Source: Octopus sinensis (taxonomy: Eukaryota). From it: a stretch of 45,379 nucleotides of DNA. Every line of letters begins with the position of its first letter. Positions within the stretch are counted from its first letter, which is position 1. The position numbers and the translations under genes were made by a program. The notes beneath the pieces were generated by a model that did not search any database, was not told where the DNA came from, and saw nothing but the letters and a program-made list of their open reading frames with translations. This document shows positions 1 through 45,379 of the stretch, one piece after another. The stretch covers positions 1 through 45,379 of the forward strand of contig NW_021834994.1 in assembly GCF_006345805.1 (NCBI RefSeq), in the 5' to 3' direction.

Positions 1-1072
1 ATACTGAAATCAAAGTTCCTTATGCGTTCATATTTAGACGCGTTCTCTATTTTTCTCTATACGTTCTTGTATAGAAATTGTTTCTTTGCACTGGTAGATG
101 GGGAAAACTGTGAAATTTGGTCGGATATTACCTGCACATCTCCCTATGTATTCACTCAAAGGAACTTGTCTGTATTGTGGGAACCGGATCTGTTCCTTAT
201 GTGTGGTTCTGTGTCAGTGTCATACTTGTCTGTCCTATATAGTTATGTCCACAAACTGAGCAAGTTATAACATAAATTAGATTCTCGGATGCACAAGTGA
301 AGTTCATTTTAATTGCGAACCTCTCTCCTTGTTTGAATAGGAATTCTGAGCCTTCCGGTATGTTGGAGCATGTTCCAGAGTTTGGGTGTCCACATTTTTT
401 AACCGTTGGTTTTGTGGTTGTTGTGTAAAAGTTCGAATCTGTGTGAAGTATTTTCTGCGATTTGTATTGCATTTTGCATTTGATGAATTTATATGTTTTC
501 AGTATTTTGTTCATTTTGGGATCTCTAGTGAGCATGGGTAGATTTTGTACAATAGCGTTGTATGCCTCATTGTTTCTAGGGTTGTGAGTTGAAATATACA
601 GTTGTGTCTTGAGATGAGGTGTGATGTTACGTTTTGATGCCTTTGGTGTTTTAATGTCTAATTTCTTAGCACGCTTAATTCCATCGTCTTTAAGTGAGGT
701 TAGTGAGGGTGGATATTGTCTTTCAGTCAGGGATATTCTGAGGTTTTGAAGACGAAGGTCCTGAGTATTTCTCTCAGACACTGTTATACAGATCCTTTGT
801 GCCAAATTAAAGGGGATATTTCTTTTGGTGCGTTTCGAGTGGCATGAACTAAACAGGAGACATTACTTCGAGTCTGTTGGTTTATGATAGATACCAGTTA
901 TAACTTGGTTGTTAACTTTTTTTATCATTATTTCCAAGAAAGGGAGCTGTTCTTTGCTTTATTCCATTATGAATTAAATGTTAGGGTTTAAACTATTTCG
1001 TGTTGATTTGAATTCCAAAAGTTTATCAATGGTCTCCTTGTTCTTGTGTATTTCAGGTAGGCCATAAAAAGA
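1..1072 (-). mobile_element. Penelope-like retroelement fragment (RT N-terminal motif, RT thumb, GIY-YIG endonuclease), decayed
   Basis: Minus-strand translation gives FYGLPEIHK (about 1044-1070), then LNPNI*FIME*SKEQLPFLEI...IYHKPTD...NIPFNLAQRI, then CGHPNSGTC...FTCASENLIYVITCSVCGHNYIGQT. These are typical PLE RT and GIY-YIG motifs; stops and frameshifts are present. Confidence 0.88.
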
Positions 1073-1074
1073 CT

Positions 1075-1143
1075 GTATGCATGTATGTATGTATGCATGT
1101 ATGTATGTATGTATGTATGTATGTATGTATGTATGCATGTATG

Positions 1144-1175
<32 letters not shown>

Positions 1176-1317
1176 TGTATGTATGTACGTATGTATGTAT
1201 GTATGTATGTATGTATGCATGTATGTACGTATAAACGTATGCATGTATGCATTTATGTATGTATGAACGTATGCATGTATGTATGTATTTATGTATGTGT
1301 AAACGTATGCATGTATG

Positions 1318-1348
<31 letters not shown>

Positions 1349-1367
1349 AAACGTATGCATGTATGTG

Positions 1368-1399
<32 letters not shown>

Positions 1400-1401
1400 T
1401 G
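1075..1401. repeat. (ATGT)n/(ATGC) tetranucleotide microsatellite
   Basis: Direct reading; source of the MYVC/HTYI ORFs. Confidence 0.98.
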
Positions 1402-2508
1402 TACCTGTGATTGCTTTTTAATCATTCTCAATACATGCTTATAATAGAAATGTGTAAAGACTTGTTAGTATATCCGTGAGTTTTAATAAATAGTGAAACC
1501 CTATAACTAAAATGTACAATTGTGCAAGTTTATTTCGTGATTAGCCGTCACGCTTTCAGCAAGCATAGTGAAAAGTATGCTTCACTGATTAAATAAAAAT
1601 ATGTCCAAAACATAGAACGAGTTATTTTCCTTATTGAAAACAATAGTAGTTACGGACTATTGGTTTTAATCTTACGATGGACACAAGCGAATATTTGATG
1701 GCATATGCCATATATTGCCTTGCATGCTTTACAACACACAATAAACCTTGGCTTTAGGGCACCGTAGCCATCCAGGAGGGTTGCAAAGCAAGAAGTAGCA
1801 TAAAATGTGGAAACAGGGGGACATCCATGAGTCATGACCTGGATGCGGTCCGCCTCCTTTCCACAGAGTATAAGGAGTTAAGGGTCGAAACACTTGCTTG
1901 GAAATGGGATTCCTCTGATGATCTTCTGCAGTTCATCGTTCCCTAGAGTTTGTTTCTATTATGAGTGTCAGGTCGGAACAAATTCTTTACTTTGGTTCTC
2001 TATGGTTTCACATATGTAGTAGTTGATGAAAGTTTTCTTTGTGTGCATGTTTGTGTGTACATATGCATGTGAGTGTAATAGAGAGCGTCATCAAGCATGT
2101 ACCCAAAGTACTCGCAACTGCGCATGTACCGAAACACCTTTAAATGAAATTAGCTAGTTAATTCTATTTTCCCAGCTAAATTGCTTGTAGCAATAAAAAT
2201 AAGAAAGTAAGCGAAAACAAAAACATAATATAATAAAATACTTGAAAAATTAGATTTGAGTGCTTAATTTCAGATTGAGAGATTAGCTATCGCTTTACTT
2301 TATAATTGGTGACACGGTCGACAGTTAAGTGATAGATAAGTGGTGGGTATCCCGACTCTACGACTGTATTGTATGCTATCTCAGATTGGTGGTAATGTAA
2401 TTTTGCGTTGGAGATCTAAGCAGCTCTTTTACATAGATAGATGCATCCACATACACACCACACATACAAGCATGCACCCCCCACATACTCACACTCACAC
2501 AATCTCAT

Positions 2509-2569
<61 letters not shown>

Positions 2570-2609
2570 TTTATATATATATATATATAATATATATACA
2601 CATACATAT

Positions 2610-2790
2610 TCTAATATATATATAATAGACTCTGTGTGTGTGTTCGCCTTTCACGCGAAAACGGCTACACGAATTGGTTCCATATTTGGGGTGCAGGAAT
2701 GATTTTACCTAGGATACAATAATATGGTCTTGATTTATTTATTTTTATTAAAAATAAATAATATTGCTTTATATAAGATTAACTTCTTTA
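2610..2790 (+). mobile_element. Non-autonomous Helitron-like 5' fragment; related copy at about 3600-3750
   Basis: Starts TCTAATATATAT; tgtgttcgcctttcacgcgaaaacggctacacga is repeated as tgtgttcgcttttctcgcgaaaacggctgcacga at about 3604. Confidence 0.45.
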
Positions 2791-3160
2791 GAAAGGTTTT
2801 TCAATATCTACTTCCGTTGATGACGTAGCAACTGCGGTGAGATAGACACACGTATATCTGACGTAGCAACTGTGGTTAGCTACACAAATGTACGTATACA
2901 ATGCGCCGTTGATGAATATTTATATTTTAACCGCTTCTATTTCATTTCAGTCGCATTGTGGCTTTTGTTCCTAGGGGAAATACATGAACGTCACAGCTTC
3001 CTATATATTTCTTTGCTTGAAAATCTTACTATTTCCGTTTCCCAGAGAAACATTTTGTTTCTTGGAACTACATTCTTTTTTGTCGTTCTTCTAAGTATTT
3101 CTGTTGTCTTTGTTACTAACTGTCTCTCTATTTATCTAAATCTATATCTCTCTGTCTGAA

Positions 3161-3330
3161 AGGCGGCGAGCTGGCAGAATCGTTAGCACGCCGGGCGAAA
3201 TGCGTAGCCGTATTTCGTCTGCCGTTACGTGTTCTGGGTTCAAATTCCGCCGAGGTCGACTTTGCCTTTCATCCTTTCGGGGTCGATAAATTAAGTACCA
3301 GTTTAGCCCCTTGTGGGTAGTAAAGAAATA
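3161..3330 (+). mobile_element. tRNA-derived SINE family A (Meta-domain-like core), internally deleted
   Basis: Head ggcggcgagctggcagaatcgttag with B box gggttcaaattcc; core gtcgactttgcctttcatcctttcggggtcgataaattaagtaccag; tail ccccttgtgggtagtaaagaaata. Confidence 0.88.
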
Positions 3331-3389
3331 TATATCTGTCTGTCTCTCTCTCTGTCTCCCTATCTATCTATCGATCTATCTACCTAGCT

Positions 3390-3590
3390 CAGTGCTTTTC
3401 AAACATTTTGCTGGAGCGGAACCCCAAAGAAACATTTCACTGGCTCAAGGAACCCCTGTGCAATAATTTAATTGTCTTATGCACACATATATGCACAGGA
3501 GAATTAAAAATTACTGCCGATTTTAGCAGTTTTGCAACTTCTTGCGGAACCCCTGGACTGTACTGGCGGAACCCTGGTTGAAAACCACTG
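3390..3590. mobile_element. hAT (Charlie-like) MITE, 201 bp
   Basis: TIRs cagtgcttttcaa / ttgaaaaccactg; perfect 8-bp TSD ACCTAGCT at 3382-3389 and 3591-3598. Confidence 0.92.
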
Positions 3591-3885
3591 ACCTAGCTAG
3601 CTATGTGTTCGCTTTTCTCGCGAAAACGGCTGCACGAGTTACTACCATACTTGTGTGCAGGAATTATTAGACCTGAGACAGAATGATACGGTCTTGAATC
3701 CTTTTTTCATTAAAAATAAATAATATTACTTTAATAGAAATATTAAAATTACTAAGTCTCTCTAAAGGAGATTACGGCAGCATTACTGGATATTAATAGT
3801 TATCGCCAAACTAATATGGCAGTCTATAAATATAAGACTAAAGCTGTCGCTGATTAGCTCCAAGAGGCCATCGTGTGTCATATAG

Positions 3886-4002
3886 CTAGCTAGAGGCGAA
3901 GGCCTCTTGGAGTTAATCAGCGACAGCTTTAGTCTTATATTTATAGACTGCCATATTAGTATGGCGATAACTATTAATATTACTTTATATCTATATATAA
4001 GA
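3886..4002 (-). mobile_element. Tiny Helitron-like deletion derivative forming the right arm of an 80-bp inverted repeat
   Basis: Minus strand starts TCTTATATATAG and ends with hairpin GAGGC-CTTC-GCCTC followed by TAGCTAG. Confidence 0.5.
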
Positions 4003-4960
4003 TTCACTTCTTTACTAAATGTACTTTCTCTCACTCCTCTTGTTTGTGTAGTGCGGGTTGTGCTCTTCTGTCGGGTATCTGTGACACCTGTGGATTTTGT
4101 TCAAATTGTTTGGTATTCAAAGTATGAGTCTATCCTTGTATGTTTCGTGGGGGTGCTGGGTGTTGCATAAAAGCGTGTGCAAAACTTTTGGAGGATTGAG
4201 GGGGAAGATATTATATTGTATCACTATGGTTTGTTATGAGGTCTGGTTTGAGTTTTCTGTTGTATTAGTTTTTGTATTGTGTGTTGCTTGTGTAACGCAG
4301 GTTGTGTTCTGTCGGGTATCGGCTTTCTATGGCACATGTTGTGTGTTTTGTTCATATTGTTGGGTATCACAGTGTGAGTTTATTCTTGTATGTCTTTTTG
4401 GTGGGGTAGTCGTGGGGTGCATAGTAGTGAGTGTAAATCATAGATCAACTATTTCATAGCATTTATGATTATTTGTCCGCCGTTCTTTCTCTTTTTTGGT
4501 TGGCTTTGATAAGGGTTCCTTTTTTACAGCGTTTACTTTTTTACTGAACACCGCCGATGGACATGTGTTGATGTTTCTTTCATAGTTACAATCATAATCA
4601 TAAGTATTATTGATGCATCAACGAGAGACCAAGAATAATTAGTAATATGTATATATACACTAAATATATACACTAAAAAATAATAGGGTATCTAATCCTA
4701 GTTTATTCTTAAAATTTCAAAGTATTTACAGTAAAGGAAAACAAAAAAAAAAACAATTTAATTTTAAAAATTTTACCAAAAAAAAAAACAACTATAAAAT
4801 TTTCTTTTACAAAAATTCACATCTTACTTTACTTTAAACCAAAACCTTTTAATCTTAATCATAAGTATAACAATTTAAAAGATAAAAACCAACCTGGTTT
4901 TCACCGGTTTCAACTCAGATCATGTAAAATTTTAAAAATCGAACAAAATATGGATGCATA

Positions 4961-5367
4961 CTCTTTACTCTTTTACTTGTTTCAGTCATTTGACTGCGGC
5001 CACGCTGGAGCACCGCCTTTAGTCGAGCAAATCGACCCCAGGACTTATTCTTCGTAAGCCCAGTACTTATTCTATCGGTCTCTTTTGCCAAACCGCTAAG
5101 TGACGGGGACGTAAACACACCAGCATCGGTTGTCAAGCAATGCTAGGGGGACAAACACAGACACACAAACACACACATACACATATATGTATACATACAT
5201 ATATACGACGGGCTTCTTTCAGTTTCCGTCTACCAAATCCACTCACAAGGCTTTGGTTGGCCCGAGGCTATAGTAGAAGACACTTGCCCAAGATGCCACG
5301 CAGTGGGACTGAAACCGGAACCATGTGGTTGGTTAGCAAGCTACTTACCACATAGCCACTCCTGCGC
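4961..5367 (-). mobile_element. tRNA-derived SINE family B (CORE-like centre, internal TA/CA microsatellite)
   Basis: Reverse complement of gcgcaggagtggctatgtggtaagtagc...ggttccggtttcagtccc...cttgggcaagtgtcttctactatagcc...gactgaaacaagtaaaaagag. Confidence 0.9.
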
Positions 5368-5610
5368 ATATGTAATTAAAATTTAAAATTTAAAATTTTA
5401 CTCAAAGTTTTGCAGTTTTCGTATAAAAATGTGTTTCCTGAGATGGCTTGCATTTAGACATAGTTTCCTTTCATTGTTTTTGCAGATCCTTAATTTCTAC
5501 TTCGTGATGGGTTTAGATTGTATCTATCTTCTCAGCAACTCATTGTCTCACATCCATGCGGTTTGGTATTCGTTGCGGTATTCTCGTATAATAATAATAA
5601 TTCTTTCTAT

Positions 5611-5975
5611 TCTCTTACTTGCTTCAGTCATTTGACTGCGGCCCCAGGACTTATTCTTTGTAAGCCTAGCACTTATTCTATCGGTTCCTTAGGCCGAACC
5701 GCTAGGTTACGGGGACGTAAACACACCAGCATCTGTTATCAAGCAATGGTGGGGGGACAAACACAGATACAGAAACTTAAACACACACACACCTATAGAT
5801 AAATATATATACATATATACGACGGGCTTCTTTCAGTTTCCGTCAAACAAATCCACTCACAAAGCTTTGGTCGACCCGGGACTATAGTAGAAGACACTTG
5901 CCCAAGGTACCACGCAATGAGACCGAACCTAGAACCATGTGATTGGTAAGCAAGCTACTTACGACACAGCCACTC

Positions 5976-5976
<1 letters not shown>
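5611..5976 (-). mobile_element. SINE family B copy
   Basis: Same head, core and tail as 4961-5367, with small deletions. Confidence 0.88.
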
Positions 5977-6036
<60 letters not shown>

Positions 6037-6115
6037 TTATCACATCATCATCATCATCATCATTATTATTATTATTATTATCATTATTATTATTATTATT
6101 ATTATTATAATTATA

Positions 6116-6160
<45 letters not shown>

Positions 6161-6243
6161 ATTATAATTATTATTATTATTATTATTATCATTATTATTA
6201 TTATTATTATTATTATATTATATTATTATTATTATTATTATTA
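5977..6243. repeat. (ATT)n microsatellite
   Basis: Direct reading. Confidence 0.98.
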
Positions 6244-6462
6244 AGGCGACGAGCTGGAAGAATCCTAAGCACGCGGGTAAAATGCTTAGCGGTATTTCGC
6301 CCGTTTTTATGTTCTGAGTTCAAATTCCGCCGAGGTCGACTTTGCTTTTCATCCTTTCGAGGTCGAAAAATTAAGTACCATCCAAGTACTACTGGGGATT
6401 GACGTGATCGACTTAGACCCCCACCCCACAAATTTCAGACCTTTTGCCTATAGTAGAAGGGA
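6244..6462 (+). mobile_element. SINE family A copy with alternative tail ending in (ATT)n
   Basis: Head ggcgacgagctggaagaatc; same core; tail aaatttcagaccttttgcctatagtagaagggattatt. Confidence 0.85.
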
Positions 6463-7100
6463 TTATTATTGTTGTTGTTGTTATTATTATTAATATTATT
6501 TTTATTATTAATATCAACAACAATAATATTTTCCGTCTCTTGTAGAAGAAATTCATCGTATCTTCAAAACACTGTTTCGAATTTCTAATTCAGTTTCTTC
6601 CGTTAATGGGTAACAATGTGAAATTATAAGATGAATCTAAAATTTCCCGTAGATAACAATAAGTGCTGCCATCAGAAGGCAGAAGAATCAAGTTAGTTAA
6701 ATGAGAAAAACAAAAATAGACAATATTGGTTATATTGGTCTATATAAACACTTCTCTCAAGAAAAGACATCCTGCCAATCTGAAAAGTTATTTTACAACG
6801 CCCTGAAGACATTGTGTCACTTCTAAATTTATATTTGTAGGTAATTATAAAGGAATAATTACAAATATCGAAAAGGGCAATGGGAAATAAACTAGGAAAC
6901 ATACATACACACACACTCATTCACTCACTTACACACATACACATACACACACACATACTGTTAGCTGCCATCGAGAGAGCTTTTTCGACCTTCCGGAAAT
7001 AGCAATACAAAAATCATCAGAATACAACTTAGGGTCTAAAATGAAGTTGGGAAGTATTGTCATTATAACAGAACATGACGGTCATGGGTGTATATATATA

Positions 7101-7613
7101 TCTATATATATAAAACTGTAGTTGTGTGAGTGTCTGTCCCCTTCGATTTAGATTCCTAACTACTCCCACATTTTGCGGTGCAGTTTAACCAAATTCGGGT
7201 ATCTTATAGTCGTGATTCATATCGAGCCCTTCTGGGTATTAGCGCACGTCTACGATGATATCTACGATTTTAAAAATAATTTAACATCATTTTTTTTCCA
7301 TTTTAATGCATAATTTTTCGTGTGTCGATGGCGGCGGAGTTGGCGTCCATGGTCACACCTGCACCTGTTTGCTTCTCCCCCTTCTTTCCTCCCTCGTGAA
7401 GCTGAGGGGAAGGGAGTGTAAGGAAATTAACGTCGTAAAGCGTTGTCAAGGAGACCAGCGTTCTTTTAGAACAACGACTTCATGGCATGAAGACAGCAAA
7501 ACAGAAATGGCTAAGAAAGCCCGAATTGGCATCTATAAGGGAAGTAACTCTCTGAAAATGCTTATATAGTTATTTCCCTTACAAACCCGAGCAACGCCGG
7601 GCGATACTGCTAG
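7101..7613 (+). mobile_element. Non-autonomous Helitron with a GC-rich internal segment
   Basis: 5' TCTATATATATAAA; 3' hairpin CCCG-agcaacgc-CGGG then cgatactgCTAG followed by T; A/T insertion site. Confidence 0.9.
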
Positions 7614-7629
7614 TATATATATATATATA

Positions 7630-8026
7630 TCTTTATATATAAAAGTGAGGTTGTGTGCTGTCTGTCTCCTACGATTTAGATTCCTAACTACTCCCACATT
7701 TTGCGGTGCAGTTTAACCCAAACCGGGTATCTTATAGTCGTGATTCATATCGAGCCCTTCTGGGTATTAGCGCGCGTCTACGACGAGTCTACGATTAAAA
7801 AAAAATTGACCATCAATTTTTCCCATTTTTAATGCATCTTTGGCATATACAAGGGAAGTAACTCTCTAAAAATTTATTATTAAATCTCAGAACGTAAAAA
7901 GCTACAGTAACACCCCCCCCCTTTGTGGTTAGCCATATTGAGATGGCTATTATACTTTACATTTCTAAAAACGCTTATATAGCTATTTCCCTTACAAACC
8001 CGAGCAACGCCGGGTGATACTGCTAG
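7630..8026 (+). mobile_element. Non-autonomous Helitron, same family, adjacent copy
   Basis: 5' TCTTTATATATAAA; about 200 bp shared with the 7101 copy; 3' cccgagcaacgccgggtgatactgCTAG-T. Confidence 0.9.
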
Positions 8027-8356
8027 TATATATATATATATTTATATATATATATATAGGCACGTATCCAAGTCGGTAGACAATGAAACAACTTGCCTAT
8101 CTAATTGTGACGTCTGTCCTCAAAGTGGTGCTCCTTTGTCTTTTGTTGACAGAACGTTTTATGCTTCATTGCCTCATTTACAGCAGCCCATTCACACAAT
8201 TGCATACTTCCTCAGAGTCTCTGAGTGAAGAGCTATCCAACCAACACACATACACACACACACGTAGGCCCACATGCGCGCGCACGTATGTATATATGTA
8301 TATGCATATAGATCTGGTAATACAGACAACGGAAATTAGAAGTGAACGCATAAATA

Positions 8357-8425
<69 letters not shown>

Positions 8426-8472
8426 CATACATATATATACATATACATACATATCTATACACACCACATATA

Positions 8473-8534
<62 letters not shown>

Positions 8535-8585
8535 GGTATACAGACAACGAAAATTGGAAGTGAACGCATGAGTATCTGTATGTAT

Positions 8586-9227
8586 ATATACATATATATA
8601 TATATATGTATGTATGTATGCATGTATGTATGTATGTATGTATGTATGTATTTATGTATGTATGTATGTATGTATGCATGTATGTAGTGTATGTATGCAT
8701 GTATTATGTATGTATGCATGTATGTATGGATGCATGTATGTATGTATGTATGTATGCATGTATGTATGTATGCATCTATGTATGTATGTATGTATGTATG
8801 TATGTATGCATGTATGTATGTATGTATGTATGTATGTATGTATGTATGCATGTATGTATGCATGTATGTATGTATGTATGTATGCATGTATGTATGTATG
8901 CATGTATGTATGTATGTATGTATGCATGTATGTATGGATGCATGTATGTATGTATGTATGTATGTATGTATGTATGTATGCATGTATGCATGTATGTATG
9001 TATGTATGTATGTATGTATGTATGTATGTATGTATGTATGCATGTATGTATGTATGCATGTATGTATGTATGTATGTATGCATGTATGTATGGATGCATG
9101 TATGTATGTATGTGGTATGTATGTATGTATGTATGTATGTATGTATGCATGTATGTATGCATGTATGTATGTATGCATGTATGTATGGATGTATTATTGT
9201 ATGTATGTATGTAGGATGTATGTATGC

Positions 9228-9260
<33 letters not shown>

Positions 9261-9715
9261 TGTATGTATGTATGCATGTATGTATGCATGTATGTATGTA
9301 TGCATGTATGTATGGATGCATGTATGTATGTATGTATGCATGTATGTATGTATGCATGTATGTATGTATGCATGTATGCATGTATGTATGGATGCATGTA
9401 TGCATGTATGTATGTATGCATGTATGTATGTATGTATGTATGTATGTATGTATGCATGTATGTATGTATGTATGTATGTATGTATGTATGTATGCATGTA
9501 TGTATGCATGTATGTATGCATGTATGTATGGATGCATGTATGTATGTATGTATGTATGTATGTATGTATGCATGTATGTATGTATGTATGCATGTATGTA
9601 TGTATGCATGTATGTATGGATGCAAGTATGTATGTATGTATGTATGTATTTATGTATGCATGTATATATGCATGTATGTATGCATGTATGTATGTATGCA
9701 TGTATGTATGTATAT
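8586..9715. repeat. About 1.1 kb (ATGT)n/(ATGC)/(ATGG) microsatellite
   Basis: Direct reading; explains all ORFs from 8336 to 9797. Confidence 0.98.
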
Positions 9716-10068
9716 AGATCTGGTAATACAGACAACGTAAATTAGAAGTGCAAGCATGAGTATCTATATTTATATATATATACATAAATATATACATGTT
9801 ATATATATATATATATATGTTTGCCTGTTTGTTTGTACTCCACCTGCATTCGTCTTTTGTTTATTTTCGTAAACCTTCCCGCAATATGTTGCCTGCTCGC
9901 TTAGCCATCGGGTGGCGTCATTTGAAGGCTAAAACAATGCGAAGCGCATTGTGACCAGCGATATGTAGCAACATCTGATAGCCTGGTCGGTCACGGTGAT
10001 CACGGTGACATATGTATATAATATATATAATATATATATTATATATATATATATATATATAATATATA

Positions 10069-10104
<36 letters not shown>

Positions 10105-10465
10105 GAAATATGTTTGAAAAGAAAATAGAAACTACACGTGGAAAAGGTACGAGAAAAGTAGAAGTGAAAAAAGGGAAAATGCACATTGAATATCAAAAAA
10201 AAAAAAGACAAATGCTTTTTCTTAATAAAAAGTAGCGATAAATAAATACAATAAGATGAAGTGAGATGGGATTAAGAGGAATTAAATTAATTATTTTGAA
10301 TTGTTAAAGAGATTCAAAGTCAACCCTTTGTCGTCATTGCTGTTCACTGGCTTTGAATGCGTACCGATTATCAAACTGTATCGGGTCTACTAGTACCTGA
10401 GTAAAAGCATTGTGAAAGGTAGGTAAGTAGTTCTGGACGTGATGCAATTAGGTTTGATATAATAC

Positions 10466-10688
10466 TTATTTCTTTATTACCCACAAGGGGCTAAACATAG
10501 AGGGGACAGACAAGGACAGACATAGGTATTAAGTCGATTACATCGACCCTAGTGCGGAACTGGTACTTAATTTATCGACCCCGAAAGGATGAAAGGCAAA
10601 GTCAACCTCGGCAGAATTTGAACTCACAACGTAACGGCAGACGAAATACCGCTAAGCATTTCGCCCGGCGTGCTAACGTTTCTGCCAG
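10466..10688 (-). mobile_element. SINE family A copy
   Basis: Reverse complement of the family A head, core and tail. Confidence 0.88.
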
Positions 10689-11044
10689 TATTGATATAAT
10701 ACTGTAATATGAATGGTATGGGTGTTAGTTTCATGTCCATAAAGCGCTTATCAGATCCCATAACCTGTTGGATGCTTAAAACCTCTCTAGAATATGAAGG
10801 AGGAAATGATCTCACTACTCAATGTCAACAACAGCGGATTGTCTCCCTTTGACAATCCCTCGCAAATGACCCTTTTATCTTGAGGTTTCTAACAGCCCGG
10901 CAGGAATTTCCTGAAATGTGAGCACGGTCCGAAGACCTCTGTTCTAGAGTTAAGGACGTTCCCCTGGTCGAGCGAGTCCTTTAGAATCCTCGCTCGTTCC
11001 GCTCATATTTTAGGGACCGCACCCCATATATGCAGGGCCCCAAC

Positions 11045-12245
11045 GTCCGTAGAAGAAAGCGTCACAAAAATATGTAGTTTATCCATCCCTTTCTTTCTTA
11101 ACGTAAAAAACGTCTGTAGGTAGGGCATTCCTTAAGTTAATAGATAAGCATTTCACAAGTTCACATAGGTACGTATGCATTTTCAAGTCACAGCCTTAGG
11201 GTCTGATTTATCTGTGCCCCCAATATTAAGAGCATTCTAGTTAGCACCTCTAAACAACGAGCGGAGGCTGGATGTTCATGTAGGGAACATAGCAGATGCC
11301 CAGTGAGAAGCCACTGCGAAACCAAGGGAGTCGTCTATGAGGCTGAGGTGCTGGCCGATCCTAACAGCATCAGTAACAGCAGCAGCTCTCCAAACGGCCA
11401 GTACAGCAGGAGAGATGACAATACCAGTAGTAACAGCAATAGAAACACGAACAGAATCAGCGGCACCATCGTCGCCAGAGATAACAACAACAACAACGAC
11501 AGTAATGGCAGTATCCCGAATGGAAATAGAAGCAGAGCCATCGTCAATGATATCTATAACAGCAGTGGCAGCGCCTCCATCAACGATAATGATTATAACA
11601 ACAACACCATTACCAACACCTGCAGTGGCGGCACCATAACCATCGCCACCTCTAATGATGCCAACAGCAACAGCGCCAATTCTAACAACAGCGATAACAG
11701 CAACGCCAACAGCAACGCCAGCACACACACCACACGAGCACGGAGATACATCGGTTGCTCCGGTAACACATTCAAACATCGCCTCTCCAACCACAGATCT
11801 TCCTTCAGGATGCCGGAAAGGAAAAACGTTACGTCACCAGCCAGCCATGTATGGCAGCTGAAAGACTGCGAGATTCCATACACAATAATGTGGACAATTC
11901 TAGAAAATCCAGGCCCCGACATGAACGGGACCAAGCGTTGTAGCCTATGCGTCGTGGAGCGGGTGATGATTCTTAAAGACTCTCTCGACTCGGGGAACAT
12001 CCTTAACTCCAGAACGGGGTTTCCGGACCGCGCTTGCATTTCAGTAAATTCCAGCTGACCTATTGGAACCAACAAGTTAACAGGGCCACTTGCGTACGAT
12101 AACCAAAGGGAGACAATCCCCTCTTGTTGAAATTGGATAGCGAGGCTATTTCAGCATTCATATCGTAGAGAGGCCTTAAGCTAACTGGTTTTGGAATCTG
12201 ATTTTACACCGTAAACCAAAACGCTTTATGGACATGGAACCCGGC
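11045..12245 (+). mobile_element. Penelope-like element 3' portion: linker, Zn-binding CxC...CP...C motif, GIY-YIG endonuclease, 3' terminal repeat
   Basis: Translation across frameshifts: RRRKR...TSVGRAFLKLIDKHF...CAPNIKSIL...GCSCREHSRCPVRSHCETKGVVYEAEV...RYIGCSGNTFKHRLSNHRSSF...HVWQLKD..IPYTIMWTILE...RCSLCVVERVMIL...ILNSR. Confidence 0.88.
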
Positions 12246-12323
12246 CTTATCTAACTTTTTTGTATTATATACTGCTCTATAAATTACAGTGTGCTTCTTT
12301 TTCGGATTTATGTTTTACCGACG

Positions 12324-12362
<39 letters not shown>

Positions 12363-12789
12363 AACACACACACACACACACACAAACACACATATACATA
12401 TATATATATATATATATAGTTAATCCAAACAAGAAGCACAAAAAAAAACACAACAACACGAGGACGTGGAACAAATATAGTATTATTAGACGCTCAAGAA
12501 AGAAGGAAAGAAGGAGGGTTTATCGTTTCGAGCGGAGCTCTTCGTCGGAAACATAGAAGACGGAAAAATCCAGAGAAGGGAAGACAAAGGGGAAAAAAAC
12601 CAACATATATATATATGATATATATAATATATATATAATATATTATATATATATATATACATATATATATACAAACACGTACATACATACATACATACAT
12701 AAATATATACATATATATATACAGTTAGCGTTCCGCATTTCAGTCGAGTGTGATAGCATTAATGTGGTAACATCGTAGATTTCGTCTTG

Positions 12790-12877
12790 GTATATGCTTG
12801 GCTGATGAAGGTAAAACAAAATATGGGTGAGAGACATATCTTGTAAAACCTGAAACCTGCAGGTCCCACGTTATCCT
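12790..12877 (+). ncRNA. Type I hammerhead ribozyme (family A, copy 1), predicted cleavage after C12865
   Basis: CUGAUGA 12802-12808; stem II AGGU/ACCU extended by ACAAAAUAUG/CAUAUCUUGU; GAAA 12852-12855; palindromic stem III ACCUGCAGGU; GUC triplet; stem I UGG/CCA plus an imperfect extension. Confidence 0.85.
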
Positions 12878-13220
12878 ATTCCGGGTGTTTCATCTTTCAG
12901 ATGTTCTCCCTGGAGGTAAGACGTTTTTTTGCTCTAGTTTGTTGCACACACGCATTTTTGCTAATACATACGCGGTGAAGCTACACATTAACGTCGTATT
13001 TTTACGTTCGCTATTTCCAGTAAATATCGGTACTTAGTTGTGCCATTTATTTACTAATTTGTGTATTTTTCCCTCACGGGCTACTTTTTACTGGAAGGCG
13101 ATACTTTGTATTGCATTACTGATATTTTGAAACTTCTTCACCGTTTCTCGTACTGTTAGCGTTCCGCATTTCAGTCGAGTGTGATAGTATTAATGTGGTA
13201 ACATCGTAGATTTCGTCTTG

Positions 13221-13308
13221 GTATATGCTTGGCTGATGAAGGTAAAACAAAATATGGGTGAGAGACATATCTTGTAAAATCTGAAACCTGCAGGTCCCAC
13301 GTTATCCT
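13221..13308 (+). ncRNA. Type I hammerhead ribozyme (family A, copy 2), predicted cleavage after C13296
   Basis: CUGAUGA 13233-13239; GAAA 13283-13286; stem II AGGU/AUCU (C>U change keeps a G-U pair); GUC triplet. Confidence 0.85.
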
Positions 13309-13658
13309 ATTCCGGGTGTTTCACTCCCCTCCAGCAAAATCAGCGGCTGTCTGTTTTTATATTGAGAGTAGCGACGATTGACTGCCATTTCTAGCAGGTA
13401 GGTTTTTTGTACCGATGAAGCGTAAAGACCCAGAAGCCATGGTTTACTGGTCTTGCCAAGCTGAAGGGGTGTGATTTGCTCACTTATTCGCAATAAATCG
13501 GACACAGGTTGTGCGTCGTCTACGTTTCCCTAGGGTTAGAATGAAGTAACATAGTTCTTTACAGAACAGCCATGTTATAGTGGCAAAAAAATGTTACCGT
13601 CTAATATTGTTACTGCTTATATCTCGTTTAGACATTTTAGGGGTATGTATTTTGGTCG

Positions 13659-13752
<94 letters not shown>

Positions 13753-13769
13753 GAGAGAGGAGGAGGAGG

Positions 13770-13800
<31 letters not shown>

Positions 13801-14001
13801 TTTACGAAAACAAAAAAGCCAATACAGGTGGTGTACAAAACAAACAGATGTATTAGTATATCGCTCAGGAATAGGAAAAGTATTTTACGTTTCGAGCCTA
13901 CGATCTTCTACAGAAAGGGACACAGAAAAAACAAGGAGAGAAATAAGGAGAAAAAAAAGGAGAGAAAAAAATGTGTGTAGTGGCTAACGATCTATCATGG
14001 C

Positions 14002-14084
<83 letters not shown>

Positions 14085-14093
14085 TTATTTATA

Positions 14094-14393
14094 GACGTAG
14101 GAGTAGCTAGCTTACGAACCACATGGTTCCGGGTTCAGGCCCACTGCGTGGCACCTTGGGCAAGTATCTTCTACTATAGCCTCGGGCCGACCAAAGCCTT
14201 GTGAGTGGATCTGGTAGATGGAAATTGAAAGAACCCCGTCGTATATATGTATATATATATATGCATGTGCGTGTATGTGTTTGTGTGTCTGTGTTTGTCC
14301 CCCAAACATCGCTTGACAACCAATGTCCTGGGGTGGATTTGCTCGACTAGAAGCTGGTGCGCCAGTATGGCCACAGTCAAATGACTGAAACAA
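14094..14393 (+). mobile_element. SINE family B copy, internally deleted
   Basis: ggttccgggttcaggcccactgcgtggcaccttgggcaag...aaatgactgaaacaa. Confidence 0.85.
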
Positions 14394-14408
14394 TCGAAGT
14401 TTTATATA

Positions 14409-15406
14409 TTTAGTGAGGGAAGAAATGGAGCTGAACGAAGATTTTACAAAATTCCTTTTTATTATTTTCTACATATGTTTCAAAGGCTGCAAATTCCCTA
14501 ATTCGGATTGAATAAGGAGACCATTTTGCAGCTTTCTCTTCAGGAAAATCCAGGAACTTAAATCTCAAAACAAATGCGCAGCAAGCTTTTCGACAAACGC
14601 TCTCTAGGAGCCCATGGTATGAATGGCACAAAACTGTCTCTCAATATGCGTTGACGTCACGGTGGGTGAAAGCCGACGAAAAAGTCCGTTGAGATAATTC
14701 GAGGTCAAAATCCGGTTAACATTGGGGAGGGGAAGAATTACAGAAAACCAAAGAGTGTGAATATATTCTGTATAACTAGTGTTAATATTCGAATTGTTTT
14801 AAGAATTAAAGCTATCGTATTTGGGTGTGAGAAACTACCTACATGTATGTGTGTGTGCGCCTATGTATGTGTGGCAGTATGTTTAGAAGCAGCTAGGGAG
14901 AAATATATTGCAGCTCTTGATGGTCAAGCAGCTGATAAAAACCTGTGTCTGTGTGTTCGTCTGTGACCAGTTTATAGAGAGATGACTTGTCAACAAGGGG
15001 AGTATAATCCCTGATAGTGTTTCTAAATAAGTAGCAGATCATACGCTAAAAGGGGAGTAATTTCCCCTTTCAAATTTAATTCAAAATTTTTTCCAAATTT
15101 TTTTCAAAAATTTTTTTCTTTCTTAGGACATCAAGGTGTTAAATATCTTAGACTTCAATTGTATGCAAGAAATGTATGCCGTTTTGTGCCATTCATACCA
15201 TGGGCTCCCAGAGAGCGTTTGTCGAAAAGCTGCCTGCGCATTTGTTTTGAGATTTAAGTTCCTGGATTTTCCTGAAGAGAAAGCTGCAAAATGGTCTCCT
15301 TATTCAATCCGAATTAGGGAATTTGCAGCCTTTGAAACATATGTAGAAAATAATAAAAAGGAATTTTGTAAAATCTTCGTTCAGCTCCATTTCTTCCCTC
15401 ACTAAA
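14409..15406. mobile_element. About 1 kb non-autonomous element with 226-bp terminal inverted repeats in TA context (unclassified)
   Basis: 14409-14634 is the near-exact reverse complement of 15181-15406; both ends are flanked by TATATA. Confidence 0.75.
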
Positions 15407-15413
15407 TATATAT

Positions 15414-15513
<100 letters not shown>

Positions 15514-16379
15514 TGCATGTATATATATATATATATATATATATATCTATGTATATATATATATATATATATTTGTATGCATATATATAATATATATATA
15601 TATATATGTATATATAAATTTAAAATAATAAGGGTGAAAAATTGAATATTAATTTAATTAATATCAATTTAAAACCAGTGGTCTAGCATATAGAAAAATC
15701 TGTAGATTCAAAAAATTATATTACATATTACCACTAGGAAAGGAATTTTCCTTTCTTAGTGGTAAGACCATAGGGGGTCGACTTCTAGCATAATGGGCGT
15801 CCACTTAGTGGTCATCCCTCTTATATGTACGTTATATATATACATACACACACACACAGAGATTTCGCCGGATTTGCAGTTTGCCAACATCACGTATTCG
15901 TAAAGGAACGGAGATGAATCATTTCGCCACTCCACGTGTTGTATGCACACAGTATGAAAACCACAGGTGAGTCTGCCCGGACACACGCCACACCGCCGCC
16001 TACTGGCGAATACGCTTCGCATATACGTTAAGTATTTGTGATCAATAATGCTTTGTGCACCAGCACTGCTTCAATTTTTTATTTGAATTTATCCATGCGT
16101 ATACATTGTCGGTAAGGACAAACATCAAAGAATAACAACAGTAGCCATGACAACAACAGTCACCGGAACAGCATCAGCATCAGCAGCAGCAGCAGCAGCA
16201 GCAGCATCATTATCAACAACAATGTGTGTTATATAGTGGTTAAAGACGGCGGGCTAACGAATTTCTGAGCTAATTCCCATTGTCCCTTGTGTTGTTTTCT
16301 CCCTTTATGCCTCAGTAGTCAATAGAGAAAAGATTATTATTATTATTATTATCATTATTATTATTTTTTTTTTATTATT

Positions 16380-16746
16380 CAGTAGTTTTATTTTTATAGC
16401 GTGCTTTCACTTCACTACCGAGCGCAGCTCTGTGTGCCTTGGGTATGTGCTGTGATTTGTTGTGATGCTTTGATGGTTATTGTATGGAAAGTGTTCTGCG
16501 TAGGATGTGTGCAGTGCCTAGTAGTGCAATTTTCTGTATTTTATATGTGTTTGTAAGTCCTGGTGTTTTTGTTATGTATTTGTCTGAATATTTTTTTATC
16601 ATGCCTAATGCACCAACTATGATAGGAATTGTTTCTGTTTTTAGATTCCACATTCTAGTTACCTCTATTTTCAGGTCTTTGTATTTTGAGAGTTTCTCCA
16701 TTTGTTTTAGAGACACATTGTCATCTGCCGGTATTGATACATCAAT

Positions 16747-16748
<2 letters not shown>
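16380..16748 (-). mobile_element. R4/Dong-like non-LTR retrotransposon 3' end (restriction-like endonuclease C-terminus plus 3'UTR), family I
   Basis: KLSKYKDLKIEVTRMWNLKTETIPIIVGALG...IQKIALLGTAHILRRTL*; 3'UTR ends in an (AAT)n-like tail. Confidence 0.88.
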
Positions 16749-16794
<46 letters not shown>

Positions 16795-16813
16795 TATTAT
16801 TATTATTATTATA

Positions 16814-16889
<76 letters not shown>

Positions 16890-17008
16890 TTTTACTATTA
16901 TTACTATTACTATTATTACTATTATTACTATTATTACTATTATTACTATTATTACTATTATTATATTATTATTACTATTATTATATTATTATTATTATTA
17001 TTATTATA

Positions 17009-17045
<37 letters not shown>

Positions 17046-17068
17046 TGTTATTATTATTATTATTATTA
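16749..17068. repeat. (ATT)n/(ACT) microsatellite
   Basis: Direct reading. Confidence 0.97.
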
Positions 17069-17174
17069 TCTCTTTATCACAGATTTTGTTGGATCTCCTG
17101 GAATCTTACATGGATAGCAGGTTTACTACCTGCAGGCTACGGTATCATGATATTCGTTCTTTTCAGATATTTAA
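17069..17174 (-). mobile_element. R4/Dong-like LINE 3'UTR only, family II
   Basis: Matches 19417-19522, which follows the stop codon of a GTARIIRKVLNI* C-terminus. Confidence 0.8.
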
Positions 17175-17230
<56 letters not shown>

Positions 17231-17443
17231 AGATAGCGAGCTGGGCGAATTGTGAGCACGCCGGGCGAAATGCTTAGCGTTATTTCGTCTGTCGCTACGT
17301 TCTGCTTTCAAATTCCGCCGAGGTCGACTTTGCCTTTAATCGTTTCGGGGTTGATTAAATAAGTATCAGTTATGCATTGGTGTCGATGCAATCGACTTAA
17401 TCCCTTCCCCAAAATTTCAGACTTTGTGCCTACAACAAAAAGG
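17231..17443 (+). mobile_element. SINE family A copy
   Basis: Head, core gtcgactttgcctttaatcgtttcgggg, tail aaatttcagactttgtgcctacaacaaaaggg, then (TTA)n. Confidence 0.85.
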
Positions 17444-17500
<57 letters not shown>

Positions 17501-17524
17501 GTTATTATTATTATTATTATTATT

Positions 17525-17918
<394 letters not shown>

Positions 17919-17953
17919 ACATTATTATCATCATCATCATTATTATTATTATT

Positions 17954-19112
17954 GGCTTTGCACAGCTTCTAACGCTGGAGATGTACTACGGTGTCAGCTG
18001 TTCACTACCAGGGAACTAAGGTAACACCTCTTATTTTTCGAGCACCTTCCGGAGTATTCAAGCGGTCATAAGTAGTGCTGTTTTCTGCAAGTGCTCCACC
18101 CTTATTGTAGCTCCTATTTGTTCCACGTGCTTCTCGAGATTTTTTCTCACTGTTCTCATGGCTCCGACAGTTATTAGTACTACTTCCACCTTTTTTCATC
18201 GACCACAACTGCTTAACTTCCCAAGCTAACCTGTCATATCTCTCGACTTTTCTTTCTTCCTTATCGCATACCTTGTTGTCGGTTGGGCATTCTATGTCTA
18301 TGATCCAGCATAGTTTGTTTCCTGTCTCAATTAAGACTATGTCTGGCTCCCTATTCTCTATCTCATGATCGTACTGAAACATAAAATCCCATAGAATCTT
18401 TGCATTTCTATTTTCGACACTGCCTTCAGGTTTGTGGTCGTACCAATTTTTTGCTCTGTCGAGTCCATACTTATTGCAAAGTGTCGAATGGACAAGCCTG
18501 GCTATATTGTCGTGGCGTCTCTTATATTCCTTCTGAGCTAGTGACGTACATTGGCTGGTTATATGCCATCCGGTTACACCATTTTGTCCACAGATTCTGC
18601 ACTTATTACTTTCTGATGTGTTATTACTTTCTGATCTGTATATTATGTAGTTTATTCCTAGTGCTTGCTCTTGAGTAGCACAAATTAGGGCCTCCGTTTC
18701 CGGTTTTAAATCACTTTTAGTCATCCGCAGCCATCTTTTTCCCTGTCTGTCTTATCTTCAACATCCCTATAAAATTGACCATACATTCTTTTCTTTACCC
18801 ACCTATTTTCAGTTTCATTCGTTTTCAAATTATTGTGTAGTGCTTTATCTTTGCAACCTTTCATCATACACAAGCTCTTATAGCCCCAAGTACTTATAAC
18901 CCGTCTATTCTATCTGCTTCATAACCTCCCCCGACGGTATCGTTAGTCCGTCCATACATTTGATTTTGCCTCTTTTCAATACTAACACTCCACACTTTCT
19001 CAGTCCGAACTCCATTCTGGTATCAGCACTGAAGGTATACACCGTATCAACGAGAGAACGGACTTGGGCTTCATCTTTTCAATGAAGTTTGAGGTCATCC
19101 ATTAATAGCAAG
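17954..19112 (-). mobile_element. R4/Dong-like LINE 3' portion (RT remnant, CCHC knuckle, REL endonuclease, 3'UTR), family III
   Basis: LLLMDDLKL...MEFGLRKC...YKYLG; then CRICGQNGVTGWHITSQC...RRHD...PDIVLIE...IID; 3'UTR followed by AATAATAAT. Confidence 0.9.
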
Positions 19113-19164
19113 TTATTATTATTATTATTATTATATTATATTATTATTATTATTATTATTATTA

Positions 19165-19223
<59 letters not shown>

Positions 19224-19243
19224 TATTATTATTATTATTATCA

Positions 19244-19325
<82 letters not shown>

Positions 19326-19383
19326 CATCATCATCATCATCATCATCATTATTATTATTATATTATTATTATTATTATTATTA

Positions 19384-19415
<32 letters not shown>
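19113..19415. repeat. (ATT)n/(ATC) microsatellite
   Basis: Direct reading. Confidence 0.97.
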
Positions 19416-19416
<1 letters not shown>

Positions 19417-19845
19417 CTCTTTATCACAGATTTTGTTGGAACTCTTGGAGTCTTACACGGATAGCAGGCTTACTACCTGCAGCCTACGGTATCATGATAT
19501 TCGTTCTTTTCAGATATTTAATACTTTCCTAATTATCCTGGCCGTGCCAAGGAGGCAAAACTTTTGTAACAGTTCTACTGGGCACTCTTTTCCAATTTCC
19601 TTTATACCCCCTCTTGACGTCTTCTCACATTGTACCCAAGAACCCAACAATAATTGGCATTATCTTCGCCTTCTTCATTTTCCATAGCCAGGTTATTTTG
19701 TATTTGAGAGGTTTGTATCTATCTTTTCGCCTTCTTCTCGGCTATTTATATGCCAAAGAGGCATACAACATCAACTATATAGCATATATGGTGCACCACT
19801 AGGTTCTATCTGTTATGCTCTAGCACCTGATCAATTTGGATTGGG
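19416..19845 (-). mobile_element. R4/Dong-like LINE 3' end, family II
   Basis: Frameshifted REL C-terminus ending GTARIIRKVLNI*; 3'UTR then (AAT)n. Confidence 0.82.
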
Positions 19846-19873
19846 AAATCCCAGAGGATATTACTAGTCTCTA

Positions 19874-20038
19874 ACGAGCTGGCAGACTCATGAGTATGCC
19901 GAGCAAAATGCTTCGCAGCATTTCGTCCGACTTTACGTTCTGAGTTCAAGTTCTACGGAAGTCGACTTTGCTTTTTATACCGTCGTGTCAATAAATTAAA
20001 GTACCAGTTGAGCACTGGGGTCGAGGTAATCGACAGCG
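19874..20038 (+). mobile_element. Diverged SINE family A copy
   Basis: cgagctggcaga...gagttcaag...gtcgactttgc...agtaccagttgagcactggggtcgaggtaatcgac. Confidence 0.75.
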
Positions 20039-20870
20039 AATTGAGAGCGGAAATAATCTACTGCAGCAAGAGAAACATCCTCTAAGTTCATCCAGCCTTA
20101 CTGGTAAATTTTCGCTTCCGTTTATTCACTTCTTTACTTGAATTAATCCTCTCCACAAAGATTGTTACTTCTATCAAAGAAGAAGATTAGATATCGAGCG
20201 ACAAACTCTAGCATGCTTGGACTTGCTTTGCTGGTCTTGCTTTGTTAAAACTATACTGATTTCTCCTTTTATTACAGCTGATGTTTCTGGTTTGGAGCGT
20301 TTTGCATTGATTTTAGATACACACTTTGACAATAACACTGATATAAGTTCGTAAACTTTGTCATTTTACGTCCAGTTCGATTAGATACAAATTTAGAAAT
20401 AAACAACTCAGTAATCAGAACGAACGAAATTGGAAAGAGGGGACATATTTGTTGAAATAGTTCTGAAAGGAGACATTTTAGCAGAACAACAGATAGTATG
20501 CCACTGAATAATATTTGGATTTACCATTTCAAGGTGGAGCCAAACGGTGGCAATTGTGATTACTGGCTAATCTTGTGGAACCCATTCGGTTGATTTATGT
20601 TTATAGGGGCCTTAACAAACTTAAGACTCTATACCGCTATTTCGATCGTACAGCATAAGTGAGGTAGATGCCATTGTAGATAAAATTAGTTGTATCATTC
20701 AAATGTATGACGAACTCGTGGGCGTTATCAACTAATTTCTGTTCGACGACCACCCACAGATTAATACGCACAGTGATCTATAATAACACACACACACGCA
20801 CATTTACACTCACATATATTTATGTATGAATATATATATGTATATATTCATATGTATATATGTATCTGTT

Positions 20871-20928
<58 letters not shown>

Positions 20929-21186
20929 TATTATGCCATGCATGCATGCATATATTTATATATATACATATATACATATAAATATATATGTGTGTGTGTG
21001 TGTATGTGTGTGTGTGTGTGTGAGTGAGTGTATGTGTATGTATGTATGTATATACGTGTATATGTTTGTTTTGTAAAATTGTTTTGAAATAGTGTGTTGA
21101 AACAAATGTTGCTATATTTGGGGACGGTCATTTTGCCAATAAAAACATGGGCTATATATTTCATCTTCACTTTATTATTACTAGTA

Positions 21187-21470
21187 TTATTGAGTGAGAG
21201 AGCAATGCATGCCATCAAAATGACACTGGTCTACTTGTATACGAAGTCCAGTATACCCATCACGACTACACCAGACATATGCATCACAACCGCATGTGCG
21301 CAACATGGTGATCTCATATCAATATAACCAGCCCATGACATTGTAGGTAGGACCCAGTCAGAATTTTCTTCAGGCTGAGTAGCCCATCCCGCTGAAAAGG
21401 TCCCTGAATAAGGTCTGTTTAAGGAGGATAGACGAAACATCCATGTTTCTAGGGACGTATTATTATCATT
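21187..21470 (-). mobile_element. (AAT)n-tailed interspersed repeat, probably a LINE 3'UTR or SINE
   Basis: GC-richer block between TAT tracts; minus strand ends ctctctcactcAATAATA. Confidence 0.5.
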
Positions 21471-21482
21471 ATTATTATTATA

Positions 21483-21582
<100 letters not shown>

Positions 21583-22539
21583 CATTATGGTTGTTGTTGT
21601 TGTTTCTGATGTTATTGCTTATGTTCTTGTTAACTACTGTTTATTTGTCGAATGTCTTTCGTCACACATTCTGTGACCTCTTCAATGACTATCTTTTCTA
21701 CCCTCGTGTCTCTTCTGCCCTCTACTTTTACTCCGCCCGCTTTATTCCATTTTGCCTCTTTTTGCTATGTATCGCCGTCAGCGAACCGTTTGTCTCTGTG
21801 CATGGGTGTCTTGTGTACGCGTGTTTGGGTCTAGGTTTCTATATTACACTGCCTTTATCATTGTCTCCCATTTTCTAATTAGTTGTAACCCAGTGTATCT
21901 GCATCATGAATAGTGACATATTTCATCTTTGTGATCAATAAATGAATATTTCAGGTTGATTTTCATCTGAAGCAGTGATTAAGTTTTCGTGAATTTCTTA
22001 GCTTTACTATAGTTTTGAATATTGATCGAAGTCAATATCTTTAGAGTCATAGAGTACTTGTAAAAGAAAATAATAGTGATGTTGTAATTCTCAAGAATCT
22101 GACGAGCAGGGAAACGAGTTTATATCGCTGGTCACACTATCGACAGATGTATTTCTGAGGTTAGTACCTCAAACACATGTTCGCTGCAGACAGGTCTGGG
22201 ATGCTACGCTGCGCATTCAGTTCAACACCGGACGCTTCTATAGATAAAAGATCTGAGAAGGTGATAGGAAACCAAAGGTACTGGCATAAAATATGTTCGA
22301 CGTAGTAATATTTATTGCTCAAGTGCCGCTGCGTAAACTTGTTAGACGAAACACCAGTAATGGCCGGTCAAAATGATGGCCAACGTTTTTGACACGATAT
22401 CCCAGCTCCAATGATTTTGAATACCTTTTAATTCAGTGTATCATCCAGTGTGAGCAAATACTTCTTGTTTAATGATGTCATAAATTGCGCTTAAGTAACT
22501 GTGTCTTTCATATGGACAAGTACAAATAATGATAACAAT

Positions 22540-23118
22540 AATAATCCTTTCTATTATAGGCACAAGGCCCGAAATTTGGGAGGAGGACTAGTCGATTATA
22601 TCGACCTCAGTGTTTCACTGGTACTTAATTTATCGACCCCGAAAGGATGAAAGGCAAAGTAGACCTCGGCGGAATTTGAACTCAGAACGTAGCGGCAGAC
22701 GAATTACCTATTTTTTTACTAACCACAAGGGGCTACACACTGAGACGACAAAGAAGGACAGACAAACGGATTAAGTCGATTACATCGACCCCAGTGCGTA
22801 ACTGGTACTTAATTTATCGATCCCCGAAAGGATGAAAGGCAAAGTCGACCTCAGCGGAATTTGAATTCAGAACGTAACGGCAGACGAAATACCTATTTCT
22901 TGACTAACCACAAGGGGCTAAACACAGAAGGGACAAACAAGGACAGACAAACGGATTAAGTCGATTATATCGACCCCAGTGCGTAACTGGTACTTATTTA
23001 ATCGACCGCGAAAGGATGAAAGGTAAAGTCGACCTCGGCGGAATTTGAACACAGAACGTAACGACAGACGAAATACCGCTAAGCATTTCGACCGCCTGCT
23101 TACGTTTCTACCAGCTTG

Positions 23119-23120
<2 letters not shown>
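22540..23120 (-). mobile_element. SINE family A tandem trimer
   Basis: One full head plus two units that restart at ggtatttcgtctgcc; core repeated three times at about 180-bp spacing. Confidence 0.88.
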
Positions 23121-23169
<49 letters not shown>

Positions 23170-23236
23170 CCTATATGCAATCATTAACAGTACTTTCAAC
23201 CAATTCACCCCGAGCAACGCCGGGCAATTCTGCTAG
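23170..23236 (+). mobile_element. Isolated Helitron 3' end
   Basis: ccccgagcaacgccgggcaattctgCTAG-T. Confidence 0.8.
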
Positions 23237-23430
23237 TATATATATAATAATAAATATTAGGGAATAATCCAAATTTACAGGGAAAAATCAGATTTAGGAT
23301 TGAATCCATTTTATAGTAAAATATAATATAATATTAATTAGAGACAAAACCACTATTATGCAAATCAAACAAAGAAAGACTTAATCCAATACATAAAAAA
23401 AAATATATAAATTAATATAATTAAGATATC

Positions 23431-23474
23431 CACTACGATCGTTTCTTGTCACTTTTATGGACATTCATCAGGTG
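23431..23474 (-). ncRNA. Minimal PLE-type type I hammerhead ribozyme
   Basis: Minus strand CAC-CUGAUGA-AUGUC-cauaaaagu-GACAA-GAAA-CGAUCG-UA-GUG: palindromic stem III ACGAUCGU, GUA site, 3-bp stem I; A-A mismatch at the base of stem II. Confidence 0.65.
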
Positions 23475-23611
23475 TTTTCAAGACCTAAAATATAATCAAT
23501 ATTTTTAAGATATAAATTTGAAATGACTAATATATATAAAATATAAAATTATCAATGAAAATATATATAAAATCAAGAACTAAAATAACCTCTATAAACG
23601 ATTGTATATAA

Positions 23612-23647
<36 letters not shown>

Positions 23648-23648
<1 letters not shown>

Positions 23649-24492
23649 TAGCAGAATTGCCCGGCGTTGCTCGGGGCTGAATTGCTTGAAAGTACTGTTA
23701 ATGATTGCACTGAATTATGGTGATTATTCAGGCAAATATTGATATAAGTTTACGGTGGGAGATAAGGACTTAACGATCAAACGTGTGCCATTGCATTGTT
23801 TTGGGGGAACCAAATTTCTGATGAGCATTATAGGGGCACCAACTTTAAGTTTGAGAAAGTGTGGTGGTAGTCCGGGGTGCTCAAAGGAATTGAGTACCTC
23901 TATTGGATAGTTGATGACGTCCTCTGGGTCAGGAGTTGTATCGATAGACTGATATACATAGACTTCCCCAGGAATGAGTTTTAGCATTTCATCATTAATA
24001 TGGTGAACAGTTTTATTCCTCGGGGCCAGTATAGCCTTTTTGCCAATCCAATCCATATTCTGATAATTAGCTTGTAGATCTGGGAACACTGCATCTCTGA
24101 GATCAGAAGGCGTCTTAACAATGGTACAAATGGAATCGATGGCAATATTACCATTTTCATCCCCTGCTATTTTGCCTTCGCCAAGTGAAAGGAGGGTGTG
24201 AGGAAATGCTGCTGATGTGATATTACGTCGCATATGAGCTCGCATATTGGTGTGAAGTTTGAGAGTTACTTCCCTTTATTAAAAAAAATATGCATTAAAA
24301 TGAAAAAAAATGATGGTAAATTATTTGTAAAATCATAGACTCATCGTAGACGCGCGCTAATACCTAGAAGGGATCGATATGAATCACAACTATAAGATAC
24401 CCGGTTTTGGTTAAACTGCATCGCAAAATGTGGGAGTAGTAGGAATCTAAATCGGAAGTAGACAGACACACAACCTCTTTTATATATATATA
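23648..24492 (-). mobile_element. Helitron deletion derivative carrying a PIF1-like helicase fragment (about 23724-24270)
   Basis: LHTNMR...AILAPRNKTVHHIN...NYPIEVLNSFEHPGLPPHFLKLKVGAPIMLIRNLVPPKQCNGTRL; same 5' region as the 7101/7630 copies; 3' hairpin plus CTAG at 23648. Confidence 0.93.
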
Positions 24493-25172
24493 TTTTCGTC
24501 CTAAAAAACTTGTATGGATTGAATGGTTACCTCTATGGAAATATATACACGCACATTATACATACATGTGTGTATAGATGAATATATAAATACATTTAAA
24601 TATCTATATACACTTTTGGGCGATCTTTCTGTTTCTTAGAGATAACTTTAGATCTTATTTTCGTCCTAAAAAACTTTGTATGGAGTGAATGGTTACCTCT
24701 ATGGAAATATATACACACACGTTATACATATATGTGTGCATAGATGAATATATAAATACATTTATATATCTATATACACTTTTGGGCGATCTTTGTGCTA
24801 CTTAGAGATAACTTTAGATCTTATTTTCGTCCTAAAAAACTTTGTGCGGAGTGAATGGTTACGTCTATGAAAATATATACACACACATTATACATACATC
24901 TATGTATAGATGAATATATAAATACATTTAAATATCTATATACACTTTTGGGCAATCTTTCTGCTACTTGTATATACTTTAGATCTTATATTCGTCCTAA
25001 AAAATTTTGTATGGAGTGAACGGTTACCTCTATGGAAATATATACACACACATTATACATACATCTGTGTATAGATGAATATATAAATACATTTAAATAT
25101 CTATATACACTTTTGGGCGATCTTCCTGCTGCTTGGATATATACTTTAGGTCTTATATTCGTCCTAAAAAAC
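24493..25172. repeat. About 166-bp minisatellite, four units plus a partial
   Basis: ttcgtcctaaaaaac recurs at about 24495, 24660, 24826, 24991 and 25158. Confidence 0.92.
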
Positions 25173-25233
25173 TTTCCTGTCACACACTCACGCACACGCA
25201 CACACACACACACACACGCACCCTCACACACAC

Positions 25234-25277
<44 letters not shown>

Positions 25278-25399
25278 CCACACGCACACACACACACACG
25301 TTAGCTTACAATTTTATTTATATATTTGCGTGTCTATGTGTGTAAAGAGGAAGTGGGAATGCAGAGTGAAAGAGTCACTCACTACAAAAAGTGAATTAT

Positions 25400-25664
25400 T
25401 TTCACTTTAATCGTTGCACACTGTGTGTGTGCGTGTGCGTGAGCTGTATCCCACACTAAGAAAAGCATTTGACTTATACACCACAATGTGAGTTTTCTCT
25501 AAATTTTGCTTAATTGGGGTTGAAATTTTAAAAACTGGACCTGGCACGACCCGATGCATTCTACTCTTAAAAATGCAAGGTAAATTGTAATTGAAGAAAT
25601 CCTATATTGTAGATTTCTATAAGAGACAAAGGGAGGCAGATAAAATCTGCCTTTTATAATAAGA
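25400..25664 (-). mobile_element. Second Helitron-like family 5' region; second copy at about 26565-26832
   Basis: Minus strand begins TCTTATTATAAAAGGCAGATTTTATCTGCC; about 265-bp direct repeat with 26565-26832. Confidence 0.6.
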
Positions 25665-26053
25665 CTAGCAGTATCGCCCGGCGTTGCTCGGGTTGTAAGG
25701 GAAATAACTATATAAGCATTTTTGAGAGTTATAGCCAAAAAATAGCAAAAAAATGCATTAAAAATTGAAAAAAAATTAAGGTAAATTTTTTTTAAATCGT
25801 TGACACATCGTAGATATTTTTAGAGAGTTACTTCCTTATATAAAGCGAAAAAATGCATTAAAATGGAAAAATATGATGGTAAATTTTTTTTAAATCGTAG
25901 ACTCATCGTAGACGCGCGCTAATACCAGAAGGGCTCGATATGAATCACGACTATAAGATACCCGCTTTTGGTTAAACTGCACCGCAAAATGTGGGAGTAG
26001 TTACGAATCTAAATCGCAGGAGACAGACACACAACTTCACTCTTATATAAAGA
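25665..26053 (-). mobile_element. Non-autonomous Helitron (7101 family)
   Basis: 5' TCTTTATATAAG at 26053; 3' cccgagcaacgccgggcgatactgCTAG ending at 25665. Confidence 0.9.
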
Positions 26054-26878
26054 TGCTTTTTTTTTTCAGTCATAGAGTTAGATTTATGAAGGTCTTCAGT
26101 AGAAAATCCTTCGAATTCTGACTCGCTGCTTGATATAATGAAATTCGTATCCATTTTTTGTCAGAATTACAAATTTTGAAAACACAATAGGAACAAATTT
26201 CGGAAAAAATTCTCCATAATTCACGGAATTAAAATTACACTTCGATTTTTGTACAAAACTGTATTTGAAGTGTTTACGAAGTATAATACGTGTTTTCACG
26301 AATGTACTAAAGAGATTTACTCTGATATTCTCATTTAAATATGAATAGGTAACTTCGGGCGGCGGTTTGGTAACGAAAGGGTTTATATAAGTGTCGTCTG
26401 TTTATACATAAACACTGTTTCATACTTCAGTTTAGTCTTCCTCAAATCACTCTGTCGCTATTTACTCTCTTCCAAGAAATTTTCACTCACTCTTATCTGT
26501 TAGCTTGCCATACATTTTACTCATGTATCTATCAGCGTGATAGACAGAAACAAATATTACATCTAGTTTCACTTTATTCGTTGCACACTGTGTGTGTGCG
26601 TTTGCGTGTGCTGTAAACCAGACTAAGAAAAGCATTTGACATACACACCAGAATGTGAGTTTTCTGTAAATTTTGCTTAATTGGAGTTTAAATTTTAAAA
26701 ACTGGACCTGGCAAAACCCGATGCATTCTACTCTTAAAAATGCTAGGTAAATTGTAATTGAAGAAATCCTATATTGTAGATTTCTATAACTGACAAAGGG
26801 AGGCAGATAAAATCTGCCTTTTATAATAAGAGATATATATATATGTATATATATATATGTGTGTCTGTGTATATATAT

Positions 26879-26917
<39 letters not shown>

Positions 26918-26921
<4 letters not shown>

Positions 26922-28043
26922 GACAGAAACTGAAAGACACCCGTCGTAGATATATATGCGTGTGTGTGTATGCATTTTTGTCTGTGTTTGCCCCTCCCCC
27001 ACTATTGCTTGATAACCGATGTTGGTGTGTTTACGTCCCCGCAACCTAGTGGTTCGGCAATAGAGTCCGATAGAATATATACTGAGTATAGACAGAATAA
27101 TGTGCTTTGATAATTCCATTTCAGAAGATTGTAACAACGGTGAAAAAAAATCAATGTTAATTTATTGATGCATTTGGACAAGTCTATGTTTGTATTCTGA
27201 GACAATTGCAAAGAAGTGTTTAAAAACTTTTCAAAACTCTACAAAAATCCGGTACAAATTCTTCTTTCTCCGAAATGTCGTTTACTCTTTCCTCAACCTG
27301 ATACATATATGATTAATGAGAGAGAAGGTAGATGGAAGATACGAGAACGTTTGTTGATCCCTACAATTGTTTTGACCCATCAAACATCGATTCCTCACGG
27401 GTAGAATACTGAACAGGCGTTATTTTATCGAAATAAATCTTGTCACCCGAGGAGATACAACTACACCGACGGATACACACAAAACCAGATGTTCAGTTTC
27501 ACACCCGTGAGGAATCGATGCTAGATAGGTCGAAACAATTGCGGGTATCAATGAACATTCTTCCGTCTCTCTCATTAATCAAATACACACACACAAACAC
27601 ACACACACACTTGCACAAACACATATTTATAAAAATATGTAATTTATTTTACTTGTTTCTGTTGTATTAGACTTCGGCCAAACTGGGGCAGCGCTTCTAA
27701 ATCTTTTAGTCGAATGAATCGACCTAGGTACGTCTTCTTAAGCCTGGTACATATTCTATCGGTCTCTTTTATTGCTGTTGCATACCAACACAATGTCTCT
27801 CTCTGTCTCACATACAGACAGACAGACACACACATATATATACGACAGGCTTCTTTCAATTTCGCTCGACCAAATGTGCTCGTAAAGCTTTCGTCAACCT
27901 GAAGCTATAGTAGATGACACTTGCTTAAACTGTCAGGTAGTGACCGAGTAACGTGGCTGGAAAGCAGACTTCTTACCACAAAGCCAACCAGCACCTACAC
28001 ACACACACACATATATATATGTATGAATACATATATGTATATA

Positions 28044-28125
<82 letters not shown>

Positions 28126-28550
28126 TTCGCCATTTATTCATATATAACACACAAATTTCTGCAAATGAACTCGGAGTTTCTACTCTTGGACAGGTCGCTT
28201 CAACCGTGTTTCTGACGTGAATTTGCTACCCTGGTATCGATTCAACGAATTTTCCATGCTGACGATAAATATAGGATAATTCATTCACCAATTGAAATAT
28301 ATATATATGTATATGTATAATATATATATATGTATATGTATATACATTCGCCATGATAGATTGGTAACCACCACTACACATTCTTTATTTTCTCTCTTGT
28401 TTCTTTCTCTGTTCCTTTCTGTGGAAGAGTGTAGGCTCGAAACGTTAAATAATTTTTTCACTTCCGAGCGTTATACCAATGCATCTGTTTTTTGTCTACA
28501 CCAACTGTCTTTCTCTTTTGGTTTTTCGTGAATTCTCCCTGTATATTATA

Positions 28551-28594
<44 letters not shown>

Positions 28595-29737
28595 GACAGA
28601 AACTGAAAGACACACCGTAAGATATATATGCGTGTGTGTGTATGCATTTTTGTCTGTGTTTGCCCCTCCCCCACTATTGTGATAACCGATGTTGGGGGGT
28701 TTACGTCCCCGCAACCTAGTGGTTCGGCAATAGAGTCCGATAGAATATATACTGAGTATAGACAGAATAATGTGCTTTGATAATTCCATTTCAGAAGATT
28801 GTAACAACGGGGTGAAAAAAAATCAATGTTAATTTATTGATGCATTTGGACAAGTCTATGTTTGTATTCTGAGACAATGCAAAGAAGTGTTTAAAAACTT
28901 TTCAAAACTCTACACAAAATCCGGTACAAATTCTTCTTTCTCCGAAATGTCGTTTACTCTTTCCTCAACCTGATACATATATGATTAATGAGAGAGAAGG
29001 TAGGATGGGAAGATACGAGAACGTTTGTTGATCCCTACAATTGTTTTGACCATCAAACATCGATTCCTCACGGGTAGAATACTGAACAGGCGTTATTTTA
29101 TCGAAATAAATCTTGTCACCCGAGGAGATACAACTACACCGACGGATACACACAAAACCAGATGTTCAGTTTCACACCCGTGAGGAATCGATGCTAGATA
29201 GGTCGAAACAATTGCGGGTATCAATGACCATTCTTCCGTCTCCTCATTAATCAAATACACACACACAAACACACACACACTTGCACAAACACATATTTAT
29301 AAAAATATGTAATTTATTTTACTTGTTTCTGTTGTATTAGACTTCGGCCAAACTGGGGCAGCGCTTCTAAATCTTTTAGTCGAATGAATCGACCTAGGTA
29401 CGTCTTCTTAAGCTGGTACATATTCTATCGGTCTCTTTTATTGCTGTTGCATACCAACACAATGTCTCTCTCTGTCTCACATACAGACAGACAGACACAC
29501 ACATATATATACGACAGGCTTCTTTCAATTCGCTAGACCAAATGTGCTCGTAAAGCTTTCGTCAACCTGAAGCTATAGTAGATGACACTTGCTTAAACTG
29601 TCAGGTAGTGACCGAGTAACGTGGTGGAAAGCAGACTTCTTACCACAAAGCCAACCAGCACCTACACACACACACACATTATATATGTATGAATACATAT
29701 ATGTATATATATATGTATAATATATATATATATATAT

Positions 29738-29792
<55 letters not shown>

Positions 29793-30196
29793 TTCGCCAT
29801 TTATCATATATAACACACAAATTTCTGCAAATGAACTCGGAGTTTCTACTCTTGGACAGGTCGCTTCAACCGTGTTCTGACGTGAATTGCTACCCTGGTA
29901 TCGATTCAACGAATTTTCCATGCTGACGATAAATATGGATAATTCATTCACCAATTGAAATATATTATATGTATATGTATATATATAATATGTATATGTA
30001 TATACATTCGCCATGATAGATTGGTAACCACCACTACACATTCTTTATTTTCTCTCTTGTTTCTTTCTCTGTTCCTTTGTGGAAGAGTGTAGGCTCGAAA
30101 CGTTAAATAATTTTTTCACTTCCGAGCGTTATACCAATGCATCTGTTTTTTGTCTACACCAACTGTCTTTCTCTTTTGGTTTTTCGTGAATTCTCC

Positions 30197-30200
<4 letters not shown>
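26918..30200. repeat. About 1.67 kb tandem duplication (26918-28545 and 28591-30200) containing SINE B pieces and PLE terminal-repeat remnants
   Basis: Near-identical sequence apart from small indels; breakpoints lie in (TA)n. Confidence 0.93.
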
Positions 30201-30240
<40 letters not shown>

Positions 30241-30419
30241 TATATCCACATATACTAGCGCTATAACCCGGGTCATAGTTTAAGTGCATATATATATATA
30301 TATATATGTGTGTGTACATATTACATGTACATCTACATGTATACATCTACACATAAGATACAAAATACAAAGTTATATCTTGATATCGCTAGTGATAACA
30401 ATACTCAATATATATAACA

Positions 30420-30965
30420 GACTGGAATTGTAGGCCCGTCTCTTGCAATTTCGATCAATTGTATCTTGTCCTCCCTCTTGTATAGGAGTGTGGCTACAAT
30501 GCAGCCTACCTCTACTTCTGGGGGGACATTTTAAATTTTTATCCGGGACGTCATACGTCCCCGATATAAAGGTAAAAATAAAATATTACCACTTTGCAAG
30601 GTTCGAGTCGAGTACTCCCTTGCACGCTCCATTGACTCGAACCTTGCTTCTATTGTGGAGAATTTACCGCCTCTGGTTAGATACTTGATATCTTTCATAG
30701 TCGCACCAAGATACTTTTCAATGGTGCTTTCCTCAACGTGTTCATTTCTTTTTTCCTCTACATTGTATACTTTATAGACAATAGTCTTTTCTTTAATTTT
30801 ATTTTTTATTTCGTTTGGTGGTGTTATCCTAGATTCACCGTCTTTGTCGGTGATCAATCTGAAATAGGTTTGTATTTCTTCGATTTTAATTTTAACGAGC
30901 TCGCCGCCAGCCGACGGCTGCAGCGAAATTCATTTTTGGACTTTCTTCTATCGAAGACATTTTAA
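30420..30965 (-). pseudogene. Probable L1/Tx1-type LINE ORF1 N-terminal fragment
   Basis: MSSIEESPKMNFAAAV...GKFSTIEARFESMERAREYSTRTLQSGNILFLPLYRGRMTSRIKI*NVPPEV resembles RRM-type ORF1; has a stop and a frameshift. Resemblance judged by eye only. Confidence 0.45.
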
Positions 30966-31619
30966 CAAAAATGCTTCCGTGTAAATGGTGAAAATATTGT
31001 CAATTTCCCCAAACAGGGACATAATTCAATTTTTAAACAATAACCAAAGCTCCTTCTCCCAAAGGGGGAGGGTTACGGTTTACAATTATTTAACAAATGC
31101 AACACAACAACGCTTCCCTTATGAGGAACCAACAAACGTGATAACAATAGTTAAACAGTAATAATAATAACAACAAACCTTACGGTGAATCAAAAAGCAG
31201 TACTCTGTTGAAGCTATAGGCTTTTATGGATCAGAAATAAACCAACAGCAGTACTCAGTAGAAGCATCTGTTCGAGAAACAGACATTACATACAGCCGAA
31301 CTTCATATAGACACTTAATGCTAGCTAATAAGTAAATAATCTAGTGTAAAAGCCGTGCACAGCTCCACCTGGACTATTCCATTTCGGCACTTAAATTTTA
31401 TTTTTTATTTATTCCCATTCATGTGAAACCACATTAATGCAATTTTATACCAATTGCTATTTTTACTATTAATTGTTATGTTACGATTTAATATTATTTA
31501 TCATACTTTAGTTTGATTTATTACTTACACATATAATTCAATTGTTATTATTACCTCTAATTTTATTGTTAAAGTGAAAGTATCTGACATAAAATAGAGA
31601 GATGTTTTTGTTTCACTTT

Positions 31620-31820
31620 TAACACGTAATATGAAATATGAGGAGAACATATGATATGCTACGGGCTCACCCTAGGCAAGAAGTTGAACATTTTTTGCCC
31701 AAGAAACTACATGGACTCTAAGTAAGGCATGTGTAAAATTTGAATGATATTGGTTATGTAGTTCTCAAGTTTTAGGGAAACACACAGACAGACAGACACA
31801 CATCTCAGTTTTATATATAT
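31620..31820 (-). mobile_element. Helitron/Helentron-like non-autonomous 5' fragment
   Basis: Minus strand atatataaaactgagatgtgtgtctgtctgtctgtgtgtttccctaaaacttgagaactacataacc. Confidence 0.45.
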
Positions 31821-32460
31821 ATATATATATATTATTATATATATATATATATATAATATAATATATATAGATATCTGTGTATGTGTGTGTGTGTGTGTGT
31901 GTGGTGTGTGTGCTTGTTTGCGTGTGCGGGTGTGTTATAATAATTGAAGCTAAATCTCATTTAGCAATGCTGACAATACACTTATCTTCTTAGTATTGTT
32001 CTATCAACCATAATCGTCAAGAGTAGCGTGCAGCAACAAACGACACATCACTACATGGATCCATATGTTTACGTTTCGTCTTCAAAACCGATGGCATCGA
32101 TTTTATCCATATTAACCTCTTGGTTCAATAAAGTTTGAACATCCCGTATCGGTGGCACGATAACACATTGGTAAGCAAATGGCCTTGTGCTTGGCTGAAA
32201 CATAATAAGCCTAACTGTTAAACACACCCTGATATTAAAAATCAGTGGCAGGTATTGATGATTTTTTGTTTAAAAAGAAAGTCATTGGATTAATACATTT
32301 ATTATCCTTTGAAGATAGTCGTTCAATATTATATACCGGACGTACAATGTAGTATTGCGTGACAGCCTTTAATTAAAACTCGAAGTGCTATGATCTATGA
32401 CCGTTGATTCTGCTCTGTAGCCGCTTCTTTGGCACTCATGCACAAACACTTTCACATATA

Positions 32461-32863
32461 CTCTTTACTCTTTACTCTTTTACTTGTTTCAGTCATTTGA
32501 CTGTGCCCATGCTGGAGCACCGCATTTAGTCGAGCAAATCGACACAGGGGCTTATTCTTTGTCAGCCCAGTACTTATTCTCTCGGTCTCTTTTGCCGAAC
32601 CGCTAAGTGACGGGGACGTAAACACACCAGCATCGGTTGTCAAGCAATGCTAGGGGGACAAACACAGACACACAAACACACACACATATATATAAATATA
32701 TACGACAGGCTTCTTTAAGTTTCCGTCTACCAAATCCACTCACAAGGCATTGGTCGGCCGGGGCTATAGCAGAAGACACTTGCCCAAGATGCCACGCAGT
32801 GGGACTGACCCGGAACCATGTGGTTGGTAAGCAAGCTACTTACCACACAGCCACTCCTGCGCC
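32461..32863 (-). mobile_element. SINE family B copy, near full length
   Basis: Full head, core and tail on the minus strand. Confidence 0.9.
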
Positions 32864-32968
32864 TATATATACAGATAAGGAAATAATTTTATTCTCAAAC
32901 GCGTGATAATGCTAATAATATAGCACGAACAGGGTAAACTATCAATATTTTGCAGAAATATCTGTCGG

Positions 32969-33042
32969 TGGCCAGCCATGAGTCTCGAAATCACATCCCT
33001 GTGATTACACGTCAAGTGCTTTACCATTAAGCTAAACTGCCC
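32969..33042 (-). pseudogene. tRNA-Thr(UGU)-like pseudogene or repeat head; second D-arm-deleted copy at 33367-33424 (+)
   Basis: GGGCAGTTTAGCTTAATGGTAAAGCACTTGACGTGTAATCACAGGGATGTGATTTCGAGACTCATGGCTGGCCA: A box, loop CGUGUAA, degenerate B box, imperfect stems. Confidence 0.6.
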
Positions 33043-33548
33043 TAACGATAAATTCAACTTACGTTGTAAGTCAAGAAACGAAGTTTGCTTTAGAAGCGTT
33101 GAGATGTATTCAAAGATACAGATAAGGAAATATATATATATATATATATACATATATACATAGATACAGATAAGGGAATAATTTTATTCTCAAACACAGG
33201 ATAATGCTAATAATATAGCATGAACAAGATAAACTAGCCTGTACATCTCAGCGCTTCTAAAGCAAACTTTGTTGACTTTCAACGAAAATTGAATTTAACG
33301 TACTATAGCGTCTTGTAAAGTTAAATTTATAATATATATCCTAAATTTGAAGACGAATTTTTCGTTGGGGCACTTTCTTGACGTGTAATCACAGGGATGT
33401 GAGTTCGTGTCACATGGCTGGCCGCCGACAACTTTTTCTGCAAATATGGATGGTTTATCCTGTTCATGGTAAATTTTTAGCTTTATCCTGAGTTTGAGAA
33501 TAAAATTATTTCCTTATTTGTATGTATATAATATATATATATATATAT

Positions 33549-33599
<51 letters not shown>

Positions 33600-33733
33600 A
33601 TATATGGAATCGGCGGCTTATATTTATTTGCTGCCGATAAATTTGGCGCGAGTGCGATGATTTGAAAATTTTAGGTCAGATATTGCCGAGGCAGGGAGAG
33701 AAGTGCCTCGTGAAAATATCTGTTCCGATCTGG

Positions 33734-33851
33734 CTGTTTTCTTACTGACGAATCCATCGGCCTATGGAAGATTGGCTTGATTTAATTTAATCAGGTGGTG
33801 GTTACCATTAAACAATAGATGAAACGGTGTGCATCGTATAAGAAATTACAG
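33734..33851 (+). ncRNA. Type I hammerhead ribozyme (family B, copy 1), predicted cleavage after A33838
   Basis: Stem I UUUCUUA(33738-44)/UAAGAAA(33839-45) plus CUGU/ACAG; CUGACGA 33745-51; stem II AUCCAU/AUAGAU with a long insert; GAAA 33821-24; stem III ACGGUG/CAUCGU; GUA triplet. Confidence 0.88.
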
Positions 33852-34226
33852 GGTAAATGTTTTTTTAATTTTCTCCTGGTTTGCGGAATTAATGTTATTT
33901 TGCGGTTGAAGCTTTGGCTGTTATTTCTAGTGGGTGAATGGCCTATTATGGCCGTTCCTTGATTGTGATGTTGAACTTATAAATGGTCTATGACTATTTA
34001 ATTTTTTCCCACTAGGCCGCTGGTGGCAAAAAAAATTCTACAAAATTTTTTGCCACCCTATATTGATTAATTATGAATTTTCTGGTTAATTCCGTAGTGG
34101 AATCGGCGGCTTATATTTATTTGCTGCCGATAAATTTGGCGCGAGTGCGATGATTTGAAAATTTTAGGTCAGATATTGCCGAGGCAGGGAGAGAAGTGCC
34201 TCGTGAAAATATCTGTTCCGATCTGG

Positions 34227-34341
34227 CTGTTTTCTTACTGACGAATCTATCGGCCTATGGAAGATTGGCTTGATTTAATTTAATCAGGTTGGTTTACCAT
34301 TAAACAATAGATGAAACGGTGCATCGTATAAGAAATTACAG
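34227..34341 (+). ncRNA. Type I hammerhead ribozyme (family B, copy 2), predicted cleavage after A34328
   Basis: CUGACGA 34238-44; perfect stem II AUCUAU/AUAGAU; GAAA 34313-16; loopless near-palindromic stem III ACGGUGCAUCGU; same 7-bp stem I. Confidence 0.9.
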
Positions 34342-34555
34342 GGTAAATGTTTTTTTAATTTTCTCCTGGTTTGCGGAATTAATGTTATTTTGCGGTTGAA
34401 GCTTTGGCTGTTATTTCTAGTGGGTGAATGGCCTATTATGGCCGTTCCTTGATTGTGATGTTGAACTTATAAATGGTCTATGACTATTTAATTTTTTCCC
34501 ACTAGGCCGCTGGTGGCAAAAAAATTCTACAAAATTTTTTGCCACCCTATATTGA

Positions 34556-34639
<84 letters not shown>

Positions 34640-34704
34640 GTAAAACTTACTTAGAAGTGGATGCGTGGCGTTCCATCATATAATAACAAAATAATAGATA
34701 AAAC

Positions 34705-35129
34705 ATATGCATATATACATACATATATGTACGTACCTACATCTATGTGTATATATACATGCATATATGGGTACAGGACACCAAAAAAAGTCGAACACAA
34801 TGAGAAACGAAAACAAACACAAAACCAAGGAAATGGACATTTTTCTTAAACAACGAAAAAATAGAGTACAAGACATACAACACAAGGAATATTCTCCTTC
34901 TTCAGTGGATGAAACAGAGGCGGCTGAAGAAGGGGAATTTTCCTTGTGTTGTATGTCTTGTACTCTGTTTTTTCGTTGTTTAAGAAAATTGGTCCATTTC
35001 CTTGGTTTTGAGTTTATGTTTTCGTTTCTCATTGTGTTCGACGATTTTTTTGGTGTCCTGTACCCATTTATGCATGTATATATACATGTAGAGGTAGGTA
35101 CGTACATATATGTATGTATATATGCATAT
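34705..35129. repeat. Long inverted repeat, arms of about 200 bp, 18-nt spacer (34906-34923)
   Basis: 34705-34905 is the reverse complement of 34924-35129 with scattered mismatches and indels. Confidence 0.92.
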
Positions 35130-35351
35130 TCTTCTGAAACATGGACGTATTATGAAAGGCAATTCAAATTGTAAGAACAATTCCGCCAAAAATGCCTTCA
35201 TCGCATTTTAAACATTAAATGTTAGGTGTACTCATGAAACTTGTTATTCTTTATCGATTAAATCTTCTGAGTCATTTAAAATATTGTAATGATTCTTATA
35301 ATTATTTAACACTTAAATTTTTATCTTCAGACGTCGAAAAAACGGCAAAAA

Positions 35352-35492
35352 GACTTGACCATGACCCTCTGCCGGAGCCGCGTGGAGCTTAGGTGTTTCG
35401 TTCATAAACACCCACATTGTCCAGCCTCAGATTAGAACCCGCGATTCCTCGACCGCGAGTTCGCTGCTCTAACTACTAGGACATGTGCCTCC
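35352..35492 (-). mobile_element. tRNA-derived SINE family C fragment
   Basis: Minus strand ggaggcacatgtcctagtagttagagcagcgaactcgcggtcgaggaatcgcgggttctaatc: tRNA-like A and B boxes. Confidence 0.7.
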
Positions 35493-35499
35493 ACTATTC

Positions 35500-36180
35500 C
35501 GCTGATGTGCGTTATGTCACAGATGAAGATGAAGCTAATGATGATGAAACTGGTGAAGTTTTGATCAATGATGTTCCAGGACCACTCGAATTGCATCTCA
35601 CAAAAGAATTGAAAATGAAAAATTGAGGGAGATTAGTCTTTCTCAAGAAAAGGCTTATAAAAAGGCTATAAAAAGGCTATAAAAAGGGGAAATTGTGAAG
35701 TTCAGAACGGGTCTGGAGAAAAAAAGCATCCTGAGTATACGAATTATTCTAACAGAATTGATACGTATGATAAGAGCTTCAGAAAAATGAGAGACGCTTT
35801 GCAATATTATGGTCCACTTGAAATATTTGAAACAATAATCACTCCAGAAATATATGACTACATCATAAAGGAAAGTGTGTGGTATTCTGCAACAAGTCAA
35901 AATAATATTGACACACTATCAGTAGACGAACTCAAGGCATTTATTGGCATTCTCATGTTGTCCAGTTACCACAAGTTGCAATCCACTAGACAATACTGGT
36001 CTCTGATAAGAAAAAACCTATGATAAGGAATCGTTTTCAGAATCTGAAAAGCATAAGTCATTTCCGAAATAATGAGAACTGGGAGGAAAATAAAACTGAT
36101 AAAGGTTTCAAAGTTCACTCTCTAATTCAAATGATCCAAAACGCCTTTAAAAAATATAAGAGTTTTTAAAAAGATCTCTG
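35500..36180 (+). pseudogene. piggyBac transposase N-terminal remnant
   Basis: VTDEDEANDDE...NDVPG; GPLEIFETIITPEI...ELKAFIGILMLSSYHKL...YWS; MIRNRFQNLKSISHFRNN...KVHSLIQ. Confidence 0.82.
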
Positions 36181-38668
36181 CCATCACCTTTATGACACTG
36201 ATCTCTGCTTACGCACCTACACCTGATGACAATGACAATGTGAAAACACCTGCTACCAACAGCTGAGTGACCTGATCTTTAATGTACCACCAAATGACAA
36301 GCTCCTCCTCCTCGGGGACTTCAATGCAAGTGTGGGAAGAGACAGCAGACCATGGGAGAATGTTATTAACAAAGAAGGAGTCGAAAACCGTAACGAAAAT
36401 GGACTCTTGCTCCTTGGGATGTGCGCTAAACACTCTTCATTACGAACACCCAATTTCGACTCCCAAATATTTTTCAAGACCATCTGGAAGCACCCCAGGT
36501 CGAAACATTGGCGGCTCCTGGACTACTCTATCATCCGGCAAGGAGACAAAAAGAACGTCCTCATCACGCGAACGGCAAACAGCGCGCTGACGTTTGCTGG
36601 GCAAGCATCGTCCAGTCATCATCCGCCTTCGAATAATGGTTAACAACATACCAAAGACTGGAGGAACAGAACCAGTTAGAAAAAAAACAACTTTTAATAT
36701 ATCGAAGCTTAACAACCCAGAGATCAGCTCCCTTTATGCATCTTCCATTCTCAAACACCTTCAATCCATCCCATCTGACAACCAGGACACGGATAAGGAA
36801 TGGAGCATATTTCGGAAAACTATCACTAAAGTGGCTGAAAACACCCTCGGGTACAGAAAAAGGAGACATCAGGACTGGTTTGATGACAATGATCAAGAAA
36901 CCAGCCAGGTGATTGATGCAAAACGACATGCCAGCCTCTCTCATGAGCGAGGTCCAAGTTCGCGGTACAAGAAGATGAGATATTAAGACCGCAAAAGACA
37001 ATGGCAAACAAAATTGAGAGAGATTCAGAACAACTGGTGGCAACAAAAAGCCGTCGAACTCCAAGGCTATGCTGACACTCGTGATCTCAGACGCTTCTAC
37101 AGAGGAATGAAGGATCTTTCTGAGCCTGTGAGATCATCAACAGTGTCTCTTCAATCAGCAGACTCCAATACCATCCTGACTGACACACAAGATATCCATC
37201 AACGCTGGAGAGAGCACTTCTCGAGTCTTCTGAACCAAGACGCCAACGTAGCAGAAGATTTCTTGAAGAACGTACCCATGCACCCAACTCGACACTTGAT
37301 GAACTCGTCACTATCCAAAGAAGAGTACCAGATTAATCTCAACCGCATGAAGCAGCGGAGGTCTCCTGGCCCAGACAACATCCCAGTGGAAATTCTAAAA
37401 CATGGTGGACTTCTATTAAACACCAGTCTGTTCACATTGATTCTCCGAATGTGGAAGAACCACCTTGTTCCCTAAGACCTCAAAGATGCTCTTAACATCA
37501 CTATTTTCAAAAAAGGAAATGGAAATATTTGAGGGAACTATCGTAGGATCTCACTGCTCTCCACTGCAGAGAAAATGTTTGCAAGGCTCCTTCTGGATCG
37601 TCTCCAAGTCATCGCAGAGGAAGTCATACTCGAATCACTATCTGAATTTCGACTATCTAGAGGGATAACTGACATGATCTTTCGTGTCCGGCAAATACAA
37701 GAAAAGAGTAGAGAACAATAAAAACCTTTCTATTTTCTTTTCTACGATCTCGAAAAGGCTTTTGATACCGTCCCAGGGCCTGCAATGTGGAAGGTCCTCT
37801 TACACTTCAGCTGCTCCGATCAGTTCATTTCCCTAATACGGGGATTACATGACGGTGTGACTGGAATCTTCTTCCATCAAAACTAACAGTATGGAGACTT
37901 CCCGATCACTGGAGGATTAAAACAAGGATGCGTTTTGGCTCCTGTTCTCTCCTCCCTGTACCTTGCAACAATGTTTCATGAACAGCCTTCGGACAATCTA
38001 GGAGTAAACATCAGGTACCGAAGGATATTTCAATCTTGCCAGATTGAAGTCACGAAGACAGACCAGGAAGCAAAAGATCACTGAACTTCAGTATGTTGAT
38101 GACAACGCAGTGGTCTGCCACTCCAGTGAACAGTTTCAACAATCGGTGAATAACTACACCAATACTTACACTCGGTTTGGTCTAACAGTCAGCAACAAAA
38201 GGTAAAAAATCCAGACACAACCCGTTCTAAGTCAGGAAACGCCAGACCTCAAAATTACCATCTCGGAGACGCCACTGGAGAAAGTCAACCACTTTTCATA
38301 CTTAGGAAGTTTGCTTTCGAATAAATGCACATCGAAAAAGGACGTGGAGAACCGATTAAGAGTGGCTCACACCGCGTTTGGCGGACTTGCGAAAAGGGTC
38401 TTTAATGAAAAAGATCTAGACCACAAAATAAAATTGAGTGTCTACCAAGCAGTCGTGATCTCCAATCTCATTTACGGTTGTGAAACCGAGACTCTTTACC
38501 AAAGTGACGTAAAGAACAGGAGCGATTTCCCCCACAGAAGCTCCGATGAATATCAAATAGAATAACTATGTGACCGATGTCTCCATTTTGGAGAGAATGA
38601 AACGCAGCAGCGTCGAGGCGACCGTCCTGAAATATTGTCTGTGATGGGCGGGCCATGTAGCAAGAATG
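36181..38668 (+). mobile_element. RTE-clade LINE (APE endonuclease plus RT), decayed, 5' truncated
   Basis: TLISAYAPT, LLLGDFNASVG, WKHPRSKHWRLLDY, SPGPDNIPVEILKHGG, YRRISLL, DLEKAFD, GLKQGCVLAP, LQYVDD, FSYLGS, terminal GHVARM; many stops and frameshifts. Confidence 0.93.
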
Positions 38669-39667
38669 TTGCTTTGTTAATTATGATGAAATAATCTTTA
38701 ATATTCAACTTTTATTCTTAGCTGCAATATTTTAAGTGAAAATTTTCTTGTTCTGTACTTTACCAGATGTAATAACTTGTCCTGAACTTTTCCAAGTGTA
38801 ATGACTCGTCCTGTAATTTTCCAGGTTTATAATCTTAAGAATATTATTTCTCTTGCTTGCATTTTTCCATGTTTTTTCCAGGCTATGCTTTTATGCTAAT
38901 TAATAATGTGTCAAATGTGTCAATTAACGGTGTCGTTGATAATTTTTCCTTACCTCAATGACACCGGTGACATATATTAAATGTCCCCTTATAGAACTAT
39001 ATTCATTAAAAAAATATAGACCTATATTATCACTCTCAAATTTGAGAAGCAAAAACCCATAACTTTTTTTCTTTTAAAACTTCATTGTATGAGATTGATA
39101 CCTTAAAATTCCTGGAATTGTGCTCTATCATTTAAGCTTAATTAAAATGTAGTTAGTTTTAAAAGAAAAAAGTTAATTATACTTAAATCTAATTTTTTGC
39201 CTTATTTTTTATGATATTTTACCTCACAACTTTTTTATACAATTTTTATTGCATAGGAACAAAACTATGAATTCTTCATGTTTTCTTCTATCATTGAAGC
39301 TAAAATAAATATATTTTGTTTTAAAATAAAAAATATTTAGATATACCATGATTGGTCACGGTACTTACTCTCCTATAACGTTGCTGCAAATTTTGAGGTA
39401 AACTTTTTTCGAATGGATTAAATCTTAATTTTTTTACGCCAAAATGTAGCTAGGGACCAGTCCTCTTCAAAAATGTTAGCAGTTTTCAATTTGGCTAATA
39501 ACTGGATTAGTGACAGGCTCTGAGTGTAAGTAAATTATGGCCTTAAAAATATTATTCAACTACGACTGTAGTTGAATGATATAATGGGATAGTCATTATC
39601 CAGAACTCACTATTTTCTGTTGGAGCTTGAATTTTTCAAAGATATTGCTAGTCATTATAGCAATATA

Positions 39668-40056
39668 GGCGTAGGAGTGGCTGTGTGTTAAGTAGCTTGC
39701 ATATGAACCACATGGTTTCGGGTTCAGTCCCACTGCGTGGCACCTTGGGCAAGTGTATTCTGCTATAGCCTCGGGCCGACCAAAGCCTTGTGAGTGGATT
39801 TGGTAGACGGAAACTGAAAGAATCCCGTCGTATATATGCATATATATGTGTGTGTGTGTGTGTGTATGTTTGTGTGTCTGTGTTTGTCACCCCAACATCG
39901 CTTGATAACCGATGTTGGTGTGTTTACATCCCCGTAACTTAGCGGCTCGGCAAAAGACCTATAGAATAAGCCCTGGGGTCGATTTGCTCCACAAAAGGCG
40001 GTGCTCCAGCATGGCCACAGTCACATGATGACTGAAACAAGTGAAAGAGTAAAAGG
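39668..40056 (+). mobile_element. SINE family B copy
   Basis: Full head ggcgtaggagtggctgtgtg, core and tail. Confidence 0.9.
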
Positions 40057-40429
40057 GAGTCAAATTATTTACAGTATATGATATGATGGATAATTTGTTT
40101 TCGATTCCGAAAAGAAGAAAATCTAAAGTTTGACATCAGTGTTATTTGAACTCGAAAAGTAAGAGGCCATAAGTAGATATATTTAATCCATTACCATGTT
40201 AATCCTGACGACACGCCGACTTGGCATTAATAAAGATATTGTTTGACGTATAAACCGAATAATCTAAAGGGGAGATGATTCCACGAATCGATGACGATTA
40301 ACCACTGGAACTAACCACATTCACTTCCTGCAAATCTCAGTCTAAGATGCAAACCTTTCTCCTGCATACTAACAACCCTGTGAAACAAGTACATTCGTAC
40401 GCGCACACATATATATATATACACACAAT

Positions 40430-40464
40430 ATGTATGTATGTATGTATGTATGTATATATGTATG

Positions 40465-40514
<50 letters not shown>

Positions 40515-40529
40515 CTATCTATCTATCTT

Positions 40530-40608
<79 letters not shown>

Positions 40609-40620
40609 ACCTATCTATAC
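40430..40620. repeat. (ATGT)n then (CTAT)n microsatellite
   Basis: Direct reading. Confidence 0.97.
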
Positions 40621-41844
40621 ACACAGTAGCTGAGTATCCCGTCGTTGCCAGGTAATTTTCACAATAGAATGCCTTGGTAGACTTTCAGAATAGCACACAC
40701 ACGTAAGTTGAATTTTCTCCGTTTGACGGGGATTTCTCAGGGTTTTTTTTTACTACACCCTTGTAAATGATAAAGGAAATCTTTTTATGATTAGAAATTT
40801 TTGAAACTTTCTGAATCCCACGTCTCTTCCTTCCGGACCAACTTTATTTTTTTGGTTTTTTTTTTGCTCTTCACACTTAAAAAAGAAAAAAAAAAAAAAA
40901 AAAAACAATTGGAGACGCCTTTTAAGTAAAAATTAAAAAAATTCTCAAAATTTTGAAAATCTCTGAAGTTTTCAAACATCCCTCCCCAACACAGTACGAT
41001 TTTGGATAACCTTTCGCTTTTCTTACACTGCACACTTAAAAACGATGAGAGAAGCCTTGAAGTTGTTTTTAGAAAGAGAAAGAAAAAGGCGCACGCCAAT
41101 ACAATCCTCATTTCCTCTATTTTGAAAGAGAAAATGAACATATTTAAAAGCAATAGTGAAATTTTTTAAAGTTTTCATTAACGCCACCCCTTCATAAATC
41201 CTAAAATTTCAGTTTTTTTCCCATTTTTGTAAAATCACAGTTTTAAAATATGGATAGATCAAATGTGCAATTTGTTTCTCATTATAATTTCAAAATAACT
41301 TTCAAGAGAATAGGTGTGTGTTTTAAGGGAGATTTAACTATTATTTCTAGCTCATCCCACGACCATCTGCTACCATACTCGTTTCTTTGTCACTGTGCCG
41401 TGTATTGAAGTTTTTCAATATGTTTTCTTCCTATGAACACATTTTCTAGAATGATGATGCGATGGTCCATTGATGGTATTTAAGCAAGTAAAACAAAATG
41501 TAATTTAAATTTTTAATCCCTTACCACGTATCAAGCGAATCTCTGTGTGTATGTGTATGTAAGAAAAACATTTACTAACAGAAAAGTATAATATTAAGAC
41601 AAATCATCTTTTACATATTGTTTTTAGTCACCTTAATGAAATTCTTTACACACTTGCATTGACAAACGCCCCAATACATACTCAGCGCGAGTAATATACT
41701 TTGATTTAGAGAATGAGGTAAATAAATATAGAAAGGAGAAAAGTTAACTATGAGAAAATCAAAACATGAAACAGATAGACAAATAGAGAGATCTTTTCTG
41801 TTGCTGTCACTGATTTTGAAATTTTAAAATTAAATCAAAGTTTA

Positions 41845-42206
41845 GCGGCTGTGTGGTAAGTAGCTTGCTTACCAGCCACATGGTTCCGGGTTCATTCCCA
41901 CTGTGTGGCACCTTGCGCAAGTGTCTTCTACTATAGCCTCGGGACGACCAAAGCCTTGTGAGTGGATTTAGTAGACGGAAACTGAAAGAAGCCCGTCGTA
42001 TATATATGTATATATATATATATATATATTATATAAAAGGGCTTAGTAAAATAAATTACTTTGCCGCATACTATGCGGCAAAGTAATTTATTTTACTAAG
42101 CCCTTTTATATAATGTAATAATTTGAATTCGCCTTGAATGGTCCCTTTGCATACTGAACACTTGGTGAAATTGATTAATAATTAATTAATTTTGCCCTCA
42201 ATGTTG

Positions 42207-42300
<94 letters not shown>

Positions 42301-42506
42301 ATATGTTTGTGTGTCTTTGTTTTCTCCCAACATCGATTGACAACCGATGCTGGTGTGTTTACGTCCCCGTAGCTTAGCGATTCGGCAAAAGAGACCGATA
42401 GAATAAGTACTAGGTTTCTAAAAAATAAGTCCTGGGGTTATTTGCTCGACTAAAATCGGTGCTACAGCATGACCGCAGTCAAATGACTGAAACAAGTAAA
42501 AGAGTA
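41845..42506 (+). mobile_element. SINE family B copy with an insertion in its internal microsatellite
   Basis: Head and core 41845-42000; tail about 42300-42506. Confidence 0.88.
42028..42114. repeat. Perfect palindrome, 43-bp arms, 1-nt spacer
   Basis: 42028-42070 is the exact reverse complement of 42072-42114. Confidence 0.95.
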
Positions 42507-43341
42507 AATTTGGCTTATTGACGTACTTTCTCACACTGAATACGAGTTTATAATTTATTTATTCCTGAAGAATGTTAGAAGATTGTTAGAGTAGTTTAAA
42601 TTTTGGTCATTTTTACCCAATCAGAAAACAGGAGTTTTAGTGACAGCTGTGATAAAATGAAAGCAAAACATTAGAAAACGAAGTTTTAAACAAAATGAAA
42701 GCAATGCGTGACACAACACATATGCACCGAGAAAGGGCTGAGAGAAAGAGAGAGAAATAGAGAGAGATAAAGGAAGATAAAGAGTCTGGTAAATAATATA
42801 GATTGATGATGATAGAAAGAAGGGAGATTTGTAGATGTAAAAGTTGAGTTATTTCTCGTAGGAAATTATGATTGTTATTTACGGACGACATTTTGTTTGG
42901 AACGCAAATTTCGAAACTGAAATTCACTTCTCGCGTGGGCACACCGCTCCGGCCCCTTTCGGGACTAAACATACATACATAACCACATACACTCGCATTT
43001 ATACAGTGTATACGCGCACACACACGCACGCACACACACTCATATGTAATAATATTAATTAATTAAGAGTAGATGGATTTTGTATTAGACTTTTATTAGG
43101 TGCAACATATATTTCGACCCATCAATCTGGGTCTCTTCAAGTACATTGATAAAGATGTCTCACAAGAGATTTTTAGTGTCGGCTAGCTTGTTATATAAGC
43201 ATCAGGAAACGAATAAAAACAAATAATATTTTAAAGACGCAAAAAGTCAGAGGAAGATTAGTACTTAGACAAGTAGTCTTATGTTCGTGCATATATATAC
43301 AGACGGACATACAGGGGTACACAGACACAGATGTATATATA

Positions 43342-43390
<49 letters not shown>

Positions 43391-43604
43391 TATATGTATA
43401 TATATGTATATATATATATATATGTATGTATATGTACACACAAAGACATATATATACATATACATACACACACTCACACGAAGACACACATATGCACACA
43501 CACGCATATATAAACATATATATACAGGGATACTTCAGCTTAAGTCGTTTCGATTTAAGTCATTCACGAAGATATGTCAGTTTTCAAAAATAATATATTT
43601 TATA

Positions 43605-43738
43605 GGCGCAGGGGTGGCTGTGTGGTAAGTAGGTTGCTTACCAGCCACATGGTTCCGGGTTCATTCCCACTGCATGGCCGACAAAAGTCTTGTGAGTGGA
43701 TTTAGTAGACGGAAACTGAAAGAAGACCGTCGTATATA

Positions 43739-43794
<56 letters not shown>

Positions 43795-44098
43795 CACACA
43801 TACGACGGGCTTCTTTCAGTTTCCGTCTAACAAATCCACTCCCAAGGCTTTGGTCGGTTCGAGGCTATAGCCACTCTTGCGCCTATACAATATATTATTT
43901 TTGAAAACTGACGTATCTTCGTGAACAACTTAAATCGAAGCGTCTTAAGCTGAAGTATCCCTGTATATATATATGCGCGCGGGTGTGTGTGTGTGTGTGT
44001 GTATGTGAGTATTCATATGTATCTGTGTGTGTATATGTACGTATACACATATGTATATATATATGTCTTTGTATGTATATACATACATATATATATAC

Positions 44099-44179
<81 letters not shown>

Positions 44180-44375
44180 TTGTCCCCACAACATCGCTTG
44201 ACAATCGATGGTGGTGTGTTACGTCCCCGTAACTTAGCGGTTAGGCAAAAAGAGACCAATAGAATAAGTACTAGGCTTCCAAAGAATAAGTGCTGGCGTC
44301 GATTTACTCGGCTAAAGGCGGTGCTTCAGCATGGCCGCAGTCAAATGACTGAATCAAGTAAAAGAGATAAAAGAG
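43605..44375 (+). mobile_element. SINE family B copy interrupted by an inverted copy of its own 5' half and upstream flank
   Basis: Head 43605-43735 (+); inverted head 43800-43885 (-); tail 44170-44375 (+). Confidence 0.82.
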
Positions 44376-44759
44376 AAATAAAAAAGAGAAAAAAAGTAAA
44401 AATCAAGCCGTTTTACTCGACTTTACGGCGATATGCCAATGATATTGGAATCATGAAACACTTAAAGACATTAAAAGCACCTTAAATCATGTTACATTAC
44501 ATAAGATTAAAAGCGTATACAATCATATTAAAATACAGTAAATGCTAAAATACGCTCTATAAAGAAGAGAAGCGTAGTTCACTAAAGCACGAAATTAGCT
44601 GCGTTGTCTTTCGGGGCTTATATTGCACTGGTAGTTCCAATATTTACCGTTAGGCGTCGTCGTGATTTACCGCGATTGTTTTGAATTCAGATTTGTCTAC
44701 GTTTGTTTATCGTTTAGATTCTCTCATTTACACAGATTTGTAGCTTTAATTCTTACCTC

Positions 44760-45293
44760 CTTGCCTCCTAAGAAAAGTCCAGGTGAAAGTGCTAAGCGTC
44801 ACGCTGCAACGCGATAAGTTGGCGATGATAAAACAGCGATCGCACGATCTGTTGGAGATGCGTCGGACAACTGTATGGACGACTGAGCATTAGGGAAAAG
44901 ATACTAAAAGATGCTGAAGCTCTAGGGATGAAGCTTACTGTCATCAACGATAAAAGAGGCAAAATCTTTGAAGAAATGGGAAGTTTTTTTTATCTATTTG
45001 TATTGATAGGCAGAATCGTCAGAATGCTATTCTTAGTCAAGAAATTGTTCAGGAGAAAGCGTTGTCTTTGTTCGAGGACCTGAATAAAAAAATATCCAGA
45101 TGAGAAAGATGTAGAGTTCAAGGTGAGCCAAGGATGGTTTATGACATTTAAAAACCGGACAACTTATCACTTCCTTAAAAAGCAAGGCAAAAGCGCATCA
45201 GGCGACGAACACGCGGCAGCGGAACTTCCTGCGACATTGAAGAAGATCGTCGAAGAAAACGGGTTTCTTCCCGAGCAAATATTTAACGTAGAT
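44760..45293 (+). pseudogene. Tigger/pogo transposase remnant (HTH-CENPB to first catalytic D)
   Basis: LSQEIVQEKALSLFEDL...EFKVSQGWFMTFKNR...GKSASGDEHAAAELPATLKKIVEENGFLPEQIFNVD. Confidence 0.88.
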
Positions 45294-45379
45294 AACAGAA
45301 TAAATAAATATATGAGACCAAACTTTTTGAAATTGCGATCTGGCAACTTTAACACTGAAAAGAAATTAAAAGGTTTTTT

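What the first reader, a model, noticed from the sequence alone, without database searches (positions are those of the whole stretch)
33605..34563. Retrozyme-like system B: tandem ~490-nt monomers, each with a complete hammerhead ribozyme
Seen: two near-identical units, each with every conserved hammerhead core nucleotide (CUGACGA...GAAA...GUA), a 7-bp stem I with a bulged extension, stem II carrying a branched ~60-nt insert, and a palindromic stem III. The rest of the monomer folds extensively: AUCGGCGGC/GCUGCCGAU, CAGAUAUU/AAUAUCUG enclosing CGAGGCA/UGCCUCG, CUAGUGGG/CCCACUAG enclosing GAAUGGCC/GGCCGUUC and AAAUGGUC/GACUAUUU, and GGUGGCAAAA/UUUUGCCACC. Frequent G-U pairs suggest selection on RNA rather than DNA. 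Established: tandem type I hammerhead repeats are the hallmark of metazoan non-LTR retrozymes, which release monomers that circularise. Inference: double cleavage would release a 490-nt RNA (33839-34328), a candidate non-coding circRNA replicon. This is longer than the metazoan examples I recall, and I do not recall a cephalopod description.
Basis: partly seen in the sequence, partly recalled or inferred. Interest (0 to 1): 0.92.

Follow-up and report, generated by a model that had tools for sequence, protein, structure and literature searches.

The report
Tandem hammerhead-ribozyme repeat (retrozyme-like element)
Two head-to-tail copies of a 490-base non-coding repeat, each with a complete self-cutting hammerhead RNA motif, sit inside a TA microsatellite; it looks like an ordinary member of the known animal "retrozyme" / Penelope-derived class, with an unusually long arm on the ribozyme.

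Summary
Positions 33605-34563 are 1.95 head-to-tail copies (97% identical) of a ~490-nt unit. Each copy has a full type I hammerhead core. Cutting after A33838 and A34328 would release exactly 33839-34328 (490 nt). A strict hammerhead descriptor hits this site once in the window, against 0.005 hits per dinucleotide shuffle. The unit is non-coding, 37% G+C and strongly self-paired (z = -5.5). It is inserted in a (TA)n run and no RT/GIY-YIG ORF is attached.

Best reading: a dimeric genomic copy of a non-autonomous, Penelope-like-element-dependent retroelement, that is, a metazoan non-LTR retrozyme.

Caveats:
- No Rfam hammerhead model matches, even at E<=10.
- The 10.1-11.1 pair is A-U, not the usual G-C.
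- Copy 1 has a mismatch in helix II and a 2-nt insertion in loop III.
- No other copy was found in the window or in any collection I could search, so copy number, expression and circularity are untested.
- The cephalopod origin could not be verified.
- Published retrozyme families span 51-972 bp, so 490 nt is not unusual.

The window holds two further hammerhead-bearing repeat systems beside (TA)n runs. New member of a known kind; moderate interest.

The parts
33605..34563 (+). Whole array: 1.95 head-to-tail copies of the ~490-nt unit (2 units minus 23 nt)
   Evidence: Alignment 97% identical; BLASTN self-hits
33839..34328 (+). Monomer defined by the two predicted cleavage sites (490 nt): non-coding, 37% G+C, 62% of bases paired in the circular MFE
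   Evidence: Sequence; fold -149.9 kcal/mol, z = -5.5; circular fold -146.5; longest ORF in the array 47 aa
33734..33851 (+). Hammerhead copy 1 (weaker). Helix I 33738-33744/33839-33845, core 33745-33751, helix II 33752-33757/33815-33820 with a C.A mismatch, GAAA 33821-33824, helix III 33824-33828/33833-33837, cleavage after A33838
   Evidence: Relaxed descriptor. The hammerhead-compatible fold is 5.3 kcal/mol above the MFE
34227..34341 (+). Hammerhead copy 2 (better). Helix I 7 bp + UU bulge + 4 bp, core 34238-34244, helix II 6 bp, GAAA 34313-34316, helix III 4 bp + UGCA loop, cleavage after A34328
   Evidence: Strict descriptor hit, 7/6/4 bp. The hammerhead-compatible fold is 2.1 kcal/mol above the MFE
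34251..34306 (+). 56-nt extension of helix II: a long imperfect hairpin in which 6 of the 14 distal pairs are G-U, so it exists only in the plus-sense RNA
   Evidence: Folds; the minus-strand fold lacks it
34075..34097 (+). 23-nt segment present once, at the junction between the units; it is missing from the 3' end of the array
   Evidence: Alignment, sequence
34058..34084 (+). Largest predicted single-stranded A/U-rich stretch of the monomer (CUAUAUUGAUUAAUUAUGAAUUUUCUG). The 3' end of the array (..UUAAUUAU) falls inside its equivalent in unit 2, so it is a candidate priming site on a (TA)n nick (inference)
   Evidence: MFE structures; array end
33521..33604 (.). Upstream (TA)n flank, the presumed target microsatellite
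   Evidence: TRF; junction sequence
34564..34636 (.). Downstream (TA)n flank followed by (AG)n
   Evidence: TRF; junction sequence

Best explanation
This is a genomic dimer of a small non-coding retroelement of the metazoan non-LTR retrozyme class, that is, a non-autonomous derivative of Penelope-like elements (PLEs).

Shown here: two head-to-tail ~490-nt units, each with a complete type I hammerhead; no ORF; low G+C; a highly self-paired monomer; (TA)n on both sides.

Inferred from the published model for this class:
1. Read-through or internal transcription gives an oligomeric plus-strand RNA.
2. The two hammerheads cut after A33838 and A34328. They probably act as a double hammerhead: helix III alone is weak (-1.2 to -2.7 kcal/mol) but quasi-palindromic (self-duplex about -20 kcal/mol).
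3. [quoted passage not shown]
4. In the circle, an alternative pairing (GUGCGAUGA with the 3' strand of helix III) hides the ribozyme.
5. A PLE reverse transcriptase/GIY-YIG nuclease nicks a (TA)n run and copies the circular or multimeric RNA. Priming may occur in the unpaired AU-rich loop ..UAUAUUGAUUAAUUAU... This gives greater-than-unit-length tandem insertions such as this 2-units-minus-23-nt copy.
For: - Tandem structure at 97% identity.
- Complete core and three helices in type I order, with cleavage sites exactly 490 nt apart.
- Motif far above chance: 1 strict hit against 0.005 per shuffle; 7 relaxed hits against 0.17 +/- 0.43.
- Monomer fold z = -5.5, 62% of bases paired.
- G+C 37%.
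- ORFs of at most 47 aa.
- Only 23 nt lie between the repeats, so no RT/EN ORF is enclosed.
- No ribozyme of any Rfam class on the minus strand.
- Helix III hairpin is weak and its self-duplex is strong.
- Both ends abut perfect (TA)n runs, while only 5% of the window lies that close to one.
- Two other hammerhead-bearing repeat systems in the same window have PLE-style tandem or inverted layouts and also end at (TA)n.
- Literature: defining features of non-LTR retrozymes (PMC7229834); (TA)n insertion bias of PLE clades (PMC8557442); retrozymes as pLTR derivatives with sizes of 51-972 bp (10.64898/2026.07.22.740005).
Against: - No Rfam hammerhead model matches, even at E<=10 on a 124-nt stretch.
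- The 10.1-11.1 pair is A-U, whereas G-C is reported as highly conserved in canonical and PLE hammerheads (PMC4209133).
- Helix II is not capped by a loop where the usual loop 1-loop 2 contact is made.
- Copy 1 is degraded: a C.A mismatch, a TG insertion, and a hammerhead fold 5.3 kcal/mol above the MFE. Release of the monomer needs both sites to cut.
- Only this one array is known. There is no other copy in the 45-kb window, in two scans each of metagenome and viral contigs, or among 5.8 billion predicted proteins searched with the unit's open stretches.
- No expression data.
- No confirmed PLE ORF in the window.
Confidence: 0.72

Rival explanations
1. The array is the remnant of an autonomous Penelope-like element: two pseudo-LTRs left after the RT/GIY-YIG ORF was deleted. 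Equivalently, the 490-nt unit is just the terminal repeat of a PLE that exists intact elsewhere in the genome, not an independent non-autonomous family.
For: - PLE insertions are partial tandems with a hammerhead in each pseudo-LTR and prefer microsatellites (PMC8557442; PMC4209133).
- System A in the same window has exactly a pLTR-internal-pLTR layout.
- Retrozymes and pLTRs are reported to be homologous.
Against: - The whole unit is repeated, with only 23 nt that are not duplicated, and no trace of coding sequence.
- The hammerhead differs from the PLE minimal type: 4-bp helix III, 7-bp helix I, and no extra nucleotide between A9 and 10.1.
- No PLE ORF was confirmed in the window.
Confidence: 0.15
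2. A fossil or purely DNA-level tandem duplication (a minisatellite-like repeat). The hammerhead motif is a relic or inactive, and no defined RNA is made.
For: - Only 1.95 copies and a single locus are known.
- No Rfam match.
- A-U at 10.1-11.1, and copy 1 carries three lesions in the ribozyme.
- The differences between the units cluster in the ribozyme, as if it were not under constraint.
Against: - The motif is complete and very unlikely by chance.
- Copy 2 has intact helices and a hammerhead fold within 2.1 kcal/mol of the MFE.
- The unit is far more structured than its shuffles.
- The helix II extension relies on G-U pairs that exist only in plus-sense RNA.
- The precise placement inside (TA)n fits retrotransposition better than unequal crossing-over.
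Confidence: 0.1
3. An integrated cDNA copy of an exogenous viroid-like or deltavirus-like circular RNA agent that uses hammerheads for rolling-circle RNA replication.
For: Size, strong self-pairing and a greater-than-unit-length tandem copy would all be expected of a circular RNA template.
Against: - Ribozyme in one polarity only: no hammerhead descriptor hit on the minus strand of the array and no Rfam ribozyme hit there.
- No ORF.
- No match in the viral contig collection.
- Low G+C and type I hammerhead topology are typical of genomic retrozymes (PMC7229834).
Confidence: 0.03

Closest known systems
Metazoan non-LTR retrozymes (Cervera & de la Pena 2020, NAR, PMC7229834; for example Mytilus galloprovincialis ~350-390-nt repeats, Acropora ~230 nt, axolotl 330/350 nt)
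   Same: - Type I hammerhead in every unit of a short head-to-tail repeat
- Low G+C
- No ORF, LTR, PBS or PPT
- Highly self-paired monomer
- Weak palindromic helix III, which suggests dimeric action
- Dimers to multimers at a locus
   Different: - The unit is 490 nt, above the 170-400 nt of that paper but inside the 51-972 bp reported in 2026.
- Helix II is extended by a 56-nt hairpin instead of being 4 bp plus a loop.
- A10.1-U11.1 instead of G-C.
- No recognisable loop 1-loop 2 contact.
- Not detected by Rfam models.
- Expression and circularity are unknown here.
[quoted passage not shown] 2021, PMC8557442)
   Same: - Tandem arrangement
- Palindromic helix III with likely dimeric cleavage
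- Longer-than-canonical helix II
- Insertion into microsatellites, (TA)n in particular
   Different: - No RT/GIY-YIG ORF between the repeats.
- Helix III is present (4 bp) rather than minimal.
- Helix I is long (7+4 bp) rather than 2-5 bp.
- No unpaired nucleotide between A9 and 10.1.
- G10.1-C11.1 is not kept.
Amphibian satellite 2 / Schistosoma Sm-alpha hammerhead repeats
   Same: [quoted passage not shown] The newt ribozyme works as a dimer because helix III is weak.
   Different: Those have compact canonical helices I and II with conserved tertiary contacts and are present in very long arrays. Here there are two units and an extended helix II.
Plant LTR retrozymes (Cervera et al. 2016, PMC4918200)
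   Same: A non-autonomous retroelement that passes through a hammerhead-processed circular RNA.
   Different: Plant elements have type III hammerheads inside ~350-bp LTRs, a tRNA-Met PBS, a PPT, 4-bp TSDs and G+C above 55%. None of these is seen here.

Membership tests
Hammerhead ribozyme, type I | Conserved core: C3 U4 G5 A6 N7 G8 A9, G12 A13 A14, A15.1-U16.1, H17 | tested here: met
   CUGACGA / GAAA / ..U-A are present in both copies at 33745-33751, 33821-33824, 33837-33838 and at 34238-34244, 34313-34316, 34327-34328
Hammerhead ribozyme, type I | Three helices around the core, with helix I open and helices II and III closed | tested here: met
   Copy 2 has 7/6/4 bp. Copy 1 has 7/3(+mismatch+2)/5 bp. 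The order 5'-I-core-II-GAAA-III-UH-I-3' is type I
Hammerhead ribozyme, type I | G10.1-C11.1 pair (highly conserved rather than strictly defining) | tested here: not met
   A34245-U34312 and A33752-U33820. Conservation is stated in PMC4209133
Hammerhead ribozyme, type I | Loop 1-loop 2 tertiary contact | tested here: inconclusive
   Helix I has a UU bulge after 7 bp. Helix II continues after 6 bp through an internal loop into a long hairpin. There is no canonical capping loop. Some mussel retrozyme hammerheads also lack these contacts (PMC7229834)
Hammerhead ribozyme, type I | Match to the Rfam hammerhead covariance models | tested here: not met
   No hammerhead hit at gathering score, at E<=10 on 1.4 kb, or at E<=10 on 124 nt. 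The 56-nt helix II insert is the likely reason (inference)
Hammerhead ribozyme, type I | Site-specific self-cleavage | not testable with these tools
   Needs in vitro transcription of the dimer
Metazoan non-LTR retrozyme | Short head-to-tail repeats (dimer to multimer), each unit with a type I hammerhead | tested here: met
   1.95 units of ~490 nt, with a hammerhead in each
Metazoan non-LTR retrozyme | Low G+C (<45-50%), non-coding, no LTR or internal unique region | tested here: met
   G+C 37%. Longest ORF 47 aa and longest stop-free stretch 61 codons. Only 23 nt are not duplicated. PBS and PPT were not searched for specifically
Metazoan non-LTR retrozyme | Monomer RNA highly self-paired | tested here: met
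   Circular MFE -146.5 kcal/mol, 62% of bases paired, z = -5.5 against 100 shuffles
Metazoan non-LTR retrozyme | Dispersed multi-copy family in the genome | tested here: inconclusive
   No second locus in the 45-kb window. The source genome is not in any searchable collection. Scans of metagenome and viral contigs and of the protein database were negative
Metazoan non-LTR retrozyme | Expressed as linear and circular monomer RNA | not testable with these tools
   No transcriptome data on hand
Autonomous Penelope-like element | RT plus GIY-YIG ORF between the hammerhead-bearing pseudo-LTRs | tested here: not met
   23 nt between the repeats and no ORF above 47 aa. Pfam scans of neighbouring ORFs were negative
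Autonomous Penelope-like element | Insertion bias for microsatellites, (TA)n in some clades | tested here: met
   Both junctions lie in perfect (TA)n runs, while 5% of window positions are that close to one. The bias is described in PMC8557442
Viroid-like / deltavirus-like circular RNA replicon | Self-cleaving ribozymes in both polarities (or a delta-antigen ORF) | tested here: not met
   No descriptor hit and no Rfam ribozyme hit on the minus strand of the array. No ORF

The most novel reading that the evidence does not exclude
The hammerhead here is a distinct, active structural variant that current covariance models miss: helix II extended by a ~50-nt hairpin, A/G10.1-U11.1, and a palindromic helix III. 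At least three unrelated non-coding repeat families in this genome share it, at 12.7-13.3 kb, 14.4-15.4 kb and 33.6-34.6 kb. All three would be mobilised as circular RNAs by a (TA)n-targeting Penelope-like element. That would give a lineage, possibly cephalopods, in which retrozymes are very dense (three in 45 kb), and a concrete system for linking retrozyme circles to one PLE clade and to microsatellite-primed reverse transcription.
Probability: 0.3. Interest if true: 0.55.

Novelty: new member of a known kind. Interest (0 to 1): 0.38.

Why it matters
If it is active, the locus adds another animal lineage to the genome-encoded pathway in which a ribozyme makes circular RNA. Molluscs are already represented by mussels. 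I found no open-access paper that describes cephalopod retrozymes, but the source organism was not verified.

It also shows that hammerheads with long helix II insertions escape Rfam-based annotation, so retrozyme censuses built on those models undercount.

The clean (TA)n junctions bear on how PLE enzymes prime on microsatellites. The 3' end of the insertion lies in the monomer's largest unpaired AU-rich loop, which gives a testable hypothesis. This extends known biology; it does not add a new kind of system.

Tried and rejected
- Rfam at gathering score over the whole window, and at E<=10 on 1.4 kb and on 124 nt: no hammerhead hit. The low-scoring miRNA-like hits at 34.70-34.77 kb are AT/GT-rich palindrome noise.
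- TRF did not report the array. Alignment and BLAST did.
- Search for relatives: two exact-pattern scans each of metagenome and viral contigs; exact look-ups of the unit's 47-aa and 42-aa ORFs; a chimeric query made of all open stretches of the unit against 5.8 billion proteins. All were empty.
- Organism identification: homologues of a LINE-like ORF reach at most 68% identity and lie in unnamed ENA assemblies. Four 20-kb loci from those assemblies share no DNA similarity with the window or the unit. The organism stays unverified.
- PLE partner in the window: ORFs 197-805 (-) and 11303-12058 (+) look GIY-YIG-like by eye, but they have no Pfam or PDB match and only a few unnamed homologues. Not confirmed.
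- Strand asymmetry as proof of selection on RNA: the plus strand folds better and has many G-U pairs, but the z-scores of the two strands are similar. I treat this as suggestive only.
- The motif at 23434-23471 (-) was rejected as a relative: 3-bp helix I, A.A at 10.1/11.1, and not repeated.
- I did not build a covariance model. With only two near-identical copies there is no covariation to model.

Full report
**1. What is there**

Positions 33605-34563 are two head-to-tail copies of one unit. The alignment of 33605-34093 with 34094-34563 shows 97% mean column identity. BLASTN of 33839-34328 against the window finds only the two adjoining partial copies, at 99.6% and 97.4% identity, and nothing else above noise.

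The array equals two units minus 23 nt. The segment GAATTTTCTGGTTAATTCCGTAG (34075-34097) occurs once, at the junction between the units, and is missing from the 3' end.

The array is bounded by (TA)n on both sides: 33521-33604 upstream, and 34564-34598 downstream, followed by (AG)n. TRF did not list the array because it has fewer than two copies and the period is near TRF's 500-nt limit.

**2. The ribozyme**

Each unit has the elements in type I order.

Copy 2:
- helix I UUUCUUA/UAAGAAA (34231-34237 / 34329-34335)
- a UU bulge and a further 4 bp (34227-34230 / 34338-34341)
- CUGACGA (34238-34244)
- helix II AUCUAU/AUAGAU (34245-34250 / 34307-34312), enclosing 56 nt
- GAAA (34313-34316)
- helix III A-U, C-G, G-C, G.U with loop UGCA (34316-34327)
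- A17 at 34328

Copy 1 has the same core (33745-33751, 33821-33824, A17 = 33838). It differs by a C33755.A33817 mismatch in helix II, a one-base bulge in the distal part of helix II, and a TG insertion in loop III.

Chance is an unlikely explanation:
- A strict descriptor (core plus helices of at least 5, 4 and 3 bp, helix II insert up to 110 nt) hits copy 2 only. The mean is 0.005 hits per dinucleotide-preserving shuffle of the whole window on both strands, and 1 of 200 shuffles had a hit.
- A relaxed descriptor finds 7 sites, against 0.17 +/- 0.43 in shuffles.

**3. Evidence against a working hammerhead**

- No Rfam hammerhead model matches. This holds at gathering score on the whole window, at E<=10 on 1.4 kb, and at E<=10 on a 124-nt stretch centred on copy 2. 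The 56-nt insert in helix II is the probable cause, but that is my inference.
- The 10.1-11.1 pair is A-U. G10.1-C11.1 is described as highly conserved in canonical and PLE hammerheads (PMC4209133).
- There is no capping loop on helix II where the loop 1-loop 2 contact normally forms. The mussel retrozyme hammerheads also lack most of those conserved contact nucleotides (PMC7229834).
- The secondary structure compatible with catalysis is 2.1 kcal/mol above the MFE for copy 2 but 5.3 kcal/mol above it for copy 1.
- Helix III as a hairpin is worth only -1.2 kcal/mol (copy 2) or -2.7 kcal/mol (copy 1). The segment ACGGUGCAUCGU is a quasi-palindrome with self-duplex energies of -19.5 and -20.8 kcal/mol, and -14.7 kcal/mol between the two copies. 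This is the signature of hammerheads that cut as dimers in oligomeric transcripts (Forster et al. 1988, as cited in PMC4209133; axolotl retrozymes in PMC7229834).

**4. The rest of the unit**

The monomer is non-coding. The longest ORF is 47 aa and the longest stop-free stretch is 61 codons. G+C is 37%.

It folds to -149.9 kcal/mol as a linear RNA (z = -5.5; 0 of 100 shuffles fold as well) and to -146.5 kcal/mol as a circle, with 62% of bases paired.

- The helix II insert is one long imperfect hairpin, not a branched one.
- The G-U argument is weaker than stated. The plus-strand fold has 26 G-U pairs and the minus-strand fold has 4, with -146.5 against -110.3 kcal/mol. But the plus strand is G+U-rich and the z-scores are similar, -5.5 and -6.5. 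The distal helix II hairpin is the clearest case: 6 of its 14 pairs are G-U, so it cannot form on the minus strand.

In the MFE structure of the monomer, the 3' strand of helix III pairs with GUGCGAUGA (34148-34156; the same sequence is at 33655-33663 in unit 1) rather than forming the ribozyme. Such an alternative fold would protect a ligated circle from re-cleavage. This is inference, by analogy with viroid-like RNAs.

**5. Context**

No RT or GIY-YIG ORF is attached. The only Pfam hit among ten neighbouring ORFs is a Pif1 2B domain at 23724-24245 (-).

Both junctions of the array lie in perfect (TA)n runs, while only 5% of window positions lie within 10 nt of such a run. PLE clades are reported to prefer microsatellites, with (TA)n stated for Naiads (PMC8557442).

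The 3' end of the array (..GAUUAAUUAU) falls inside the equivalent of the monomer's largest predicted unpaired stretch, CUAUAUUGAUUAAUUAUGAAUUUUCUG (34058-34084). That would allow microhomology priming from a nicked (TA)n. This is inference.

The window holds two further hammerhead-bearing repeat systems:
- Direct 173-nt repeats at 12720-12892 and 13151-13323, 98.3% identical, with motifs at 12802-12865 and 13233-13296.
- Inverted 232-nt repeats at 14403-14634 and 15412-15181, 98.7% identical, with motifs at 14543-14470 (-) and 15272-15345 (+).

They share no sequence with system B beyond the core. They do share the architecture:
- a long helix II (47-nt insert in the first; 12 bp plus a loop in the second)
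- U at 11.1 paired with A or G at 10.1
- a palindromic loop III (UGCA, AUAU)

Their 3' ends abut (TA)n runs. Tandem and inverted layouts of this sort are the described insertion structures of PLEs (PMC8557442).

**6. What it most likely is and how it works**

The features meet the published definition of metazoan non-LTR retrozymes: type I hammerheads in short tandem repeats from dimers upward, low G+C, no LTR/PBS/PPT or coding capacity, and highly self-paired monomers (PMC7229834; PMC7761336).

The life cycle I assume comes from those papers, not from this sequence:
1. transcription of the oligomer
2. double self-cleavage
4. reverse transcription of the circle by a PLE enzyme, giving tandem cDNA insertions

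A 2026 preprint reports that vertebrate retrozymes are sister to PLE pseudo-LTRs and that family consensus lengths run from 51 to 972 bp (10.64898/2026.07.22.740005). So 490 nt is not exceptional. It also means that "retrozyme versus Penelope terminal repeat" is a matter of degree.

**7. What could not be settled**

I found no relative of the unit anywhere:
- two exact-pattern scans each of the metagenome and viral contig collections
- exact look-ups of the unit's two longest ORFs
- a search of 5.8 billion predicted proteins with all open stretches of the unit joined into one query

These collections hardly cover animal genomes, so the negatives say little about copy number.

The source organism was not identified:
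- The closest homologues of a LINE-like ORF are 68% identical and sit in unnamed ENA assemblies.
- Four loci fetched from those assemblies share no DNA similarity with the window.
- The paper library yielded no description of hammerhead retrozymes in cephalopods. The only paper that linked these terms was Craig et al. 2021, on Naiad remnants.

An unexplained detail: 5 of the 6 differences between the two units fall in the 94-nt ribozyme. The binomial p is 0.0016, or 0.028 if the GGTGGTGG/GGTTGGTT patch counts as one event. Possible causes are heterogeneous template RNAs, as seen for mussel retrozyme circles (PMC7229834), reverse-transcription errors in a structured G/U-rich region, or relaxed constraint.

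**8. Verdict**

This is a new member of a known class with a somewhat unusual hammerhead, and its activity is untested.

Noticed in passing
Direct 173-nt repeats 12720-12892 and 13151-13323 are 98.3% identical. Each carries CUGAUGA-AGGU[47 nt]ACCU-GAAA-CCUGCAGG-UC (12802-12865, 13233-13296), with helix I of only 3 bp. The layout is pseudo-LTR-like, with about 260 nt between the repeats and a ~340-nt unique tail that ends at (TA)n(AG)n (13662-13800).
   Followed up: partly
window 14403-15412: A third hammerhead system. Inverted 232-nt repeats (14403-14634 against 15412-15181) are 98.7% identical. Each carries CUGAAGA, a 12-bp helix II with one A.C mismatch, GAAA-C-AUAU-G-UA and a 6-bp helix I (14543-14470 on the minus strand, 15272-15345 on the plus strand). 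It ends at the (TA)n run at 15406-15616. Head-to-head copies are a described PLE insertion structure.
   Followed up: partly
window 33745-33838 vs 34238-34328: Five of the six differences between the two units of system B lie inside the 94-nt ribozyme (p = 0.0016, or 0.028 on a conservative count). All of them weaken copy 1. The cause is unexplained.
   Followed up: partly
window 23434-23471 (-): An isolated hammerhead-like string, CUGAUGA..GAAACGAUCGUA. Helix I has only 3 bp and positions 10.1/11.1 are A.A. It is not repeated and is probably chance or a decayed relic.
   Followed up: partly
window 34705-35129: A nested near-perfect palindrome: arms 34705-34789/35045-35129 are 95% complementary and arms 34821-34905/34924-35008 are 86% complementary. 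It starts ~70 nt downstream of the (AG)n flank. It produces mirrored ORFs on both strands and weak miRNA-like Rfam noise.
   Followed up: no
window 33157-33239 / 33448-33530: An 83-nt inverted repeat (86% complementary) with a 208-nt spacer, immediately upstream of the (TA)n that holds the array. It may be a foldback or MITE-like element.
   Followed up: no
window 197-805 (-) and 11303-12058 (+): ORFs with GIY...YIG-like strings by eye (NLIYVITCSVCGHNYIGQT; GVVYEAEV...YIGCSGNTFKHRLSNH). They could be remnants of a Penelope-like endonuclease. They have no Pfam or PDB match and only five unnamed homologues.
   Followed up: partly
window 23724-24245 (-): An ORF with a Pif1 helicase 2B domain (E = 2.4e-15), probably a Helitron-type remnant.
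   Followed up: no
window 22590-23077, 24491-25175, 27861-27956/29529-29624: Other repeats: 185-nt tandem (2.6 copies), 166-nt tandem (4.1 copies), and 96-nt direct repeats 99% identical and 1668 nt apart (27861-27956 / 29529-29624). There are also very dense (TA)n, (ATT)n and (TGTA)n microsatellites throughout.
   Followed up: no
L002 5071-5116 (+) (ENA ERZ25073763, ctg130239): A compact hammerhead-like motif in an unrelated animal-like contig: CUGACGA-GUGU..AUAC-GAAA-CAAAUUUG-UU, with a 4-bp helix I and G10.1-C11.1.
   Followed up: no
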